Assembly: GCA_011050235.1 (NCBI GenBank)
Contig: DRGC01000051.1
Location: 18,333-82,332 of the forward strand
DNA from: Phycisphaerae bacterium
Lineage (GTDB): Bacteria > Planctomycetota > Phycisphaerae > SM23-33
Length of the DNA: 64,000 nt
Reading direction: 5' to 3'
Shown here: positions 1 to 64,000 of the stretch, one piece after another
How the letters are laid out: every line of letters starts with the position of its first letter
How positions within the stretch are numbered: the first letter of the stretch is position 1
Made by a program: the position numbers and the translations under genes
The notes under the pieces: model-generated
What the model was told of the DNA's origin: nothing
Databases searched by the model: none
The model's input: the letters and a program-made list of their open reading frames with translations, nothing else

Positions 1-1902
1 ACGCGCACGATTAAGGGCATTCCCACCCCCGCCGAGCCGCCCGAGGTCCGCGCCGCCCGCGAAAAGGGCAACGGCTCGGTCGGCGTCGCTAATATCTCCG
101 CCAATTGGGACCTGGCCGTCTCGCAGGGCCTGCTCAAGCGCCGCGAGATCGCGGCCGCCTCGCTCGAGCGGATGGCCGATGACGAAGAGGCCGTCCAGTC
201 GATGACGGCCTGCATCGAGGTCATCGACGCGGCGCTGGACCTGGCCGCGCGCTACGCCGACGAGGCCCGCGCCCAAGGCCGCGACGACCTCGCCGAGATC
301 CTCGACCACGTGCCGGCCCATCCGCCGCGCACCTTCCACGAGGCGCTGCAGAGCTTTAAGTTCCTCCACTCCCTCACCTGGATGCAGCCGACCGCCCACG
401 TCACGCTCGGCAGGTTCGACCAATACATGCTGCCCTACTACCAAGCCGATCTCGACGCCGGGCGCATCACCGAGGACGAAGCCTACGAACTGCTGTGCGA
501 ACTGTTCATCAGCTTCAACAAGGACAACGACCTTTATCCCGGCGTCCAGCAGGGCGACAACGGCCAATCGATCATGCTCGGCGGCGTCAAGCCCGAAGAC
601 GGCTCGTGCGCGGTCAACGCCCTGACGTACCTGATCATGCGGGTCAGCCACGACGTCAACATGATCGACCCGAAGATCAACCTCCGCGTCGACACCAACA
701 CCGAGCTGGACCTGCTGATCGAGGCGGCCAAGCTCACTCGCCGCGGGCTGGGCTTCCCTCAGTACGCCAACGACGACGTGGAGATTCAGTCGCTCGTCAA
801 CGCCGGCTACGACCTCGAAGACGCCCGCGACTACGTCGTGGCCGCCTGCTGGGAGTTCATCATCCCCAGCGTGGCGCTGGACGTGCCGAACATCAACGCC
901 GTCAACTTCCTGGCCGCCGCCGACACGGCTATCCGCGAGGGCCTCGCCGCCCAGGACGACTTCGACGGCATCATGGACCGCACCCGCCAGAACATCTTCG
1001 ACCAGGTCGACGTCTACGTGGCGAGCTGGCGGCGGTGGTCGCTGTACCATCCGTACCCCTGGTACACGGTGCTGATGAGCAACTGCCTCGAAACCGGGCG
1101 CGACGCCAACCGCGGCGGCGTGAAGTACTACAACTGCGGCATTCACGGCTCGGGCTCAGCCAACGGGGCCGACGCGCTGGCGGCGGTTAAGACATTCGTC
1201 TTCGACAACAGCGTCATCGAGCGCGGCGATTTGATGACAGCCCTGGTGACCAACTTCGAAAACGACGAGCCGCTGCGGAAGAAGTTGCTCAACGAAGGCC
1301 CGAAGGTCGGCAACAACGACGATTACGTCGATGACATCCTGATCAAACTGTTCAACGACTTTGCCGACGCCTGCGAATCGCACAAGACCGACATCGGCCG
1401 ATCGACCGTGGTGCGGCCTGGGACGGGCTCGGCGATGTATTACGTCTCGCTCGTCCGCTGCAAGCAGGAGGAGATGATGGAGCCGGTCGTCGAAGGGGCG
1501 TCGGCCGACGGGCGACACAAGGGCGACTTCATCGGCTCGTCGCTGGCCCCCTCGCCCGGCGTGCAGATTCGCGGGCCCGTCAGCGTGCTGCAATCGTTCA
1601 GCAAGATCGACTACAGCCGCATCTGCAACGGCGGCCCGATCACCATGGAATTGGCCGACACCGTCTTCCGCGATGAAGACGCCATCCGCAAGGTGGCGAT
1701 GCTGATCCGCACCTTCGTCGAGCTCGGCTGTCAGCAGTTGCAGATCAACACGCTGAACGTCGAGACGCTCCAGGACGCCAAGGCCCACCCCGAACTCCAC
1801 AAGAACCTCATCGTCCGCGTGTGGGGCTGGAGCGGCTACTTCTGCGAACTCGACGAGCCCTACCAGGATCACATCATCGGCCGACACATGCTGGCGATGT
1901 GA
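1..1902 (+). CDS. Glycyl radical enzyme (pyruvate formate-lyase family), C-terminal ~630 aa; 5' end lies upstream of the window
   Basis: Frame 1 is open from base 1 into the 172..1902 ORF. The C-terminus VRVWGWSGYFCELDEPYQDHIIGRHMLAM mirrors the PFL-family glycyl-radical motif (RVSGY...) roughly 25 aa from the end. Length and composition fit a glycyl radical enzyme. Confidence 0.8.
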   Translation, partial: TRTIKGIPTPAEPPEVRAAREKGNGSVGVANISANWDLAVSQGLLKRREIAAASLERMADDEEAVQSMTACIEVIDAALDLAARYADEARAQGRDDLAEILDHVPAHPPRTFHEALQSFKFLHSLTWMQPTAHVTLGRFDQYMLPYYQADLDAGRITEDEAYELLCELFISFNKDNDLYPGVQQGDNGQSIMLGGVKPEDGSCAVNALTYLIMRVSHDVNMIDPKINLRVDTNTELDLLIEAAKLTRRGLGFPQYANDDVEIQSLVNAGYDLEDARDYVVAACWEFIIPSVALDVPNINAVNFLAAADTAIREGLAAQDDFDGIMDRTRQNIFDQVDVYVASWRRWSLYHPYPWYTVLMSNCLETGRDANRGGVKYYNCGIHGSGSANGADALAAVKTFVFDNSVIERGDLMTALVTNFENDEPLRKKLLNEGPKVGNNDDYVDDILIKLFNDFADACESHKTDIGRSTVVRPGTGSAMYYVSLVRCKQEEMMEPVVEGASADGRHKGDFIGSSLAPSPGVQIRGPVSVLQSFSKIDYSRICNGGPITMELADTVFRDEDAIRKVAMLIRTFVELGCQQLQINTLNVETLQDAKAHPELHKNLIVRVWGWSGYFCELDEPYQDHIIGRHMLAM

Positions 1903-2066
1903 GAAACGGCTTAGCCACAGACTTGTCCGCCATAGCCCAAAGGGCGACGGTGGAGACGCAGAGCCGCAGAGAACAGCAAGGAGAAGTACTGGTCAGAAAC
2001 GTACCAAGCGCGGCCATTCCTTAGGGACCGCCGCGTTTCTTTGCGCACGGGACCCAAGCGGGACGC

Positions 2067-2582
2067 CTAGAAGTAGTCCACAAGTCTCCGCAGTACGGCG
2101 TTGACGTACGCGGAGCGTGAGATGTTTCCGGACTCCCGGTCAAGCTGCTCGGCCTCTTGCCTGACTTTCTCAACCAGGGGTCCGTACGTTTCCAGGTCCT
2201 CTTCCAGCTTGGCTTGCCACTCCTCGACCAGGATCTGGACTTTTTCGAGCTCATCCTTGTCGAGCCAGATGCCGCTGCACTCGGGGCACCTGTCGATGGC
2301 GATCCCCGAGGAGCACGCGTAGTTGAAGCGGTTCAGCTCCACGCCGGGGCACTTGGGGCAGGACACCTCATTCTCGACCTCGTCGTCGATCGAGAACATG
2401 TTCTTGTTGATCGCGTCGAGCGAGTCCCTCATCTCCCTCGGGAAGGTCTCTTCCACGGTCCGGACGATTTGGCCGAGCTCCCCCCCGTCCAGCCATTCGC
2501 CGCCGCAGCCGGTGCAGGTCTCAATCTTCCCGCCTTCATAATCAATCGTTCTCAGTCCACCGCCGCATCTTGGGCACGTCAT
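2067..2582 (-). CDS. Zinc-ribbon protein with two zf-TFIIB-like C-x2-C...C-x2-C...WLD modules
   Basis: ORF 2067..2687 contains CPRCGG...CTGCGGEWLD and CPKCPG...CPECSGIWLD. The internal ATG at 2582 has an AAGGGAG-like RBS about 7 nt upstream; the ORF-track start at 2687 is GTG, so the start is uncertain. Confidence 0.55.
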   Translation of the reverse strand: MTCPRCGGGLRTIDYEGGKIETCTGCGGEWLDGGELGQIVRTVEETFPREMRDSLDAINKNMFSIDDEVENEVSCPKCPGVELNRFNYACSSGIAIDRCPECSGIWLDKDELEKVQILVEEWQAKLEEDLETYGPLVEKVRQEAEQLDRESGNISRSAYVNAVLRRLVDYF

Positions 2583-2769
2583 GTTCGCTCCCTTTCCCGA
2601 CAAGGCCGTTTCGATATCGCAGATATTGCCATGATCGGCACGAAAAAGAAAGTCCGAGCCGAACATTCCCCCAGCCGAATCCGCCACCTACCCCAACGCG
2701 AGGCCGCCAACGGCATTAGGCGCGACCGTCACCCCCACCAAGTCGGCGACGGCTAGAGACAGCCGCATC

Positions 2770-3035
2770 TTCTTTCGAGCCCCAAAGGGGCGTCAGAAAA
2801 TAGCCGGGGGCGCGAGCCCCCGGATAACGGCCTTAACCGCGCAGAGCCCCGAGGGGGCGACAGAAGATGGATGCTGAAAACGTCTGTCGCCCCTTCGGGG
2901 CTTTACCTTCTCCAGAATCTGCTACCGGGGCCTGACGGCCCCGGCTACTGACTGCCGGCCCTGCGGGCCTTCACCGACGAACCAACGCCGCTTCTGGGTG
3001 CAGAAAGAAGCGGCGGAGCCGTGAGAATCAACTGC
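2770..3035. repeat. Multi-hairpin structured intergenic element, copy A (homologous to 27590..27790)
   Basis: Consecutive stem-loops: tagccgggggcgcgagcccccgga; gagccccgagggggcgacag...ctgtcgccccttcggggct; ccggggcctgacggccccgg; ccggccctgcgggcc. The same modules in the same order recur at 27590..27790 with covarying stems. Confidence 0.7.
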
Positions 3036-3037
3036 TC

Positions 3038-3571
3038 CTACTGGACCGGCGGGATGAGGCCGTTGTCTTTGGAAAAGCTGGCCCGGACGTTCGGGCGGCT
3101 TAGGACCTTGAGCGTGACGACCCCCAGCACGGTCCCCAACGGGAAGAACGCGCAGCTAGCTATCGCCACGAGGTAGCACACCCAGTAGCCGCGCCGCCGC
3201 TTGAGCAGCCAGCCCGAAACGGCCAGGAAAATCAGCCAGACAAGCGTCGCCATCGCGACGAGGGCCGCGAGGATCATGCCCAGGAAGGCGCCCAGGACCA
3301 TGCTGCCGAGGAAAGCGGCCCAGGCGCCCTCCCCATATTGAGGGCCCGACGGGTCCCCCACCACCAGCGCCAGAAAAGCAAGCGCCACTATGGGAAACCA
3401 CAGAACCACCGCGATTGTATCCCCGAAGCCGCTGATCTTGAGACAGACGCCCGCAGCCACTATGGCCAGCAATATCCCAATCGCCAGGCCGTAGTGCCAG
3501 CGTGACAGCAGGTGCAGATGTCGGTTGTCTCGATTCACCGTCCGGTTGCCCCGTCTACAGGCGGCTGTCAT
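3038..3571 (-). CDS. Hypothetical multi-pass membrane protein
   Basis: 177-aa ORF with several hydrophobic helices (LAIGILLAIVAAGV, IVALAFLALVVG, VLGAFLGMILAALVAMATLVWLIFLAVSGWLL). No recognisable catalytic motif. Confidence 0.5.
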   Translation of the reverse strand: MTAACRRGNRTVNRDNRHLHLLSRWHYGLAIGILLAIVAAGVCLKISGFGDTIAVVLWFPIVALAFLALVVGDPSGPQYGEGAWAAFLGSMVLGAFLGMILAALVAMATLVWLIFLAVSGWLLKRRRGYWVCYLVAIASCAFFPLGTVLGVVTLKVLSRPNVRASFSKDNGLIPPVQ

Positions 3572-3797
3572 TGTATCGGATCGCCGCGCCCAAACAAGAA
3601 AAGCGCGGCGGGATCGGTCCTGCCTGCCGGTAGGCAGGATCCCGCCGCGCTATCGTCAAGACGATCTTCGTGCTCTTTGTGTCCTTTGTGGTGATCCGTT
3701 ACTTCCCGCCTTCGCCAATTCTCCTTCGCCAATTCTCCTTCGCCAAGGCTTCGGAGAAGGGCGGCTTCGGCGAAGGACGGCTTCGGCGGGCTGGATG

Positions 3798-5570
3798 CTA
3801 TGCATCCAGTTTTTCAATCGCGGCTTCGCGGGTCTGGATGGCGTGGATCTTGGCCATGTCGAACTTTTCGGAGCGGTCGAAGTAGTAGATGCCGTTCTCT
3901 TCCTGCCAGACATCGGTCAACTGCGTGTAGCAGTAGCCGAACTGGTCCGGGTCGTCCAGCAGGCGGTTGAACAGCTTCTCGAACCGGTCGTAGAACTCCT
4001 CGATGTCCTTGGGCCGATTGCCGTAGCCCCAGGAGTCGCCCTCGCCGGACTGCTTGGCGTGCCACCAGATGCCGCCGAACTCGCTGACGAAATACGGCTG
4101 GCCGTTGTAGGGCAGCGAGATCGGGCTCTCGGGGCTGCCGTTGAGGAACGGGTCGCCGTCGGCCAGGCCGTCCTGGTTGGCCGAGAACTTCTCGGGGACC
4201 TGCTCGTAGTCGTGGCTGTCGTAGATCTCGCATTCGCGGACGAAGTGCGAGTAGCCGGACGAATCCAGCACCGGGCGGGTGGGGTCCATGGCCTTTGCGG
4301 CCAGGTACATCGCCCGCGTCACGTCCATCAGCGGGGTGATCCTGTCGGTGATGGCCTCGGCCGTCTCGTTAAGCCCGCACCAGCCGACGATGGCCGGGTG
4401 GCTGTAATCGCGCTCGAGTTCTTCCAGCCACTGGGCCACCATGCTCACCGGCGGGTTGTTGCGATCGATGCCCCAATCGCCGAACTCACCCCACACCAGG
4501 TAGCCCAGGCGGTCGCAGTGATAGAGGAACCGCTCTTCGAAGACCTTCTGGTGCAGGCGAGCCGAGTTGAAGCCCGCCGCCATCGACAGTTCGATATCGG
4601 CGATCAGCGCCTCCTCAGACGGTGCGGTCAAAATGCCGTCGGGGTAGTAGCCCTGGTCCAGCACCTGTCGCTGGAAGACGTTCTTGCCGTTGATCTTGAC
4701 CGCCTTCCCGTCGATGCTCACGCTCCGCATGCCGGCGTAGCTGTCGACGGCGTCGACGACCTTGCCGTCGGCGTCGACAAGCTCGAGCTTGATGTCGTAC
4801 AGGTTGCCTTCGCCCGCCGCCCAGAGCTTCAGGTCGGCTTCGGCTATCACCAGGTCCAGCATCGGGGCGAAGTCCTTGTCGGCGGCGACTTCGGCGCGAG
4901 CGACCTGGTTGCCGTCGAAGCTGGCCGTCGCCCGAAACACCAGGCCCGGCGTGTTGTTGCTGATCGGCTGGGCGATGGTGAAGCGGCGGTTGGCCACATC
5001 CGGCGTGATCCGGGCGCGCTTCAGGTGCACCTCGGGGACCGGCTCGAGCCAGACGCTCTGCCAGATGCCGGTCGTCCGCGTATACATGCAGCCGTAGCGG
5101 CCGTACTGGTCGGACTGCTTGCCGCCGGGCTGGTTGCCGCGCGTGTTGTCGCGGGCGCGGACAACGATAGTCGCCTTGCTGCCGGCCTCGGCGACGCCCG
5201 AGAGGTCTGCAGTGAAGGGCGTCCAGCCGCCGCGGTGGCGATAGAGTTCCTTGCCGTTGACCCACACTGTGGCGTCGTAGTCGACGGCCTGGAAGTGCAG
5301 CAGGATCTTTCGGCCGGCCCAGTCAGCGGGGATATCGACGTCGCGGCGATACCAGACCGCCTTCATGAAGTCTTCGTTGCCGACGCCGCTGAGCGGGCTC
5401 TCGGGGCAGAACGGCACGGTGATTTCGCCATCGAGCTTGGCCTTGCCGGTCAGGCCTCGCTCCAGGCCGGTGTCGCCGTTGTCAATCTCGAACTGCCACT
5501 GACCGTTAAGGCACAGCCAATCGGGCCGGGCAAACTGCGGGCGCGGGTACTCACTTCGAGGAATGCTCAT
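3798..5570 (-). CDS. Glycoside hydrolase family 2 (beta-galactosidase/beta-glucuronidase/beta-mannosidase-like)
   Basis: 590 aa with GH2 N-terminal sugar-binding, Ig-like and TIM-barrel architecture (WYRRDVDIP..., NSARLHQKVFEERFLYHCDRLGYLVWGEFGDW, GWCGLNE). The 772-aa antisense ORF 3525..5843 is judged spurious. Confidence 0.85.
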   Translation of the reverse strand: MSIPRSEYPRPQFARPDWLCLNGQWQFEIDNGDTGLERGLTGKAKLDGEITVPFCPESPLSGVGNEDFMKAVWYRRDVDIPADWAGRKILLHFQAVDYDATVWVNGKELYRHRGGWTPFTADLSGVAEAGSKATIVVRARDNTRGNQPGGKQSDQYGRYGCMYTRTTGIWQSVWLEPVPEVHLKRARITPDVANRRFTIAQPISNNTPGLVFRATASFDGNQVARAEVAADKDFAPMLDLVIAEADLKLWAAGEGNLYDIKLELVDADGKVVDAVDSYAGMRSVSIDGKAVKINGKNVFQRQVLDQGYYPDGILTAPSEEALIADIELSMAAGFNSARLHQKVFEERFLYHCDRLGYLVWGEFGDWGIDRNNPPVSMVAQWLEELERDYSHPAIVGWCGLNETAEAITDRITPLMDVTRAMYLAAKAMDPTRPVLDSSGYSHFVRECEIYDSHDYEQVPEKFSANQDGLADGDPFLNGSPESPISLPYNGQPYFVSEFGGIWWHAKQSGEGDSWGYGNRPKDIEEFYDRFEKLFNRLLDDPDQFGYCYTQLTDVWQEENGIYYFDRSEKFDMAKIHAIQTREAAIEKLDA

Positions 5571-5734
5571 CGCTTGTCCTTTCGTGCGTCACGATCACCG
5601 GGGAAACGCCGCCGGGGATTGGTATGGCTTTGGTCCTTCCGAACACCGGCCCGAAGGTCGGTGGAAAGCGCGGAGTCTAGGCGAGAGATTCCCCGAATGC
5701 AAGAGCATCGAAGGCGGTCAGACGACCATCCCAT

Positions 5735-6970
5735 CTACCTTTCGGCCGATGGGAAGAACTCGTACCCGCGCAGGTCAACGGCCCGCCCCGGTCGCGCCCA
5801 GGCAACGTCGCCTAACTCGCTCGGCAGCGCGCCGCGGTCGTAGCACGCCTCAAGAACGTCCCCCAGGCCGTCCACCCAGACCAGTGGGTCGCCTTGGCTG
5901 TCTGTCGTGCGAATCACGTCGGCGGGTAGCGGTGCGATCTGCGGCATCGATTCCTGCGCCCCGTTGACGCACAGCGTCTGGGGCATGCCTGCTTCGATGG
6001 GACAGTCCACCTCGCCCTGCCCCCGCGCGGCGGCGACGGCCTGGCGGAACTTGTTCATGTGCCCTTCCGCCGGATCGCCGTAGATGCGCCGGGCGCCGTC
6101 GTGGAACTCCGCCACGATTTGCTTATCGCCGTCGTGGTCATAGGTGACGACCGCCTTGTCGAACTCGTAGCAAAACACCGGCCCGCGACCGTCAGCGGTT
6201 GAATGCGTCGTGAAGTACACTATTTCCACGTCGTCACTGGTGCGGCACCGAATGGCGGCGGTGTCGTAGTTCTCGATCGGCTTGGCCCGATACAGTTCCG
6301 CCTGAACAGTCGCCGGAGTCGCGCTGGTCGTCCGCGTCGGCCCAAGCACGTAGAACATATTGTGCAGGAAGTGGGCGGTGGCGTTGTTGGCGGGGCCATC
6401 GAGCACCCACGCGCCGTCATCGCTGCGGAGGCGACCGGCCCAGTTATTGCGCGTGTAATACGACAGCGGCCGGGGCCAGCAGGCAAGCGTCCGCAGGCGA
6501 ACGGGCCTGCCCAACTCGCCGGCCAGGATGTCACGCTTGAGCGATTGGATCGCATCGGAATACGACCACTGGTACCCGATAGCCAGAGGTCGGCCGGCAG
6601 CTTGGGCGGCGTCGAACATCGCCCGGGCATCCTGGATCGTGCCGGCGACCGGCTTTTCGCATAGCGCAGCCGCCCCATTGGCCAGGGCCAGCAGCGTCTG
6701 CGGCCTGTGGCAGTGAATGGGCGAGGCGATCACCGCCAGATCGGCAGACCCGCAGCGATAGAACTCCTCAAAGCTGTCGAAGACCGGCACATGGCGCCGC
6801 TTCAATTCATCAAGCTTAGTGCAGCGCTGCGGCTGGGGATCGACAACGCCGACAAGCTTCACGCCGCTATCGGCCGGCGCTTTCAGGACCTCCCGCACGT
6901 AAGCGCCCCCGTAGCCGCCGATGCCTATCAACACCACGCGGACCTCCGAACTGCCGCCGGAACGAGTCAA
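5735..6970 (-). CDS. Gfo/Idh/MocA family NAD(P)-dependent oxidoreductase
   Basis: N-terminal Rossmann motif VVLIGIGGYGGAYV and EKP motif (LCEKPVAG) of the Gfo/Idh/MocA family. Overlaps the upstream gene by 4 bp (ATGA), suggesting coupling. Confidence 0.8.
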   Translation of the reverse strand: MTRSGGSSEVRVVLIGIGGYGGAYVREVLKAPADSGVKLVGVVDPQPQRCTKLDELKRRHVPVFDSFEEFYRCGSADLAVIASPIHCHRPQTLLALANGAAALCEKPVAGTIQDARAMFDAAQAAGRPLAIGYQWSYSDAIQSLKRDILAGELGRPVRLRTLACWPRPLSYYTRNNWAGRLRSDDGAWVLDGPANNATAHFLHNMFYVLGPTRTTSATPATVQAELYRAKPIENYDTAAIRCRTSDDVEIVYFTTHSTADGRGPVFCYEFDKAVVTYDHDGDKQIVAEFHDGARRIYGDPAEGHMNKFRQAVAAARGQGEVDCPIEAGMPQTLCVNGAQESMPQIAPLPADVIRTTDSQGDPLVWVDGLGDVLEACYDRGALPSELGDVAWARPGRAVDLRGYEFFPSAER

Positions 6971-7980
6971 TCGTCGACCCCCTCATCTGCGCCGAAGGTG
7001 ATCGTACGCCCTTCGTCGGCCGATTGGCGGGCGAGCAGGCAGGCCTCGGTGACGGCGAACGTGTCGTCCGCACCGATCAGGGCGGTCGTGCGCCCTTCGA
7101 CGTGATCGACAAAGTCACGGAAAATTTGCCGGTCGCCGCAGGGCGAGAGCGCCTGGACTCCGTCGGAGGTCCGATCGATCAGCGTGGCCCGGCCGTCGGC
7201 GACCTCGACCACGCCGCCCGTGCCGACAACCCGAACGCGGTCGTCCCCGTGCGTCGGCGCCCGCTCCGGCCGGTAGTAGTCGATGCTGGCCGAGGCGAAC
7301 ACCTCGCCGGCAAGTGTGAAATGACACAGCGCCGAGGTCTCCAGTTCGCCGTGGTCGTCGTTGCACCTGGCCGAGTGCGTGGCGTAGACCGATTCGAACG
7401 GCCGATCCGCGAACCAGTGAATCCAGTCGATAGCGTGGCTGCCCACCCAGGGGATCGTCCCGCCGTAAGTCGCCCGCGTGTGATAGTAGCTCGCCCGCCG
7501 GCCCAATTTGTAGCTCTTGCGCGTATTGATCAGGCGGACCTCGCCGACAGCGCCATCCTGCACCGCACAGTGGGCGGCATAGAAAGCCCTGTCGTACCGC
7601 AGGCCCATCATCGCGGCGAAGTGAAGGTCGGTCCCGGCGTGGGCGGCTTTCAGCGAGGCGAGCTCCTCCAGCGTCAGGGCGACCGGCTTCTCGCAGAACA
7701 CGTGGATGCCGCGATCCAGCGCGGCCAGGCACATCCCGGCATGCTGCTCGAAGGGGCCGGCAATGGCGACGACATCCGGGCTGCAGGCGTCGAGCATCTG
7801 CAGATACTCGCCGAAAACCTCAGGCCTCTGGCCCAGCCGGTCGCACTCGCTCGTCAACACCCCCACGTCGTCTTCGCCGGCCCCGGCCGAGACGCCGACC
7901 ACCTGCACGCCCGGCAGGTCCGCCAGCCCGTCGAACACGTAGCCCGCGTGTCCGCGAACGCCCACGATGCACAGCTTCAT
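6967..7980 (-). CDS. Gfo/Idh/MocA family oxidoreductase
   Basis: Starts at MKLCIVGVRGHAGYV (Rossmann) and contains FCEKPVALT. The ORF-track N-terminal extension back to 8298 lacks homology and was trimmed to the ATG at 7978-7980. Confidence 0.8.
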   Translation of the reverse strand: MKLCIVGVRGHAGYVFDGLADLPGVQVVGVSAGAGEDDVGVLTSECDRLGQRPEVFGEYLQMLDACSPDVVAIAGPFEQHAGMCLAALDRGIHVFCEKPVALTLEELASLKAAHAGTDLHFAAMMGLRYDRAFYAAHCAVQDGAVGEVRLINTRKSYKLGRRASYYHTRATYGGTIPWVGSHAIDWIHWFADRPFESVYATHSARCNDDHGELETSALCHFTLAGEVFASASIDYYRPERAPTHGDDRVRVVGTGGVVEVADGRATLIDRTSDGVQALSPCGDRQIFRDFVDHVEGRTTALIGADDTFAVTEACLLARQSADEGRTITFGADEGVDD

Positions 7981-8228
7981 AGCGTTGGCCGTCTCCGAGA
8001 ATCGGTCGCCGTTGCGCCCAACCGCATGACGCTTGCGCCTGACCGCATGATGGCTGAGAGTATGGCCCATGCGCCGCCCCGGTTCAAGGTCACCCTCACG
8101 AGGCAGCTCAAAGAACAGCACTTCCTTGTATTTGTCCTCCAGAAGATTGTCGCAGGCCAACACGCCGCCTATGATGATAGCGAGCAGACGTTCCTGGCCC
8201 GGCCACGCCGTCAGGGAGCCGCCTTCGC

Positions 8229-9182
8229 GTGAACCACTTCGAACAGACCATGTCCGCCGATTCAGATACCGCCCTCCGCGCGGTCGCCCTGGAGACAATC
8301 CAAGTCAACGTCGGCCTGCTGTGCAACCAGGAATGTTCGCACTGTCACCTGGCCTGCTCGCCGCAGCGCCGCGAGATCATGGACTGGTCGACGATGGAGT
8401 TGGTGCGCGAGGCCGCGGCAGCCGCCGACGTCGACCTGGTCGATATCACCGGCGGCGCGCCGGAACTCAACCCGCACCTGCCGCACTTGATCCGGGCTCT
8501 TCGCAGCGACGGGCGGGCCGTCCAGGTCCGCACCAACCTCACCGCCCTGCTGGCAGCGGACACGCAGCACCTCATCGGGCTGTTCCGTGACTATCAGGTC
8601 CGCCTGGTCGCCTCTCTGCCGTGCTATCTGCCAGAAAACGTCGACGCCCAGCGCGGTGGAGGGGTCCACCGACAGAGCATCGAGGCCGTCCGCCGACTCA
8701 ATGCCACCGGGTACGGGCGAGCAGGCGGGCTGCAACTGGACCTCGTCTACAACCCCGTCGAGCTGGACCTGCCGCCGGTCCAGTCGCAGCTCGAGGGCGA
8801 CTTCCGCCAAGAGCTTCACCGGCGCTTCGGCATAACCTTCACCAATCTTCTGACGATCACCAACGTGCCGATCGGCCGATTCGGCGACTCGCTCGATCGC
8901 CAGGGCCGCCGGGGCGAATACATGGACCTGCTGGTCGACTCGTTCAACGCCAAGACGGTCGAGGCCCTGATGTGCCGCCGCCAGATCAGCATCGGCTGGG
9001 ACGGCACGCTGTACGATTGCGACTTCCACCTCGCCGTCGGCCGACCGGTGAGCTACGGCGCGCCGGACCACATCCGCCGTTTCGACCCCGCCGCTCTCGC
9101 CGCCCGCCGGATCGTCACAGCCGACCACTGCTTCGCCTGCACAGCCGGCTTCGGCTCCTCCTGCCGGGGCGCCCTGGTCTGA
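8229..9182 (+). CDS. Radical SAM/Cys-rich domain protein (ArsS-like family)
   Basis: CNQECSHC matches CxxxCxxC for the radical SAM 4Fe-4S cluster. The C-terminal Cys-rich tail (DCDFHLA...HCFACTAGFGSSC) is typical of the radical SAM/Cys-rich family. Start is GTG at 8229 or ATG at 8250. Confidence 0.8.
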   Translation: MNHFEQTMSADSDTALRAVALETIQVNVGLLCNQECSHCHLACSPQRREIMDWSTMELVREAAAAADVDLVDITGGAPELNPHLPHLIRALRSDGRAVQVRTNLTALLAADTQHLIGLFRDYQVRLVASLPCYLPENVDAQRGGGVHRQSIEAVRRLNATGYGRAGGLQLDLVYNPVELDLPPVQSQLEGDFRQELHRRFGITFTNLLTITNVPIGRFGDSLDRQGRRGEYMDLLVDSFNAKTVEALMCRRQISIGWDGTLYDCDFHLAVGRPVSYGAPDHIRRFDPAALAARRIVTADHCFACTAGFGSSCRGALV

Positions 9183-9260
9183 CGCCCCTACCCCCCCGGC
9201 CCGTGAGCGGCAGACCCCTCGCCCGCGCCCCTTTGATTTGACGCCGCCGAACCGCTCTAT

Positions 9261-10346
9261 ATGATGTCGGCCATGGCTATTGATTTTGCGAGGGACCGTT
9301 GGGAGAAGATTCGTGAGGATGCGGCGACATGGTGGGCGGGCGAGCTGGATCGGCCGTTGATCCCCATGGACGCTACCGGGCGCGACCCCGGGCGCGACAA
9401 ACCCAAGAGCCCCGCCGTCGATATGTACGACCTGTCGATCCCGGCCGCCGATATCATCGACCACTGGGACTACAATCTGTGCGGCAAGGAGTTCTGGGGC
9501 GACGGGTTCCCCTACACCTGGCTGAACCTCGGCCCCGGCGTGCTGGCGACCTTCGTGGGCGGCCGGGCCGAGCCGACCGAGCAGACCGTCTGGTTCTACC
9601 CCGACGAGGTCCGCGAGCTGCCCGACCTGCACATCGAGTACGACCCCGACAGTTGGGTCCTGCGGCGCATCAAGGACATCGCCCGCGCGGCCATGGAACG
9701 ATGGGAAGGCCAGGTCCTCGTCGGCATGACCGATCTGGGCGGCACGCTGGACGTGCTGTCGACATTCCGGCCGTCCGAGAAGCTGCTGCTGGATCTGGTC
9801 GATCATCCCGACGACGTCAAACGCGTCACGTGGGAAATCCACGACGCATGGTTCCGCGCCTTTGACGACATCAACGCCGCCCTTGGGCCGCTCAGCCCCG
9901 GCCACGCCGCCTGGGTGCCGATCTACTCCCGGCCGACCAGCTACATGCTGCAGTGCGACTTCGCCTACATGATCGGCCCGGAGATGTTCGACGAGTTCGT
10001 CAAGCCCGAGTTCGCCGCGACCTGCAAACGGGTCGCCAACGCGTTCTACCACCTCGACGGCGTCGGCCAGTTGCCCCACCTCGATTCGATGCTCGAGATC
10101 GAGGAGCTGGACGGCATCCAGTGGGTGCCCGGTACGGGCCAAAAGGGCCAGATCGAATGGCCCGAGGTCTACGCCAAGGTCCGCGACGCCGGCAAGCTGC
10201 TCCAGATCTATGACTGGGGCGGAGACGTCCTGAACACTATCGCCGACCAACTCGGCAGCGCCAAAGGCATCGTCAACGTCGCCCACTCGTCGCTCGACCA
10301 GCGCGACGAGGCCATGGAGTTTCTGAAGCGTTACGGCGTAGTGTAG
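9261..10346 (+). CDS. Uroporphyrinogen decarboxylase (URO-D)-like family protein (MtaA/CmuA-like fold)
   Basis: 361-aa TIM-barrel-like protein resembling the URO-D/methyltransferase-I superfamily. A second paralogue-like gene lies at 26454..27569. Function unknown. Confidence 0.7.
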   Translation: MMSAMAIDFARDRWEKIREDAATWWAGELDRPLIPMDATGRDPGRDKPKSPAVDMYDLSIPAADIIDHWDYNLCGKEFWGDGFPYTWLNLGPGVLATFVGGRAEPTEQTVWFYPDEVRELPDLHIEYDPDSWVLRRIKDIARAAMERWEGQVLVGMTDLGGTLDVLSTFRPSEKLLLDLVDHPDDVKRVTWEIHDAWFRAFDDINAALGPLSPGHAAWVPIYSRPTSYMLQCDFAYMIGPEMFDEFVKPEFAATCKRVANAFYHLDGVGQLPHLDSMLEIEELDGIQWVPGTGQKGQIEWPEVYAKVRDAGKLLQIYDWGGDVLNTIADQLGSAKGIVNVAHSSLDQRDEAMEFLKRYGVV

Positions 10347-10359
10347 GCTCGGCGATGCC

Positions 10360-10520
10360 GAGGAAGCACGAAACTCGAAACCCGAAACAAGCACGAAATT
10401 CGAATGACCAAAACAGTCGCATCCGCAGCATTGGCAACGCAGCGTGTTTCGAGCTTCGTGCTTCGAATTTGTTTCGGGCCTGCCTGCCGGCAGGTAGGTT
10501 TCGTTTTTCGAATTTCGGAT
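10360..10520. repeat. Hairpin-dense intergenic region built from short CGAAA/TTTCG modules
   Basis: gcacgaaactcgaaacccgaaacaagcacgaaattcgaa ... tttcgagcttcgtgcttcgaatttgtttcggg ... ggtttcgtttttcgaatttcgg. The modules cccgaaacaa, gcacgaa and attcgaa recur in permuted, reverse-complementary order. Lies between the URO-D-like gene and the GH42 gene. Confidence 0.4.
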
Positions 10521-10562
10521 TCACCGGATAATCGCTGAACGTCAGCGCCCCAGGAGTGATTA

Positions 10563-12653
10563 ATGCCAACCCATGGTCCCATCAACCCCGCCTTGCCGAA
10601 GCTGTTTCACGGCGGCGACTATAATCCCGACCAATGGCCCGAAGACATCCGCATCGACGACGTGCGGCTGATGAAGCTGTCGGGCATGAACCTCATGTCG
10701 ACCGGCATCTTCGCCTGGGCTCAGCTCGAGCCCGAAGAAGGCACGTTCGACTGGGCCTGGCTGGATGAGACCTTCGACCGCCTGCACGATGCCGGCGTGT
10801 TCGTGGCGCTGGCCACACCGTCGTCCTCGCCGCCGCACTGGATGGCGGATAAGTATCCCGAGATCCAGGCGGTCTACAAGGACACCCATCGCGGCCTGCC
10901 CGGCGTGCGGCAGGTGTCCTGCCCCACCTCGCCCATCTTTCGGCGCCAGACGCAACGGATCAACCAACTGCTGGCCGAGCGCTATGGCAAGCATCCGGGC
11001 TTGGCGATGTGGCACGTGTCCAACGAGTACGGCCACCTGTGGGACCACTGCTACTGCGATCTCTGCCAGCAGGCGTTCCGCGATTGGCTGGAGAAACGCT
11101 ACGGCGACATCGATACGCTCAACGAGCAGTGGTGGGCGCGGTTCTGGTCGCACACGTTCAACGACTTCTCGCAGATCAACGCGCCCACCGATCACGGCCA
11201 CGTCAACGGCCTGACCGGGCTGATGTTGGACTGGCGACGGTTCTGCTCGACGCAGATCGTGGAGTTCTTCAAGAACGAGTGCACGCCCCTGCGCGAGCTG
11301 ACGCCGGAGGTGCCGATCACGACCAACCTGATGGGCTTTTTCAACGGGCTCGACTACGCCAAGTTCGGCGACGTGCTGGACGTGGTCTCATGGGACAGCT
11401 ACCCCGAGGTCGACGCCGACCCGGCCTTCACCGCCATGGCCCACTGCCTGATGCGGGGCGTCAAACACGGCGACCCGTGGATGTTGATGGAGCAGACGCC
11501 GTCCAGCACGAATTGGCACCGGCACCACCGCCTCAAGCCGCCGGGACTGATGCGGAATGTCTCTCTTCAGGCCGTCGCCCACGGCTCGGACGCGGTGATG
11601 TACTTCCAGTGGCGTCGCTGCCGCGGCGGCCACGAGAAGTTCCACGGGGCCGTCGTCTCGCACGTCGGCCATGAGAACACGCGCGTGTTTCAGGAAGTCG
11701 CTCAGCTCGGCCGCGACCTGGCTGCGCTCTCAGAGCCCGTCGTCGGCACACGGGCGGCCAAGGCCCGGGTGGGCATGCTGTGGGCCGCCGAGAACCGCTG
11801 GGCCGTCGACCTGTCCGCCGGGCCGGGCAAGGACAAGAAGTTCATCGAGACCAAGCTGCGCCACTTCCGATCGGTCTGGAAGCAGAACATTCCCATCGAC
11901 GTGGTCCGCCTGGATGGCGACTGGTCGCAGTATGACATTCTGATTGCGCCGCTTCTGTACATGGTCAAGTCCGGCCGGTTCCCGCTGGCCGGCACACCCG
12001 AAGAACTCCACGCCCGCATCGATGAGGCCGCCAAGATCAACGACTTCGTCGCCGCCGGCGGCACGTTCGTCACCACGCACCTGTCGGGCCTGGTTAACGA
12101 AAGCGACCTGGTCTACGAAGGCGGCTACCCCGGCGCGCTGCGAAAGCTGCTGGGCATCTGGTCGGAAGAGATCGACAACCGCGCCGAAGGCGAAGCGACC
12201 AACGAGATGTGCATCGCGGGCGAGCTGAAACTGCCCAAAGCGTCCTACACGTGCGACCATTACTTCGACCAGATTCACGCCGAGGGCGCCGACGTGCTGG
12301 CCAGCTACGGCAAGAACTGGTACGCGGGCCGGCCGTGCCTGACGCGAAATGCCGTCGGCAAGGGCCAAGCCTACTACGTGGCCACCTGCGCGGACGAGGA
12401 CTTCCTGACCGACTTCTACGGGATGCTGGCCGACGAGAAGGGCATCGAACCGCTCGCCTCCAGCGGCGAGGACGTCGAAGTCCTCCTTCGCGAGGCCGAC
12501 GACCGAAAGCTGCTGTTCGTCATCAACCACAGCGACAGCCAGCGGACGGCCGACCTGGGCAACCAATCCGGAACTGACCTGTTGACCGGCGAGCCCTGCT
12601 CCGGCCAAATCACCCTCGCCTCCTACGCCGTCCGCATCATCAAGATGATCTAG
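10563..12653 (+). CDS. Glycoside hydrolase family 42 beta-galactosidase
   Basis: 696 aa. N-terminal GGDYNPDQWPEDIRIDDVRLMKLSGMNLMSTGIFAWAQLEPEEG, a Cys cluster CYCDLC typical of the GH42 zinc site, and overall GH42 TIM-barrel plus trimerisation/C-terminal domain length. Confidence 0.85.
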   Translation: MPTHGPINPALPKLFHGGDYNPDQWPEDIRIDDVRLMKLSGMNLMSTGIFAWAQLEPEEGTFDWAWLDETFDRLHDAGVFVALATPSSSPPHWMADKYPEIQAVYKDTHRGLPGVRQVSCPTSPIFRRQTQRINQLLAERYGKHPGLAMWHVSNEYGHLWDHCYCDLCQQAFRDWLEKRYGDIDTLNEQWWARFWSHTFNDFSQINAPTDHGHVNGLTGLMLDWRRFCSTQIVEFFKNECTPLRELTPEVPITTNLMGFFNGLDYAKFGDVLDVVSWDSYPEVDADPAFTAMAHCLMRGVKHGDPWMLMEQTPSSTNWHRHHRLKPPGLMRNVSLQAVAHGSDAVMYFQWRRCRGGHEKFHGAVVSHVGHENTRVFQEVAQLGRDLAALSEPVVGTRAAKARVGMLWAAENRWAVDLSAGPGKDKKFIETKLRHFRSVWKQNIPIDVVRLDGDWSQYDILIAPLLYMVKSGRFPLAGTPEELHARIDEAAKINDFVAAGGTFVTTHLSGLVNESDLVYEGGYPGALRKLLGIWSEEIDNRAEGEATNEMCIAGELKLPKASYTCDHYFDQIHAEGADVLASYGKNWYAGRPCLTRNAVGKGQAYYVATCADEDFLTDFYGMLADEKGIEPLASSGEDVEVLLREADDRKLLFVINHSDSQRTADLGNQSGTDLLTGEPCSGQITLASYAVRIIKMI

Positions 12654-12671
12654 ACCCCCACCCCGGCACAT

Positions 12672-13491
12672 GTGATACCTCACGTTGTGAAGTATCGTCT
12701 GATCGCCAGGCGGATGCCCGACGCGCAACGCTTCAACGTTGGCCGCAGCGGGAGCACACGATACCTCATGTCATTAGGTATCGCCCCTTGTGGCGTTCGG
12801 GCCTGTCGGTCGGGCTTGCGCCCGCCGCCGCGCGGAATACCTCACGTCATGAGGTATCACCCAAGCGCCGGGCCGACCCTACGCATGGCGCCTCCGCGAT
12901 CGCAGCAGGAGCACACGATACCTCATGTCATGAGGTATCACCCAACCGCCGGACCGGCCCTACGCCTGGCGCCTCCGCGATCGCAGCAGAAGCACACGAT
13001 ACCTCATGACATGAGGTATCGCTCCCTGCGGCGTTCGGGCCTTTCGGTCGGGCTTGTGCCCGCCGCCGCGCGGAATACCTCACGTCATGAGGTATCACCC
13101 AAGCGCCGGGCCGACCCTACGCATGGCGCCTCCGCAATCGCAGCAGGAGCGCACGATACCTCATGTCATGAGGTATTACCCAAGCGCCGAACCGGCCCTG
13201 CGCATGGCGCCTCCGCAATCGCAGCAGGGGCACACGATACCTCATGTCATGAGGTATCGCCCCCTGCGGCGTTCGGGCCTTTCGGTCGGGCTTGTGCCCG
13301 CCGCCGCGCGGAATACCTCACGTCGTGAGGTATTCGCTGACGTCCGGTCGCGATCAACCTCAATACAACGAGACTGCGCCACTTGAAATGATTGGCGGCT
13401 TGGCCGAGGATACCTCACGTGATGAGGTATCGCGTGGCGGGCCCGAACCAAGCTGCCGCCGAGGCAGACGAGACCTCATGTGGTGAGGTAT
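12672..13491. repeat. Tandem array of 11 copies of a 23-bp near-perfect palindrome (consensus GATACCTCAYGTCATGAGGTATC) with 238-bp higher-order periodicity
   Basis: Copies begin at about 12673, 12760, 12836, 12917, 12998, 13074, 13155, 13236, 13312, 13409 and 13470. Spacings follow a 76/81/81 pattern repeated three times (238-bp units). The spacers themselves recur: two ~58-bp types (acccaagcgccgggccgaccctacgcatggcgcctccgc...) and one ~53-bp type (gcccc(t)tgcggcgttcgggcctttcggtcgggcttgtgcccgccgccgcgcgg). Terminal copies are degenerate. Confidence 0.9.
13409..13491 (+). promoter_or_regulatory. Putative operator/promoter region of the padR-family gene (two palindrome copies at -119 and -58 relative to the ATG at 13528)
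   Basis: Palindromes gatacctcacgtgatgaggtatc (13409..13431) and agacctcatgtggtgaggtatg (13470..13491) lie directly upstream of the PadR ORF. PadR-family repressors typically bind inverted repeats in their own promoter. Confidence 0.4.
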
Positions 13492-13527
13492 GCTCCGGTG
13501 GTCCCGTCCGTTGAAAGGGATGGTGCG

Positions 13528-13854
13528 ATGGCGATGTCGTCGGACTTGATGCGGGCAACGATTGAAATGATGCTTCTGGCCTTACTCAAAGATTCCGCCT
13601 GCCATGGTTATGAATTGGCCAAGCGGGCGCACCGCCGATCGGGAGGGGCGGTGCACTGGCTCGAGGGGTCGTTATACCCGACGTTGCGCCGGCTTCACGA
13701 GAAGGGGATGGTGACGGCCAAGTGGGAAGGCCCGGCGGCCGGGAGAAGACGCAAGGTCTACTCATTGACGGCAAGAGGGCGCCGGGAACTGGTGGTTCGG
13801 GCGGCGGAATGGGCGACCTTCGCCAGAGGGACCAAGAGCATCCTCAGCCAATAG
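13528..13854 (+). CDS. PadR family transcriptional regulator
   Basis: 108 aa. Winged-helix PadR motifs (MLLALLKDSACHGYELAKR...GSLYPTLRRLHEKGMV...KVYSLTARGRREL). The ATG at 13528 is preceded by AAAGGGA about 8 nt upstream; the upstream ORF-track start at 13480 lies inside a palindrome copy. Confidence 0.8.
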   Translation: MAMSSDLMRATIEMMLLALLKDSACHGYELAKRAHRRSGGAVHWLEGSLYPTLRRLHEKGMVTAKWEGPAAGRRRKVYSLTARGRRELVVRAAEWATFARGTKSILSQ

Positions 13855-14065
13855 GGCGATCTTGAACGCATCTTCTGTGCGCCGTGTGCCCCGCTGTGAG
13901 GAGATCTGCATACGAATCAATCATCTTGCCCATCACCCTCAGGCGTGACACAATGCCGCCTTCCTGTCGGTTGAAGGTGTTGTTGGCCGCAGGCGCGGAA
14001 GAGCACAGGACTCCAAGACCATACCTCGGCAGCCGAGGTATTACCAAGCTCGCGAGGACGATAAC

Positions 14066-15055
14066 ATGGAAAAGGTGACGCTCGGACGGACCGGGCTGGA
14101 AGTGCCCAAGTTGGCGATGGGCGGGGCGTGGTGCGCCATCGACCCCGACGGGCAGGAACGTAGCCGCAAGCTGATTCATCGCGCGATGGAGTTCGGCATG
14201 AACTACATCGATACCGCCGCCGGCTACGGCGACAGCGAGGAGGCGATTGGCAACGTCATCAAGGACATCAAAGAGCCGATCATCATTGCCACCAAGCTGG
14301 GCGGGCGGCCGCAGCCGTTCGAGCCGCAGAACATCGATTGTCTGCGAAAGTCGGTCGAGACATCGCTGAAGCTGCTGCACCGCGAGCAGATCGACATCCT
14401 GATGATCCACGAGCCGGACCGACCGGGCGAGTACGACTGGTGGGCCGACCGCGACACCTACTCCGGTCCGGTCACCGACCTGATGGAAGAACTCAAGGAA
14501 AAGGGCACGATCCGCTTCACGGGCCTGGGCGGCACGACGGCCCACGAGTTGGGGCCGATCATCCGCTCGGGCAAGTTCGACGTGGTCCTGACGGCCTTCA
14601 ACTACAGCCTGCTCTGGCGCGAGGCCGCTATCGACGTGATCCCCGCCTGTAAGGAAGTGGGCGCCGGCGTTGTCTCCGCCTCGCCGCTGCAGCAAGGCGG
14701 GCTGGTCGGGCGCTTCGACGACGAAGTCAATAACGGCGCGCTGTGGCTGAGTAAGCCGCGTCGCGAGCAGTACAAGGCCCTCTACGCCTACCTCGACGAG
14801 ATCGGCATGGACATCATCGAATGCGCCCTGCGGTTCGTGGTCTCCAATCCGGACATCGACTGCATAATGAACGGCGCCCGCGACGTCGAGCAACTCGAGC
14901 AGAACGTGGCCGCCTTCGAGAAAGGTCCCCTGCCGGCTGACATCCTGGCCCGGCTGGACGACATCCACGCGATGGTGCCCTTCCGCCCGTTCGAAGAGCC
15001 CTTCGGCATCCACTTTACCGGCCCGAAGCACCGCTCGGGCCCGGGATCCGCATAA
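14066..15055 (+). CDS. Aldo/keto reductase family oxidoreductase
   Basis: AKR signature regions: GLEVPKLAMGG, YIDTAAGYGDSEEAIG, ILMIHEPD. 329 aa. Confidence 0.85.
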   Translation: MEKVTLGRTGLEVPKLAMGGAWCAIDPDGQERSRKLIHRAMEFGMNYIDTAAGYGDSEEAIGNVIKDIKEPIIIATKLGGRPQPFEPQNIDCLRKSVETSLKLLHREQIDILMIHEPDRPGEYDWWADRDTYSGPVTDLMEELKEKGTIRFTGLGGTTAHELGPIIRSGKFDVVLTAFNYSLLWREAAIDVIPACKEVGAGVVSASPLQQGGLVGRFDDEVNNGALWLSKPRREQYKALYAYLDEIGMDIIECALRFVVSNPDIDCIMNGARDVEQLEQNVAAFEKGPLPADILARLDDIHAMVPFRPFEEPFGIHFTGPKHRSGPGSA

Positions 15056-16089
15056 TGAAAGCTGCCCTACTGGAACAACTCGGCTCGCTGACGGTTCGCG
15101 AGGTCGCCGACCCCGAGGTCGGCCCCTATGGCGCGCTGTGTCAGATGCTCTACGGCGCCACCTGCACCGGCACGGACCTGCACCTGATCGAAGGCCGCGT
15201 CGACTGGGCCATCACCGCCGCACCGACCATCATCGGCCACGAGAGCATCGGCCGGGTCATCGACGTCGGCAATAAGGTCCGCAACTTGAAGGTCGGCGAT
15301 ATGGTCACCCGCGTCGGCGCCCCGCCGGCCGCCGACGGCAGCTACAGCAGCACGTGGGGGGGCTTTGCCGAGCTGGGCGTGGCGTGCGACCACTGGGCTA
15401 TGAAAGAAGACGGCGTCGCGGAAGACCAGTGGTCCGGCGCGACGGTCAACCAGATCATCCCGGCCGAGTTCGACCCGCGGGCGTGCACGATGATGACCAC
15501 GTGGCGCGAGACGCTCAGCTACATCACGCGCATGGGCCTCGCGACCGGCAACCGGGTGTTGATCCTGGGCTCGGGCGGGGTGGGGCTGGCCTTCGCGGCC
15601 CACGCGGCCAACCTGGGCGCGGTGCGGGTGGCCATGTGCGGCAGCGCCGCCCGGAAAGAGGTCGCCAAACGTGCGGGCGTGACCGACTTCTATGACTACA
15701 AGGCCGACGGGGTCGGCTGGATCATCGCCAGCATGTGCCCGGAGGGCTTCGATATCGTCATCGATGCGGTCGGCTCGCAGGAGACCATCGACCTGGCGCT
15801 GTTCAACGTGATGCAGGGCGGATCGGTCGGCATCTACGGCATCGACGAGATGGGCAAGACCACCGTCGACCCCGACAAGGCCCGCGCCGAGTTCACCGAA
15901 TTCGACGGCGGCTACGACGAGGCCGAAACGCACGAACGGGTTGTCGGTTTCATGCAGACCGGCAAACTCGACGCCGGCATTTGGCTGGACCTGGACACCA
16001 CCTACCCGTTGGACGAGATCAACGCCGCCTTCGACGCCGTGCGAAATCGCCAGTGCGTCAAAGCCCTGGTCAAGCTGTCGGATGGCTAG
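15055..16089 (+). CDS. Zinc-type alcohol dehydrogenase / MDR superfamily oxidoreductase
   Basis: GHESIGRVIDVG (catalytic zinc ligands) and GxGxxG nucleotide motif LILGSGGVGLAFA. The start overlaps the AKR stop (TAATG), suggesting a padR-adjacent two-gene operon. Confidence 0.8.
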   Translation: MKAALLEQLGSLTVREVADPEVGPYGALCQMLYGATCTGTDLHLIEGRVDWAITAAPTIIGHESIGRVIDVGNKVRNLKVGDMVTRVGAPPAADGSYSSTWGGFAELGVACDHWAMKEDGVAEDQWSGATVNQIIPAEFDPRACTMMTTWRETLSYITRMGLATGNRVLILGSGGVGLAFAAHAANLGAVRVAMCGSAARKEVAKRAGVTDFYDYKADGVGWIIASMCPEGFDIVIDAVGSQETIDLALFNVMQGGSVGIYGIDEMGKTTVDPDKARAEFTEFDGGYDEAETHERVVGFMQTGKLDAGIWLDLDTTYPLDEINAAFDAVRNRQCVKALVKLSDG

Positions 16090-16172
16090 CCGCCAGCCGG
16101 CACAGTCAGAGCTCCGCCGCGTTTGTCTACGGCTGGTTGGGCTACGGTCCCTACACCCTCAACTTCATGCCC

Positions 16173-16250
16173 GGGGTGCCACGCTTTTCGTAAGAAAAGC
16201 GTGGCTGGCTCGCGGCGCTGCACGCTTCTGCAAGCAGAAGCGTGGCACCC
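16173..16250. repeat. REP-like double-hairpin element (family GGGTGCCACGCTT...AAGCGTGGCACCC), copy 1
   Basis: gggtgccacgcttttcgtaagaaaagcgtggc...cacgcttctgcaagcagaagcgtggcaccc. Two inner hairpins are enclosed by an outer 13-bp inverted repeat. Sits between convergent genes. Confidence 0.7.
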
Positions 16251-16263
16251 AAGACCGAGTGTT

Positions 16264-17460
16264 CTAGCTCATCAGCAGCTCCCGCATGACCCACTCGTAC
16301 TCGCGGGCGATGCTGTCGGCCAGGTCGTCGGCCCGCAGCTCATCCGGCAGGACGGCGAAGGTGTAGGTTTCGATCTCCAGGTGTTCGGTCGCCCCGGCCC
16401 GCAGTGCGGCGGCCAGCTCGCCGGTCAGCAGAGAGTTGGTCGACGCCAACTCGCCCGACCCCTCGAAAAACAGCGGCACGTGGAAGTGCACTCGCCACGT
16501 CTGTGACGACTGGTCGGTATCGGCATCCAATGCATCCGGCAGGTCCGGGTAAGAGACCACCTCCCCGCCGGCCCCGCGCGATTTGACTTGGTGGAGATAG
16601 ACCGGGTCGCAGAACTCCCGCAATTGGCTGCGAGCGGCGGCGTTTGCCCGGGCCTCCAGTGCGGCGCTGAGATGCACCTTGCCGATCCGCACGCCGGCGG
16701 CGGCCAGCGACACCAGGGAGGCGGCCAGGTCCTCAAACTCCACCGCCAGGTGCGACGTATCGAAACACACGCCCACATGTCGGCCGATGACCCGGGCCGC
16801 ATCGGCCTGGTCCAGGCCGTGTCGATCGGCCAGATAGCGGCAGCCGTGCTCGCGCAGCGGACCATTAAAGAACGCGATCGTCTCGTCGGTGTTCTCGATA
16901 AAGCAGTCCGGCTCGGGCTCCAGGGCCAGGACAATCTCCCGCCCGCTCCGGCGGGCAATCGCATCCAGCCGAGCGGCCGTGTCGCATAGCATCTCGACCA
17001 TTTGTCGAACATCGTCGTCGCCCTGAATCCACGGCTTGTACGAGCCCGGCACGGTCGAAATGCTGCCGGTGACGCCTTCGGGAAGCAGTTGGGCCAGGAC
17101 TTCGGCCATGGCGATGGTGTAGTCGCGCCGCTCGGCCGTTCGCCAGTCGGGCGCATAGACGCTGTCCTTGACGGCGGTATCATGAAACTGGCCGTACGGG
17201 AAGCCGTTGATCGTGAAGACGTAGAGATTCTCACGATCCAGGAACATCCGGAACTCACTTAGCGCAGCCGCCTCGGCCAACTGCCCGGCCGCCAGTGCAC
17301 TGAGGCGCAGCCCCAGGCCAAACGGCTTGTCGGCAGCGACGCGGTCCCGCACGGCGATAGCGAACGTGCGGATGGCGGCGACGTTCTCGGCCCAACTCTC
17401 GCCGGGATGAACGTTCAGACAATAGGTCAGGTGCACCGGCGGGTCGGACTGAATCCTCAT
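16264..17460 (-). CDS. Xylose isomerase-like TIM-barrel protein (EboE-like sugar phosphate isomerase/epimerase)
   Basis: 398 aa. Last gene of an operon whose other members match ebo-cluster families. A 4-bp start/stop overlap with the DHQS-like gene (17457..17460) indicates coupling. Assigned by context and size, so confidence is moderate. Confidence 0.55.
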   Translation of the reverse strand: MRIQSDPPVHLTYCLNVHPGESWAENVAAIRTFAIAVRDRVAADKPFGLGLRLSALAAGQLAEAAALSEFRMFLDRENLYVFTINGFPYGQFHDTAVKDSVYAPDWRTAERRDYTIAMAEVLAQLLPEGVTGSISTVPGSYKPWIQGDDDVRQMVEMLCDTAARLDAIARRSGREIVLALEPEPDCFIENTDETIAFFNGPLREHGCRYLADRHGLDQADAARVIGRHVGVCFDTSHLAVEFEDLAASLVSLAAAGVRIGKVHLSAALEARANAAARSQLREFCDPVYLHQVKSRGAGGEVVSYPDLPDALDADTDQSSQTWRVHFHVPLFFEGSGELASTNSLLTGELAAALRAGATEHLEIETYTFAVLPDELRADDLADSIAREYEWVMRELLMS

Positions 17461-18659
17461 GACGCCGCTGGTCCTCTCAGAAAATCGATCGCCTTCTCGA
17501 TCAGGCCCGGGTCCATCTGGTGGACCTCGGTCTTTCGCCCGATGCCGTCCGGCAGCGTAATCGTCAGCCGGCCGCCCAGATGCTCGCGGAACTGTTCCAG
17601 CCCTTCGAGCACCTCCAGCGTGCCGTCAACGGCTCGGCGGTCGAGCAGGTCGTCCCAGATCGGCAATCCGCACGCCGTCAAGCCATCGAGGATTCGTTGC
17701 AGGTCACCGTCGTCGATCAGGCCTACTTGTCGGGCGTAATGGGAATCGACCGCGATGCCGATCGCTGCCGCCTGGCCGTGGCCGATGGTGTAGTCGCTCA
17801 TCGTCTCCAGGCGATGGCCGAGCCAGTGGCCGAAGTCCAGGGGCCTGGCCGAGCCGAACTCGAACGGGTCGCCGCCGGAGCAGATGTGCTCCAGGTGCAG
17901 CAGCGCGCAACGGCGGATGGTCTGCTCCATGGCGGCTGAATCACGCTGATCAAGGGCGCGGGCGTGGTCGCAGAGATAATCGAAGAAGGCGGCATCCTTG
18001 ATGATGGCGACCTTGAACGCCTCGGCCACACCGCCGATCCAATCACGCTGGCTGAGTGTGGCCAGGAAGTCGAAATCGTTTAGCACCGCAAATGGCGGGG
18101 CGAACGTACCGACGAAGTTCTTCTGGCCGTGCTCGTCCATCCCGTTCTTGACGCCCACGCCGCCGTCATTTTGGGCCAGCGTGGTTGTCGGCACGCGGAC
18201 CAGCCGCAGGCCGCGATGCACGATCGACGCGGCAAAGCCGACCATATCCAGCATCGCCCCGCCGCCGATGGCGATCACGAAGCTCTGCCGATCCAGGTGC
18301 GCACTGCCGATGGACCACATGACCTCGCGCACGACAGTCCAGCCGTTCTTGGCCACCTCGCCGCCGGGGAGGACCGTGATCGTCGCCAGCTCCATGCCGT
18401 CCGGATGGGCGTGAAAGTACTCCTTAATCCGATGCTGAAGGTCCGGATGGGCCTGATCCACGCCGGCGTCGATGGCGATCATCGCACGATGTCGCCTCCG
18501 CTCGCCAAGGCGGTCCAGCACATCCGCCAGCAGCGGATTGTCCGCAGCGAAGACATCTCGCGTGAAGATGACCGGGAACTCGAAGGTCACGGTCAGCGAC
18601 TGCTGGTAGGTCTCCGCGGTGTGCGGCGACGGATTATTCGTGTCGGCAACGGGGGTCAA
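17457..18659 (-). CDS. 3-dehydroquinate synthase family protein (EboD-like / sugar phosphate cyclase-like)
   Basis: DHQS-fold motifs: GGGAMLDMVGFAASIVHRGLRLVRVPTTTLAQNDGGVGVKNGMD and metal-binding His region HWLGHRLE...HGQAAAIGIA. Confidence 0.8.
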   Translation of the reverse strand: MTPVADTNNPSPHTAETYQQSLTVTFEFPVIFTRDVFAADNPLLADVLDRLGERRRHRAMIAIDAGVDQAHPDLQHRIKEYFHAHPDGMELATITVLPGGEVAKNGWTVVREVMWSIGSAHLDRQSFVIAIGGGAMLDMVGFAASIVHRGLRLVRVPTTTLAQNDGGVGVKNGMDEHGQKNFVGTFAPPFAVLNDFDFLATLSQRDWIGGVAEAFKVAIIKDAAFFDYLCDHARALDQRDSAAMEQTIRRCALLHLEHICSGGDPFEFGSARPLDFGHWLGHRLETMSDYTIGHGQAAAIGIAVDSHYARQVGLIDDGDLQRILDGLTACGLPIWDDLLDRRAVDGTLEVLEGLEQFREHLGGRLTITLPDGIGRKTEVHQMDPGLIEKAIDFLRGPAAS

Positions 18660-18683
18660 TAGCTTCTCCTGCCGGTGCGGGCA

Positions 18684-19955
18684 TCATGCATTCAACCATG
18701 TTCTGACCGCCCCGGCCAGTTCGATCAGGTCACCGGGCCGGCTATCGAGCGTCAGCGTCGTCGCCCAGACGACCTCTCGCCCGTCGCCGATCCGGCCGTG
18801 CGAGCCGCGGATGCGGGCCGTGTTCTGCGAGACGCTCATCGGAGGCCAGCCGAAGAAAAGTTCGCACGGGTCGAAGCCGGGCTTGTTATGGATGTCGACG
18901 TGGCCGGCGTAGTCGGGCCCCTGTCGCTTGTCCGTCCACCACGGATAGGCCAACCACTTGCCCGGCTTGGCCACGGCGATCAGTTCGCCGCTGTTGGGGT
19001 GGGCGGCCCCAACGGCGGCCTGGGCATCTCGATCCAGCACCTCGGCGATGCCGTCGAGCGATTCCAACACGTCGCGGACGGCCGGGAGATGCTCCTCGGC
19101 CGAAACGTAGACGTGCGCGACCTCGTGGTCGACCATCGCAAATGCCCGCGAGGCGTAGAAGTCCGGGTACACCATCGAGTCTATCTGCCGCACAGCAAGC
19201 ATTCCCGCCTCGGCCAGTGCACGGTTGGGAAGCACGGCCCCACTGACGGCAGCGACCGCGTAGTCGCCGAAGACCAACACCTCATAGCCCGCTCGCCCGG
19301 CCGCCGCCAGGAGCAACTGAAGTTGACGGCTCAGAGCGGCCGCCGCTCTGTCGCTGCGCGGGTCGTCGGGCCCCCACCGCTGCAGATCGTAATCCAGCGT
19401 CGGCAAGTAGGTCATCAGCAGGTCCGGCGCGACCGACTCGTCGGCCATCACGGCTGCGGTGGCGTCGGCGATCCAGTCCCCGGCCTTGGTCGACGCCATC
19501 GGCCCCCAGTAGTGTCGCAGCTTGAACCGCCGCCCGACCGTCTCGCACAGGCGGTCGTAAAGATCGGCTGGCCTGGCGTAGCAGCTCTCGACCATCCCGC
19601 CATGGTGTTTGTGGATCGGCGCGGGCGAGAGGATCAGGTCCACATCCTCGCCGAGGCTCTGCTGCCAGAACATCAGCCCCACCTTCCGACCGGCCCGGCG
19701 AAAGTCGCGCCAGATACGGTCGCCCCGGACCAGACCGGACGACTGCTCCCAGAACATGGGCTTTCGCAGCGACCGGGCGAACAGGCCGTTGGCGATCATG
19801 CCGTGACTCGACGGCGGACAGGCTGTCCGGAAGCTCGCCTGAACGGTGCACGTCAGCGCCGGAAAGACGCTGCCGATCGGGCGAAACTCAAGCCCGTCCA
19901 CGTTCGGTGGGCGCGACAGCGCAGCCGCCTGGATGACGAGTAGCTTGGTTGCCAT
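18684..19955 (-). CDS. Alkaline phosphatase superfamily nucleotide pyrophosphatase/phosphodiesterase (EboF-like)
   Basis: 423-aa type I phosphodiesterase/AP-like core (LVFGDY..., HGMIANG-type metal ligands). Position within the ebo-like operon. Confidence 0.7.
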   Translation of the reverse strand: MATKLLVIQAAALSRPPNVDGLEFRPIGSVFPALTCTVQASFRTACPPSSHGMIANGLFARSLRKPMFWEQSSGLVRGDRIWRDFRRAGRKVGLMFWQQSLGEDVDLILSPAPIHKHHGGMVESCYARPADLYDRLCETVGRRFKLRHYWGPMASTKAGDWIADATAAVMADESVAPDLLMTYLPTLDYDLQRWGPDDPRSDRAAAALSRQLQLLLAAAGRAGYEVLVFGDYAVAAVSGAVLPNRALAEAGMLAVRQIDSMVYPDFYASRAFAMVDHEVAHVYVSAEEHLPAVRDVLESLDGIAEVLDRDAQAAVGAAHPNSGELIAVAKPGKWLAYPWWTDKRQGPDYAGHVDIHNKPGFDPCELFFGWPPMSVSQNTARIRGSHGRIGDGREVVWATTLTLDSRPGDLIELAGAVRTWLNA

Positions 19956-19981
19956 AGTGAACCGCCAGCGAAAGGGCTATT

Positions 19982-20833
19982 CTAGCTCGACGCGAACCGC
20001 CTTGCCAGCAGCCCGCTGACCGCCCAGGCCGCCAGCAGGCCCGCTGCGACCCAGGATCCTTCACCTACCGCAACCCCCACCAGGGCGGCTTGAATCGGCA
20101 GTAGCCCGCGCACCCACATCCCGATGGTTTGGCCGACCCGTTGTGGCTGGCAAATCCCGCCCAACCGCCAGCCGCACAGTAGGCTCCAGATGATGGCCAC
20201 GTCGGACACGGCTATCGCGCCCAGCAGCAGGGGTAACAAATGCGCCGATACCGTTGTCACCGCGTAGAGATGGAGGGCGCCGAACCCCACCACCAGCGTC
20301 ATCGCCGGGAGCCAACGAATCGGGCCGATGCGCGTGGCGGTTGTTTCCTTTTGGGCGATGGCGGTGACGGCGGCGACGTAGGCGAACAGCACCCAGCCGG
20401 CCGTGATGTAGAGCGGCGCCAGCACCGAGGCCCAACCCCCAACGGCCGAAGCGCCGACCAGTAGACTGACCGCACGACACAGGCCCATATTGATGGGACC
20501 GAGGACACGAACGCGGCTGGTGACGTGATTGTAGAGTGTGATCAGCACCAGAAGGGCGAATGCCAGATGACACGTCGCCGCCACGCGCGTCGCGCCGGCG
20601 GCCGCCATCGCCAACACGGCCAGGACGCACAGAACAAGCCGCGCAGATCCTCCGCTGACCGTGCCGCTAGGCAGGGGACGCTCAGGGCGATGGCGGGAGT
20701 CGTCGGCGACATGCGCCAGGTCGTTTTGGATCAGCCCGGCCGCATAGAGCAGCACGCTCACCGCAACGGCTGGGGCCAGTCGCCACCACCGAACATTGCC
20801 GCCGGCCATGCTCGCCAGCAGGAACCCAGCCAT
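19982..20833 (-). CDS. UbiA family prenyltransferase (EboC-like)
   Basis: Multi-TM protein with UbiA Asp-rich region (LIQNDLAHVADDSRHRPERPLPSG). Trimmed to the first convincing Met (MAGFLLASMAGG); the 127-aa ORF-track N-extension is Arg/Pro-rich and overlaps the upstream gene. True start uncertain. Confidence 0.7.
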   Translation of the reverse strand: MAGFLLASMAGGNVRWWRLAPAVAVSVLLYAAGLIQNDLAHVADDSRHRPERPLPSGTVSGGSARLVLCVLAVLAMAAAGATRVAATCHLAFALLVLITLYNHVTSRVRVLGPINMGLCRAVSLLVGASAVGGWASVLAPLYITAGWVLFAYVAAVTAIAQKETTATRIGPIRWLPAMTLVVGFGALHLYAVTTVSAHLLPLLLGAIAVSDVAIIWSLLCGWRLGGICQPQRVGQTIGMWVRGLLPIQAALVGVAVGEGSWVAAGLLAAWAVSGLLARRFASS

Positions 20834-20925
20834 CGGGTCGCCGGGGACGGTCAACAAGTTCGGCAGGCGGAGCAGTTGACACCAAGCTGACAGGCGCCAG
20901 CGGCGGGGATGTTCGTCTGCCGCGT

Positions 20926-21762
20926 TCAGCGTTGGAACTCCCGCGGATCCATGGGCTGGATGTCGAAGTCGGGCTGCCAGTTGGGCGATTGGCTGTAGAA
21001 CGCCGTCGCGTTGTCGAACACGAGGCGACTGATGGTCTGCTCGTCGTGGCCGTCGCCCTGCATGGTGTCGACCACCTTCACGAGGCTCAGCGGGTCGGAG
21101 ATCCCCCAGTCGGCCGACCCGTTGACGATCATGCGATCCGAGCCGAACGTGCGGATGATGTCGCTGACGCGCTGGGGGGTGAGCTTGGAGATCGGGTAGA
21201 CCGTCATCCCGCACCAGCAGTCGGTCGCCCGGGCGACGGGCATGGTCTCCTCAGTGTTGTGGTCGATGATAATCTTGCCCTGGTCAAGCCCCTCGGCCCG
21301 GACGATCTCGACAATGCGCTTCGTGCCGCGGAGTTTGTCCACGTGCGGGGTGTGGACGATGATGGGCATCTCGCGGGCGGCGGCGATGTGAAGCTGCTGC
21401 ACGAACGCCCGCTCCTCGTTGGCCGTGATGTTGTTAAAGCCGATCTCGCCCAGCGCCACGCAGCGCTGGTGGTCGAGATACTCGCCCATCCCGGCCAGCA
21501 CCTCATCGACCAGGCCCGGATCGTCGGCCTCCTTGGGGTTGACGGCCACGGTGGCGTAGTGATCGATCCCGAACCGCCGCGATCGGACGGTCTCGAACTC
21601 CAGGATCAGCCGGAAGTAGTCGAAGAATGTCCCGGCGTATCGGCGATTGCTCCCCAGCCAGAACGACGGCTCGACACACGCCCGGATGCCGGCGGCGTAC
21701 ATCGCCTGGTAATCGTCCGTCGTGCGCGAATACATGTGAATATGCGGTTCAATGATCGTCAT
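20926..21762 (-). CDS. TatD family metal-dependent hydrolase (EboB-like)
   Basis: Starts MTIIEPHIHMY (TatD HxH metal motif at the N-terminus); VHTPH and DHNTEE motifs follow. ATG at 21760-21762. Confidence 0.8.
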   Translation of the reverse strand: MTIIEPHIHMYSRTTDDYQAMYAAGIRACVEPSFWLGSNRRYAGTFFDYFRLILEFETVRSRRFGIDHYATVAVNPKEADDPGLVDEVLAGMGEYLDHQRCVALGEIGFNNITANEERAFVQQLHIAAAREMPIIVHTPHVDKLRGTKRIVEIVRAEGLDQGKIIIDHNTEETMPVARATDCWCGMTVYPISKLTPQRVSDIIRTFGSDRMIVNGSADWGISDPLSLVKVVDTMQGDGHDEQTISRLVFDNATAFYSQSPNWQPDFDIQPMDPREFQR

Positions 21763-21902
21763 ATTGCAGACTTTCAAGGAAAGACCCCGCCATGCCAGGC
21801 GGGGGTCCCTATCTATCAACCTTCGCCGCCCCCTTGTCAAGAACGGGGGCCAGTGGCATACAATAGCCCCGGCCGGCGAATCGCCGGGCCCAAGCACAGG
21901 AG

Positions 21903-22688
21903 ATGATCATGATGACGACCGATCCGGCTGACAATCCGCAAGTGGCGCAGGTGGCCGAGGGACTTTGGGTGCGCGTGGAGGTCGACACCATCGGCTGGAT
22001 CGACATGGGTGAGTGGGCGGTCGTGATCGATACGCATGAAAGCCGAAGCATTAAGGACGATCTGTTCGCCGCGATCGCTGAGACGATCGGCGATAAGCCC
22101 GTTCGCACCGTGATCAACACCCACACGCACTATGACCATGTCCGCCTGAACCGGGCGTTCCAAAAGAAGTACGACTCCGAGATCGTCAACCAGAAGACCA
22201 CGACAATCCCACCGGATGGCCTGTGGATCGACGGGTCGAAGCGCCGCCTCCTTGTCCAGCCGATGGTGGGCTGTCACACCGACAAGGACTGCGTGATCTG
22301 GCTGCCCGACTGCAAGGTCCTCTTTATCGGCGATATCTTCGGCTGGGGGCTGATCAACCTGATGGGCCGGCTGACGGAGCGTTCAGCCCGGGATATTCTG
22401 GCAGCTCATGACAAAACGATGGCTATCGGGGCCGAGACCATCGTCCCCGGCCACGGGCCGATGTGCACCAACGCCGAACTCGCCCGCTGGGTGGAGTACT
22501 TCAAGTGGCTGCACGGGGAGGTGCTGGCCGCCATGGATGCCGGCAAGAAGGACAAGGACATCATGCGCGACGTCGCCCCGCCGGCCGACATGCACGACTG
22601 GTGGCGATTCGTGCAGTGGAAACACGAGCACAGCGTCGACCGCATGATCAAGGCCATCCGCAAAGGCTGGCGCGAGTTTCCCTCGTAG
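21903..22688 (+). CDS. MBL-fold metallo-hydrolase
   Basis: HxHxDH motif (INTHTHYDH) plus downstream His/Asp ligands (PGHGP). Divergently transcribed from the ebo-like operon, with the AGGAG RBS next to the start ATGs. Confidence 0.75.
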   Translation: MIMMTTDPADNPQVAQVAEGLWVRVEVDTIGWIDMGEWAVVIDTHESRSIKDDLFAAIAETIGDKPVRTVINTHTHYDHVRLNRAFQKKYDSEIVNQKTTTIPPDGLWIDGSKRRLLVQPMVGCHTDKDCVIWLPDCKVLFIGDIFGWGLINLMGRLTERSARDILAAHDKTMAIGAETIVPGHGPMCTNAELARWVEYFKWLHGEVLAAMDAGKKDKDIMRDVAPPADMHDWWRFVQWKHEHSVDRMIKAIRKGWREFPS

Positions 22689-22741
22689 GCGTCTTCGAAC
22701 CGCGCCGTCCAGGCGCCCCATACATCCAATTATCGAACCGC

Positions 22742-22826
22742 AGCGCGGCGGATTTCCCAATCCGCCGCGTCGATAACCGCGCCGTCTCTACGAAAAACGT
22801 GGCGGATTAGGAAATCCGCCACGCTG
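22742..22826. repeat. Double-hairpin intergenic element (different sequence family from the GGGTGCCACGCTT REP)
   Basis: gcggcggatttcccaatccgccgc ... cgtggcggattaggaaatccgccacg. Lies between convergent MBL and sulfatase genes; a likely bidirectional terminator. Confidence 0.5.
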
Positions 22827-22841
22827 GGATTTGGGACACTC

Positions 22842-24383
22842 TCAGTGCACGCCCAGTGCGAACAAGCTCCGTCGCGTCTTGGGGTAGTCCTGCATGATGA
22901 TCAGCTCCAGGAGTTGATCGCGCAGGAGCTGGCGCACTTTCGCGAAGACGGGATCGGCGGCGAGATTGTTCTGCTCTTGCGGGTCGGCTTGCAGATCAAA
23001 CAGTTGCTCGCCGTTGTTGCAGGCGAAGAGCGTGTAGCGGTATTGGTGCGTGCGAATCGTTCGCGCCCAGTCAGCGGGGTTCATCGACCAGACCGCGTTG
23101 AAGCTTCCGACATATGCGGCCGACCGCCAGTCGGAGACGGTCTCGCCACGACACAGCGGCAGCAGGGATTTGCCCGGCAGGACGGGGATCGTGTCGGCCT
23201 TGTCGGCGAAATCCGGGCCCATGGTCGGCATCAGCGGCAGGCGCTGGCCGGTCGCGTCGAGCACGGTCGGGCAGATGTCTTCGAGCTGGACCATCTCGTC
23301 GCGGACAACTCCCTTCTGCAGGCCCGGCCCCGCGATCATCAGCGGGATGCGGATGCAGGCGTCGTAGTGGTGCTCTTCCTTGCCCCGCAGGCCGTGATCG
23401 CCCAGCATCTCGCCGTGATCGGACGTGAAGATGATGAAGGTGTTGTCAATCCGGCCGGCGTCTTGAAGCGCGTCCAGCACCTTTCCCAACTGGTCGTCCA
23501 GATGCGCGATGTCGGCGAAGTAATACCGACGACATCCTTCCATGTACCTTGGTTTTTCGACCTGGCGGTAGTAGGCGGGCGCGTCGGGATTGTCGAACCA
23601 CTCGGCCGGGGCGATCTCGGGGATCTTGCTCTCATCGACGCGGTCCAAATACTCAGCCGGCGGGTGGAATGGGCCATGCGGCTGAACGTAGCTAACCTGG
23701 ACCAGCAGCGGCTGATCGGCCGGCGTTTCGCAGATGAACTCCAGCGCGTGGCGCGTGATCCACTCCGTCTGTGACACCTCCGCCGGGAACGGCAGCGGAT
23801 ACCACCCCCCGGATGTGCCCGGCAAGCCCTCCCGCGCGCGTCGGATTCGCTCGGCCAGGTCGACCTTGTCCGGCCCGTACTCGGCGTACCAGGGGATATG
23901 ACTCGCCCAGATGGTGGCCAAGACGTTATCGAACTGATCGGGATGCTCAGCCGCCACCCAGTCCAGCCATTCGCCGCCGCGAGCGTCCTCGGTGTTGTGC
24001 ACCACGTCGAAGCCGTACGCGCGGTAGTTGTCGTTCAGGTGCGAGTCGCGGTAATGGCTGCGGAAGTGCAGTTTGCCCAGCGCGCCGGTCCGCCACCCGC
24101 CCTGCTGCAGCGCATGCATGAAGGTCGGCAATTCCGGCGACAGCTCGTAGCCGTTCTCGATCACCCCATGCCCGCGCGAGGTCAGACCCGTCGCGATCGT
24201 CGACCGCGCCGGCTGACAGACAGGATTGGAGGTGAAGGCGTTACTGAACATCACCCCGCGCGCCGCCAGGCGCTCGATGTTCGGAACAGGCACAGCTCCT
24301 GCCCTCGCCGCCTCCAGCCACCGAGCCGAAAGCTGGTCCACCATAAACAGCACCACGTTGGGCGCCGAGTTCTTCTGTTTCAT
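22842..24383 (-). CDS. Formylglycine-dependent sulfatase (arylsulfatase family, Cys-type)
   Basis: N-terminal PNVVLFMVDQL, the sulfatase signature CQPARSTIATG (C-x-P-x-R), and C-terminal GDHG and GKxxxYD motifs. No obvious signal peptide. Confidence 0.85.
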   Translation of the reverse strand: MKQKNSAPNVVLFMVDQLSARWLEAARAGAVPVPNIERLAARGVMFSNAFTSNPVCQPARSTIATGLTSRGHGVIENGYELSPELPTFMHALQQGGWRTGALGKLHFRSHYRDSHLNDNYRAYGFDVVHNTEDARGGEWLDWVAAEHPDQFDNVLATIWASHIPWYAEYGPDKVDLAERIRRAREGLPGTSGGWYPLPFPAEVSQTEWITRHALEFICETPADQPLLVQVSYVQPHGPFHPPAEYLDRVDESKIPEIAPAEWFDNPDAPAYYRQVEKPRYMEGCRRYYFADIAHLDDQLGKVLDALQDAGRIDNTFIIFTSDHGEMLGDHGLRGKEEHHYDACIRIPLMIAGPGLQKGVVRDEMVQLEDICPTVLDATGQRLPLMPTMGPDFADKADTIPVLPGKSLLPLCRGETVSDWRSAAYVGSFNAVWSMNPADWARTIRTHQYRYTLFACNNGEQLFDLQADPQEQNNLAADPVFAKVRQLLRDQLLELIIMQDYPKTRRSLFALGVH

Positions 24384-24400
24384 CTTTCAGCTTTCCGTTT

Positions 24401-25444
24401 TCAGCTTTCAGCTTTGTCGAACTTCACGCCTAGTTTCACGCACTCGTTGGGGTGGCTTATGATGCGCGGGTAGGCGGTCATGAGATCGTCGAACGTCACG
24501 ACCGGATCGACCACGCTCTCGCCGCTCAGTCGCCCGTCGACCAGCATGTCCCAGCAGACCTCGACGATGCGGGTCTCGTCCCATCGCGGGTGATCGCGGC
24601 TGGGATCGCTGCAGGCGCGGGCGAAGATGATGTTCGGCCGATTCCAGTGGGCCTCGGTGCCGAAGTCCAATGTCTTCTCATACGGCGGCGGCCACGAGCC
24701 GGCCACCACGTTGCCGCCAAATGCCACGCACCGCAGCGCCGCCTGCATGCCGTCGACGTTGGAACTGAAGTCGATGGCCACGTCGACGCCGCGCTTACCG
24801 GTGACTTTCTTGATTTCGATGCCGACGTCGCAGTCGGTGGGGTCGAAGACCATATCGGCCCCGCACTCGACGGCTGCCCGGCGGCGGCGCTCAAGCGGAT
24901 CGACCGAGATCACCGGACACGCGCCGGAGAGCTTGGCCAGTTGGACCGTCATCAGCCCGATGGCCCCGGCCCCGAGGACAGCGACGGCGTCGCCCACGCG
25001 GACGTTACCGTCCCGCACCGCTCCCATCGCGAAGTCAGCGGGGTCCAGGCAGACGGCCGACTTCCAGCTCATCTCCTCAGGCACGGCTTTGACCCACTCG
25101 GCCTCGAAGTCGTGGACCTCGCCGAAGGCCGCGTGGGCACAGATGCGGTCTCCGATCTCAAACCGGGTGACGTCCAAAGCCTTTTCGATCACCGGCCCGA
25201 CCAACATGTTGCCGACGATCGTAGACTCGGGGCGCTCGCTCGGCCCGCCGTGCATGAAGACGCCCAGCTCCCCGTCGATGGGAAAACGGTCGTAGCCGTA
25301 GCCGTTGACCATGGATGTTTCCGAGCCGTGCTTCGGCGCGGCGAACTCGCTTTGTACCCGAATCATCCCGGGCGCAAGAGGTCCCAGCTCGTATTCCCGC
25401 ATCTCCATCTGGGTTGGCGAAAGAGCGACGATGGTTCGTGGCAT
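24401..25444 (-). CDS. Zinc-binding dehydrogenase (MDR superfamily, sorbitol/threonine-DH-like)
   Basis: GxGxxG motif VLGAGAIGLMTVQLAK and conserved Cys/His region. 347 aa. Confidence 0.75.
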   Translation of the reverse strand: MPRTIVALSPTQMEMREYELGPLAPGMIRVQSEFAAPKHGSETSMVNGYGYDRFPIDGELGVFMHGGPSERPESTIVGNMLVGPVIEKALDVTRFEIGDRICAHAAFGEVHDFEAEWVKAVPEEMSWKSAVCLDPADFAMGAVRDGNVRVGDAVAVLGAGAIGLMTVQLAKLSGACPVISVDPLERRRRAAVECGADMVFDPTDCDVGIEIKKVTGKRGVDVAIDFSSNVDGMQAALRCVAFGGNVVAGSWPPPYEKTLDFGTEAHWNRPNIIFARACSDPSRDHPRWDETRIVEVCWDMLVDGRLSGESVVDPVVTFDDLMTAYPRIISHPNECVKLGVKFDKAES

Positions 25445-25548
25445 GATGTGGTTCCTTTATCTCTTGTTGGGTGGCGGGGCTCCCGTCCCGCCACCTCTGA
25501 CGACTTCCGCGACGCGGCGGGACAGGAGCCCCGCCGCGCTACTATCAG

Positions 25549-26340
25549 TCACACTTCAATGACCTCAATATCCTGCATGCTGCCTAGGATACCATCCGCC
25601 CATTTGATGTATTTGATCTTCTCGGGCTTGTGGCCCAGCATCCGCGAGCCGACGGCGTCAACGGCAACCGGATCGACGCCGGCCAGGATGACGCCGAACT
25701 CCTTGGGATCGCCGTGCAGGTGTGCGCCGGTCAGACCCACCGCGGCATCGACCACGCACAGGTCCGGCCGCTTGTAGCAGCAGATATCGACCACGCACCC
25801 GTGCGTCGACGGCGAATGCAGATCGGACTTGTTCCACGCGCCTCGATAATGCGGCGCCGACGCGAGGCCGAAGAAGTTTTTCATCGAGACGGAGGTCGTC
25901 GTCATGCTATGGTCCTTCAGCACCGGCAGCGAGATGATAAAGGCATCGACACAGACGGCCGGCATGAAGAACTCTTTGAGCACCCGCGCATCGTCGCGCG
26001 TCAGGCGGACCTCCGGGGCGGTGTTGAAGTCGATCAGCCGAATGCCCTTCCGCTGGGCGAGGTCTTGATAGCCGCGATCGGCAAACAGGTCGCCCGTCTC
26101 CCCCTGCCCGCAGCCTTCGCCGATGACGACCTCGGCGTCGCAGTGGGCTCGCACGTAATCGATCACCGCTTCAGCCGCGGCAACGTTCGTCGTCACCGGC
26201 GGCGGGCGATTGATGGTGAGGTTCGGCTTGATGATGATCAGCCGGTCGTCAGGCAGCAGTTCAGCCGCGCCGATGGCGTCCAACGCATTCGAAACGCTCG
26301 TCGCGTAATCCGTAAACTGAGCTTTCGCGACTGTGCTCAT
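25549..26340 (-). CDS. DUF362 domain protein
   Basis: Start set at MSTVAKAQF (ATG at 26338-26340); the ORF-track extension to 26442 is the translated REP element. Cys-containing DUF362-type core. Confidence 0.65.
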   Translation of the reverse strand: MSTVAKAQFTDYATSVSNALDAIGAAELLPDDRLIIIKPNLTINRPPPVTTNVAAAEAVIDYVRAHCDAEVVIGEGCGQGETGDLFADRGYQDLAQRKGIRLIDFNTAPEVRLTRDDARVLKEFFMPAVCVDAFIISLPVLKDHSMTTTSVSMKNFFGLASAPHYRGAWNKSDLHSPSTHGCVVDICCYKRPDLCVVDAAVGLTGAHLHGDPKEFGVILAGVDPVAVDAVGSRMLGHKPEKIKYIKWADGILGSMQDIEVIEV

Positions 26341-26357
26341 GCGCACACCTCCAACTC

Positions 26358-26436
26358 GGGTGCCACGCTTCTGCTCGCAGAAGCGTGCTGAGTATGAGAA
26401 CGCGAGCACGCTTTCACAAGTGAAAGCGTGGCACCC
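26358..26436. repeat. REP-like double-hairpin element, copy 2
   Basis: gggtgccacgcttctgctcgcagaagcgtgctgagtatgagaacgcgagcacgctttcacaagtgaaagcgtggcaccc. Confidence 0.7.
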
Positions 26437-26453
26437 AGGCACAGCTTTGCCAC

Positions 26454-27569
26454 TTAGTACGTTCCGAACTCCTGGACCGTCTCGACCATGGCCTTGAGAT
26501 TATCCAGCTTGGTGTTGGCGGGCACTTCGTCGGCCGTCGCCAGAACGTATCCCCCGCCGGGCATGCCTTCGTCCAGGCAGCGGCGGGCCTCGCGACGCGC
26601 GTCGTCCGCCGAACCGAACGCCAGGACGAGGCAATCGAAGTTGCCCATCAGGCACATGGTGCCGCCGTAGAGCTTCTTGGCCTCGGCCAGCGTGATGTTG
26701 CCTTCGTTGGGCTCGAAGGTCTCCACGAAGTGCACGCCGGCGTCGGCGAACATGGGCAGGTACTCGCGGATCGGCCCGAGCGTGTACAGGCCCGCGTACT
26801 TGCCCGGCGCCTGGCGGACCTTATCCATCATCAGAACGATGTCGGGCAGGACCCATTTTTCGAGCCACGCCGGCGACAGTTGCGAGCCGGTCGCCCAGCA
26901 CACGTCCAGCCACGCCACTTCGGTCTGGGAGGCGCAGAAAGCGTCGACGTGCCGGGCGACTCGCACGCGCTCCAGGTCGAACAGCTCGCCCATCAGGTCG
27001 GGCTCGTCGAACAGGTCCAGCATGAGCCCCTGCATGCTGCGATTGTTGCCCAGGATCGCGTAGCCGCACACCATGCCCACGCCGGCCATCCCGTCATCGC
27101 CCATGAAGGCCAGTGCTTCGTTGAGCATCGAGTAGTCCGGCTCGCCGGCCCCGGCGATGTGCTTTTCGAGCAGGTCCATGTAGGCCAGCCAGTCATCGCG
27201 GTCCTTGATGGGGTAGTCGACCATCTTGCCCACCAACGGGTCGTCAGGGATCATGCCCCAGACGTTCTTGCCCGTCATGGTGCGGCCTGGTGTGCGAATG
27301 ACGAGGTCGCTTTCGAAACCGCCGCCCGCTCGCGGGCGATCCTCACCGCTCTCGTAGGCGTAGCCGTCCGGCAAGGTCACGGGAATGTCGATCCCGAGCG
27401 GCCCGCGGTGGTAGCACGAGCCAATCATCTGATGGACCTCGAAGATCGCCTTCCAATCGCTACGGCCGAGCGTCTTATGTGCGAACCGCCCGTGAATCAG
27501 CGGCGCCACAGGCACCACATCCGGCTGCTCCCCACGAACGGCCGCCAGGAACGCTTCCTTCTTGGTCAC
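26454..27569 (-). CDS. URO-D-like family protein (second copy)
   Basis: GTG start at 27567-27569 with AAGGA about 7 nt upstream. The ORF-track N-terminal 50 aa translate the structured repeat and were removed. Confidence 0.7.
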   Translation of the reverse strand: MTKKEAFLAAVRGEQPDVVPVAPLIHGRFAHKTLGRSDWKAIFEVHQMIGSCYHRGPLGIDIPVTLPDGYAYESGEDRPRAGGGFESDLVIRTPGRTMTGKNVWGMIPDDPLVGKMVDYPIKDRDDWLAYMDLLEKHIAGAGEPDYSMLNEALAFMGDDGMAGVGMVCGYAILGNNRSMQGLMLDLFDEPDLMGELFDLERVRVARHVDAFCASQTEVAWLDVCWATGSQLSPAWLEKWVLPDIVLMMDKVRQAPGKYAGLYTLGPIREYLPMFADAGVHFVETFEPNEGNITLAEAKKLYGGTMCLMGNFDCLVLAFGSADDARREARRCLDEGMPGGGYVLATADEVPANTKLDNLKAMVETVQEFGTY

Positions 27570-27589
27570 GGCACGTCCTTTCGATGCTC

Positions 27590-27790
27590 GGGCCCCGAAG
27601 GGGTCCAAGTCAGTAGCCGGGGGCGTCAGCCCCCGGACCAAGTGGCCCGGCTCGATGAGCCCCGACGGGGCGACAGTAGGGCCAGTCTGCTGCGTCACTG
27701 TCGCCCCTTCGGGGCTCACCTCTATTGTGCATCCTCCTCCGGCGGCTTACGCCGCCGGCTACTCACTATCGGCCCTTCGGGCCTACACCG
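27590..27790. repeat. Multi-hairpin structured intergenic element, copy B (homologous to 2770..3035)
   Basis: tagccgggggcgtcagcccccgga; gagccccgacggggcgacag...ctgtcgccccttcggggct; ccggcggcttacgccgccgg; cggcccttcgggcc. Same order as copy A. Stem sequences differ but pairing is preserved (ccggggcc/ggccccgg versus ccggcggc/gccgccgg). Confidence 0.7.
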
Positions 27791-30197
27791 GCTGGACCTC
27801 GTAGCTGCCGCCGGAGGCGGTGTCGAAGCAAATCACGCCGTCTTCCACATCGGCCGGGACGGGTTTGCCGTCGGCGTCGATGACCTTGGCGTCGCCGTCG
27901 AACGGATTGACCAATCGGCATCGCTTGCCGACTTCGGATTCGATGGCGACCGGGCCGGTCTTGCCGCCGGTTTGGGCGGCGCTGACCAGGAACGCACCCT
28001 CGGCGCGGAAGGTCTTGAACGCACAGTTCAGCTTCTTCGGCCAGGCCGGGAACACGCGGATGCTGCCGTCCCAGCTCTGGAGCATCATCTCGATCAGGGG
28101 CATGATCATGCCCGTGCCCTCGACGTACAGGCCGCAGTAGCCCATGTCGTCGGAGCCCATCCCGCGGCACGTGCCATTGCGCTGCAACTCGCGGCGGAGG
28201 GTCTCGCGGATGCCGTCGATGGCCTTGTCCGGCTCGATCTGCCCGCCGCGAATGCACGACGTCCACGGCCGCGGCGTCCCGCCCGTGCCGCCGGCCCAGT
28301 TGCCGCTCCGCTCGCCGGTGGTCATCAGCTTCAACGTGTGTTCCGACGTCCCCTCCCCGTTGGGCCGGTTGAACTCAGGGAAGTTCAGGTCCAGCCAGGC
28401 CCGCTCGGCGTCGCTAAAGCCGGACAAATCCACCCCCGCCGGCTCGGCGAGGTTGGCGACGATCTCGGTCCACTGGGCCCGCAGGTCTTCATCCACACCC
28501 AGAATCTCAGCCGCCTTGGTCGCGTACTGCAGGCAGTAGCGCGTGTGCCGGATGACCTGTGGCTTGTCGAGGTAGGTCTCGATCTTGCCGGTGAAGTGGC
28601 TCTCGCCCTGGGGTGAGGGGAACGCGTGGTAGAGGCCGTCATCCCATTTCTGCAGCGTGTCGGTGTAGAACAGCGCCGCGTCGCGGATGACGGGATACGC
28701 CTCGTCGGCCAGCCACTGCTCGTCCTGCGTGTAGAGGTACCGCCACCACCAGTAGCTGGCGACCCAGCCGGTCATGTAGCTCATCCGGCAGATGCCGCCC
28801 GTGCCGTAAGGATCCTCGAAGTACGGGAACGGATAGCCCAGCAGGTGGATGAACGTGCCGCGAGCGTTCCAGTATTTCTTCGCGAACAGGCGGCCGGCTT
28901 CGACCATGTGCTTCATGCCGACGAAGAACGAGTCGGCCATCCCCACGTGGTTGCTGGCCAAGTTGCCCCAGAACGGCTGCTGGTAGTTGTAGTTCGTGTG
29001 GTAGTCGCCGTGCCACAGCGAGTAGTCCTGCACGGTCGAGGGGAACGCCAGCCCCGGGGCCACCACATCCGCCCGATACGCGCAGCGGCGGGCGTGGAGG
29101 ATGCCGTACCACATTTTTTCAATGAGCGGGTCGTCGATCTCGACAGCCGAGCGACTCCAGAAATCCGTCGCGTCGGCGTGGGTATCCTGCCGCCACTGGG
29201 CCAGCATGCCGGGCAGGTCGTCGGCCAACATGCCCGTGATGCGGTTGAGCTCCGCCTTCAGGCCACCGTCGTCGCTGCTGGCGGGCACGGCGATCGCCAA
29301 CCAACCTTCGGGCACGTCTTCGTCTTTCTTGCGCAGATGGATCACGCCGTCGCCCTTGCTGAACGGGCCTTGCGGCTCGATGTTCAGCCCCGTTACGTAG
29401 GGCACGAGGGCGTAGCAGTAGCCGTTGGGGAACTCGATATCCGGGTGGAACAGTTGCTCGATGGCCATGCGGCCTTCGACTTCGAGCACAGCCGGCGGCG
29501 GCAGGGGCGTGACCTTGGGCGATTTGATCGCCCCTTCCCACATCCAGTAGCCGGTCTTGATCTCGTATTCGCAGGCGAAGTCCTCGACGTCCGGGTCCGC
29601 CCAGCGACGCAGCACGAAGCGAATGGGCGGCTGCGAGCGGGAGCGTGTCTCGTTGGTGAGATTCTCCACCTGCCAGCGGACCACCAGCGCGTTGGTATGC
29701 GGCGGGATAAAGCACGTGAAGCGATACGTCAGGCCGCTCTCCCACGTCAGCTCGATGACGGCTTCGCCCTTCTCGATGAGGACCTTCTGCGAGATCTTCT
29801 CGTCAAGCTGATCGATCGGCAGCCGGACCATCAACTCGCCGACGGGCTTGGGGCACGGGTATGGCCGATTGCCATAGCCCGGCGCGCCGCGGACCAACTC
29901 GTGCATCCGTTTCTCGTCAGCCGGCTCGCCCTTGGTCGCTCGGGCCTTGGCGCGATCGTCGGCGGTGTAACGCTCGGACACCCAGCCTTCATCCCGAATG
30001 CCGCGGATGAGTTCCTCGATGTGAGCGGGCTCGGCGTCGTCGGACGTATCCAGCCGCCGATCCCACACATCGTTCTTCCCAAACCGCCAGATGATGGTGT
30101 TGGCCCGCTGGTAGATGCTGACCGACAGGTCGCCGTTACCCAGCAACAGCCCTTCCTCCGGCTCGAACACCATGTGATCAATTTCAATCGTGTGCAT
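27783..30197 (-). CDS. Putative large glycoside hydrolase (alpha/alpha-toroid type; family uncertain)
   Basis: 804 aa. Domain organisation and aromatic-rich core (YWWWRYLYTQDEQWLADEAYPVIRDAALFY) resemble six-hairpin glycosidases. No family-defining motif could be confirmed without a search. Confidence 0.5.
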   Translation of the reverse strand: MHTIEIDHMVFEPEEGLLLGNGDLSVSIYQRANTIIWRFGKNDVWDRRLDTSDDAEPAHIEELIRGIRDEGWVSERYTADDRAKARATKGEPADEKRMHELVRGAPGYGNRPYPCPKPVGELMVRLPIDQLDEKISQKVLIEKGEAVIELTWESGLTYRFTCFIPPHTNALVVRWQVENLTNETRSRSQPPIRFVLRRWADPDVEDFACEYEIKTGYWMWEGAIKSPKVTPLPPPAVLEVEGRMAIEQLFHPDIEFPNGYCYALVPYVTGLNIEPQGPFSKGDGVIHLRKKDEDVPEGWLAIAVPASSDDGGLKAELNRITGMLADDLPGMLAQWRQDTHADATDFWSRSAVEIDDPLIEKMWYGILHARRCAYRADVVAPGLAFPSTVQDYSLWHGDYHTNYNYQQPFWGNLASNHVGMADSFFVGMKHMVEAGRLFAKKYWNARGTFIHLLGYPFPYFEDPYGTGGICRMSYMTGWVASYWWWRYLYTQDEQWLADEAYPVIRDAALFYTDTLQKWDDGLYHAFPSPQGESHFTGKIETYLDKPQVIRHTRYCLQYATKAAEILGVDEDLRAQWTEIVANLAEPAGVDLSGFSDAERAWLDLNFPEFNRPNGEGTSEHTLKLMTTGERSGNWAGGTGGTPRPWTSCIRGGQIEPDKAIDGIRETLRRELQRNGTCRGMGSDDMGYCGLYVEGTGMIMPLIEMMLQSWDGSIRVFPAWPKKLNCAFKTFRAEGAFLVSAAQTGGKTGPVAIESEVGKRCRLVNPFDGDAKVIDADGKPVPADVEDGVICFDTASGGSYEVQPV

Positions 30198-30606
30198 CGG
30201 GCGCCTTTCTGTTCCGGCGACAACTCGCTTACCAGCCTGAAGGGCTGGAATTCGTCAGCCCAGGGCGACGCCCTGGGGAAGCGGCAATCCTACAAACCCC
30301 GACCAAGCCCTGAAAGGGCGAAATGGAGCCCGTCACGGCCAATCCGCTCGTCGAGGGAAGTATAAGGCGGCCCCGCAGGCATACAAGGGCCTTGCCAGCG
30401 GCGCGGCCTGGCGAGAAATGTCCATATTCTGACATAGTTCGCCGAATACGCCCGCCGCCGGTTGCGTCGGTGATATGGAAGGCGGGCGAGTATTCTCCCC
30501 CGCAAAATGCGGCCGCATCTTGCGGCCGCCTCTTGTGGTCGCCCCAGGCTGCCGGTACATTCTTCGGAGCAACTCAACCGGTAGTCGCGGGAAAGGAGCA
30601 TGAACC

Positions 30607-31254
30607 ATGAATGAGTGGTGGAACAGCCTGGACGCCCTCAACAAAGCGTTCTACATGGGCGCGGGATTCTTCTCGCTGATCTTGCTTTGGCAGTTCCTCA
30701 CCTCGCTGATCGGCATGGGGGGCGATGGGGCCGACATCGACGTGGATGCCGACATGGATATCGACGGCCTGGACCTGGACAACATCGAGGCCGGCGCCAT
30801 CGAGGAGGCCGGCGAGACCATCGCCGCCTTCAAGGTCCTCAGCCTTCGTGCGATCCTGGCCTTCTGCACGCTGTTCTGCTGGGCGGCGGCGCTCTACCTC
30901 GACCGTGACCTGGCGAGGTCCAGGGCCTTGGTTTACGCCTTCTTCTGGGGCCTGGCCGGCTGGGCCGTTGTCGCCGCGCTGGTGTACGGCATTCGGCGGC
31001 TGGCCGAAAGCGGCAACCTGCGGCTGGCGACCTGCGTCGGCACGCGCGGCACGGTGTACCTGAATATTCCCGAGCAGGGGGAAGGGCGAATCCGGATAAC
31101 CGTCAGCGGCGTCGTCTCGCGGGTCAAGGCCCGCTCCATAGACGGCGGGGCCATCCAGTCCGGCGTACCCGTCCGCGTGGCTCGGACCCTCGACGCTAAC
31201 ACAGTTGAAGTTGAAGCCATCCCAGTACGGGATGAACAGAAAGGGAGTGAATGA
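30607..31254 (+). CDS. NfeD-family membrane protein (OB-fold C-terminus), flotillin partner
   Basis: N-terminal TM helices and a C-terminal beta-rich segment (GTVYLNIPEQGEGRIRITVSGVVSRVKARS). The stop overlaps the flotillin start (ATGA). Confidence 0.7.
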   Translation: MNEWWNSLDALNKAFYMGAGFFSLILLWQFLTSLIGMGGDGADIDVDADMDIDGLDLDNIEAGAIEEAGETIAAFKVLSLRAILAFCTLFCWAAALYLDRDLARSRALVYAFFWGLAGWAVVAALVYGIRRLAESGNLRLATCVGTRGTVYLNIPEQGEGRIRITVSGVVSRVKARSIDGGAIQSGVPVRVARTLDANTVEVEAIPVRDEQKGSE

Positions 31255-32747
31255 TGACCGATTTTCTAGCTGCAGCCGCCCGGGTGGCCGCAACCAAGCC
31301 CGACGACGACTTGACGACGACCGTCATCCTGGTCCTGCTATTGGCAGGCATCGGGCTGGGCGTGATGATGATGTTCTTCAGCCGCTACAAGCGGTGCCCG
31401 TCCAACCGGATCCTGGTGATCTACGGCAAGACCGGCCGCGGGGCCGCCAAGTGCATCCACGGCGGGGCGGCGTTCGTCTGGCCGTTGATCCAGGCGTACG
31501 ACTATCTCGACCTCGAGCCGTTCGTCCTGCCCATTGATCTATCCAGCGCGCTCTCGCAGGAGAACATCCGCGTGACCGTGCCGACCACCGTCACCGCGGC
31601 GGTGTCCAACCAGCCCGGCGTCATGGAAAACGCCGCCATCCGCCTGCTGGGCCTGTCACGACAGCAGATCCAGGACCAGGCTCAGGACATTATCCTCGGC
31701 CAGATGCGTGCCGTCATCGCCACGATGAAAATCGAAGAGATCAACATCGACCGGCAGGCGTTCCTCGCCAAGGTCAATGACGCGGTCTCCGGCGAGTTGG
31801 AGAAGATCGGCCTGTCGCTGATCAACGTCAACATTCGCGATATCGACGACGAGTCCGGCTACATCAAGGCCATCGGCCGAAAGGCCGCCGCCGAAGCCAT
31901 CAACCAGGCGAACATCGACGTCGCCGAGCAGGAAAAGCTCGGCAAGACCGGTGTCGCCGAACGCGAGCGCGACGCCCGCGTCGCTGTCGCCGCCGCCAAT
32001 GCCGCCGCCCAGATCGGCGAGGCCACCGCCGACCGCGACAAGCGTCAGGACGTGGCGAGCCTCGATGCCGAGGCCGTCAACGGCGAGACCGAAGCCAACG
32101 CCCACAAGGCCGGCTATCGCGCCATGCAAAAGGTGGCCGAGGAAGAGGCCCGTGATCGCAGTGAATCGGCCGCCCGTCAGGCCGACGGCGCCATTCGCGT
32201 CGCCCAGGAAGTGGCCGAGAAGACGGCCGAAGAAGCCCGCGCCGATCGCGAGGCCGCCCGCCTCAACGCCGAAATCGTCGTGCCCGCCAACGCCAACCGC
32301 GAGAAGGTCGTCATCGCCGCCGACGCCCGCAAGCAGGAATCCATCCGCGTCGCCGAAGGTCAGGCCGCCGCGTTGCTGGCCAAGATGACGGCCGAGGGAA
32401 AAGGCGTCCAGGCCATCCTCGACGGCAAGGCCGAAGGCTATCAGCGACTGGTCGCTGCCTGTGCGACGGCCCAGCAGGCCGCATCGCTGCTGCTGATCGA
32501 GAAACTCACCGAGGTCGCCGGCATCCAGGCCCAGGCCATCCAGGACCTGCCCATCGAGAAGATCATCGTCTGGGACGGCGGTTCGGGCGGCGACGGCGAA
32601 GGCGGCATGGCCGGCCTAGGCCGACGCCTCATGGGCGCCCTGCCCCCGATGCACGAACTGGCCAAACAGGTCGGCCTCGACCTGCCCGACTTCCTCGGCA
32701 AACTCGCCAACGAAGCCAAGACCAAGCAGGCAGAAGAACAGAAGTAA
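31251..32747 (+). CDS. Flotillin / SPFH (band 7) domain protein
   Basis: N-terminal TM, an SPFH core, and a long Ala/Glu-rich coiled-coil flotillin region (EAINQANIDVAEQEKLGKTGVAERERDARVAVAAANAAAQ...). Confidence 0.85.
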   Translation: MMTDFLAAAARVAATKPDDDLTTTVILVLLLAGIGLGVMMMFFSRYKRCPSNRILVIYGKTGRGAAKCIHGGAAFVWPLIQAYDYLDLEPFVLPIDLSSALSQENIRVTVPTTVTAAVSNQPGVMENAAIRLLGLSRQQIQDQAQDIILGQMRAVIATMKIEEINIDRQAFLAKVNDAVSGELEKIGLSLINVNIRDIDDESGYIKAIGRKAAAEAINQANIDVAEQEKLGKTGVAERERDARVAVAAANAAAQIGEATADRDKRQDVASLDAEAVNGETEANAHKAGYRAMQKVAEEEARDRSESAARQADGAIRVAQEVAEKTAEEARADREAARLNAEIVVPANANREKVVIAADARKQESIRVAEGQAAALLAKMTAEGKGVQAILDGKAEGYQRLVAACATAQQAASLLLIEKLTEVAGIQAQAIQDLPIEKIIVWDGGSGGDGEGGMAGLGRRLMGALPPMHELAKQVGLDLPDFLGKLANEAKTKQAEEQK

Positions 32748-32780
32748 AGATCACCACAAAGAGCACAAAGAACACATTAG

Positions 32781-32819
32781 CGCGGTGGGTCTCCCAGCCC
32801 ACCGCGTTTCTTTGCGCAC
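32781..32819 (+). terminator. Rho-independent terminator after the flotillin gene
   Basis: Hairpin gcggtgggtctcccagcccaccgc followed by gtttctttg. Confidence 0.5.
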
Positions 32820-33046
32820 TTGCACCGCCCCCACCCCTTATCCGTGTAACGCACTGACTCCAGCCACTTGCCGATGCTTCCGTCGATTTGTTTCAGGTGG
32901 CATCCGCCGCAATCCTTGCCTCGCTCGGATCGGCGACCGTCATAAGACAAGGGGCCCCTCGACGTCGCTCGCCAGGGCTGGTTTAGCCCGCTTCATGCTA
33001 ATTGCCGCCACGTCGAGAGCCCAAACACACCCGAAGCTCTTGCACA

Positions 33047-33811
33047 CTAGATGTTGAATCGCGAGTAGATATTGAGGATGAGCACCTCTATATGGCCTGC
33101 CACTCGATTCTCACCAAGTTTAAGCGAGCTTGGATGGCCACAGCCATTCCGAAGCTTCAGACAATTCTGAAGCTCCTGCTTAACGTTCTTGCCAATAACT
33201 GAGATGCTCTGGAGCACGTCAAGAAACCCACTTTCCTTCATCATTCCCAGGTCATCAGTCGTCTTCGCCTGCTTCCACTTGGGGTTCCTTCTCAACGCTT
33301 CCTTGTTGAACGCGGCCAGGGAGTTGGCCACAACATGAGCGTGCAACAGGGCAATGGCCCCAACCCAAGAAAACACCACAGATGCGCGAAACAAGCCAGC
33401 TTCAAGACAGGCCATCGCTTCTTCTACGAACTCTCGCACGTTCGGATCTCTTAGCTTCCCAAGCTCGGAACGAAGACTTGTGGCCACGCTGACGACGCGC
33501 GGGGCTTTCGTCCCCGCCCTGATAGACCGGACATGGGCGCTACCAGTATCAGTCAACTCCCATCCGAGATCTGTCCGCCTGCAAAGCCCTTTCGCGGCGT
33601 CAAGCAATTGCGAAATGTTCCACTTGCTGGCCCGGCGGACGCCCGCTTTGACCGCCAACTCCCTTATCTTCTTCACCGCTTTCGGTGAACCTCGCCCTTC
33701 GTCCAAACAAACGAGGAGTACCTGAGTCTTGGTCAGGCCCGGACGGTGAACAACGTCCTTCAGGAGAGAGCTACTTGCCAAGGGCTTTCTCCAGGCTGTT
33801 CTTCTCCTCAT
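33047..33811 (-). CDS. HEPN-like domain protein (C-terminal Rx4H motif); candidate toxin/abortive-infection nuclease
   Basis: 254 aa encoded in a ~53% GC segment. C-terminal LKLRNGCGHPSSL has R-x4-H as in HEPN RNases (Apea/DUF4145-like). Overlaps the upstream gene by about 41 nt. Confidence 0.55.
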   Translation of the reverse strand: MRRRTAWRKPLASSSLLKDVVHRPGLTKTQVLLVCLDEGRGSPKAVKKIRELAVKAGVRRASKWNISQLLDAAKGLCRRTDLGWELTDTGSAHVRSIRAGTKAPRVVSVATSLRSELGKLRDPNVREFVEEAMACLEAGLFRASVVFSWVGAIALLHAHVVANSLAAFNKEALRRNPKWKQAKTTDDLGMMKESGFLDVLQSISVIGKNVKQELQNCLKLRNGCGHPSSLKLGENRVAGHIEVLILNIYSRFNI

Positions 33812-34250
33812 CACTCAGCGCGTATTCGTCTTTGCTTGTCTCAAGAAGCTTCTGGCTGCCCACCAGGGTCCCAAGCATCTTGCTGAGGTTGCCGGAGTGT
33901 GTCTGCTTGTAGTAGTGCGTCGCCGTCTTCATCTTGTTCAGAAGATCCGATCGAGAGAAGCTCTTCTTCCCGGCAACAAATGTGAGGTGCGCCGCCGCGG
34001 CAATGACCAATTCCGGCCCCTTCTTACAGTTCAGCTTGCCAGCAATTGTCCCAGTCGTGCCCTTTATTGGCCCCTTTCCCAACGCGTTGTCATCAGCATC
34101 AGGATCATCAGGAGACACCAGCACACCCATTTCCGCAGTTAGATTCGCGACCTTGACAAGAAGCTCCGCCAGGTCCTTCTTCAGAAAGGTCTCTGGTCCC
34201 TCATATTCGACCTGCACAGGCCCCATCTGGATTCGCACTTTGCACTGCAT
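33771..34250 (-). CDS. Hypothetical Lys-rich 159-aa protein, first gene of the low-GC two-gene island
   Basis: Low-GC coding sequence with no recognisable motif. Forms an overlapping operon with the HEPN-like gene. Confidence 0.5.
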   Translation of the reverse strand: MQCKVRIQMGPVQVEYEGPETFLKKDLAELLVKVANLTAEMGVLVSPDDPDADDNALGKGPIKGTTGTIAGKLNCKKGPELVIAAAAHLTFVAGKKSFSRSDLLNKMKTATHYYKQTHSGNLSKMLGTLVGSQKLLETSKDEYALSDEEKNSLEKALGK

Positions 34251-34514
34251 GAGAAATCTCCCTTCTAGGTCCGGCGACCCATCTTTCGTTATCTTACAGG
34301 TAAGATGTTACACAAGAAGCCCCTCCTGCAAAAGGGGCATTTCTCCTCTCCCGCCCCTCAGCGACCGCTGCGCCGGGCGACCACTCACACTCGCTCTTCT
34401 GCCACAACGTCCACGGCCTGTCGACCTGTGTCATCCAGCATTGATTCGCCGCGCCGTAGCCGTTACATTTCGTCCTCTCTTGCGGCTATCGGCCGAGAAA
34501 TCAAGGAGCAAATC

Positions 34515-37500
34515 ATGGCATTGGGCCCGGAATGGCAAGATCGGCTGAAAAGCTGGATGGATGCGCTCAAGAAGCATTTCTTCCGCAAGCTGGGCACGGT
34601 TGAGTTCGAAGGCTTCACGACGGCTGAGAAGCTCACGCCCGAGCAGGCGATGGCCCGGGACTTCGAGCCGCAGCCGGTGGGATCGAGCTGGGGCGAGAAG
34701 TTCCACTTCGGCTGGTTTCGCGGGTCCGTCACCGTCCCGGCTGAGGCGGCGGGCAAGAAGCTCGTCCTCCGCCACGGGTTCAACAAGGAGGGGCTGGTCT
34801 TCGTCGACGGCGCCCCGGCTGGGCACGTCAGCAACACCGGCCAGCCGTTCGTGCTGAGCCTTGATGCCGAGGCCGGACGCGAGTACGAGCTGCTGCTGGA
34901 GGTCTCCGCCGGCTACGACCCGCAGCGTTGCGACACCGGCCCGGTTCCCCTGGGCGAGCGGGCCGTGCCCGACGATCACCCCGGCAATACGCCGACGCTC
35001 GGCGAGACGGCCTTTGGCATCTGGCAGGAGCGGGCGGCGCAGCTTTGGTTCGACGCCGAAACGCTTCGGTCGATGCTTCCCTACATCTCGGAAGACTATT
35101 CCGTGCGGGCTAACGAAATCGAGGAAGCCCTGAAGGACTTCACGCTGATCGTCGACTTCGAGCTGCCTGAGGACGAAATGCTGGCCACCTTCGACGCGGC
35201 GCGCGAGCGGCTGGCCCCTGTGCTGGCCAAGCCCGCCGGGCCGTCGGCGCCGACGCTGACGGCCTTTGGGCACGGGCACCTGGACGTGGCGTGGCTGTGG
35301 CCGTTGGCGGAGACCGAGCGGAAGATCGCCCGCACCGTCAGCAACCAACTCTCCCTGATCGAGGAGTTCCCCTGGCACCGTTACCTGCAGCCGCAGCCGC
35401 ACCTGTACTGGATGCTCAAACGCGACTATCCCGAGCTATACGAACGGGTCAAGCAGGCGATCGCCGACGGAACAATCCTCGCCGATGGCGCCGTCTGGAT
35501 CGAGCCGGACACCAACATGGCCTCGGGCGAGGCGCTGATCCGCCAGTTCCTGTTCGGCAAGCGCTTCTTCAAGGAGGAGTTCGGCGTCGACAGCGAGGTA
35601 TTGTGGCTGCCGGACGTGTTCGGCTACTCGGGCAACCTGCCGCAGATCATGGCCGGCTGCGGCGTGAAGTACTTCTCCTCGTGGAAGATCTTCTGGAACT
35701 ACCACGGCGGCGAGCCATTCCCCCACGACATCTTCACGTGGGAAGGCATCGACGGCTCGACCGTGCTGGTGCAGTTGGTCAACAGCTACGGCATGGGCTG
35801 CACGCCGGATTCGACGATCCGCAACTGGCGCGACCGGCGGACCAAGGACCCGCGGTTCGACCAGCGGATGCACGTGTTCGGCTGGGGCGACGGCGGCGGC
35901 GGGCCATCGCTGGAACACCTGGAGTTCACGCGGCGGCAGTTCGACCTGGACGGGGTCCCGAAGATCAAGATGTCCAGCCTGGCTGAATCGTTCGCCGAAC
36001 TGGAAGCCAAGGGAGAGCCCAAGGATCGCTACGTCGGCGAACTGTACTTCCAGTGCCACCGCGGCGTGCTGACCAGCCAAGCCAAGACCAAGCTGGGCAA
36101 CCGCCGCGGCGAGTTGGCGCTTCGCGAGGCGGAGATGTGGTGCGTGGCGGCCGCAGCGGCGGATAAGGACTATGTCTATCCCACCGAGGCAATGACCGAC
36201 GCCTGGCGGGCCGTCCTGCTCAACCAGTTCCACGACATCCTGCCTGGTTCGTCCATCAAGCGGGTGCACGATGAAGCCGAGGCCGCCTACGCCGACGTCA
36301 TCGACGCGACGCGGAGTATCTTCTCCGTCGCCGCCGCCTCGCTGGCCGACCCGGGCGACGCGATCACCGTCTTCAACTCCCTCTCGTGGGATCGCCAGGT
36401 GCTCGTCATTCTGCCCAGCGAATGGATCGGCGCAACGACCGACAACGGCGAGTCGCTCTGCCCCCAAAAGAGCGACGGCCACCAGATCGTCGAAGTGACC
36501 GTGCCCTCCTGCGGCTGGACGACACTGACGCCCTCGCCCGCGTTGCAGGCCGACGATTCGAAGATCGTCCCCAACGGCGGCGTCGAGGCGGACGCCAACC
36601 GGCTGGAGAACGATCTGATCCGCATCGAGTTCGACGGCTCGGGGCGGATCACGAGCATCATCGACAAGCAGACGGGCCGCCAGTTCGCCGGCGGGCTGGG
36701 CAACGAATTCAAGATGTTCAAGGATACGCCCAGCCAGTTCGACGCGTGGGATATCGACAGCATGTACGAGCTTCTGCCGATCGATCTGGACCTGTCGGCC
36801 GACATCGACGTGATCGCCGCCGGGCCCCTGTTCGCCACGCTGCGGGTCAAACGCAAGCTCAACAATTCGGTGATGGTTCAGGACATTCGCCTGCGGACGG
36901 GCAGCCGGCGGGTGGACTTCCACACCGTCATCGACTGGCAGGAGCAGCACAAGCTGCTGAAGGTCGGCTTCGATACCAACATTCATGCTAACGAGGCGAT
37001 TCACGAGATCCAGTTCGGCCACGTCGCCCGGCCTAACCATCGCTCGCGGCCGTTCGACGCCGACCGGTACGAGGTCGCCAACCATCGCTGGACGGCCCTG
37101 GCCGAGGCCCGCCGCGGCGCCGCAGTGCTGAATGACTGCAAGTACGCGGTGAATTGCCTCGGCGGCACGATCAATCTGACGCTGCTGCGGGCGCCGATGG
37201 CCCCGGACGACCTGTGCGACCGCGGCCGGCAGGAGTTCACCTACGCCTTCTGCGTCTGGGACGACGCTTCGCTCGCCGACAGCGGCGTCGTCCGCGAAGG
37301 CTACTCGCTGAACACCCCGCCAACGGTCGTCGCCGGCGCGGGCGCCAGCCGGTCGCTGCTGAGCGTCGACGCCGACAATATCATCATCGAGACCGTCAAG
37401 CCCGCCGAGGACGGCAGCGGAGACGTGATCGTCCGTCTCTACGAATCGATGCGCACGGCCACCCGCTGCACGCTGGCCACAACACTACCGGCCGCCAGCG

Positions 37501-37613
37501 CCGTCGAGACAGACATGCTCGAAAACGAGACCGCCTCGCTGACCATTGCGAATGGCCGAGCCGATTTGAGCTTCCGCGCCTTCGAGGTCAAGACAATCCG
37601 GCTGAAGCGTTAG
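34515..37613 (+). CDS. Glycoside hydrolase family 38 alpha-mannosidase
   Basis: 1032 aa. GH38 N-terminal catalytic region (HGHLDVAWLW, WIEPDTNM, LWLPDVFGYSG), a central domain and a C-terminal beta-sandwich. ATG at 34515 with AAGGAG 6 nt upstream; the ORF-track extension is Arg/Ser-rich and was trimmed. Confidence 0.85.
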   Translation: MALGPEWQDRLKSWMDALKKHFFRKLGTVEFEGFTTAEKLTPEQAMARDFEPQPVGSSWGEKFHFGWFRGSVTVPAEAAGKKLVLRHGFNKEGLVFVDGAPAGHVSNTGQPFVLSLDAEAGREYELLLEVSAGYDPQRCDTGPVPLGERAVPDDHPGNTPTLGETAFGIWQERAAQLWFDAETLRSMLPYISEDYSVRANEIEEALKDFTLIVDFELPEDEMLATFDAARERLAPVLAKPAGPSAPTLTAFGHGHLDVAWLWPLAETERKIARTVSNQLSLIEEFPWHRYLQPQPHLYWMLKRDYPELYERVKQAIADGTILADGAVWIEPDTNMASGEALIRQFLFGKRFFKEEFGVDSEVLWLPDVFGYSGNLPQIMAGCGVKYFSSWKIFWNYHGGEPFPHDIFTWEGIDGSTVLVQLVNSYGMGCTPDSTIRNWRDRRTKDPRFDQRMHVFGWGDGGGGPSLEHLEFTRRQFDLDGVPKIKMSSLAESFAELEAKGEPKDRYVGELYFQCHRGVLTSQAKTKLGNRRGELALREAEMWCVAAAAADKDYVYPTEAMTDAWRAVLLNQFHDILPGSSIKRVHDEAEAAYADVIDATRSIFSVAAASLADPGDAITVFNSLSWDRQVLVILPSEWIGATTDNGESLCPQKSDGHQIVEVTVPSCGWTTLTPSPALQADDSKIVPNGGVEADANRLENDLIRIEFDGSGRITSIIDKQTGRQFAGGLGNEFKMFKDTPSQFDAWDIDSMYELLPIDLDLSADIDVIAAGPLFATLRVKRKLNNSVMVQDIRLRTGSRRVDFHTVIDWQEQHKLLKVGFDTNIHANEAIHEIQFGHVARPNHRSRPFDADRYEVANHRWTALAEARRGAAVLNDCKYAVNCLGGTINLTLLRAPMAPDDLCDRGRQEFTYAFCVWDDASLADSGVVREGYSLNTPPTVVAGAGASRSLLSVDADNIIIETVKPAEDGSGDVIVRLYESMRTATRCTLATTLPAASAVETDMLENETASLTIANGRADLSFRAFEVKTIRLKR

Positions 37614-37684
37614 GCTGTAATCGCGAAGAGACTCCAGCCAGCGCTGACTGGACGGCAACTGGACAAGGGGATTATGCAATGATT

Positions 37685-37769
37685 GGGTGCCACGCTTTTG
37701 CGTTGTCTGCAAAAGCGTGCAGGGCCCCGAATTGAAATACACGCTTCTGCAAGCAGAAGCGTGGCACCC
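37685..37769. repeat. REP-like double-hairpin element, copy 3
   Basis: gggtgccacgcttttgcgttgtctgcaaaagcgtgcagggccccgaattgaaatacacgcttctgcaagcagaagcgtggcaccc. Lies between convergent genes. Confidence 0.7.
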
Positions 37770-37798
37770 GCCAGGGCTACGCGATATCGGAATCTGCC

Positions 37799-39658
37799 CT
37801 AGCTGTGGGCCTCGACCGTCTCGAGGGCGGGCTCGGCCGCTGGGCCCGGTGTGCCGGGGAGGGCGTGGGCGGCGCGGTGGTTGTCGACGGACCGCATGGG
37901 GATTTGGCTGCGGGGCGGGTGCGTGCAGCGTTTGATCGTGCAGACCATCAGCCGCAGACCCCAGATGAACGTTCGCCGGGCCGTCTTGGCCAGGCCCCAC
38001 ATGCCGAAGATCTGGAGCGCCACGTCCTGCTTCCTGAAGCGGTTGCCCTTGCCAAAGAGCAGGTGCAGCATCCGCAGCGGGTTGTAGAACCACAGGTAGC
38101 CCAGCAGGATGTTGAACTGTTTTCGCCACGGCTGGGGGTGCAGCGAGGCGATGACGTGGTTGCCGTCGATCAGGTACGGTTCGACCCGCCGGCGGCCCAC
38201 ACTGTGGTAGACCATTTTGGTGGTATAGGTCGGAACGTAAAGCTTCGACCCCGGCGACGGCGTGACCATCAGCACCTGCAGGCTGGTGGCCCCGGCGGCC
38301 TTGAGCAGCCGCACCTGGTTGAGCAGCCCGCTGTCGTCGTCGCGCGTCCTGAGAGGCTGCTCGTCGTGGTGCATCATCATCGGCATCGGCATAATGCCGT
38401 TTTCTCGCAGCAACTGGAACGTCTCGGTGGTCTTGTCGGCCGATTGGCCCTTTTGGACCAGCTTGCCGGACATATCCTCCACGCCGATCCACAGGGCTCG
38501 GATGCTGGCCAGGCGAATCAGCGGCAGGTGCTCGCGCAGTTGCAGCGTATCGTGAACGGTCGCCTCGGTGGCCAGCCGCACTCGGCGGCGCAGCGCCTGG
38601 CCGTCGATCTTGGCCATCGCCAGCGTCTCGACCATGGTCAGTGTTCGCTCGTGGTCGTTGAAAAAGTTGTCATCGGCGCCGAAGTAGTTCCGCAGGCCGT
38701 ACTCGCCATAGAGCCGCGATAACTCCTCGACGATTCGCTCGCCGCTCTTCGTGCGGTATTGCCGCTGGTTGTAGGCCGGGATCGGACAGTACTGGCAGCG
38801 AAACTTGCAGCCCACCGTCATCACCAGCGAGCTGAGCGGCGTCAGGCGGCGGACGCGTTCGGGCCCTGCGGGGACCGACGACAGCGTCGCCTTGCGGCCG
38901 GGCGGCTCGAGCAGGCCGTACCCCAGCGCCGGGTGCGCCAGATCGTCCAACTCGCCGGCCAGTCGCTGAATGCCGGTATCGATGAGTTCTTCGGGCGGCC
39001 CATCCCCTCGGCCGAGGGCATAGACCAGTCCTGGGATATCGTCCAACATGCCGCTGTCGCGGGCGCGGAGGAACGTCTGCCGGATGCGCTCGCCGCTGCC
39101 GCGAGCATTGAGCAGCACCTCCAGCAAGCTCAACAAAACATAGTCTTCGCCGGTAACGGCCAGGTCGGCGGCCCAGGGATCATCCGGGTCGGGAGAGAAT
39201 ACATCCCACGGCTCGTAGATGGTCTTGGGGCCTCCGACAATCACGAGCGGGCGATGGGCCGGGTCGATCCGGCACGCGTCGCGAATAAGCTCGCGACAGG
39301 GCGTCCAGTGCAACTGCATGCTGGAGATCAGCAGCAGGTCGGGCACGCGGCCGTCCAATTTCATCTGCGACGGGCGGACCTTCCGGTTCCACTGCTGCAG
39401 GACGATGCGGGTCTTTTCGAACCCGGAGTCGACCATCGACGACCCGACGGCCCGCACGCCGGCGGGCGCCATCCGCAGATCGGCGTAGAGAAACGGCAGC
39501 ATCCGCGTGCGGTGATCGAACGCGCAGACGATCACGCTGGCCAGATCGTGCGCCGGTGCGATTCGTCGAAGGCGCGCGCGGATGTCGGCCACCTCACCGG
39601 CCGCCAATAACCGATCGCCTTCATCGCGAAAAGGAAGTTCCATGCCGCATCGCTCCAC
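37799..39658 (-). CDS. B12-binding domain radical SAM protein
   Basis: CKFRCQYC (CxxxCxxC) in the central radical SAM core, with an N-terminal ~250-aa region consistent with a cobalamin-binding domain. 619 aa, typical of class B radical SAM enzymes. Confidence 0.75.
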   Translation of the reverse strand: MERCGMELPFRDEGDRLLAAGEVADIRARLRRIAPAHDLASVIVCAFDHRTRMLPFLYADLRMAPAGVRAVGSSMVDSGFEKTRIVLQQWNRKVRPSQMKLDGRVPDLLLISSMQLHWTPCRELIRDACRIDPAHRPLVIVGGPKTIYEPWDVFSPDPDDPWAADLAVTGEDYVLLSLLEVLLNARGSGERIRQTFLRARDSGMLDDIPGLVYALGRGDGPPEELIDTGIQRLAGELDDLAHPALGYGLLEPPGRKATLSSVPAGPERVRRLTPLSSLVMTVGCKFRCQYCPIPAYNQRQYRTKSGERIVEELSRLYGEYGLRNYFGADDNFFNDHERTLTMVETLAMAKIDGQALRRRVRLATEATVHDTLQLREHLPLIRLASIRALWIGVEDMSGKLVQKGQSADKTTETFQLLRENGIMPMPMMMHHDEQPLRTRDDDSGLLNQVRLLKAAGATSLQVLMVTPSPGSKLYVPTYTTKMVYHSVGRRRVEPYLIDGNHVIASLHPQPWRKQFNILLGYLWFYNPLRMLHLLFGKGNRFRKQDVALQIFGMWGLAKTARRTFIWGLRLMVCTIKRCTHPPRSQIPMRSVDNHRAAHALPGTPGPAAEPALETVEAHS

Positions 39659-39928
39659 AGGGGACCATCAGGGCTCGCCTACCATTCATCCATCCAGGCT
39701 AGGCCAGCGGGCCAAGATGATACTCCATCCGTCGCGCTGGGCCAAACCCTAAGCGACGTCCCTGGGCGAGCGGATGAGCCTTGCCCCCGGCCCCTGCGGG
39801 TCATAAGCTGGCCTCGGGTGGAAAATGCCAATTTCACGAGAACTTTCAACAAGGTGCAGGCGTCTTAAAGACTGGCCAGCCATAGGGGTCTGCGCCAAGT
39901 CGCCGCACCGACAATGAAGGAGACTACC

Positions 39929-41749
39929 ATGCCCACGAAACCTTACATCACACTGGGAATGCTGTTTGTCTTGCTGCTCGCAACGGCCGCCTTGGGCGAG
40001 CCCACCATCGCCGACAGCCGGATCGAGTCCGTCACGGTCTATCGCGGCCAGGCCCTGGTCACGCGCGTGGTGACGCTGCCGGCGGAAAAGGGCGAGCTTC
40101 AGGTCGTCGTTGAGGATCTGCCCGCGGCGGTGATCGGATCGTCCCTGGCCGCCAGCGCCGACGGGGCCGAGGGCGTGACGATTCGGTCGGTCCGCTACCG
40201 CAGCGAGGCGCTGGACCAGGCCCCCCGCGAAGATGTCGCCGAACTGGACGAGCAGATCAAGGACACAAACCACGAGATCTTCGCCAACAAGCAACGCCTG
40301 GGGCTGCTGGACAGCAAGAGCGCCTATCTGGACAAGTTGGCGACGTTCATCACCCCCACGGCCAGCACCGAGATGAGCAAGGGCGTCCTGAATGTCGAGA
40401 CCCTGGGCCGGATCACGCAGATGTCGTTCGAGGCCCGGGGCGACATCGTGGAGCAGCGGATCGAGCTGACGAGGCGCGCCGCCGACTTGCAGGAGGAGCT
40501 CGGCCTGTTGCAGCGGAGGCGAACGGAACTGGCCGGCAGCGGGCAACAGGCCGCCCGCCAGGCGGTTATTTTCGTCTTCAAGGATCGGTCCGGCGCAGCG
40601 GCTGTCCACCTGAAGTACCTGGTCAACTCGGCCAGTTGGTCGCCGGCATACAACCTGCGCCTCAACGGCGACGGCTCGACGGTCGATGTCGAGTACCTCG
40701 CCGAGGTCCAGCAGAAAAGCGGCGAGGACTGGGCCGGCGTCCGCCTGACGCTCTCGACGGCGACACCGCAGCTCAATGCCCGCAACCCGCTGCTGGGCCC
40801 GCTGTGGGTGGGCCTGACGGCGGCGGCGGACCAGCCGGCCAGCGCCGACAAGTACGTCAAGTCCAAGAGGCTGCTGTTGGGGGGTCAACGGAGAGCGGGC
40901 GAGCAGTTTGCGGCCCAATCCGGCGAAAAGGGCGGCAATCTGGAGCTTGGCTGGGCGCTGAACAAGGCGGCGGCTGACAGTCAGCAGTTGGACCTTGCCG
41001 CAGATCCGGCCGCCGTTCGCGCGGGCCGGGGACGCCTGCGGGCGATGGAAGAGGGCTTGGCCGTCTCATACACGTTGGACGGCCGGATGCACCTGGCCAG
41101 CCGGTCGGACAGGCAGTTGATCCAGATCAACCGGCTCGAGCTGCCGGCGGCGACGCACTACGAGGCAACGCCGCTGCTGACCAACTACGTCCATCAACTG
41201 GCCGAGCTCGTCAACACCAGCCCCATGCCCCTGCTGGGCGGCCCCTACAGTGCCTACATCGGTCAGGAGTTCGTCGGCAAGGGACGCCTGCCGGTCGTCG
41301 CCCGCGGACAGAACGTGACGGTCGGCTTCGGCATCGACACACAGTTGCGCTGCTCGCGCGAACTGGTCGAGAAGTCCGACGAGGTCTCCTGGGGCCAGCG
41401 GATTCAGACGTTCGACTATCAACTTCGCCTGGAGAACTTCAAGGACCACCCCGTGACGGTTCGCCTCTATGACCGCATCCCGGCCAGCAAGACCGAGGAC
41501 ATCGACATCACGCTGGGCAAGGTCTCCGACGAGCTGTCCACCGACGAACTCTATGTCCGCGACCTGAAGGACAAAGGCCTGCTGCGGTGGGACATTCAGC
41601 TCCCAGCCAACGCCGCCGGCGCCGAAGCGAGAGATGTGACCTACCGCTTTGTGATGAAGTTCGCCAAGAACAAACACCTCGGCCGCCAGGCCGGCAACCT
41701 GCTGCCAGTCATGAAGGCCGACTACATGATGAGAATGATGATGCACTAG
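39929..41749 (+). CDS. Secreted DUF4139-family protein (N-terminal signal peptide)
   Basis: ATG at 39929 with AAGGAG at a 6-nt spacing. Signal peptide MPTKPYITLGMLFVLLLATAALGEP. The ~600-aa architecture resembles DUF4140/DUF4139 proteins. Confidence 0.65.
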   Translation: MPTKPYITLGMLFVLLLATAALGEPTIADSRIESVTVYRGQALVTRVVTLPAEKGELQVVVEDLPAAVIGSSLAASADGAEGVTIRSVRYRSEALDQAPREDVAELDEQIKDTNHEIFANKQRLGLLDSKSAYLDKLATFITPTASTEMSKGVLNVETLGRITQMSFEARGDIVEQRIELTRRAADLQEELGLLQRRRTELAGSGQQAARQAVIFVFKDRSGAAAVHLKYLVNSASWSPAYNLRLNGDGSTVDVEYLAEVQQKSGEDWAGVRLTLSTATPQLNARNPLLGPLWVGLTAAADQPASADKYVKSKRLLLGGQRRAGEQFAAQSGEKGGNLELGWALNKAAADSQQLDLAADPAAVRAGRGRLRAMEEGLAVSYTLDGRMHLASRSDRQLIQINRLELPAATHYEATPLLTNYVHQLAELVNTSPMPLLGGPYSAYIGQEFVGKGRLPVVARGQNVTVGFGIDTQLRCSRELVEKSDEVSWGQRIQTFDYQLRLENFKDHPVTVRLYDRIPASKTEDIDITLGKVSDELSTDELYVRDLKDKGLLRWDIQLPANAAGAEARDVTYRFVMKFAKNKHLGRQAGNLLPVMKADYMMRMMMH

Positions 41750-41850
41750 CCGCCCAGCAAACGGACGCGACGTCCCGCACGGCCCGTTGCCCCGGAAAAG
41801 AACAAGACGCTGGATCGGCCCATGGGGCTGCCCAGCGTCTTGCGTTAAAA

Positions 41851-41941
41851 CGGAGAGGGCGGGATTCGAACCCGCGGATCGAGGAATACCCCGATCAACG
41901 GTTTAGCAAACCGTCGCATTCAGCCACTCTGCCACCTCTCC
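41851..41941 (-). tRNA. tRNA-Ser (anticodon GCU), class II with long variable arm; CCA not encoded
   Basis: Reverse complement reads GGAGAGGTGGCAGAGTGGCTGAATGCGACGGTTTGCTAAACCGTTGATCGGGGTATTCCTCGATCCGCGGGTTCGAATCCCGCCCTCTCCG. There is a 7-bp acceptor stem, anticodon stem ACGGT/ACCGT with loop TTGCTAA, and T-loop GGTTCGAATCC. Confidence 0.85.
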
Positions 41942-42142
41942 GGGTGGGGTGCGGCGAACGGGTACCTTATCGAGCCGGCGTGGGTGTGTCAAGGTGAGGA
42001 ACGGGGACATCTTCTTAGCCCATCCCTGCGACGAGCCCTATATCCCTCATCCTTGCCCGACCTTTGCCGAAGATAATGCTTTGGGCGCCATCCCGACGTA
42101 CGTCGGGACTCACAGAAGGGTGCGATCTGCAAGGGGCGAGGC

Positions 42143-42175
42143 GGGCACGCTTCCACGAGTGGAAGCGTGGCACCC
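42143..42175. repeat. REP-like element, single-hairpin copy
   Basis: gggcacgcttccacgagtggaagcgtggcaccc. Confidence 0.5.
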
Positions 42176-42263
42176 CTATTGAGGACCAGACGCAAGGCGT
42201 TGCCGATGACAGGTTGGATCATCGAGCTTGATTTTGAGGGGGGGCCACCTACACTCAATCACC

Positions 42264-42992
42264 ATGAGCGTTATCGCCATTATCCCGGCGCGGTTTGCGT
42301 CGACGCGGCTGCCCGGCAAGCCGCTGCTGGCTGAGACCGGCAAGCCGCTGATCGAGCACGTCGTCGAGGCCGTCCGGGCCGCTCGGCGCGTCGACGAGAT
42401 CGTCGTGGCTACCGACGACGAACGAATCGCCGCCGCCGTGGAAGGCTTCGGCGCCCGGGCCGTCATGACCAGCGCCGATTGCGCCAGCGGGACGGATCGC
42501 CTGGCCGAGGCCGCCGCGGCCCTGGCCCTGGCCGACGACGATATCGTCATCAACGTTCAGGGAGACGAGCCCGACATGCCCGGGGCCTGCATCGATCGGT
42601 TGGTGGAACTAATCGCCTCGGCCGAGGCGCCGATGGCCACACTGGCGACCCCCCTGCCCGCCGATCGGGCGAGCGACCCGAACAAGGTGAAGGTCGTCTG
42701 CGACGGCGACGGGCGAGCGATGTATTTTTCCCGCTCGCCGATCCCCTGCGACCGCGACGCGGCCGGCTTCGACGGGTACCTGCTGCACGTGGGCATCTAC
42801 GCCTATCGCGCAGGTTTCCTCAAGCAGTTCGCCGCCTTGCCTCCCTCGCCGGCCGAGCGGACCGAAAAGCTCGAACAGCTCCGCGCACTGGAGAATGGCT
42901 TCACCATCGCCGTGGCGGTCGTGGACTACGCGGGCGACGGCATCGACACGCCCGAAGACTACGCCGCCTTCGTCGCACGCCAACGAAGCTAG
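42264..42992 (+). CDS. kdsB: 3-deoxy-manno-octulosonate cytidylyltransferase (CMP-Kdo synthetase)
   Basis: MSVIAIIPARFASTRLPGKPL...VATDDERI...NVQGDEP is the canonical KdsB N-terminal and motif set. Confidence 0.85.
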   Translation: MSVIAIIPARFASTRLPGKPLLAETGKPLIEHVVEAVRAARRVDEIVVATDDERIAAAVEGFGARAVMTSADCASGTDRLAEAAAALALADDDIVINVQGDEPDMPGACIDRLVELIASAEAPMATLATPLPADRASDPNKVKVVCDGDGRAMYFSRSPIPCDRDAAGFDGYLLHVGIYAYRAGFLKQFAALPPSPAERTEKLEQLRALENGFTIAVAVVDYAGDGIDTPEDYAAFVARQRS

Positions 42993-43060
42993 CTGCATCC
43001 GCAGCGACGGCCAATACCTCGGCCGCCGATCCGGCTTCGCGATCGAAGAACAGCGGGCGA

Positions 43061-43867
43061 CTACTGGGTGTTGGCCTCGGGCCCAACGAGTTGGAAGACA
43101 CAGCCGGTGGGCAGGTAGGTGGCGGTGACGTCGAGGGCGCGGGTGATGTAGTCGGCGAGTGTGATCATGCCGGCTTCTTCGCTGGTCCCGTGGTTGACGC
43201 GGATGACGCCGAAGCCGATGTCCTCGGCATTCTGGATGCCGGCCCAGTAACACGAGCCGTCGTCGCAGACGATGCCGCAATCACAGCCCAGCTCGTAGTA
43301 GCCATTCAGGTCGCACCCACAGCCGGTGCCCGCGCCGACCTTGCTGACGACCATTTCCGGATCGCCGGTAAGTTGGACGATGCCTTCGCCGAACGGTTCG
43401 CAGGCGGCGGCGACGTGGCCGGCGAGCTGGCCAAGCGTCAACGGCTCGACGTCGCAGCGCAGCAGATAGCCGTCGCCGCCGCGGGTGACGCCGCTGCCAT
43501 CGCCGTACAGGCCCAGATGCTTGGCCCAGGCAAACGGAATGCCGATCTCATCCCAACGGTCCCACGTGTCGTGAAGCCGCAGGACTGTCATGCCAAGCTC
43601 GGTGATCATGGCCAGCTTGTCGCGCGAGGCGGGCGTGTTGCCCGGGCGATCGTCGTTGTGATTCCAGAACGTCGGCTCATGGGTAACGAAGAGCTTCACG
43701 CCCATCTCAGCCGCCCGGCGGAGATTCCGCGTCGACGGTATCCAGCAGACCGTGCAGCGGTCGGCGTCGAGGTCGGGGTCGCCAACGATGATCTTATCGA
43801 CCGTGTTGGCCGGATCGACCCAGGGCGAGTTCGATAGGAAGTGTTCCAGGACGTCTCGTGCTAGCAT
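43061..43867 (-). CDS. Nif3-like dinuclear metal centre protein (YbgI/GTP cyclohydrolase I type 2 family)
   Basis: Start at MLARDVLEHF (ATG at 43865-43867). HEPT and HDTWD-type metal-binding segments. The ORF-track extension covers the REP element. Confidence 0.7.
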   Translation of the reverse strand: MLARDVLEHFLSNSPWVDPANTVDKIIVGDPDLDADRCTVCWIPSTRNLRRAAEMGVKLFVTHEPTFWNHNDDRPGNTPASRDKLAMITELGMTVLRLHDTWDRWDEIGIPFAWAKHLGLYGDGSGVTRGGDGYLLRCDVEPLTLGQLAGHVAAACEPFGEGIVQLTGDPEMVVSKVGAGTGCGCDLNGYYELGCDCGIVCDDGSCYWAGIQNAEDIGFGVIRVNHGTSEEAGMITLADYITRALDVTATYLPTGCVFQLVGPEANTQ

Positions 43868-43885
43868 CGTAGGCCTTTCTCGCTG

Positions 43886-43963
43886 GGTGGCACGGCTTGC
43901 TCGCAAGCCGTGTGGAACGCCGTGCATCGACGAACACGGCTTGCAAGCAAGCCGTGCCACCCA
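43886..43963. repeat. REP-like double-hairpin element, variant copy (CACGGCTT stem)
   Basis: gggtggcacggcttgctcgcaagccgtgtggaacgccgtgcatcgacgaacacggcttgcaagcaagccgtgccaccc. Confidence 0.6.
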
Positions 43964-43987
43964 TAGTTGATTGGTTTAGCTCCGTGC

Positions 43988-45388
43988 CTAGCGGGCGAGT
44001 GAGCCCATGGGGTCCCACACCGGCAGGACAATGGGCTTTTTCTTCAGGGCGTCGCGGAGTTTGACGGGCAGGTATTTGCTCTTGGCGGCGATTTCGAACA
44101 TGTGTTCGTTGAACCACGAGTCGTTCATCCGCCAAAAGCCGGCGTTCGCCTTGTCGGTGCCCCAACTGTTCTCCACGCGCCATCGCCGCGGCTTGCCGCC
44201 GACGATGTCCACGCCGGTAAAGAGCATCGCGTGACTCATCGCCGTCGAGCCGTAGTGCAGCCGGGCGGCCTTGTCCATCGACAGGCCCATGTCGTAGATG
44301 CTCTCGAAGTCCTGCACTTCGGCGTCCCATAGGCCCGTGTCGCGGTGCATCATGTGCCCGACGTCGCAGCCGAACCACACCGGCTCGCCGTCCTGCAGCG
44401 TCTTCATGGTGATCCGCTTCATCAGCTCGACGTCGATGTTCAGGTAGATCACTCGCTGGCCGCCGACGACGTTGCCGAGGTGCTCGACGGTGAAGGTCCG
44501 CCCGACGGGGCTGGTCGGGCGCGGATCGTGGACCAGGCACACGTAGTCGTCGATATCCACGGTGACGTAGGTCTCGGCGAAACGCTTGGGCGTCATGCCG
44601 CGCTGACGGTGAAGCTTGTCGGACTTGTCGGTCCACTGCCAATCGAACTTCTCGGGGGGCGTGCCCAGGTGAATGCACAGAATGCGATGCACCTCGCTGA
44701 GCATCTCGGCCTTGGCGGCCCGCAGGTCGGCCAGCTTGGCGCCGCCCGCGAACATGTCCCGCAGCACCTTCGCGCCCAGGCGGAGCTTTCGGATGAGGAT
44801 ATTGTTCATCGAGCCGGTGCTGGATGAGCTTTGGGTCTCCGGCATGATGGTCTTGGGGACGAGTCCGTGCCGGTGGACCAGGCTGATGAACATGTTCCAT
44901 TGCCCGCCGTCGTCGACGGGGTGCTGGATCAGGTGTTTGACCGTCCGGTCGTCGATATCCCGGTCGGCGGTGTCGATCATGGCCTCCAGGAAGAAGTTGG
45001 CCTTTTCCAGCTTGTCCCAAAACAGCGGGTAGTTCTGGCTGAACTCGAAGTTGTCGAGCTTGAGCTTCTTCATGGCGCCGACGCGGAAGAGGTTCATCGC
45101 CGCGAACATCCAGCATCGGCCCGAGCCCTTCTGGTTGGTGGCCGTCCACTTATCCAGCTTGATCGAATAGGAGTGTTCGGCGTCTTTGGTCACGTCATGT
45201 CGCCAGGCCAGGCCATCGACACTGGTGTGCGTGATGGCGTTCTGCATCACGCTGTAGATGGGCTTGGCCAGAAAGTCCTGGCGCATCTGTTGGATCATCG
45301 GCCTGGTGAGCTTGGCCGGCGCTGCGGGGGGTTGCCGACGGGGTTTACGTTTGGGGGCGGTCTTACGTTTTCGTGACTTGGCGACCAT
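43988..45388 (-). CDS. pepC: Aminopeptidase C / bleomycin hydrolase (peptidase family C1B)
   Basis: Active-site QKGSGRCWMFAAMN (Q...C of the papain family) and a C-terminal His/Asn region (VENSWG). Confidence 0.85.
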   Translation of the reverse strand: MVAKSRKRKTAPKRKPRRQPPAAPAKLTRPMIQQMRQDFLAKPIYSVMQNAITHTSVDGLAWRHDVTKDAEHSYSIKLDKWTATNQKGSGRCWMFAAMNLFRVGAMKKLKLDNFEFSQNYPLFWDKLEKANFFLEAMIDTADRDIDDRTVKHLIQHPVDDGGQWNMFISLVHRHGLVPKTIMPETQSSSSTGSMNNILIRKLRLGAKVLRDMFAGGAKLADLRAAKAEMLSEVHRILCIHLGTPPEKFDWQWTDKSDKLHRQRGMTPKRFAETYVTVDIDDYVCLVHDPRPTSPVGRTFTVEHLGNVVGGQRVIYLNIDVELMKRITMKTLQDGEPVWFGCDVGHMMHRDTGLWDAEVQDFESIYDMGLSMDKAARLHYGSTAMSHAMLFTGVDIVGGKPRRWRVENSWGTDKANAGFWRMNDSWFNEHMFEIAAKSKYLPVKLRDALKKKPIVLPVWDPMGSLAR

Positions 45389-46661
45389 GGGGCGCCTCCT
45401 GATCGACTGGGCGTATAGTCGGCGAAGGTCCGACCTCTGCGCCAGCGCCCTGTGCGTTGCCCGGCTTGGCTGGGTCGGGTCGGAGGCACCGCTGCAGCGT
45501 CAACACCGCAAAGGCCGTTCCGTATTCCTGGTGGTACTGATAGTTGATGAAGTCCCACCACGAGCCGTCCTTCTCCTGCTTATCCAGCAACAGGTGGGCG
45601 AGGAAGTCCTGGTGGTATGCCCGCTCCTGGGCGGGCAGGAGGTCCATGCAGACGGCGGCGTAGTAGTGGCCGTAGTAGTAGAAGTATCCGGCGATGGCGT
45701 AGTGCGACGCGTGCGGCATGTAGGTCTTGCGGGCCATCGACAGCCACCCGTTGCGGGCGTAGAGGCGTTTGAGCCACGTTCGGATCACCGCCTGCGTCGT
45801 GCGCGGATCGCCCCACAGGTACATCGCGGCATTGCAGGCCTGGGATCGGGCGAGGCTGCCGGCGGGCTTGGAGAGCTTGTGGGTGGTCTCCTTGTGGCCG
45901 ATGTACATGTGGTAGTCGAACGTGCCGTTGGGATTGCGCGCATAGCGCAGCGCCATCATGCCGAGCTTGGTTGTCGCTTTCGGCACGTCATAGCCGGCCT
46001 GTTGCGCCTCATGCAGCGCGATCATCACCGTGGCCGTCATGAAGCTGGTCGCCACGATGTTGGGCGGGGTGGAGACGCGCCTGTTGTAGTTGTAATAGCC
46101 CCATCCACCGGTGATTGATTGATACCGGCTGAGCAGGTGGATTTGCAGGCGGGTCAGCTCGGCCAGCACCTCGCGGCGCTGGTCGGTCAGGCCCGGCCGC
46201 CGGGCCAGGCCCAAGAGCGCGTGAATCGCATAGGCATGCGCCCAGTTGTTGTAGAGCGTGGGAATCGAATCGCGCCGGACCTTTATCAGGTTGGCCGCCA
46301 CCCACTGCTCGGCGCGATCCAAGGCAGCGGTGATCCGAGGGTCGTCCCCTTCGGCGGCCAGCAGGGCCATGATGCACAGCATGGACGTGCCGGTCTTGAA
46401 CGCGCGATGCCCGCCGGGCACGGGACACAGAATGGTCACCGGCTTGGTGTCGGAGGATCCCCACGAGCCGTCCCGCCACTGCCGGTCCAGCAGGAACTCG
46501 ATCCCTCGGTCGACGGCGCCTTGGACAGCCTGCTGGTCGGGTGGGGCAATCGGGAGTGGTGTCGGGCCGAGGGTGGCCGGGTCGGTCGGGCCGGCGCAGC
46601 CGGCCGCGCACACCCCCCCGCACATGACGACCAGGATACCCCAAGGCCAACGCACCTTCAT
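45363..46661 (-). CDS. Putative lipoprotein with prenyltransferase/squalene-oxidase-like repeats
   Basis: Lipobox-like signal peptide (ILVVMCGGVCAAGCAG). Repeated aromatic/Gly-rich segments (DGSWG, TGGWGYYNY, DGSWWDF) typical of terpenoid-cyclase-fold repeats. Confidence 0.5.
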   Translation of the reverse strand: MKVRWPWGILVVMCGGVCAAGCAGPTDPATLGPTPLPIAPPDQQAVQGAVDRGIEFLLDRQWRDGSWGSSDTKPVTILCPVPGGHRAFKTGTSMLCIMALLAAEGDDPRITAALDRAEQWVAANLIKVRRDSIPTLYNNWAHAYAIHALLGLARRPGLTDQRREVLAELTRLQIHLLSRYQSITGGWGYYNYNRRVSTPPNIVATSFMTATVMIALHEAQQAGYDVPKATTKLGMMALRYARNPNGTFDYHMYIGHKETTHKLSKPAGSLARSQACNAAMYLWGDPRTTQAVIRTWLKRLYARNGWLSMARKTYMPHASHYAIAGYFYYYGHYYAAVCMDLLPAQERAYHQDFLAHLLLDKQEKDGSWWDFINYQYHQEYGTAFAVLTLQRCLRPDPAKPGNAQGAGAEVGPSPTIRPVDQEAPHGRQVTKT

Positions 46662-46685
46662 GCCAACCGGTCTTTCCACGCGCCG

Positions 46686-48206
46686 CTACTTGGGCTCGTC
46701 GGGCTTGTCCAGCAGGATCACATCGCCGGCAGCCAGGCCTTCGACGATCTCCACGTCATCGCCCTTGCTGCGCCCCACCGTGACCGACTGCTTGACCGTT
46801 TCCTCGCCGCGCTGGACGTACACGTAGCGCAGGTCCTCGTCGTCGTCTTCGTGGAAGACCGCCTTGGCGGGGGCCAACAAGGCGTCGGCCTTGTCGTAGG
46901 CGACGAGCTTCAGCCCGCACGTCATGCCCGGGGTAACGGGCCCGACGTCGCCATCGATGGCGATCTTGACGGTGAACTGACCCGCCCCCGGCGGCAGGAT
47001 GATGACGTCGGTAACCTTGCCCTGAAGCTTCTGTGTAGGATAGCCGGTCGGCGTAATCTTGGCGGCCTGGTCGACCTTCAGGTTGTGCAGGTCGCTCTCG
47101 CCCGCCTGGGCTCGGATCAGCATGCCCTCGGGCTGGACCAGGGTCATGAAGACCTCCAGCGAGCCGATCCGTCCACCCCTGCGGAGCTTGCCGTCCATCT
47201 GCCCGGCCGTGGGCCAAGCGCCTCGAAGGCACTTGCCGTAGTAAACAATGCCGTCAGCCGGCGCCCGGACGACCATCATCTCACGGTCGGCCTTCAACTC
47301 GACCAGCTTGCGGTCGGCCTTGGCCTGGTCGTAGAGCATCTTCTTGATCTTGAGGCGCTTTTCCTCCATCTGCATCGGCAGCAACATCTGAGCCTTGTCC
47401 CAGGCGATCTCGGCGTCTTTGTGGTTTTTCGCCTCGGTTTCGCGCCGGCGCAGGAAGTCCCGATCCTTGCGACGGGTGTGGCGCATATCGCTGACCTTGC
47501 TATCGATCCGCGTCCGGTCCAGGAAGTACTCATTACGCTTGAGAACAATCGCTTCGGTGTCGTCGACGAGTTCGTCGGCCTTGTACATCTGGCGAAGCTG
47601 CTTGACCTCTTCTTCGGCGGCCTCCAGGCGAAGCGCCAGCCCGCGCCCGTCCAACACGTAGTACCGATCCTCGTAGGGAATGACCAGATCAAGAAAGTCC
47701 TGGTACTGCTCGTCGGCGATGCGCTTGCTGCGCTGGGCCCAGGTCACCGCATCTGGCGAGGCGGCCTCGGCGAAGCGCAGGCTCTCCTTGGCCTGCTTCA
47801 GTGCCAAGGCGGTCAGGGCCGACGAAGCTTCGGTGTCGGCGAGTTGCTGATCGATGTCGCGCATCCTCAGCCAGAGCAGTTGGTCGCCTTTTTTGACGAC
47901 GGTTCCCGGCGGGGCCGCCCGCTCGACAACCAGGGCGCTCCACACCTTGGGCTCCAACGACACGGGCGTCATGCGGGCCGCTTCGAAGACGCCCTTCAGG
48001 TCGATCTCGATCTTCAGCCGCTTGGGCTCGACGGTAAACGTTTCGGGAGCGGGCTTGGTCTCCGGCTCGGCCGCCGGGGCGGAGGCGGGTTGGGCCTCGT
48101 CGGTGGCCGCCTTGGGAACCACTTCCAGAGGCGGACGATCCGCCGTCGCCGGAGAAACGATCAGCGCCAACAGGGCAACGAGAACTAAACAGCACGTGCT
48201 ACGCAT
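46686..48206 (-). CDS. HlyD-family periplasmic adaptor (membrane fusion protein)
   Basis: Signal peptide, long coiled-coil (QQLADTEASSALTALALKQAKESLRFAEA...), and a C-terminal beta-barrel/lipoyl-like region (GMTCGLKLVAYDKADALLAP). Confidence 0.7.
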   Translation of the reverse strand: MRSTCCLVLVALLALIVSPATADRPPLEVVPKAATDEAQPASAPAAEPETKPAPETFTVEPKRLKIEIDLKGVFEAARMTPVSLEPKVWSALVVERAAPPGTVVKKGDQLLWLRMRDIDQQLADTEASSALTALALKQAKESLRFAEAASPDAVTWAQRSKRIADEQYQDFLDLVIPYEDRYYVLDGRGLALRLEAAEEEVKQLRQMYKADELVDDTEAIVLKRNEYFLDRTRIDSKVSDMRHTRRKDRDFLRRRETEAKNHKDAEIAWDKAQMLLPMQMEEKRLKIKKMLYDQAKADRKLVELKADREMMVVRAPADGIVYYGKCLRGAWPTAGQMDGKLRRGGRIGSLEVFMTLVQPEGMLIRAQAGESDLHNLKVDQAAKITPTGYPTQKLQGKVTDVIILPPGAGQFTVKIAIDGDVGPVTPGMTCGLKLVAYDKADALLAPAKAVFHEDDDEDLRYVYVQRGEETVKQSVTVGRSKGDDVEIVEGLAAGDVILLDKPDEPK

Positions 48207-48248
48207 GGTTGTTCCTTTCGAAACGAAAGTCGTAACGACCGTTCACAC

Positions 48249-48830
48249 TCATGACACCATCGCCGCTTCCACCTGCTGACAGATCGCATGGTAGATCACG
48301 ACGTGGGCCTCCTGGATTCGCGGCGTCAAGCTTGAGGGCACGTCCAGCAGGACATCGGCCAGGGCCGCACATTGGCCCCCACCGTCGCCGGTCATCGCAA
48401 TGGTTTTCATCTCCATCCGCCGGGCTATGTCGAGGGCAGCCACAACGTTGGCCGAATTGCCCGAGGTGGAAATCCCCCACGCCACGTCACCGGCCCGCCC
48501 CTTGCCTTCCAGCTGTCGGGCAAACACATGCTCGAATCCAAAATCGTTGCCGATCGCCGTCATCGTGGAGGTATCGGTGGTGAGCGTCTCAGCCCGAAAA
48601 GGCTTGCGGTCCACCAGAAATCGCCCGAGCAGTTCCCCGGCGATGTGCTGAGCGTCGGCAGCCGATCCGCCGTTGCCGAACAGGTACACCCCTCCATCGG
48701 CGCGTAGGGCTTCAACCAACACGCCCGTGGCGGCGACGATCCGATCCGCCAGATGCTCTCCGGCTCGGCCGATGACATCGAGGGATTCATCAAAGCAGCG
48801 GGTTACATTATCGAGTGTTGGCGCGCCCAT
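48249..48830 (-). CDS. gmhA: D-sedoheptulose-7-phosphate isomerase (SIS domain)
   Basis: LFGNGGSAADAQHIAGEL and GISTSGNSANVVAAL motifs of GmhA/DiaA-family SIS proteins. Confidence 0.8.
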   Translation of the reverse strand: MGAPTLDNVTRCFDESLDVIGRAGEHLADRIVAATGVLVEALRADGGVYLFGNGGSAADAQHIAGELLGRFLVDRKPFRAETLTTDTSTMTAIGNDFGFEHVFARQLEGKGRAGDVAWGISTSGNSANVVAALDIARRMEMKTIAMTGDGGGQCAALADVLLDVPSSLTPRIQEAHVVIYHAICQQVEAAMVS

Positions 48831-49043
48831 CTACCGACTCCCATCGGGCCGGTCATCGGCCCGAAGACGAGAGGCCATGATAGGCGAGCGGCCCTGGAAA
48901 AGAAATCGAAACATTTCCGCGATGCCCCCCCCAGCGGGACCGGACCTTTCAACACAGCTAAGGCGGAAAAGCTCGACACGCCCCCGTCACAACAGGTATT
49001 CTACTCGCGACAAGATCGTCACGTCTGCCGCCTCAAGGGAACG

Positions 49044-49544
49044 ATGATGAACGATACGATGCCGGATACGACCGCCCCCCCGCCCAAGCCCCCCTCATCT
49101 CCGCCGGGCCAGCGATGGGTCCGGATGGGCTTTGTCGTTGTGGTGATCGTGGTGGCCGGGGCCCTTTACATCAAGCAACGCAGCGTGCCGCCGCCTCGGG
49201 GATGGTCGGAGAACCTCGACGCGGCGCTGCATCAGGCCCGCACCGAAGGCCGTAAGACCGTGGTGCTGTTCGTCGATCATCCCATCGGATATTACGGACG
49301 AAAACTCATCCGGACCACGCTGGCCAAGCCCGGCAACCGCAAGGCCTTGAAGGACGGCAAGTTCGTCGCTGTCATGGTGAGGCTGAAGGGCAAGGCGAAG
49401 AAGGATTTGATGGCCAAGTACAAGCTCCGTGAACTGCCCACACTGCTGCTGCTGGATCCGAAGGGCAAGGAACTCAATCGGCGTGAAAAGGAACACACCC
49501 TCCCGGAAGTGCCGTTCCGCGGGAAGTTCCTCAAAGGCCTGTAA
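49044..49544 (+). CDS. Membrane-anchored thioredoxin-fold-like protein (no CxxC)
   Basis: ATG at 49044 with AAGGGA RBS. N-terminal Pro-rich segment and TM helix (FVVVVIVVAGALYI), then a TlpA/thioredoxin-like beta-alpha pattern (KTVVLFVDHP...LPTLLLLDPKGKEL). Confidence 0.4.
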   Translation: MMNDTMPDTTAPPPKPPSSPPGQRWVRMGFVVVVIVVAGALYIKQRSVPPPRGWSENLDAALHQARTEGRKTVVLFVDHPIGYYGRKLIRTTLAKPGNRKALKDGKFVAVMVRLKGKAKKDLMAKYKLRELPTLLLLDPKGKELNRREKEHTLPEVPFRGKFLKGL

Positions 49545-49572
49545 CCCCCCAACAGCGGGGCCGGCGCAGGGG

Positions 49573-50550
49573 CTACGGTAGGGTGTCGACGATGACCTCG
49601 TAGGCATCCGGATGGCCCGGAGGCAGTTGCTCATCGTCGATGCCGTAGACAAACCGGATCGCCTTGGGCCAGTTGTGCGGGTTGCGGGCCGTCCACAGGG
49701 CGCGATAGCCGCCGCCGGAGGCAAACTCGGTGGCGTTGGCGCCCTGATCCCCCCATGAGTCGTTCCTGCCTCTGATCACGTAAGTATCGAGACGTTGGTC
49801 CCGGTCTATGCCATACCAGTTGAAGCCGCCCACTGGCTTGCCCTCTGGCCCCACCGGCGCGGACCCATCGGTCCAGGTGATACTGAGGTAGGTGATGTCG
49901 CCGGTGACGACTTTCCACAGGTCAGCGGCCCCGGTGATGGTCGTCGGCGGCATGGCCACGGGGATGATGCTCCGGGCGAGGACACCGCTGGCGAGGGTGT
50001 TGGCGGCAAAACGATCGGAGGATTTGACGTCCGCCAGCGTGAGGTAGTTTGTCGAGATTCTCGTCACCAGGTCCTCTGGCGAGCCGGTTCCTTCGGTCTT
50101 GAAGATGTACTCCGGCCTCCACAGGACGTCGATGGGTGCGGCCACTCCGCCTGTTCGCTGGACTAAGCCGTAAGCTATGATCGAGCCGTATCCTTTGGCG
50201 TCGCCCAGAATGCTCCGCGAGGGGTCTCCCGCACAGAGCACGACCCCCGCGTGCCCGTTGTTGCTCGAAATGCACAAGAAGCCGTCCCGCGTCATGCGTC
50301 GAAAATCTCGCCGAATGATCTCGGAGATCACCGATGCACGATGATTGGCTCGGATGCCCCTGTGGGCCATCGTGGTGATCCGCCTACACTGCAACAAGAC
50401 ATTGGCGAACGCCGACAGGATGATGCCCAGCGTAGCGACGGTCACCAGCATCTCGATGATGGTGAATCCCCGCATTGCAGCCGAACGGCTGCCAGCGCGT
50501 CGCGGCGCGTGGTTCGATGAGCTATCGCTTGATCCATACATTTGCATCAT
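49573..50550 (-). CDS. Prepilin-type N-terminal cleavage/methylation domain protein (pseudopilin/minor pilin-like)
   Basis: Class III signal ...AAMRG|FTIIEMLVTVATLGIIL. Confidence 0.75.
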   Translation of the reverse strand: MMQMYGSSDSSSNHAPRRAGSRSAAMRGFTIIEMLVTVATLGIILSAFANVLLQCRRITTMAHRGIRANHRASVISEIIRRDFRRMTRDGFLCISSNNGHAGVVLCAGDPSRSILGDAKGYGSIIAYGLVQRTGGVAAPIDVLWRPEYIFKTEGTGSPEDLVTRISTNYLTLADVKSSDRFAANTLASGVLARSIIPVAMPPTTITGAADLWKVVTGDITYLSITWTDGSAPVGPEGKPVGGFNWYGIDRDQRLDTYVIRGRNDSWGDQGANATEFASGGGYRALWTARNPHNWPKAIRFVYGIDDEQLPPGHPDAYEVIVDTLP

Positions 50551-50572
50551 ATCGCTCCGGGTATGTGGGTCC

Positions 50573-51331
50573 CTATCGCCAGTCCAGAGGCACGCGCGTC
50601 ACCATCGCCATCAACGCCGGGCTGTAGCGGCCTTCATCCTCTTCCTTGACGACATACAGGTACGCGCTTGTCGTGCCCTCGTCGGGGGTGAACTTAATCT
50701 TTCGATTCACCACGGCCGTGTTGGCGTATCCTTCAGACTGGAAAATCTGACGCACGAAGACAAACTCACCGGTCGCCCGATCGAACACGGGCGAGTCGAT
50801 CCGGAACGCGTCGCTGGAGACCGGGCCAATCCTGATGGAAGCCCCGGCCACCGTCGCAACCGTCCCGATGACCCGAACAAGCTTGCCCGCTGAAACCGGC
50901 GCGCGCCGCCTGTAGGCCACCGCGCCGAGTTGATGGCCCTCTTTCGTCTCCGGGTCGTCATCTACGTCGATGTATCGGTAGACAAGGACAAACCCAAACG
51001 GCGAAGACGTGTCCCCTTGCGGAAAGCGGCACATATAACTGTTGAAGTAGTCCACGTGCGCGGCGTCGGCCAGCACCGTCAACCTCCCGGCGGCGTTCTC
51101 GGGATTCGACGCGGCGCCAGAGGCAAACCTTGCCTTGGTCAAGGCGATGCCGTTCTCGCAGATGATGGCGCCCAGTATGTCCCGCACCGACCGCCGGTTG
51201 ATTTCCATCGCCGCGGGGAACAGGGAGGCCGCCATCACCAGACCCACCAACAGAATGCCTATGGCGATCATCAACTCCGCCAGCGAAAAGCCTCGTCTGC
51301 GCCGTATGAACTGTCTTGTCGGTTGCCGCAT
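50573..51331 (-). CDS. Prepilin-type N-terminal cleavage/methylation domain protein
   Basis: RRRG|FSLAELMIAIGILLVGL. Confidence 0.75.
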   Translation of the reverse strand: MRQPTRQFIRRRRGFSLAELMIAIGILLVGLVMAASLFPAAMEINRRSVRDILGAIICENGIALTKARFASGAASNPENAAGRLTVLADAAHVDYFNSYMCRFPQGDTSSPFGFVLVYRYIDVDDDPETKEGHQLGAVAYRRRAPVSAGKLVRVIGTVATVAGASIRIGPVSSDAFRIDSPVFDRATGEFVFVRQIFQSEGYANTAVVNRKIKFTPDEGTTSAYLYVVKEEDEGRYSPALMAMVTRVPLDWR

Positions 51332-51344
51332 GATCAGGTCCTCG

Positions 51345-52628
51345 CTACTCGGCTATCAACTCGCCCATGTGGACATTGACGGAAATCAGACGCGCCGTCT
51401 TGTTCAAGAAACTGATACCGTCGTCACGGGCACTGCGAAACTTGGCATAGTTGAACATCGTAATGACGCTCACTCCCGGCTCGCCCCAGGTTACGCCTTG
51501 GGCGTCCATCTTGTTGGCAACCGCCTTATTCCACAGCCGCTTGCTGCCTGCCACCAGCGTATTGCTCAGGAGCACCTTCTGCCCGTTGGGCAGGCTGGTC
51601 AACATGCCATGCGGCGAAAAGACCACGGAAAAACTGGTGAAATCATTGCTCTGTTCGTTCACCGGATCGTAGGCCCCCCCGTCGAAGACGCCGGACGAAA
51701 AGCTGTTCGTGGTCCCGTTGAACGTCCCCGCCGTCCCGCCAAAACCAGATGTCACCAGTTCGCCAAAAGCCATCGAGCCCGGGATCCTCTTGAGCGACTG
51801 GCCTGTCGCCATCGCAAAGGCGTTGAGACCGCTATTGGTCGCCAGCAACACGCCTCCCACCACGACCGTGCCATTGGCCCCATTGGCGCGAACGGCTACC
51901 TTTGCCACGCCCTCCTTGTTGAAGGGAAACTCGCCCAGCAAAACCCATCGCCGGCTGGCAATGGTCTGGTCCACAAGGATCGTATGAACGCTCTGCCCGG
52001 AATCGTCCCTCACGTGAGAGACGGTCACCGGCGTGTTGGTGGCCATCTTCCACTCTGGATCGTCGGTCTCCCCGCTGCCGTCGCTTTCCCATCGTCCCCA
52101 GCGCATGTAGACTTTGTACTCGGCTATACCGGAGGCATGCGGCAACTGCTCGCCCGGCATGGTGAACGTCAAGGTTGCCGACGTATTCCACGTACCCGTC
52201 GTATTGTCGTAGTTGTCGAACTGCATGTGCCCGTCGGTATCGGTCGCCCCGCTTTCTTCATCCCAACCGGCGCCCGATACATGAAGCGGGTCCACGTCGG
52301 CGAAGATCGATCTGCTGTCGTACGTCTCCTCCCCCTCCGTCAGGACCGCCACAACGAATCGGTCCTTGAGACGTTCGTTGCCCCGCGCGGTTGTGTCGAT
52401 GCGCTGGTGGTGCACACCCGAATACAACTGGTTGAAAACCGCCGTCGCCCGAGCCCCGCGAAGTTGAGCCGCCATCAGATTCTCAGCCTGGGCATAGGCG
52501 TTCGCATCGACGATCTTCATAATGCTGGGCATCGCCGCCGTCGCCACCATGATGACTAGGCCCAACACAATCGTCATCTCAACCAGCGTCAGACCGCGCT
52601 GACGGATTAACCGGCTCTTGTTGCCCAT
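51345..52628 (-). CDS. Prepilin-type N-terminal cleavage/methylation domain protein
   Basis: RQRG|LTLVEMTIVLGLVIM. Confidence 0.75.
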   Translation of the reverse strand: MGNKSRLIRQRGLTLVEMTIVLGLVIMVATAAMPSIMKIVDANAYAQAENLMAAQLRGARATAVFNQLYSGVHHQRIDTTARGNERLKDRFVVAVLTEGEETYDSRSIFADVDPLHVSGAGWDEESGATDTDGHMQFDNYDNTTGTWNTSATLTFTMPGEQLPHASGIAEYKVYMRWGRWESDGSGETDDPEWKMATNTPVTVSHVRDDSGQSVHTILVDQTIASRRWVLLGEFPFNKEGVAKVAVRANGANGTVVVGGVLLATNSGLNAFAMATGQSLKRIPGSMAFGELVTSGFGGTAGTFNGTTNSFSSGVFDGGAYDPVNEQSNDFTSFSVVFSPHGMLTSLPNGQKVLLSNTLVAGSKRLWNKAVANKMDAQGVTWGEPGVSVITMFNYAKFRSARDDGISFLNKTARLISVNVHMGELIAE

Positions 52629-53062
52629 TCCGAACTCCCAACTGGTTCCGTAACGGCCGTAAGTTCCGCCCCCACAGCATTCGCCGTATTATATTGATGC
52701 CAGCGCCCCCAAAGCAAGCATGCCTTGAATCATGCTCATCCTCCCGCCGGCCCCGACAGCCCCCAAGCCAACGCTCGCAACCCAGAGCCACGACCTGTGT
52801 TGCATAAGTTGGGCAGGCCACGACCAAGCCCGAACAGAGCCTGCATCACACGAATCACGGCCAGATATGCCCGAAAACAGCCTGGACACCTGGTACGCGG
52901 GGCGCGATGTCGGGCGGGCACCTGCGCGTGAAACCAAGCCGGAACGGCCGGGATGCAGCGCGACCCGTCGCCGGAGAGCGAGGTGACAGCCGCAGACCTT
53001 ATCCTGGCCTGATAAGCTCGCGCCAACGGGCGCCACGGGAGTGATAATCGATGATCGTCCGG

Positions 53063-54307
53063 TCAGGCGTCGTCATTCTTCCGCGCTGGGCTGTGGCGGG
53101 CCGCCCCGGAGGCCATCTGGCCGCTTGCATGGCGAGGTGGGGGTGTGACCATACCCAGATATATGAACACACCCCAAACGATAGCCAGCAAGAGCGTGTA
53201 GAGCACCATCGCCCAACGCAGCTGCATGAAGAACGCCGCCAGCACACCCACAGCCGCCGCCAGCGCCGCCAGCGCGTAGAACAGCGCCACGACTTGCCGA
53301 ACCGTCATGCCGCGATCGACCAGTTGATCGTACAGATGGCCGCGGTCGCCGGCGAAGATGCTTTGACGACTCAACAACCGCCGCACCACCGCTAAGGCCG
53401 TATCCAGAATCGGCAGGGCAAAGACCACCATCGCCGCCGCTAGCCACCGGGCCGTGCCCTCCTGGCAGAACAGCGCCATCATCGTCGCCACGAAAAACCC
53501 CAGCAGCATGCTGCCGGCGTCGCCCATGAAAATGCTCGCCGGGGGAATGTTGTAGGGCAGGAACCCCAGCACCGCCCCAACCATCGCCAGACACAGCCCG
53601 ACCCGTAGCGAATCGACACTTGCAAACCGCGCATACATCGCCAGATGCACCGCCAGCGCCAGAAACCCCAACGCAATAATGCCCGTCACCCCGCTGGCCA
53701 GACCGTCCAAGCCGTCCAGCAGGTTTGTCGCATTGCAGGTGCAGATCACCATGAACAGGCACATCAGGCCGCTTATGGCCGCCACCAGCCATACCGGCAA
53801 CTGCAGCGGAATCAGCGTCAGGAACACATCGGCCATCCGCGCCCCCACGCCGCCAATCAGCAGCACACCGGCCGCGACGATCTGCCCCAAGACCTTTTGC
53901 CCCGGCCGAATGCCCTTCACGTCGTCCCACAGGCCGACAGCCATAATAATCACGCTGGCCAGCGCAATGTGGATCAGGTGCCACAACGGGTTGTTCACCA
54001 GCAGCGACCACTCGCCCGACCTGACGGCATGGCCGATGACCCGCCACTGCCCTGCCATGCCGGCATCGGTCAGCACATAGGCCGCCAACCCACCCAACAG
54101 GCCCGCACAAATACCGACGCCGCCCAGGTACGCAATGGGCCGGCCGTGCGGCTTGAGCAAATCGTCCGGGCGGTCGACAAGCTTCGCCCGATATGCCACC
54201 ATCCGGACGATGGGCGTTATCACCAGAGACACGCCCAACGCAATAGCGCCGATCCACCAATTGCTGAGTACTTCGGTCCAGGTATTCGAAGGTATCATGA
54301 CACACAA
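53063..54307 (-). CDS. Polyprenyl-phosphate N-acetylhexosamine-1-phosphate transferase (WecA/MraY/TagO family, GT4 class)
   Basis: Ten-plus TM helices and the family motif CNATNLLDGLDGLASG. The cytoplasmic loop bears the DD...D pattern. Confidence 0.8.
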   Translation of the reverse strand: MCVMIPSNTWTEVLSNWWIGAIALGVSLVITPIVRMVAYRAKLVDRPDDLLKPHGRPIAYLGGVGICAGLLGGLAAYVLTDAGMAGQWRVIGHAVRSGEWSLLVNNPLWHLIHIALASVIIMAVGLWDDVKGIRPGQKVLGQIVAAGVLLIGGVGARMADVFLTLIPLQLPVWLVAAISGLMCLFMVICTCNATNLLDGLDGLASGVTGIIALGFLALAVHLAMYARFASVDSLRVGLCLAMVGAVLGFLPYNIPPASIFMGDAGSMLLGFFVATMMALFCQEGTARWLAAAMVVFALPILDTALAVVRRLLSRQSIFAGDRGHLYDQLVDRGMTVRQVVALFYALAALAAAVGVLAAFFMQLRWAMVLYTLLLAIVWGVFIYLGMVTPPPRHASGQMASGAARHSPARKNDDA

Positions 54308-54399
54308 CGTCCGGTCGCCCCTGCCTTGGGGCGTCTTCGATAAGTCTGTCTAACTGTAGCCTTGCGGCGTTGACGCGACAACGCTTTTGTCCGCATAGG

Positions 54400-55395
54400 C
54401 TAGGACGCCCCGCCGGCATCCAACAGCAGCCCGACGCGCACGCGCGAACCGAAGGCCACCACCAACGCGGTGAGCGTAACATACACAACAATCACCAGCC
54501 ACATGGCCTTGTCGCGCAGGAGCACGCGGACGGGATCCCCCCCGCACGAGCGGCTGATCAGGTTGAAGCGGAACAGCCCGTAAACGACGATCGGGAGCGT
54601 CCAGATCAGATGGGCCGACCCAAACCGCGCCACCGTCGCAGGGGCCAAGCAATACAGCGCATAGGTCAGCATCGCCATCGACGCCGAGACCGCCAGCATC
54701 ATGTCCAGGTTGCCGCGACTGTAGACGATGTGCGTTCGACGGACGGCGGCGCCGGCTTGGCCGCCCAGGTCGTCGGCCTCGGCCCGCCGTTTGGTCAGAG
54801 CGATAAACAGACACAGCGTGAAGGTGCAGACCACCAGCCACGGACTGATGGGCACGGCGATCGCCGCAGCCCCCGCCATCGCCCGCAGCACGAATCCCAG
54901 CGCCACCAGGATCACGTCGGCGATCGGCCGCGACCGCAGCCACAACGAGTAGATCAGACTCAGCGCCGCATAGCAGGCCGCCCACACCACTACCCCCCAG
55001 CCGCCAAGCGGCGCTCCAGCGGCGCCGACCCATAGGCCTGCCGGTGTCAGCAAGGCTGCCACTGCCGCCACCGCCAACCCCCCAGCCAGCAGAACAACTC
55101 CCGCCGCCCCAGCAGCCGGGGCCGACAGACGCCCGGAGGCGACCGGCCGATGACACTTATCAGGATGCGCACGATCGCGGCGACGGTCACACACATCGTT
55201 GATCAGATAGGTCCCGCTGGACAGCAGGCAGAATGCCGCCACCGCCAACGCGCCGAGCCACCAGCAGGTCCCCTCCGTGAACCGTTGCGAAAACAGCAGC
55301 GGAGCGGCCACGAAAAGGTTCTTGATCCAGTGGGCCGGGCGCGCGGCCTCGCACAGCGCCGCCAGCCCGCGCGGGCCTTCTGTCAGTTCAGGCAT
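54400..55395 (-). CDS. UbiA-family decaprenyl-phosphate phosphoribosyltransferase-like enzyme (DPPR synthase-like)
   Basis: HWIKNLFVAAPLLF N-terminal motif and Asp-rich LINDVCDRRRDRAHPDK (NDxxDxxxD...AHP), as in polyprenyl-phosphate 5-phosphoribosyl transferases. Confidence 0.65.
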   Translation of the reverse strand: MPELTEGPRGLAALCEAARPAHWIKNLFVAAPLLFSQRFTEGTCWWLGALAVAAFCLLSSGTYLINDVCDRRRDRAHPDKCHRPVASGRLSAPAAGAAGVVLLAGGLAVAAVAALLTPAGLWVGAAGAPLGGWGVVVWAACYAALSLIYSLWLRSRPIADVILVALGFVLRAMAGAAAIAVPISPWLVVCTFTLCLFIALTKRRAEADDLGGQAGAAVRRTHIVYSRGNLDMMLAVSASMAMLTYALYCLAPATVARFGSAHLIWTLPIVVYGLFRFNLISRSCGGDPVRVLLRDKAMWLVIVVYVTLTALVVAFGSRVRVGLLLDAGGAS

Positions 55396-55472
55396 GGTCG
55401 TGTCCGTTCCATTGAGCGCCCACTACTTTTGAGATGCCGCCGGGCGCGTGCTGCCAGTAAGATATACTCACC

Positions 55473-57029
55473 ATGGGTTCCGAACAACCTCATACTCACC
55501 TATCGAATCGACCCAACACGTCCGGCCGCGGCCTTTGGCTGGGCGTGTTTGTCATTTTTGTATTGCTCTACGCCCTGACGTGCCAGCGATCGTTCCCATG
55601 GCAGGACAGCGGCATCCGCGCCTGGCAGGTGGTGCAGTTCGATCTGTATGGCCTGGGCAAGGCCCAAGGTCTGGCCGTCGCACATCCCGGGTACGTGGTG
55701 CTGGCGCAGATCTGTCGCTTGCTTCCCCGCCAGTGGATCCCGGCGGGGATCAACTTTTTCAGCGGCTTGGGGATGGCGATCGCCCTGGCGAACCTGGCGG
55801 CGGTGACCGCTCTGCTGACGGGCCGGAGATGGGCGGGTCTGGCGGCCGCTGGGATGCTGGGCGTCGCGCACACCGTCTGGTGGCTGTCCACAATCGCCGA
55901 AGCCTACACCTGGAGTGTCGCCGGTCTGACGGCGGAACTGTGGCTACTGGTGGTTCTGCTGCGAAGGCCCACCTGGGGTAAGCTGGTTGCGTTGGCGCTG
56001 ATCAGCGGCTTGGGGCTATGCGTGCACAACTTTGCGTTGCTGCCGCTGCCGGTCTATGTCGTGGCAGCTGTGGTCCTGGTCGTTCGGCGACGTCTGCCGG
56101 CGTGGGCATTGGGGGCTGCGGCTGGAGCGTGGGTGCTGGGCGCAGGGCTGTACCTGGGCATGACCATCGAGTTGGCCGTCCGCGAGGGATTCATCGCGGC
56201 GATAGGTTCGGCCCTGGTGGGCGGTTATGGCCGGGAGGCATTAAACATCGGCGATGCGTCCTCTAGGGCGAAAGAAAACGCGGCGATAGCAGCGATGAAC
56301 TTTGCCAGCCTGCTCGTGCCGTTGGCCGTCGTAGGCTGGTGGCGTCTGCGGCGCTGGGCGGGCGGCCCGACGGCGCTGGCGATCGCGGCCATCACGATCA
56401 TCGAAGTGCTGTTCGTGGTCCGCTATCCCGTACCGGATCAGTTCATGTTTCTGCTGCCGTCGCTGGTGATGATGGCGCTGGCGGCCGGGGTGGGCGCTGC
56501 GACACTGGCCCAGCGGTCGTCCGCCTGGCGGCGTGTGGCGGCTGTGGCGTGTGTGGTGTCGATCTTGTTGCCGCCGGCAATCTACGCAATTGCCCCCTCT
56601 GTTGTCGGCCGAACCGACATCGGGCGGAGGTCGGCGGAGCGATCGTCCCACCGTGACGAACTGCGTTACTGGCTGACGCCCTGGAAGCACAATGAGAACA
56701 GCGCCCAGGCATTCGCCGAGGCCGCCCTCGCCCAAGCCCGGCCCGACGGCGTGATCCTGCCCGACAGCACCTCCAAATACGTGCTGATGCTGGTGCAGCA
56801 ATGGGGCGACGGGCTGGGGGATGGCGTATCGATCCAACACGACGGCCGACCCCTGCCGCCATACGGGCAACAGACTCGATCCGATTATCTAGCGATCCTG
56901 GCCGGCCGACCCCTATACGTCGTCAAGGCCGACCCGGATCACGTCTCGGCGGCGCTGCTGGACGACACGCGCATAATCGAGCCGGCAAAGGACCAGGTCC
57001 TCAACCGGCTCGAATGGCGGCAGCCTTAA
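55473..57029 (+). CDS. Polytopic membrane protein, GT-C-like (DUF2723/PMT-like) putative glycosyltransferase
   Basis: 518 aa with about 11 predicted TM helices and a C-terminal soluble domain. The architecture resembles GT-C-fold transferases that use polyprenyl-phosphate sugar donors. Family assignment is tentative. Confidence 0.45.
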   Translation: MGSEQPHTHLSNRPNTSGRGLWLGVFVIFVLLYALTCQRSFPWQDSGIRAWQVVQFDLYGLGKAQGLAVAHPGYVVLAQICRLLPRQWIPAGINFFSGLGMAIALANLAAVTALLTGRRWAGLAAAGMLGVAHTVWWLSTIAEAYTWSVAGLTAELWLLVVLLRRPTWGKLVALALISGLGLCVHNFALLPLPVYVVAAVVLVVRRRLPAWALGAAAGAWVLGAGLYLGMTIELAVREGFIAAIGSALVGGYGREALNIGDASSRAKENAAIAAMNFASLLVPLAVVGWWRLRRWAGGPTALAIAAITIIEVLFVVRYPVPDQFMFLLPSLVMMALAAGVGAATLAQRSSAWRRVAAVACVVSILLPPAIYAIAPSVVGRTDIGRRSAERSSHRDELRYWLTPWKHNENSAQAFAEAALAQARPDGVILPDSTSKYVLMLVQQWGDGLGDGVSIQHDGRPLPPYGQQTRSDYLAILAGRPLYVVKADPDHVSAALLDDTRIIEPAKDQVLNRLEWRQP

Positions 57030-57086
57030 GCCAAAGCCCGATCCTTCTCCCCGCCGAATCACCCGCAGGGAGGCGGAAGGGCGTCT

Positions 57087-60000
57087 CTATTTTACCTCAG
57101 CCATTTCCAGCACCACCGGCGCAATGATGGAGTCATCGGTGCCCAGTTGACGCCGACAGTTGCTCCGGTCGATCAGGGCCACGTAGTGCCACGCCCGATC
57201 GCCGCCTTCCATCTGGAGATAGATATTCGCCGCGAAGGTATCGCTGTTGACGGTGATCAGGTTCGCCACCGCCTTGTAGAGCGAGTCGCGGGCCTGCAGG
57301 AAGTAGGCCTCTCGACGGATATCGTCGTCGGGCTGGCCCATCAACTCGTTCTCGACATAGGCGGCCAGGGGAATCATCAACTCGCCCGGCGAGAGGAACC
57401 CGGCAAACGCGCTGCACTCAACATCCTCGTGGATGTGCTGTCGAAGGGTGTCCCCCAGCAGGCCGAGTTGGTTGTCCAGGTTCTCGTAACCGCCACGATG
57501 GCCGTCAATCCTGCGATAGGTGAGGATGTACTCGGCGATCTTTTTCGGATCGATCTCGATGTCGGGCGCCAACTTCCACTCGACATCTGTTCCGGCATCA
57601 TTGTGGGCGATCAGCTTCGTCGGCCACGGCAGCCGGGCCAGGATCTCTTTCGGCGCCGTGTTGATGTTGATCCGTCCGTAAACGCGCGTAAAGATGGGCG
57701 CGACGATCCTGTCCGAACCCTTGGCTACCATCACGGGGGTCCGGTGGTCGGACGTCATGACTTCCATGATCTCGGCGATCAGCGTCCCCCATGGCAGGTC
57801 GGGATACTTTTCCGGGTCGGGGTTGACCTTGCCGAGATTGGCCCGCCCGCGCGAGGTCTTGTCGAAATAGCTTCTGTCTCTATCGATGTACCAGTTGCCG
57901 TACTGGTCCTTCGCCCATACGACCAGCTTGTGCGGCAGGTCGCCGCCGTCGGTGTCGGGGCCGACCAGATACACGTCGCCGAACCCGCCGATGCTACTGG
58001 GGATATCCTTGAGCCGACGGATCCAGAATCCCTCGTACACCTCGGCCAGTTCGCCCAGAGCGGCCTCATCGAGCTTCTCGAGGTTGGGTCGCCCAAGGGT
58101 ATGTTGGCCGGCCGAAGGCTCTTCGCCGTAAAGATGCTCGACCACGTAGAGCGGGATCAGGCTGCGATACCGCCCATGCTTGGACAAACCGTTGTCCGCC
58201 TCGCTCACGTCCGGCTCGCGTGCGCCCTTGGGCGTATAGCTGTCGTCGCGGTACGCCACAAACCCCATCTGGGACCCCGACGATTCGGAGCGCACGTCGG
58301 GAAGCTCATAGGCTCGAATGCTGTCCATCACCGGCTTGGTGCTCTCGGAGAAGTAGCGTTCGATATGGAGCCCTTTTTCAAAGAACTGCGCCAGGACGCT
58401 CTTGCCCGAGCCGCCCGCGTCGACATCGAAGAAGAGAGCGCCATCGAGCCCACAGTCGTCGGGTTTCAGACGGTTGGCTTCCGCCACGCTCGAGCCGTTG
58501 TGGATGGCGTAGAGCACGACCCGTTCACCCTCACGAACGATGGGCGCGCCTGCGACCTTCACCGGGCTGCCCGTATTGTTGAAGGCCCAGCTCTTGTCGC
58601 CGCAGACCAGACGATAGTAACGCCCGTTGTCCCCGCTGGCGACGCTGACCGGCTCGTCCGTCGGGTTAAACAGTTCAATGGCAACAACCCACTGCTCGTC
58701 ATTGTTGCTGTCGCCGTCGCTGTTCTTGCTGGCCTCCTGGCGGTAGGCGTACACCTCCGAGATGACCAACTGCTCGACCACACCGTAGACGGCCCACTCC
58801 GTGTCCCCAGGCATGTACTTGAAGGACTCGTTGATCGGATCCTTGTCGGACGTATAGGCCCACATGTTTGCGACAAAGTGAGCGGCCTCGCGAGATTCCT
58901 CAGCCGGCTGATAGTCAAACTTAACGCCGTCGCCGATCGCGATGACGCCCACCTGGCCCGTCGATCGGATCTCCACGTAGCCGGTGGTCCCCACGTCGAA
59001 GCGGAATGTGCCCAACAGGTGCCAGTCTTCGGGGGCGGCGCTGCTGGGGCCCAGGTTCCGATCCTGATTGACCACAATCGTCGGCGACTCGTTGGCGGCC
59101 TTGACCTTCACCTCAACATTGCTGGCGCGCTGCAGAAGCGTCCCGGACGGCCACCACAGATAGACGGCGTAGTCGCCGCCCTCGGCGATCGTCGGCGTAA
59201 ACCTGATCGCAATCCTTGCCGTGGTCGGAGGCGAGTAAGAGTACTCCGTACCGTGTGCACTCATGCTCGAGCCCGGCATCCACAGGGAATAAGGCTGCCA
59301 GCTACCACCCGTAAACCAAGAGTGCTCGACGCCGGGGCCCCGGTCATCCATGACGATCGGCGGCAGCTTCGCGCCGCCGCCGGCGCTGAGACCGATAATG
59401 TCGCGCATCCTGATATACAGCCCTTCGAGGATCTCCCATTTCTTCAGATTGGTCTCGCCGTTGATGTCCTCGATGACTTCTCGCGTCAGGGCCGTAATGT
59501 CGTCGCTCGTGCGCATCGGGTGGCGGGGAATTGTGGACGAGATGCTCAGCGTCGTCAGCAGCACCTCGACCTCGCTTGAAAGCCTCCCCAGCACATCGCG
59601 CAGCTTGCTGCGTTCGCTCTCGGCGAACGGCCGACGCCACCGCAGGAACAACTCATCGGCAATGGGGAACGGCCTGTAGCCGCCGCCCTCATCCGCGCTG
59701 AGCAGCACCTGAGCGCATTGCCTACTGTACATTTCCAGCGATATCGCGGACCCGCCCGAGCGCATGATGTGCAACTTGTTGTAGACGCCCGACTGGCTGC
59801 CGCCCAGCAGCCCCTTCAGGTCAAAGTTCACCGGCTTGTGCAACATATCATCCATCTGGCCACCGACGTTGACACAAGCCAGCCCCGACGTGTCAATAAC
59901 GCGGACGGCAGCGAAATAACGTCGCCCGTGCGCATCAATCGCTTTCGAGTCGGCCAGGTAGGCATCATTATAGATATCTGGGGTCGGCGGGGGGGGGGGC

Positions 60001-60479
60001 TCGGTGCCGTCATCGAGGACGCCGCCTCCCTCGTTGGGATCGACGACGGCGTCGCCATCGCTGTCAACCAACCTTCCGCCCCCGAGCAACCGGCCAATAT
60101 AGGGCTCCGGCTCGGCGTCCCTCCGCCCGATCTCGGTCAGCCATTTGTCGATCGGATTGACGCCATATTCCGGCCCGGCAAAGTCCGCGTAGTCCTTCCA
60201 GCTCTCTGGTGTCTTGGCGTAACTGCCGTAAGGCCCGGTGTCGTAGATCGGGGTCCCGCCATCGGCCTTGACGTGCTTGTCAGCGAGAAGCTGGTTTTGA
60301 AGCACCAGCAGCACCCCGCCGGCTGTGATAGGCACGACCCCACGAATGACCACGTTTTCCGTCTGATGCGCGCTGAGGTACGAGACGATCATCAACGTCG
60401 AGCCCAACATGGCCACAATCGTCAACAGGCCGATCACGAGCATCAAAACCGACCCTTGTCTGTTCCGTGAGTAAATCAT
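57087..60479 (-). CDS. Giant (1130 aa) N-terminally anchored secreted protein with C-terminal helix-hairpin-helix (ComEA-like) motif
   Basis: Start set at MIYSRNRQG followed by a TM/signal anchor (VLMLVIGLLTIVAMLGSTLMIV). Near the C-terminus, ININTAPKEILARLPW resembles the ComEA HhH DNA-binding motif. Pro-rich linker (TEPPPPPTPD). Confidence 0.55.
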   Translation of the reverse strand: MIYSRNRQGSVLMLVIGLLTIVAMLGSTLMIVSYLSAHQTENVVIRGVVPITAGGVLLVLQNQLLADKHVKADGGTPIYDTGPYGSYAKTPESWKDYADFAGPEYGVNPIDKWLTEIGRRDAEPEPYIGRLLGGGRLVDSDGDAVVDPNEGGGVLDDGTEPPPPPTPDIYNDAYLADSKAIDAHGRRYFAAVRVIDTSGLACVNVGGQMDDMLHKPVNFDLKGLLGGSQSGVYNKLHIMRSGGSAISLEMYSRQCAQVLLSADEGGGYRPFPIADELFLRWRRPFAESERSKLRDVLGRLSSEVEVLLTTLSISSTIPRHPMRTSDDITALTREVIEDINGETNLKKWEILEGLYIRMRDIIGLSAGGGAKLPPIVMDDRGPGVEHSWFTGGSWQPYSLWMPGSSMSAHGTEYSYSPPTTARIAIRFTPTIAEGGDYAVYLWWPSGTLLQRASNVEVKVKAANESPTIVVNQDRNLGPSSAAPEDWHLLGTFRFDVGTTGYVEIRSTGQVGVIAIGDGVKFDYQPAEESREAAHFVANMWAYTSDKDPINESFKYMPGDTEWAVYGVVEQLVISEVYAYRQEASKNSDGDSNNDEQWVVAIELFNPTDEPVSVASGDNGRYYRLVCGDKSWAFNNTGSPVKVAGAPIVREGERVVLYAIHNGSSVAEANRLKPDDCGLDGALFFDVDAGGSGKSVLAQFFEKGLHIERYFSESTKPVMDSIRAYELPDVRSESSGSQMGFVAYRDDSYTPKGAREPDVSEADNGLSKHGRYRSLIPLYVVEHLYGEEPSAGQHTLGRPNLEKLDEAALGELAEVYEGFWIRRLKDIPSSIGGFGDVYLVGPDTDGGDLPHKLVVWAKDQYGNWYIDRDRSYFDKTSRGRANLGKVNPDPEKYPDLPWGTLIAEIMEVMTSDHRTPVMVAKGSDRIVAPIFTRVYGRININTAPKEILARLPWPTKLIAHNDAGTDVEWKLAPDIEIDPKKIAEYILTYRRIDGHRGGYENLDNQLGLLGDTLRQHIHEDVECSAFAGFLSPGELMIPLAAYVENELMGQPDDDIRREAYFLQARDSLYKAVANLITVNSDTFAANIYLQMEGGDRAWHYVALIDRSNCRRQLGTDDSIIAPVVLEMAEVK

Positions 60480-60794
60480 GGGTTTTTCCTTTGGTATTGC
60501 ACGCATTCTGTGACGGACACTTGGTTTCCGAGACATTATACCGGCCGTTTTCAACCCCTCAAGTACCTGTTCTTTGTGGACCATTCGCCGATCGTTTCTG
60601 CTGCCGACCACATAAGCCACCGCGGCTGGCCGCCAGAAGCCCTTTGTGCCATTGACCCGAGCCGTCAGCATCGCAAGCTCGCCGCCAACAGCGCCACAGG
60701 CCTAACCCGGCCTGCACTATATTCTACCCAGCCTGTTGGAGCCGAGCAAGTGACTTTAGGCTGTGGCGACAAAGACTGGCATTGCCATTGGTCC

Positions 60795-60834
60795 GTCCCT
60801 ACGGGACTCGTTATAATACTAGTAGGGACACGTT
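60795..60834 (+). promoter_or_regulatory. Candidate sigma70-type promoter with a palindrome overlapping a TATAAT box
   Basis: gtccctacgggactcgttataatactagtagggac contains 8-bp inverted arms gtccctac/gtagggac flanking TATAAT. It is an AT-rich patch in GC-rich DNA, about 17 bp upstream of the ATG at 60835. Confidence 0.35.
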
Positions 60835-62034
60835 ATGTATGGAAGATGGCCATATACGCGGTTGGGCGTCGTGATCGCCTGGTCGGTATGTATGGTGCTC
60901 GCCGGCGTTCAGCGTGCATCTGCTCAGGGCCGGGGGGCTGTCACCATCTCCACGCCCCGCGCCCCGCAAAGCGTCGGAACAGGCTCCACTTCCACTTTCC
61001 GTAGTTATTCCTACGGTGCCGGATCGATCGGCGGATCGTCCCTCGGCGGGGGCAACGTTCTGCGAAGTTCGATTCAGACCAGACGCCGGTCTGGTCTGCG
61101 CTCGGTCGTCACCAATTCGGCAGGGATCCCGTTGCGGAGCAACATAGGCCAATCGACCCGCGGCCTGGTCGGCGGGCGCGTGGGCGGCGGAGGCGCGCCG
61201 ATTACGGGCAGCGCCTCGGGGCTGCCGGGATCGCGGACGATTCAGCGCTATCGGGCGCCCGGGAATCTCCCGTCGCCAGTGCCCGGCCGGGCGATCCGGC
61301 CGTTGTCGGGCCAAGGCCAACCCACTGGCCGGCGGCCGCTCATGCCCGCCGGAGCCGCCCAGGCTTATCTCCAGGCGATCACCGCGCCCCCGCCCACCTC
61401 GCCGCTGGCGGGCAGCCGGAAAATCGAATCGCTCGCCCCCGACAAACCCGGCCTTTATCGCAGGACCATGCTGCAGGGCGAAAACGCCTTTCGCACCGGG
61501 GACTACCACCAGGCCCGCGCACGATTTGAACTGGCCCGCTCCCTCCAGCCGCGATCCCCCGAGAGCGTCCTGAGCCTGTTTCATGCGCGGTTCGCCATGT
61601 CACGGGTCTCTTACGCGACGGCTGCCTATCTGCTGGGACGGGCGCTTCGGCTGATGCCGGACCTTCCCCTGGCCCCACTGAAGCCGGCGACCTTCTACGG
61701 CGACGCCAACACCTATGCCCAGCGACAGGTTGATTTGAAGCGCTACTGCGACCAACGGCCCACCGACGCCGGCGCCTGGTTGATCCTCACCTATTTCGAA
61801 TGGTTCGATGGCAACGTGCAGCCCGCGTACCAGTCGCTTAAGCACACCCAGAAGGTCGCCAGAGATCCGAATCTCATTGAGGCGGCCGCGATCTTCGCCG
61901 ACGCGATGGCCGCCAGCGGCAAGCTCGAACCCCCAGACGAATCGAGAGCGCCCGCCGTCAACGATGCCGACGCCTCCACCGACGCTCCTGGGTCGGAGGC
62001 AGCCCCCGCGGGCGAGTCTCGAGTCGGCGATTAG
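60835..62034 (+). CDS. Secreted protein with Gly/Ser-rich low-complexity N-region and TPR-like C-terminal domain
   Basis: Signal peptide (VIAWSVCMVLAGVQRASAQG). A G/S/R-rich repeat region, then a helical region (ARARFELARSLQP...AAYLLGRALRLMP). Confidence 0.55.
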   Translation: MYGRWPYTRLGVVIAWSVCMVLAGVQRASAQGRGAVTISTPRAPQSVGTGSTSTFRSYSYGAGSIGGSSLGGGNVLRSSIQTRRRSGLRSVVTNSAGIPLRSNIGQSTRGLVGGRVGGGGAPITGSASGLPGSRTIQRYRAPGNLPSPVPGRAIRPLSGQGQPTGRRPLMPAGAAQAYLQAITAPPPTSPLAGSRKIESLAPDKPGLYRRTMLQGENAFRTGDYHQARARFELARSLQPRSPESVLSLFHARFAMSRVSYATAAYLLGRALRLMPDLPLAPLKPATFYGDANTYAQRQVDLKRYCDQRPTDAGAWLILTYFEWFDGNVQPAYQSLKHTQKVARDPNLIEAAAIFADAMAASGKLEPPDESRAPAVNDADASTDAPGSEAAPAGESRVGD

Positions 62035-62260
62035 CCCCTCCCTTCACCGGCCGTTCGCCCGGACGATCCTCCACACCGGACCTCGACCCGTCTGCGCCGC
62101 GCCGAGGATGGGCATTCGCTTCGGCCGGCCTCATTGTCGCGCCGCCAGAGGGTGTATTGGCGCAGAGGGCGCGCCACACTATAATCCCATATCTACGTTT
62201 GCGCAACTCAGGTCGTCTGCACCTGCCTATGCCTGCACGGTTGCCTGTCGATTGATATAG

Positions 62261-64000
62261 ATGAACGCCCAAGCATACAACGACTCCCAGGTCCCCGAGC
62301 CGCACTGGCTCAGGAACCTGTTCGCTCAGCATCGCGCGGCGATCAGCATCATCATCTATACGGTGCTGTTTGCGATGGCGCTGCTGCTGGCGCATCTGGT
62401 GCGTTTTGACATCGCTGCTGAGAGCCAGGACAAATGGTTCGTTGGCCGTTTTCTTCGGATGCTGCCTCTGTTTCTGATCGTCAAGCTTGTCGTGTTCGGG
62501 TTATGGAAGCAGTTCCGCGCCGACTGGATGTATGCCGGCACGCGCGACGTGGTGAATATCCTGCTGGCGTCGTTTTGCTCCTTTGCCGTTCTGTACATCC
62601 CGATTTATATCTTTTACCACCTACCCATTCTCTTCGATCGCCAGCCGCTGATGGTCTTCAGCGGCTATTCGCGAGGCGTGATGCTCCTGGATTTCATGGG
62701 AACGGTGTTTCTGGTCTGCACGGCGCGGCTTGGGGTGAGACTGTATCTGGAGGAGCTTCGCCCGGTTTCGCTGGAGGGCATTAAGCGCGTCCTGATCGTC
62801 GGCGCCGGGCACGCCGCGGAGGTCGTCATCCGCGAGATCAACCGGATGACGGTCGACCGCTACCGCGTGGTCGGCCTGGTGGACGACGGCCCGGGCAAGC
62901 AGAAACTGTCGATCCACGGCGTCTCGGTGCTTGGAAAGACCAAGGACATCCCCACTCTCTGCGAAGAGCACGAGGTGGACGAGATCATCATCTCCATCCC
63001 GTCGGCCACGCAAAAGGAACTCCGCCGCATCATCGAGGTCTGCAGCGGCACGAAGCTGAAGTTCCAGTCCCTTCCATCGGTGGGCGACCTGATCGACGGA
63101 AAGGTCACCGTCAGCCAGATTCGGCCCGTCGACATCGAGGACCTGCTCGGCCGAGAGACCGTCGAACTGGACACCGATGCGATCGGCCGATTCGTTCACG
63201 ATCGGCGCGTGCTGATCACTGGCGCCGGGGGCAGTATCGGCTCGGAGATGTGCCGCCAGGTCTGCCACTACACCCCCTCCAGGCTCATCCTGGTCGAGCA
63301 GGCGGAAACGCCCTTGTTCGACATCGAGAACGAACTGCGCGAGACATTCCCCGATATTCCGCTGACCGCCTGCATCTGCGACATCGAGGATCGCGACCGC
63401 GTCGGGGCCGTCTGGGCCCAGCACCGCCCTGACGTCGTCGTCCACGCCGCCGCTCACAAGCACGTGCCCCTGATGGAACGCAACGCCTGCGAAGCCGTCA
63501 AGAACAACATCATGGGCACCAAGAACGTCGCCGACGCCTGCTGCGAGCACGGCGTGGCGGAGTTTGTGCTAATCTCCACCGACAAGGCCGTCAATCCCTC
63601 ATCCATCATGGGCGCCTCCAAGCGCGTGGCCGAACTGTACACCCAGGCCCTAAATGGCCAGACCGATTGCCGCACCCAGTTCAAGTCCGTGCGGTTCGGC
63701 AATGTGCTCGGCTCGTCGGGCTCGGTCGTGCCCACGTTCCGAAAGATGATCGCCGCCGGCGGGCCGGTGTGCGTGACGCACCCGGAAATGCAGCGGTATT
63801 TCATGACGATCCCCGAGGCCGCCCAGTTGGTTCTCCAGGCCGCCGCGACAGGCGCCGGCGGGGAGATCTTCCTGCTGGACATGGGCGAGCCGGTCAAGAT
63901 CGTCGACCTGGCCCGCCAGATGATCACCCTCAGCGGCTTTCGACCGGGCGAAGACATCGACATCGTTTTCACCGGTATTCGGCCGGGCGAAAAACTGTTC
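62261..64000 (+). CDS. Polysaccharide biosynthesis protein CapD/WbpM/PglF family (membrane-bound UDP-sugar 4,6-dehydratase), 3'-truncated by window end
   Basis: Own translation of an open frame from ATG 62261 to base 64000; not in the ORF track because no stop falls in the window. Four N-terminal TM helices, then LIVGAGHAAEVVIREI and LITGAGGSIGSEMCRQV Rossmann motifs, then TDKAVNPSSIMGASKRVAE (SDR catalytic region). Confidence 0.85.
   Translation, partial: MNAQAYNDSQVPEPHWLRNLFAQHRAAISIIIYTVLFAMALLLAHLVRFDIAAESQDKWFVGRFLRMLPLFLIVKLVVFGLWKQFRADWMYAGTRDVVNILLASFCSFAVLYIPIYIFYHLPILFDRQPLMVFSGYSRGVMLLDFMGTVFLVCTARLGVRLYLEELRPVSLEGIKRVLIVGAGHAAEVVIREINRMTVDRYRVVGLVDDGPGKQKLSIHGVSVLGKTKDIPTLCEEHEVDEIIISIPSATQKELRRIIEVCSGTKLKFQSLPSVGDLIDGKVTVSQIRPVDIEDLLGRETVELDTDAIGRFVHDRRVLITGAGGSIGSEMCRQVCHYTPSRLILVEQAETPLFDIENELRETFPDIPLTACICDIEDRDRVGAVWAQHRPDVVVHAAAHKHVPLMERNACEAVKNNIMGTKNVADACCEHGVAEFVLISTDKAVNPSSIMGASKRVAELYTQALNGQTDCRTQFKSVRFGNVLGSSGSVVPTFRKMIAAGGPVCVTHPEMQRYFMTIPEAAQLVLQAAATGAGGEIFLLDMGEPVKIVDLARQMITLSGFRPGEDIDIVFTGIRPGEKLF

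Follow-up and report, generated by a model that had tools for sequence, protein, structure and literature searches.

Organization of the padR locus

In the 64-kb stretch of DNA analysed here (hereafter the window), which comes from an uncultured marine-sediment bacterium, 11 copies of a palindrome, ATACCTC-N7-GAGGTAT, lie at 12674-13492, between a gene for a GH42 beta-galactosidase and a 108-aa padR gene. The array had been reported in a preliminary description of this DNA and was confirmed by our consensus scans. The flanking genes are GH42, PadR, an aldo/keto reductase and a Zn-dependent alcohol dehydrogenase (Zn-ADH), in agreement with that description. The features of the locus are listed below; palindromes and the tandem repeat are given without strand.

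10563..12653, plus strand: GH42 beta-galactosidase gene, directly upstream of the array and co-directional
12674..12696: palindrome copy 1 (GATACCTCACGTTGTGAAGTATC), one arm mismatch; its 21-nt core begins 21 nt past the GH42 stop codon
12744..13333: tandem repeat with a 238-bp unit (three palindromes and three spacers), about 2.4-2.5 copies, 93% identity, no indels (TRF)
12760..12782: palindrome copy 2, the first of 238-bp unit 1; one arm mismatch, ATTAGG
12836..12858: palindrome copy 3
12917..12939: palindrome copy 4, exact 23-bp consensus
12998..13020: palindrome copy 5, exact consensus on the minus strand; central base A
13074..13096: palindrome copy 6
13155..13177: palindrome copy 7
13236..13258: palindrome copy 8, exact consensus
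13312..13334: palindrome copy 9, centre ACGTCGT, fully symmetric; end of the 238-bp repeat
13409..13431: palindrome copy 10, at -119 from the padR ATG; lineage L008 has a site at the equivalent position (-116)
13470..13492: palindrome copy 11 (GAGACCTCATGTGGTGAGGTATG), promoter-proximal, at -58 from the padR ATG; one arm mismatch
13528..13854, plus strand: padR, encoding a 108-aa LmrR-like PadR subfamily-2 regulator (PF03551), the predicted binder of the palindromes
13926..13954, plus strand: putative promoter-like block TTGCCC-N17-(TGa)CACAAT, kept in three lineages 5' of the aldo/keto reductase gene
14020..14042: twelfth palindrome (CATACCTCGGCAGCCGAGGTATT; 21-nt form ATACCTCGGCAGCCGAGGTAT at 14021-14041), 45 nt before the aldo/keto reductase ATG (14066)
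14066..15055, plus strand: aldo/keto reductase gene, probable PadR target; syntenic in L003 and L031
15055..16089, plus strand: Zn-ADH gene, overlapping the reductase stop codon; same operon

A scan with the 23-bp consensus, allowing up to three mismatches, matched 10 of the array sites (18 matches when both strands are counted). With the 19-nt core TACCTC-N7-GAGGTA and up to two mismatches, all 11 array copies were recovered together with the twelfth site, at 14022. The chance expectations obtained from shuffled sequence were 0.00 for the 23-bp consensus and 0.85 for the 19-nt core, so that 12 sites were seen where at most 0.85 were expected. No further copies were found in the rest of the 64-kb window, and half-sites elsewhere in it occurred at chance level (1 and 2 against 2.4 expected per strand). 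The repeat had been described as an almost perfect 23-bp palindrome present 11 times. This held for the copy number; the exact consensus on one strand is restricted to the copies starting at 12917, 12998 and 13236, and the others carry one to three mismatches. One arm is mutated in both outermost copies and in the promoter-proximal one. The positions given earlier for the last two copies, -119 and -58 from the padR start, are correct when translation begins at the ATG at 13528 (MAMSSDL...), a start that is supported by the orthologues.

The twelfth palindrome is situated about 60 nt downstream of the promoter-like block at 13926..13954, which was not called by the consensus promoter scan. At this distance from the block, the site would act as a roadblock or RNA hairpin and not by polymerase exclusion. 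It occurs in the reductase leader of three lineages, and its perfect 10-bp dyad is retained despite three changes in both arms. Such symmetric changes hint at selection on structure or at templated mutation. The recurrence of the leader palindrome supports the earlier proposal that the reductase and Zn-ADH genes belong to the PadR-controlled set, and both are likely, judging from this arrangement, to be co-regulated by PadR.

We also scanned the region for other signals. No sigma-70 promoters and no intrinsic terminators were called by the consensus scan of 12500-14200, and an Rfam scan of 11500-15000 with a permissive E-value returned only sub-threshold miRNA/sRNA noise. When folded as RNA, the whole array gave a z of -10.9, which is trivial since the palindromes pair with each other. 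A separate, dispersed family of REP-like hairpins, CACGCTT-N10-AAGCGTGGCACCC, is present in the window in six full copies.

Tandem repeat structure of the array

The array copies are spaced 86, 76, 81, 81, 76, 81, 81, 76, 97 and 61 bp apart. The preliminary description had claimed a superunit of exactly 238 bp, repeated three times. The composition of three palindromes and three spacers was found as described, whereas TRF gave about 2.4-2.5 copies at 93% identity in place of three exact ones. Between units 1 and 2 there are 17 differences in 238 positions, and homology extends into the third unit for only about 99-114 bp. An amplification in tandem is therefore upheld, but it is not a very recent one, given the 17 differences between the first two units. 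Within the 238-bp unit we found an 81-bp sub-repeat (74 of 81 positions identical), which represents an older duplication. The spacers are, as had been noted, not unique, since they are repeated within the array. The best reading of these repeats is that the array was built by an 81-bp duplication followed by an approximately 2.4-fold amplification of the 238-bp unit. Between units 1 and 2, substitutions fall at 3 of 69 palindrome positions and 14 of 169 spacer positions, which is the expected direction at counts too small to carry meaning. The window comes from a short-read metagenome assembly (LCGC14), in which the exact tandem copy number may be mis-assembled.

The open reading frames that cross the array (12672-13328 and 13054-13386) had no Pfam match, and neither 238 nor 76 is a multiple of three; the repeat is therefore non-coding, as had been proposed. 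The spacing of the sites showed no 10.5-bp phasing, an argument against rigid cooperative looping.

The palindrome and padR occur together in related lineages

The palindrome adjoins padR in 9 of 9 lineages from which orthologues were recovered (66-89% identity; P0002-P0012), in at least three gene neighbourhoods. A comparison of copy number among relatives had been suggested beforehand. The nine lineages have 1, 1, 1, 4, 4, 4, 5, at least 6 and, in the window, 11 upstream copies. The closest orthologue, P0002 (89% identity), is on a 564-bp contig that begins 34 bp before the ATG and is uninformative on copy number. In five of the nine lineages the nearest site is located at -55 to -58 from the padR ATG. 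Upstream of padR a co-directional GH42 gene is found in the window, L003, L008 and L160, and a divergent GFO/IDH/MocA oxidoreductase gene in L007 and L033. Downstream there is either the reductase/ADH pair or a convergent gene, and the palindrome is present either way. Across the loci, the neighbours comprise GH42, aldo/keto reductase, Zn-ADH, GFO/IDH/MocA oxidoreductases and a methyltransferase.

The position of individual sites is also shared between lineages. The 21-nt distance of the first site from the GH42 stop codon recurs in L003 and L008, where the intervening sequence is not conserved, and in L034, L038 and L007 copies are found 25-57 nt past the padR stop codon, before the convergent gene. 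Most lineages have sites on both sides of padR, with a spacing that clusters at 75-88 bp; in the cluster-bearing lineages, the sites upstream of padR are typically 60-120 bp apart. One upstream site is present in three lineages and suffices there, so the extra sites are not essential. The other six have 4-11 upstream sites with unrelated spacers, which suggests that the extra sites are selected and not just a recent accident. The comparison shows that the upstream region in this PadR clade typically holds a cluster of putative sites, each apparently under selection on its own, and the window, with its 11 predicted sites, is the extreme case among the lineages with several. L033 contains an independent 162-bp duplication that spans two palindromes. 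Comparison of the loci shows that these presumptive operator clusters grow and shrink through tandem duplication of units of palindrome and spacer.

Outside this clade, PadR homologues at 35-50% identity had no arrays and sit in PadR+HAAS operons. The homologues P0014, P0019 and P0021 (about 50% identity) had no array of a different palindrome either, and likewise form PadR+HAAS operons. A second metagenome scan, with the PadR alignment, recovered only homologues of 34-43% identity and no clade members. A scan of metagenome contigs with the 21-mer gave no match in a collection that does not include these samples, since L003, a JGI contig, has a matching site. Among 185,579 GTDB species genomes, a search for the palindrome gave only two matches. 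In a Planctomycetaceae MAG (CAYRZU01) there are two single copies, one of them between convergent genes, with no padR in the 8 kb of DNA around each. Viral contigs scanned with a 14-base core yielded single matches only, consistent with chance, and no arrays. The plasmid collection yielded no close PadR, identities staying under 40%, nor did its DNA match the array, and a literature search on the palindrome motif returned nothing relevant.

Conservation of the palindrome arms

From 46 sites we derived the consensus ATACCTCR-N5-YGAGGTAT, with about 32 bits per site. Conservation is 91-100% at arm positions 1-7 and 15-21, and at least 96% of the sites have positions 1-8 paired with 14-21. Positions 9-13 are variable, and positions 9 and 10 are paired in only 57-59% of the sites. 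On the plus strand there was no preference for G.U (11 G.U against 19 A.C). The spacers could not be aligned between lineages, and in L008 the centres differ between the copies of one locus while the arms are perfect. Constant arms between diverged centres and spacers indicate selection on the arms and speak against both gene conversion and the maintenance of a hairpin. P0012, the most divergent lineage, reads ATACCTAG...CTAGGTAT in all three copies, so that both arms are changed symmetrically, and the sites of L007 show a CTCG...CGAG co-variation. Two further observations concern the spacers: those of the window are homologous to the spacers of L003, and the distal spacers of several lineages are C-rich and G-poor on the padR sense strand.

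The palindrome has the properties by which an autoregulatory operator is recognized, namely co-occurrence with the regulator gene, a conserved start-proximal position and a motif that is kept against diverged flanks. The canonical PadR box consists of inverted ATGT/ACAT half-sites 8 bp apart (10 bp in lmrCD). The consensus of the 46 sites does not match ATGT-N8-ACAT, and only its overall length (21-23 bp) fits the span of about 22 bp known for LmrR.

The PadR protein

The protein encoded by padR matched Pfam PF03551 with E = 1.9e-21 and 76.2 bits (cutoff 27). Its best NCBIfam model is TIGR03433 padR_acidobact, at 91.5 bits, which is below the cutoff of 101.8. Sequence matches in the PDB were 5DYM and LmrR. 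The AlphaFold2 model (pLDDT 88.4) has helices at 5-20, 27-37, 46-58 and 82-107 and strands at 62-67 and 75-80. This gives the order helix1-helix2-helix3, a strand-strand wing and one long C-terminal helix, with no separate C-terminal domain. The best structural matches found by Foldseek were LmrR, 1XMA and 9QBC (TM 0.75-0.88). On the basis of Pfam match, fold and signature residues, this PadR is an LmrR-like member of PadR subfamily 2.

DNA binding in the PadR family involves a Tyr/Tyr/Lys signature, which in B. subtilis PadR is Y20, Y42 and K67 (PMC5728393). Residues Y28 (GYEL), Y50 (LYP), K76 (RKVY), W66 and W95 are invariant in 12 orthologues, and Y28, Y50 and K76 align with the Tyr/Tyr/Lys of 5DYM and LmrR. 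From these motifs we infer that Y28, Y50 and K76 are the counterparts of the three B. subtilis residues. W66 and W95 occupy the columns of Trp67 and Trp96 in LmrR. The residues of the recognition helix (positions 52-54) showed no evident correlation with the palindrome centres specific to each lineage.

A predicted PadR operator cluster and alternative explanations

In our view the palindromes are probably the cognate operators of the adjacent LmrR-like PadR subfamily-2 repressor, kept by selection and variable in copy number. An amplified cluster of PadR operators had been put forward in the preliminary description, and this idea is supported by the co-occurrence with orthologues, the conserved arms, the symmetric co-variation and the absence of the palindrome elsewhere in the window. 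The outcome that had been set against it, a generic repeat scattered without association to padR genes, was not seen within the 64-kb window, and the palindrome travels with padR in 9/9 lineages.

According to this model, one PadR dimer would bind per site through its two winged helix-turn-helix domains and would read the 8-bp inverted arms, ATACCTCR and YGAGGTAT, which enclose a non-specific centre of 5 bp. The site about 57 nt 5' of the start codon would overlap the padR core promoter, resulting in negative autoregulation; -35/-10-like matches weakly suggest such an overlap. Through the leader site, the aldo/keto reductase/Zn-ADH operon would be part of the PadR regulon. A ligand, probably planar and hydrophobic, would release the repressor by binding at the conserved Trp pair. 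The additional high-affinity sites may titrate PadR, in that they would hold a local pool of repressor, raise and buffer total PadR and sharpen the threshold of induction, and/or they may make repression stronger, perhaps cooperatively, and act as a roadblock to transcripts that run on from GH42 upstream. Several copies lie away from promoters, past stop codons or between convergent genes, and a simple promoter-operator model leaves these copies at gene 3' ends unexplained. It is conceivable, at a rather low probability, that the operator array is more than a switch. It would then be either an evolvable titration rheostat, with the dosage of repressor and the threshold of induction determined by the number of copies (1 to 11 or more), or a multi-dimer nucleoprotein resembling that of AspA, which would also end transcription, or insulate it, at the 3' ends of genes. 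The nucleoprotein version would account for the sites 21-57 nt past stop codons and on both sides of padR.

Copies 21-57 nt past stop codons or between convergent genes also fit an element that forms structure in RNA or single-stranded DNA. Its palindromes would be transcribed as hairpins (behind GH42 and padR as 3'-end stabilizers or elements resembling terminators, ahead of padR and the reductase gene as leader hairpins) or extruded as cruciforms, and the link to padR would reflect cis-regulation by structure or by another factor. In line with this are the 21-nt distance to the GH42 stop codon, kept where the intervening sequence is not, the 10-bp dyad of the reductase leader that persists through changes in both arms, the many perfect 10-bp arms, the fully symmetric centres that some lineages have of their own, such as CAGCTGCTG, and the C-rich, G-poor distal spacers. 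However, pairing is conserved for the outer 8 bp only, positions 9 and 10 being unpaired in about 42% of the sites, and on the sense strand G.U is no more frequent than A.C. Moreover, neither a T-run nor a terminator call was found in the consensus scan, no Rfam match exceeded the threshold, and in L007 and L033 the arrays lie in a divergent promoter region, where transcription through the array is not expected. In all lineages it is the sequence of the arms, not merely their complementarity, that is conserved, which is the signature of base-specific recognition by a protein, and we regard a structure-forming element as improbable. A protein-based alternative would be a higher-order nucleoprotein platform, for which PadR nucleates on the palindromes and spreads or bridges over 0.3-0.9 kb. 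The complex would separate GH42 from the padR operon, as an insulator or a roadblock, or would make up a structural or segregation locus. AspA binds a 23-bp palindrome that precedes its own gene and extends from there over more than 200 bp (PMC5120986), the PadR-subfamily-2-like DNA-binding domain of StbA binds repeat arrays (10.1101/2022.04.29.490116), and one operator can take two LmrR dimers (PMC5428041); the sites that flank padR in most lineages and their 75-88-bp spacing point in the same direction. Nevertheless, no ParA, ParB or ParM-like partner gene was present at any locus, the genes nearby have a metabolic and chromosomal look, the plasmid collection has no close relative, AspA was absent from the sequence matches with solved structures and from the 50 structural matches listed, and three lineages have a single upstream site. 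The chance that the array is such a platform is accordingly small. A centromere of a partition cassette, to which an array beside a gene for a small DNA-binding protein bears some likeness, was rejected, as there are no parA, parM or parB partners among the neighbouring genes and no match in the plasmid collection.

A selfish or neutral repeat of the REP/BIME, MITE or CRISPR kind that by chance lies beside padR is the least credible of the explanations and highly improbable. The layout superficially resembles BIME arrays, with palindromes, few spacer types and tandem amplification, the 21-23-bp repeats with spacers of about 55-60 bp look CRISPR-like, and one MAG has single copies away from padR. 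Yet the palindrome occupies orthologous positions in nine lineages with its arms under selection, it is not dispersed in the 64 kb, only two matches were obtained among the 185,579 species genomes, and the viral contigs had single matches at chance level. REP/BIME elements were rejected because of this absence of copies beyond the padR locus in 64 kb and the two GTDB matches. Among the ORFs scanned in the window there was no RAYT (IS200/IS605-like) transposase, and those scanned up to about 6-8 kb away on each side included no cas genes and no genes of transposase or RAYT type. MITEs and other TIR elements were rejected in the absence of dispersed copies in the window and of target-site duplications. 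The preliminary description had mentioned a cluster of miniature TIR-flanked elements as a second possibility; this is not supported, for the same two reasons and because of the orthologous placement in nine lineages with diverged spacers. A CRISPR array was rejected in view of the fully palindromic repeat, of spacers of 38-99 nt that recur in the window and have homologues among the L003 spacers, and of the lack of cas domains in the ORFs scanned up to about 6-8 kb either side.

Comparison with known systems

LmrR of Lactococcus lactis, which represses its own gene and the neighbouring target operon through inverted repeats, with a dimer that spans about 22 bp (PMC5428041), is similar to the PadR of the window. 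Each of the two proteins has a single domain of about 110 aa, made up of a wHTH and a long C-terminal dimerisation helix, and both tryptophans are shared (W66/W95 = Trp67/Trp96). LmrR entries lead the structural matches, at TM 0.75-0.85. The sequence identity is only about 25%, however, and the sites differ, with an ATGT-N8/10-ACAT box for LmrR and ATACCTCR-N5-YGAGGTAT for the clade of the window. LmrR, the autorepressor of lmrR and lmrCD, has one operator per promoter and targets an efflux pump, whereas the window array and its relatives have 4-11 well-separated, high-information sites upstream, and the putative targets are NAD(P) oxidoreductases in a glycan-degradation neighbourhood.

In the B. 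subtilis padC promoter there are two palindromic operators, not an array, and the window locus has no phenolic acid decarboxylase gene. The B. subtilis PadR, of subfamily 1, is a two-domain protein of about 180 aa with phenolic acids in an interdomain pocket, in contrast to the single-domain PadR studied here. Its dimer reads the palindrome symmetrically via the wHTH, and its Tyr/Tyr/Lys signature has invariant counterparts in the window protein (PMC5728393). AspA of the Sulfolobus plasmid pNOB8 is likewise a small PadR-like wHTH dimer with a 23-bp palindrome upstream of its own gene, and forms a multi-dimer complex of more than 200 bp (PMC5120986, PMC5728393). It depends on one nucleation site and spreading and acts in segregation from the plasmid aspA-parB-parA operon, whereas the sites of the window locus are discrete and numerous, par genes are absent, and the surroundings are metabolic and look chromosomal. 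StbA of R388, also a small PadR-subfamily-2-like HTH protein, binds cooperatively to the ten-repeat array stbS beside its own gene and represses transcription (10.1101/2022.04.29.490116). In stbS, 9-bp direct repeats lie 2 bp apart on a plasmid and control segregation and conjugation, unlike the 21-23-bp palindromes 60-120 bp apart in the window.

The BIME/REP arrays of enterobacteria share with our locus the extragenic palindromes, the few spacer types, the tandem amplification and the location of some copies just past stop codons. REPs, on the other hand, occur in hundreds of dispersed copies per genome with no link to a particular regulator, while the window palindrome is confined to the padR locus and travels with padR. 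Decoys, which are additional high-affinity sites competing for a negatively autoregulated transcription factor, are known to raise the expression of this factor and of its targets (PMC7505660; see also PMC8599769). The decoys of such studies were engineered or scattered over the genome, whereas here a natural tandem array lies directly upstream of padR. To our knowledge, a natural, conserved and tandemly expandable decoy array directly upstream of the factor's own gene has not been described previously.

Significance

The usual account of a bacterial one-component repressor has one or two operators per promoter. In a family of uncultured marine bacteria that are probably Planctomycetota, 4-11 highly specific sites beside a repressor gene appear to be kept under selection, with repeated tandem expansion. 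From the comparison of sequences, the locus is very probably a familiar self-regulating repressor switch in an unusual, expandable multi-site form. Such arrays are at risk of being annotated automatically as CRISPR arrays or as repetitive proteins. The confidently predicted pair of site and protein is compact and highly specific, and could become an orthogonal repressor/operator part. If the extra sites titrate or concentrate the repressor, the locus would be a natural case of decoy-site tuning for an autoregulated factor, a principle that has so far been studied mainly with synthetic constructs. Unequal recombination between operators would then, if titration holds true, offer these bacteria a simple route for evolving regulatory dosage.

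Palindrome array upstream of padR

The GH42 gene ends with TAG at 12651-12653 and is followed by 874 bp of non-coding DNA and then by a small gene with the start ATGGCGATG at 13528. The aldo/keto reductase and zinc alcohol dehydrogenase genes that the preliminary description had placed downstream of this gene, padR, are both present:

10563-12653, GH42 beta-galactosidase
13528-13854 (+), padR, PadR-family protein of 108 aa (Pfam)
14066-15055, aldo/keto reductase
15055-16089, Zn-dependent alcohol dehydrogenase (ADH), its start overlapping the reductase stop codon

The window as a whole is a neighbourhood for glycan utilisation (GH2, GH42, GH95, GH38, sulfatases, several GFO/IDH/MocA oxidoreductases and phosphodiesterase-type enzymes). 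It also carries a glycyl-radical enzyme gene (172-1902) and one tRNA-Ser (41850-41942).

When the window was searched with the 23-bp consensus (up to 3 mismatches), 10 sites were found, all in the 874-bp stretch and none elsewhere; shuffles are expected to give none. The core TACCTC-N7-GAGGTA (up to 2 mismatches) recovered all eleven described copies, confirming the array with minor corrections, as well as a twelfth copy, TACCTCGGCAGCCGAGGTA, at about 14021-14022 and one chance-like match at 3157 (0.85 expected). Start-to-start spacings in the array are 86, 76, 81, 81, 76, 81, 81, 76, 97 and 61 bp. Tandem Repeats Finder reported a 238-bp period (12744-13333, 2.5 copies, 93% matches, no indels) and an additional 81-bp sub-period. 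Units 1 and 2 differ in register at 17 of 238 positions, homology of the third unit stops at the palindrome 13312-13334, and two 81-bp modules within one unit are identical at 74 of 81 positions. The superunit is a tandem repeat, but not the three exact copies first described. The 81-bp modules lie inside the 238-bp units, so the array took two or more steps to grow: 81 bp were duplicated first, and the three-palindrome unit that this created was amplified later. Amplification had been proposed as recent, but the divergence of about 7% between units shows that its last round was not very recent. The 238- and 76-bp periods are not multiples of 3 and ORFs crossing the array had no Pfam match, so the repeat is non-coding and the ORF track misleading, as had been noted.

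Conservation of the palindrome in orthologous loci

A protein search returned 11 close PadR relatives with 66-89% identity, every other match being at 50% or below. DNA was recovered around 9 of the 11, and upstream sequence was readable in nine lineages, the window included. The same palindrome adjoins padR in all nine, whereas homologues at 35-50% identity belong to PadR+HAAS-type operons without such arrays.

Palindromes at padR loci (orthologue in brackets): neighbours; upstream sites; other sites
Window: GH42-padR-reductase-ADH; 11; 1 before the reductase gene
L003 (P0007): GH42-padR-reductase-ADH, syntenic; 4; 1 before the reductase gene
L008-L010 (P0004): GH42 upstream, convergent methyltransferase downstream; 5; none
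L031 (P0003): upstream gene beyond contig end; at least 6; 1 before the next gene
L033/L034 (P0006): divergent GFO/IDH/MocA oxidoreductase upstream; 4; 1, 25 nt past the padR stop
L007 (P0010): divergent GFO/IDH/MocA oxidoreductase upstream; 4; 1, 57 nt past the stop
L038 (P0011): divergent gene without Pfam match upstream; 1; 1 downstream of padR
L160 (P0008): GH42 upstream; 1; none
L035-L037 (P0012): 1; 2 downstream of padR

The promoter-proximal site starts at -57, -56, -55, -58 and -57 relative to the ATG in five lineages; in the remaining four it starts at -72, -72, -104 and -112. In the window, where the array is largest, this site (13470-13492) is imperfect (AGACCTC for ATACCTC); it is perfect in the other eight lineages. 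In aligned upstream regions, the islands of identity are the palindromes and the ribosome-binding/start region, and the remainder is unalignable.

Site statistics were pooled over 46 palindromes. Positions 1-7 and 15-21 are 91-100% conserved. At least 96% of sites have positions 1-8 paired with 14-21, whereas just 57-59% have pairing at positions 9 and 10. Within locus L008 alone the centres read ACATGAT, ATATGGT, ACGTCAT, ATGTGAT and ACGTTGT, while the arms are perfect in four of five sites and the fifth has one mismatch. In P0012, the most divergent lineage, both arms are altered symmetrically (ATACCTA...TAGGTAT) in all three sites, and the sites of L007 read CTCG...CGAG. The pooled pattern indicates base-specific selection acting on a pair of 8-bp half-sites separated by about 13 bp, as a symmetric dimeric DNA-binding protein produces. 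Neither whole-repeat gene conversion nor long-hairpin maintenance would yield conserved arms with variable centres. Comparison of the loci shows that the palindrome is under selection, specific to this clade and tied to padR.

The PadR protein

The protein is the same, residue for residue, as one encoded on a 141-kb contig of the LCGC14 marine-sediment metagenome. It scored 76 bits against Pfam PadR, and its profile matches among solved structures were 5DYM, LmrR and other subfamily-2 members. Its AlphaFold2 model (pLDDT 88) has a helix-helix-helix-strand-strand-long helix fold, with LmrR structures as best matches (TM 0.75-0.88). Two tryptophans, W66 and W95, are invariant; in the alignment they match LmrR Trp67 and Trp96, of which Trp96 forms the drug-binding clamp at the LmrR dimer interface. 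Y28, Y50 and K76 are also invariant, and their alignment columns are those of the family's Tyr/Tyr/Lys signature for DNA binding (PMC5728393). LmrR is a repressor both of its own gene and of an adjacent operon, its dimer spanning about 22 bp (PMC5428041), which fits the 21-23-bp palindrome found here; the site differs, however, from the canonical PadR box ATGT-N8-ACAT.

Array expansion in other lineages

In L033 (602-900), spacers 1 and 3 of a four-palindrome array are near-identical, which indicates an independent 162-bp two-palindrome tandem duplication, so array growth recurs in the clade. Some window spacers are homologous to those of L003, the 53-nt type-B spacer resembling L003 spacer 1. 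Overall, 19 of 28 site intervals fall at 75-88 bp, which may simply go back to an ancestral unit of about 80 bp that was duplicated; the intervals lack helical phasing, which argues against rigid looping between neighbouring sites. The comparison shows that the cluster varies in copy number through tandem duplication.

On the padR sense strand, the distal spacers are rich in C and poor in both G and T (GC skew -0.2 to -0.56), a skew that promoter-proximal spacers do not share:

window 12858-13235
L003 3303-3462
L007 5871-6019
L031 52-224

A locus-specific element or a generic repeat

A generic REP, MITE or CRISPR element is highly improbable. In the window outside the padR locus, half-sites occur near chance (ATACCTC once, GAGGTAT twice; about 2.4 expected per strand), and TACCT-Nx-AGGTA with any other spacing was absent. 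No cas, transposase or partition genes were seen among the ORFs scanned near the array. A truly dispersed family is present instead, with six full copies at 16-42 kb of a REP-like hairpin, CACGCTT-N10-AAGCGTG followed by a GCACCC tail:

16174-16203 (-)
16221-16250 (+)
26358-26387 (-)
26407-26436 (+)
37740-37769 (+)
42146-42175 (+)
43884-43963, related pair

The genome thus has a REP-like family of its own, and the PadR palindrome does not belong to it. Two of its occurrences are head-to-head inverted doublets (REPIN-like), one of which (16174-16250) lies between the convergent ADH gene and a gene at 16264-17460; the loop-proximal stem varies between copies by compensatory substitutions. A further repeat of about 200 bp has two copies (2775-2976 and 27588-27790, 74-81% identical; repeat families D6, D12, I1). 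It abounds in GC hairpins, CCGGGGCCTGACGGCCCCGG among them, and could represent a small mobile or non-coding element.

Within the window the palindrome was confined to the padR locus. In a collection of 185,579 species the 21-mer matched only one Planctomycetaceae MAG (CAYRZU01), with lone full-length copies at L001 2018-2038 and L002 770-790, which makes a planctomycete the probable source of the window. These lie 38 and 27 nt past stop codons, one between convergent histidine-kinase and DUF1295 genes, and no padR was found in the 8 kb around each.

Promoter-like sequences and proposed regulation

PadR dimers are predicted to bind each palindrome, and the site at about -57 would overlap the padR promoter. 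In several lineages its left arm adjoins a -35-like CTGACA or AGACG, and its right arm contains the start of a TATnnn -10-like hexamer; a consensus promoter scan called no promoter there. Between padR and the reductase gene, the block ATCAATCATCTTGCC-N-CGTGACACAATGCCGCCT (13915-13960) is strongly conserved among L003, L031 and the window. It resembles a -35/extended -10 promoter, TTGCCC-N17-TGaCACAAT (13926-13954; TTGCCC 13926-13931, CACAAT 13949-13954), which would place the 14021 palindrome in the transcribed leader of the reductase gene. The palindrome, in turn, would bring the reductase/ADH operon into the PadR regulon. Lying about 60 nt downstream of the promoter-like block, this palindrome would act as a roadblock rather than by polymerase exclusion. 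As far as sequence comparison reaches, the proposal of an amplified PadR operator cluster is supported as the main reading.

Role of the extra sites

Selection maintains extra sites in six of the nine lineages, which makes neutrality unlikely. Speculatively, they could titrate or locally concentrate the auto-repressed factor; decoy sites increase the expression of a factor of this kind and of the genes it targets (PMC7505660). It is equally speculative that they make repression stronger or cooperative, that they control the divergently transcribed oxidoreductase gene of L007 and L033, or that they block GH42 read-through. The first core lies exactly 21 nt past the GH42 stop in three lineages (window 12654-12674, L003 3261-3281, L008 880-900) although those 21 nt have diverged, which suggests a positional constraint at the GH42 3' end.

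That interval fits the operator reading poorly and leaves some room for a function at the 3' ends of transcripts or as a structure. So do the lone MAG copies past stop codons, the palindromes 25-57 nt past the padR stop before a convergent gene (L034, L038, L007), and the window's reductase-leader site, where three changes in both arms set it apart from its orthologues with a perfect 10-bp dyad kept. Sense-strand G.U is not in excess over A.C in the pooled sites (11 vs 19), so a sense-strand RNA hairpin is not favoured. We consider a function at 3' ends or as a structure unlikely. A higher-order AspA- or StbA-like nucleoprotein (PMC5120986; 10.1101/2022.04.29.490116) is likewise doubtful.

In the searchable literature we found neither this motif nor PadR-associated arrays of this kind described. 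Both kinds of component, a PadR subfamily-2 autorepressor and a palindromic operator, are known. The unusual part is a conserved, apparently selected and tandemly expandable cluster of up to 11 high-information predicted operators, 60-120 bp apart, directly upstream of the regulator gene.

Follow-up and report, generated by a model that had tools for sequence, protein, structure and literature searches.

Two intergenic hairpin composites in a Phycisphaerae genome very probably derive from an IS200-family, REPtron-like element

Two intergenic hairpin composites in the genome of a Phycisphaerae bacterium are very probably non-autonomous, REPIN/MITE-like elements, each a transposase-less derivative of an IS200-family, REPtron-like element, and analogy with IS200/IS605 and REP-RAYT systems indicates that they are probably mobilized in trans. 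Both lie in the 64,000-nt stretch of contig DRGC01000051.1 that was analyzed as a whole (the window; G+C content 64%). The contig belongs to a metagenome bin from marine sediment. The evidence comprises the architecture of the copies, the recurrence of this architecture across phyla, an association between hairpin unit and transposase gene that holds in both directions of search, the lack of target-site duplications, selection acting on the local hairpins, and presence/absence variation among relatives. The initial annotation had preferred a structured mobile or repetitive element to a gene-specific riboswitch. This preference agrees with the present data, which reveal a multi-phylum repeat family whose ends are those of a transposase-carrying element.

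Each copy contains six hairpins in mirror-image order

Alignment of positions 27560-27810 with positions 2750-3000 by MAFFT gave 80% mean column identity over ~250 columns, and self-BLAST restricted the similarity to 27588-27790 versus 2775-2976, outside which the flanks are unrelated. Both copies are real, and the similarity is confined to the element. The true limits are 27591-27784 for copy A (194 bp) and 2778-2970 for copy B (193 bp), neither composite being assigned a strand. The second copy had initially been placed at 2770-3035; this range does contain it but extends too far, and a 10-bp perfect hairpin within it (CGCCGCTTCT...AGAAGCGGCG; 2986-3015), located just downstream of a gene encoding a 177-aa protein, is outside the repeat.

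Four or more stem-loops in a shared order had been proposed for the repeat; the order is indeed common to both copies, and the actual count is six per copy, namely a small, a large and an inner hairpin followed by their mirror image. Each copy is composed of an Acido-Lenti-1 unit (-), an inner hairpin, a loop of ~19 nt, an inverted inner hairpin, and an Acido-Lenti-1 unit (+). The outer units are terminal inverted repeats of 44-46 nt, which are ~100 nt apart and 74-80% complementary. Between them lies a central palindrome of 20-22 bp, each arm of which (GAGCCCCGANGGGGCGACAG) contains a mini hairpin. The palindrome arms match the 3′ half of R1, a covariance model of the unit described below (model positions 23-45 for the inner-left arm of copy A).

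The outer-left 46-nt unit of copy A (27591-27636, minus strand) consists of a 5-bp hairpin, a linker, a GTAG tag, and an 8-bp hairpin (CCGGGGGC/GCCCCCGG). It scores 27.2 bits with the Rfam model, below the gathering score of 37, and 53.4 bits with R1 (E-value 2e-11); its small hairpin is weakened by a T-to-C change relative to L207. The inner-left module TGAGCCCCGACGGGGCGACAGT (27656-27677, plus strand) forms the left palindrome arm with the mini hairpin GCCCC-GAC-GGGGC. It is followed by the 19-nt central loop (27678-27696, no strand), whose position is that of the transposase ORF in full-length relatives, by the inner-right module ACTGTCGCCCCTTCGGGGCTCA (27697-27718, plus strand), and by the outer-right 46-nt unit (27739-27784, plus strand; 50.7 bits with Rfam RF01687, above the gathering score, and 62.6 bits with R1). 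Copy B is built from an outer-left 46-nt unit (2778-2823, minus strand; RF01687 52.9 bits, R1 63.7 bits), the inner-left module AGCCCCGAGGGGGCGACAGA (2845-2864, plus strand), an 18-nt central loop (AGATGGATGCTGAAAACG; 2865-2882, no strand), the inner-right module TCTGTCGCCCCTTCGGGGCT (2883-2902, plus strand), and an outer-right 46-nt unit (2925-2970, plus strand; RF01687 48.6 bits, R1 60.0 bits). With R1, the four terminal units reach E-values between about 2e-11 and 4e-14.

Identity between the two copies is a mosaic, with 76-95% in the hairpin modules and 21-36%, which is chance level, in the two ~20-nt spacers and the loop. Because spacers and loops are at chance identity, A and B are not recent copies of each other. 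Compensatory change between them is exemplified by CCGGGGCC/GGCCCCGG versus CCGGCGGC/GCCGCCGG, one of the stem-preserving differences cited in the initial annotation, which are real. Folding z-scores of the copies are -6.4 to -8.5. The minimum-energy fold is one long hairpin for copy A and mixed for copy B, and both folds are thermodynamically available.

Beyond the two composites, a solo diverged unit (30233-30277, minus strand; Rfam 36.3 bits, just below 37; R1 34.7 bits, E-value 2e-6) lies just upstream of the start of the GH95-like gene (30197), and one weak unit is present in the 6 kb beyond the left end of the window. A simple structural scan of the window yielded ~3 chance matches per 64 kb and was too noisy, and the covariance model was used instead.

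A further repeat family in the window, ~85 nt long and unrelated to the first, has nested hairpins (GGGTGCCACGCTT..AAGCGTG....GCACGCTTCTGCAAGCAGAAGCGTGGCACCC). Its three copies (16171-16253, plus strand; ~37690-37775, plus strand; 26355-26439, minus strand) share a 30-nt core that is 97-100% identical and have no Rfam match; one of them is located between the URO-D stop and the start of a DUF362 gene. The region 12674-13333 shows internal tandem repetition with periods of roughly 81 and 243 nt (77-93% identity), probably reflecting a repeat domain within a gene. At 41851-41941 (minus strand; Rfam 60.6 bits) lies a tRNA gene whose variable arm is long, and a plastid psbI-rps4 match opposite this tRNA is an artefact of the same sequence.

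The terminal units belong to a motif that recurs in several phyla

The Acido-Lenti-1 unit (RF01687) is 46 nt long and contains an 8-bp hairpin with a 4-nt loop, a 12-nt linker starting with CUA, and a 5-bp hairpin with a 3-nt loop. Weinberg et al. (2010) listed it as a probable RNA with no known role and noted its occasional proximity to group II introns. Three of the four terminal units in the window pass the gathering score, and a permissive Rfam scan returned nothing other than Acido-Lenti-1 at both copies. Directly after the 8-bp stem, the CTA (TAG when read on the opposite strand) shows at least 90% conservation. The fourth base of this tag varies: three window units have GTAG and the remaining one has ATAG. 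In the opposite-strand reading the large hairpin follows the (G)TAG, as it does in REP sequences. The seed alignment of Weinberg et al. (2010), which holds 89 sequences, contains tandem arrays with periods of 74, 110, and 200 nt as well as inverted pairs ~107 nt apart. No link from Acido-Lenti-1 to a transposase was found in the searched papers that name the motif.

A genome scan with a pattern derived from the four window units identified at least 119 blocks of 8 kb carrying the unit, which come from Planctomycetota, Verrucomicrobiota, Acidobacteriota, and a few other groups. The covariance model R1 was built from 100 of the scan matches and 42 seed sequences (142 units). The initial annotation had put forward a covariance-model search for more copies, and such copies do exist in several phyla. 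Among the matches listed, adjacent full units form 50 (-,+), 7 (+,-), and 16 tandem pairs; in 40 of the 50 (-,+) pairs the inner gap is 82-119 nt, with a mode of 98-102 nt. R1 also places two inner half-units as in the window, for example in L084, L052, L071, L054, and L037. The recurrence of this layout in about 40 of the loci listed indicates that the architecture seen in the window is a defined and widespread module.

One Chthoniobacter metagenome-assembled genome (MAG) holds three elements, at L061 5299-5486, L123 5166-5353, and L026 5430-5621. L123 has its left flank in common with L061, and the reverse complement of its right flank corresponds to the left flank of L026. This pattern points to recombination or inversion between element copies or, alternatively, to chimeric assembly at the repeat.

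The unit flanks a Y1 transposase gene of the IS200/IS605 family

A second size class of (-,+) pairs was observed among the matches listed, in which the gap is 540-653 nt and an ORF of 146-150 aa lies between the same inner hairpins. The ORF matches Pfam Y1_Tnp (PF01797) with 80-98 bits and the NCBIfam model of the IS200/IS605 transposase (NF033573) with 70-77 bits (cut-off 55), and its best PDB match is ISDra2 TnpA. The invariant columns are D54 H55 H57, W95 Q96, and Y115 Q119 H122 H123, corresponding to the motifs DHxH, WQ, and Y---Q--HH, with YIxxQxxHH around the tyrosine. These motifs, together with the length of 146-150 aa and a conserved C-terminal tail, match TnpA-Y1 subclass 1.2 (Table 1 in PMC6006769). 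This subclass is defined by DH[IV]H, WQ, and Y---Q--HH and a length of ~148 aa, is mostly cyanobacterial and from Bacteroidetes, is listed as 'REP: no', and is represented by on average 1.7 very divergent genes per genome (Quentin et al., 2018; PMC6006769).

Other Y1 transposases fit less well. A true RAYT is rejected by the score of 23.7 bits with NCBIfam REP_Tyr_transpos (NF047646), below the cut-off of 80, and by the wrong Y motif (Y---Q--HH, not Y---NP). The TIRYT proteins of the acidobacterial 'TIRtron' (Di Nocera, 2013) are Y---NP proteins and hence different, and the class 3 TnpA-Y1 of Planctomycetes and Acidobacteria (Quentin et al., 2018; PMC6006769) has the motifs NHVH, W[TA], and YV..EQ, which do not fit.

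Among the 119 motif-selected blocks listed, 12 carry the gene; in 11 of them the distance from the gene to a unit is at most a few hundred bases, and in L106 no unit is nearby. At L057 5375-5812, the transposase gene has an in-frame stop and a frameshift and is thus a decaying copy, with the hairpin ends intact. The association was also examined in reverse, starting from 80 metagenome loci that were chosen by protein alone. At 49 of these a (-) unit was found upstream and a (+) unit downstream, at 23 a unit was found on one side, often at contig ends, and at 8 there was none. Altogether, a unit in the expected orientation and at a fixed distance accompanies the gene at 72 of the 80 loci, typically ~55-60 nt upstream of the ATG and ~50 nt downstream of the gene. 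Tandem arrays of units are located beside some of the transposase genes (L149, L159). Since 72 of the 80 protein-selected genes adjoin a unit, the unit can be taken as the terminal module of a transposase-carrying element.

The ~100-nt ends of both window copies can be aligned, column for column, with those of the gene-bearing loci L083, L057, and L119 and of other gene-less composites. The order in the aligned ends is the outer unit, a variable spacer of ~22 nt, the inner hairpin, and then either a ribosome-binding site with the ATG or the short loop. The gene-to-unit distances (~57 and ~50 nt) sum roughly to the ~100-nt gap of the gene-less form, which supports the view that the window copies are gene-less derivatives. 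No transposase gene was detected by tblastn in the 64-kb window, nor in the 6 kb beyond its left end, and a trans-acting source in this genome is therefore an assumption.

Selection maintains the local hairpins

The initial annotation had taken the compensatory changes between the two copies as a sign of selection on secondary structure, and covariation is strong both in the 142 units and in 33 whole composites. In the R1 alignment 97.5% of the cells are paired and 12 of 13 pairs are changed on both sides, a level reached in 0 of 500 shuffles. Across the 33 composites in the alignment, pairing in the six local hairpins reaches 97.8%; both sides have changed in 22 of the 36 pairs, and the covariation score is 0.282. 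The long-range pairing of left with right arms gives 90.5% paired cells, nine both-side-changed pairs, and a score of 0.137 in the same composites, and its pair and type counts fall within shuffles. Left and right units within an element differ at 110 stem pairs, of which 55 are compensated locally. The long REPIN-type hairpin is thus rejected as the selected structure for the outer units, where local covariation wins, and the inner palindrome is ambiguous in this respect.

G·U (G·T) pairs make up 0.6% of the stem cells, compared with 1.5% for A·C. With G·T rarer than A·C, no sign of RNA-type wobble tolerance is seen on the strand modelled by Rfam. Target-site duplications are absent from 36 of 45 elements, and the remainder equals the shuffled expectation. 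A DDE-type MITE, for which the inverted ends might speak, is rejected on the absence of target-site duplication. There is no conserved flank; a faint T/C bias is present at -3 to -1, with a mirrored A/G bias at +1 to +3. No conserved target tetra- or pentanucleotide was found by the left end, where the T/C bias is weak.

Genomic setting and variation among relatives

Both copies are located between co-directional minus-strand genes, in accordance with the intergenic placement beside minus-strand zinc-ribbon and URO-D-like genes that had been described for them. Copy B lies between the gene of the 177-aa membrane protein (stop at 3038) and the zinc-ribbon gene (start at 2582). Copy A occupies a 213-nt gap that extends from the stop of a GH95-like gene (27783) to the start of the URO-D-like gene (27569), the gene limits being JGI calls. 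On the URO-D side it ends 21 nt from the start codon, and its other end abuts the stop codon. The TAG stop codon of the GH95-like gene (27783-27785, minus strand) includes the last two bases of copy A, so that the stop codon marks the exact junction of the insertion or replacement.

Copy A is present at the same site in a relative with a 96%-identical URO-D protein. In relatives at 91%, 88%, and 83% identity, the GH95/URO-D synteny is kept but the spacer is different, and no units were found in it. The spacer of these relatives is a CGAAAT-rich palindromic sequence of 160-186 nt; beyond it, homology to the window begins again at the stop codon and, at the opposite end, ~20 nt ahead of the start codon. 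None of the 83-91% relatives offers a clean empty site; they have ~160 nt of unlike sequence there instead. Presence in the 96% relative and absence from the 83-91% relatives indicate that copy A was gained, or replaced other sequence, in the lineage of the window. The CGAAAT-rich sequence is conserved among the relatives (L204 3107-3292; L205 3405-3574; L208 1033-1192) and may be another hairpin repeat at the same intergenic site.

Copy A also interrupts assemblies. Two Logan contigs end within it and a third assembly begins within it, the three assemblies being independent; contig breaks of this kind are typical repeat behavior. With contigs of three assemblies interrupted in this way, the element is a practical cause of fragmentation for MAGs of the phyla that carry it.

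A model for the origin of the gene-less form

The full-length element, of ~640 bp and belonging to the IS200/IS605 family, carries a Y1 (HUH) gene of ~150 aa; both sides of the gene are bordered by an inner hairpin and then an outer 46-nt unit, in inverted orientation. In the window copies a loop of ~19 nt takes the place of the gene, and all six hairpins are retained. By comparison with IS200/IS605 and REP-RAYT systems (IS608 and ISDra2; E. coli TnpA-REP), the hairpins may serve as single-stranded-DNA recognition structures for the Y1 transposase, and the unpaired conserved (G)TAG at the foot of the 8-bp hairpin may play the tag or guide role of the REP GTAG. Copying or moving would take place in trans, by a transposase encoded elsewhere in the genome, and the compensatory changes would arise if only lineages that keep the hairpins remain mobilizable; both steps are modelled on the same systems. 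Since the ends are inverted, unlike those of canonical IS200/IS605 elements, the exact cleavage chemistry is not readable from IS608 or ISDra2.

Whether the 195-bp form itself moves bears on this model. A full-length element could instead have been inserted at each site and its gene deleted later, so that the 195-bp form would be a relic that never moves. Such a history would fit the unrelated spacers and loops of A and B, the loops that differ even between composites of the same genome, and the average of 1.7 very divergent subclass 1.2 genes per genome (Quentin et al., 2018; PMC6006769). It would need strongly constrained deletions to produce a gap mode of 98-102 nt across the 40 composites listed, which come from many genomes. 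Gene-less loci also outnumber gene-bearing ones by about 40 to 6-12 among the motif-selected loci listed, and one independent same-genome pair has 81% of its interior in common. Composite interiors are more similar within a genome than between genomes (0.72 versus 0.61), a modest excess. The narrow lengths, the gene-less excess, and the within-genome similarity favor movement of the 195-bp form as a unit, and we regard deletion in place as improbable.

The units might alternatively be structured RNA genes or parts of them, as the Rfam type 'Gene; sRNA' implies, acting as an mRNA stabilizer, a processing site, or a trans-acting small RNA. The Rfam scores of three of the four units and the strong covariation are compatible with this idea; both copies are likely transcribed because they lie inside probable minus-strand transcription units, and two hairpins of copy B are followed by T-rich tails. 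Several observations run against it. The units occur as inverted pairs, so that any transcript has one sense and one antisense unit, and they keep fixed distances on either side of a transposase gene. G·U pairs hardly occur, less often even than A·C, which leaves no strand signature of RNA pairing. The orthologous spacer of the 83-91% relatives is without the element, which is thus not a conserved regulator of this operon. Copy A contains no intrinsic-terminator or promoter-like sites; copy B has a few terminator-like sites on both strands that are not conserved between the copies. An RNA function of the units is accordingly judged unlikely, and the small RNA that the initial annotation had kept as an alternative finds no support in the inverted pairs, the G·U count, or the relatives.

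Two narrower explanations were rejected on similar grounds. A gene-specific cis-regulator or riboswitch is at odds with the permissive Rfam scan, which gave Acido-Lenti-1 alone, and with the spacers of the 83-91% relatives; an intrinsic terminator or promoter is at odds with the lack of consistent sites in either copy.

A segmental duplication or a chance likeness of GC-rich hairpins, for which solely the high G+C of the window speaks, can be dismissed with near certainty, as the similarity stops exactly at the element ends and the same architecture recurs in dozens of unrelated genomes, and E-values reach 1e-13. The findings that the initial annotation had named as speaking against its reading were all looked for: further copies exist, covariation is strong, and segmental duplication is ruled out by the similarity ending at the element borders. 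The copies are best explained as transposase-less derivatives of an IS200-family, REPtron-like element.

Discussion

These results suggest that the Acido-Lenti-1 'sRNA' of Rfam is in reality a DNA-level transposon end, and the sRNA label is doubtful. A broader statement would be that Acido-Lenti-1 is not a small RNA but the REP-like end module of an unrecognised REPtron-like system around an IS200-like TnpA-Y1 of subclass 1.2, widespread in Planctomycetota, Verrucomicrobiota, and Acidobacteriota; taken jointly, these propositions have in our estimate about an even chance of being correct. The analysis also yields REP-like partners for TnpA-Y1 subclass 1.2 and a probable re-reading of RF01687. 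Acido-Lenti-1 matches in genomes of the PVC group and of acidobacteria would accordingly be read as markers of repeats or mobile elements, not as RNA genes. GC-rich hairpins, if transcribed within minus-strand gene pairs, may secondarily affect mRNA stability or processing, which would be a side effect and not their raison d'être; six such hairpins in co-directional pairs may also alter coupling, a point of relevance for studies of these glycoside-hydrolase loci.

According to a proposal by Bertels and Rainey, a gene-less, REPIN-like replicator arises when the palindromes on either side of an IS200-like ancestor fuse. If the present interpretation is true, the 195-bp form, which keeps the hairpins of the gene's former 5′-UTR and 3′ side, would be a preserved intermediate of this step. 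The combination of an IS200-type enzyme and IS-like geometry with REPtron-like ends, arrays, and doublets makes the proposed transition from IS200 to REPIN testable in lineages distant from the Proteobacteria, in which it was defined.

The element resembles the REP/BIME/REPIN-RAYT systems in many respects. Its units are short extragenic palindromes with a conserved (G)TAG at the hairpin foot, they are found as single units, in tandem arrays, and mainly as inverted doublets with a fixed spacing, and they flank a Y1 HUH transposase gene in inverted orientation with no target-site duplication. Gene-less doublets far outnumber the gene among the loci listed here. The differences from REP-RAYT are equally clear. 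The protein is not a RAYT; it passes the IS200/IS605 model and has Y---Q--HH instead of Y---NP. The unit is a two-hairpin module of 46 nt and is accompanied by an extra inner pair of hairpins, and the gene-to-unit distances are fixed, as in an insertion sequence. Unlike in REPINs, covariation backs local hairpins and not the long hairpin.

The likeness to IS200/IS605 elements and to their derivatives, the PATEs or IS200-type MITEs, resides in the ~150-aa Y1 HUH enzyme, the length of ~640 bp, the subterminal hairpins, and the lack of target-site duplication; as in PATEs and IS200-type MITEs, the window copies retain the ends without a gene or ORF. Two features set the element apart from canonical IS200/IS605 elements, and a third may do so. 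Its ends are inverted repeats in all (-,+) pairs, whereas canonical elements have asymmetric ends with both hairpins used on one strand, and the tandem arrays of end units (L149, L159) are more REPtron- than IS-like. By the left end, a weak T/C bias was seen in place of a conserved target tetra- or pentanucleotide.

The terminal units are members of Acido-Lenti-1 RNA (RF01687) by score and structure, with one of the four below the gathering score. They differ from the family as named in that they are here the terminal module of a transposase-associated DNA element and occur in phyla beyond the two in the name. For TnpA-Y1 subclass 1.2, the published 'REP: no' stands in contrast to the 72 of 80 metagenome members that adjoin a hairpin unit here. 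The element is an ordinary kind of selfish repeat, one that combines REP/REPIN-RAYT-like behavior with that of gene-less IS200 derivatives and fails one defining feature of each.
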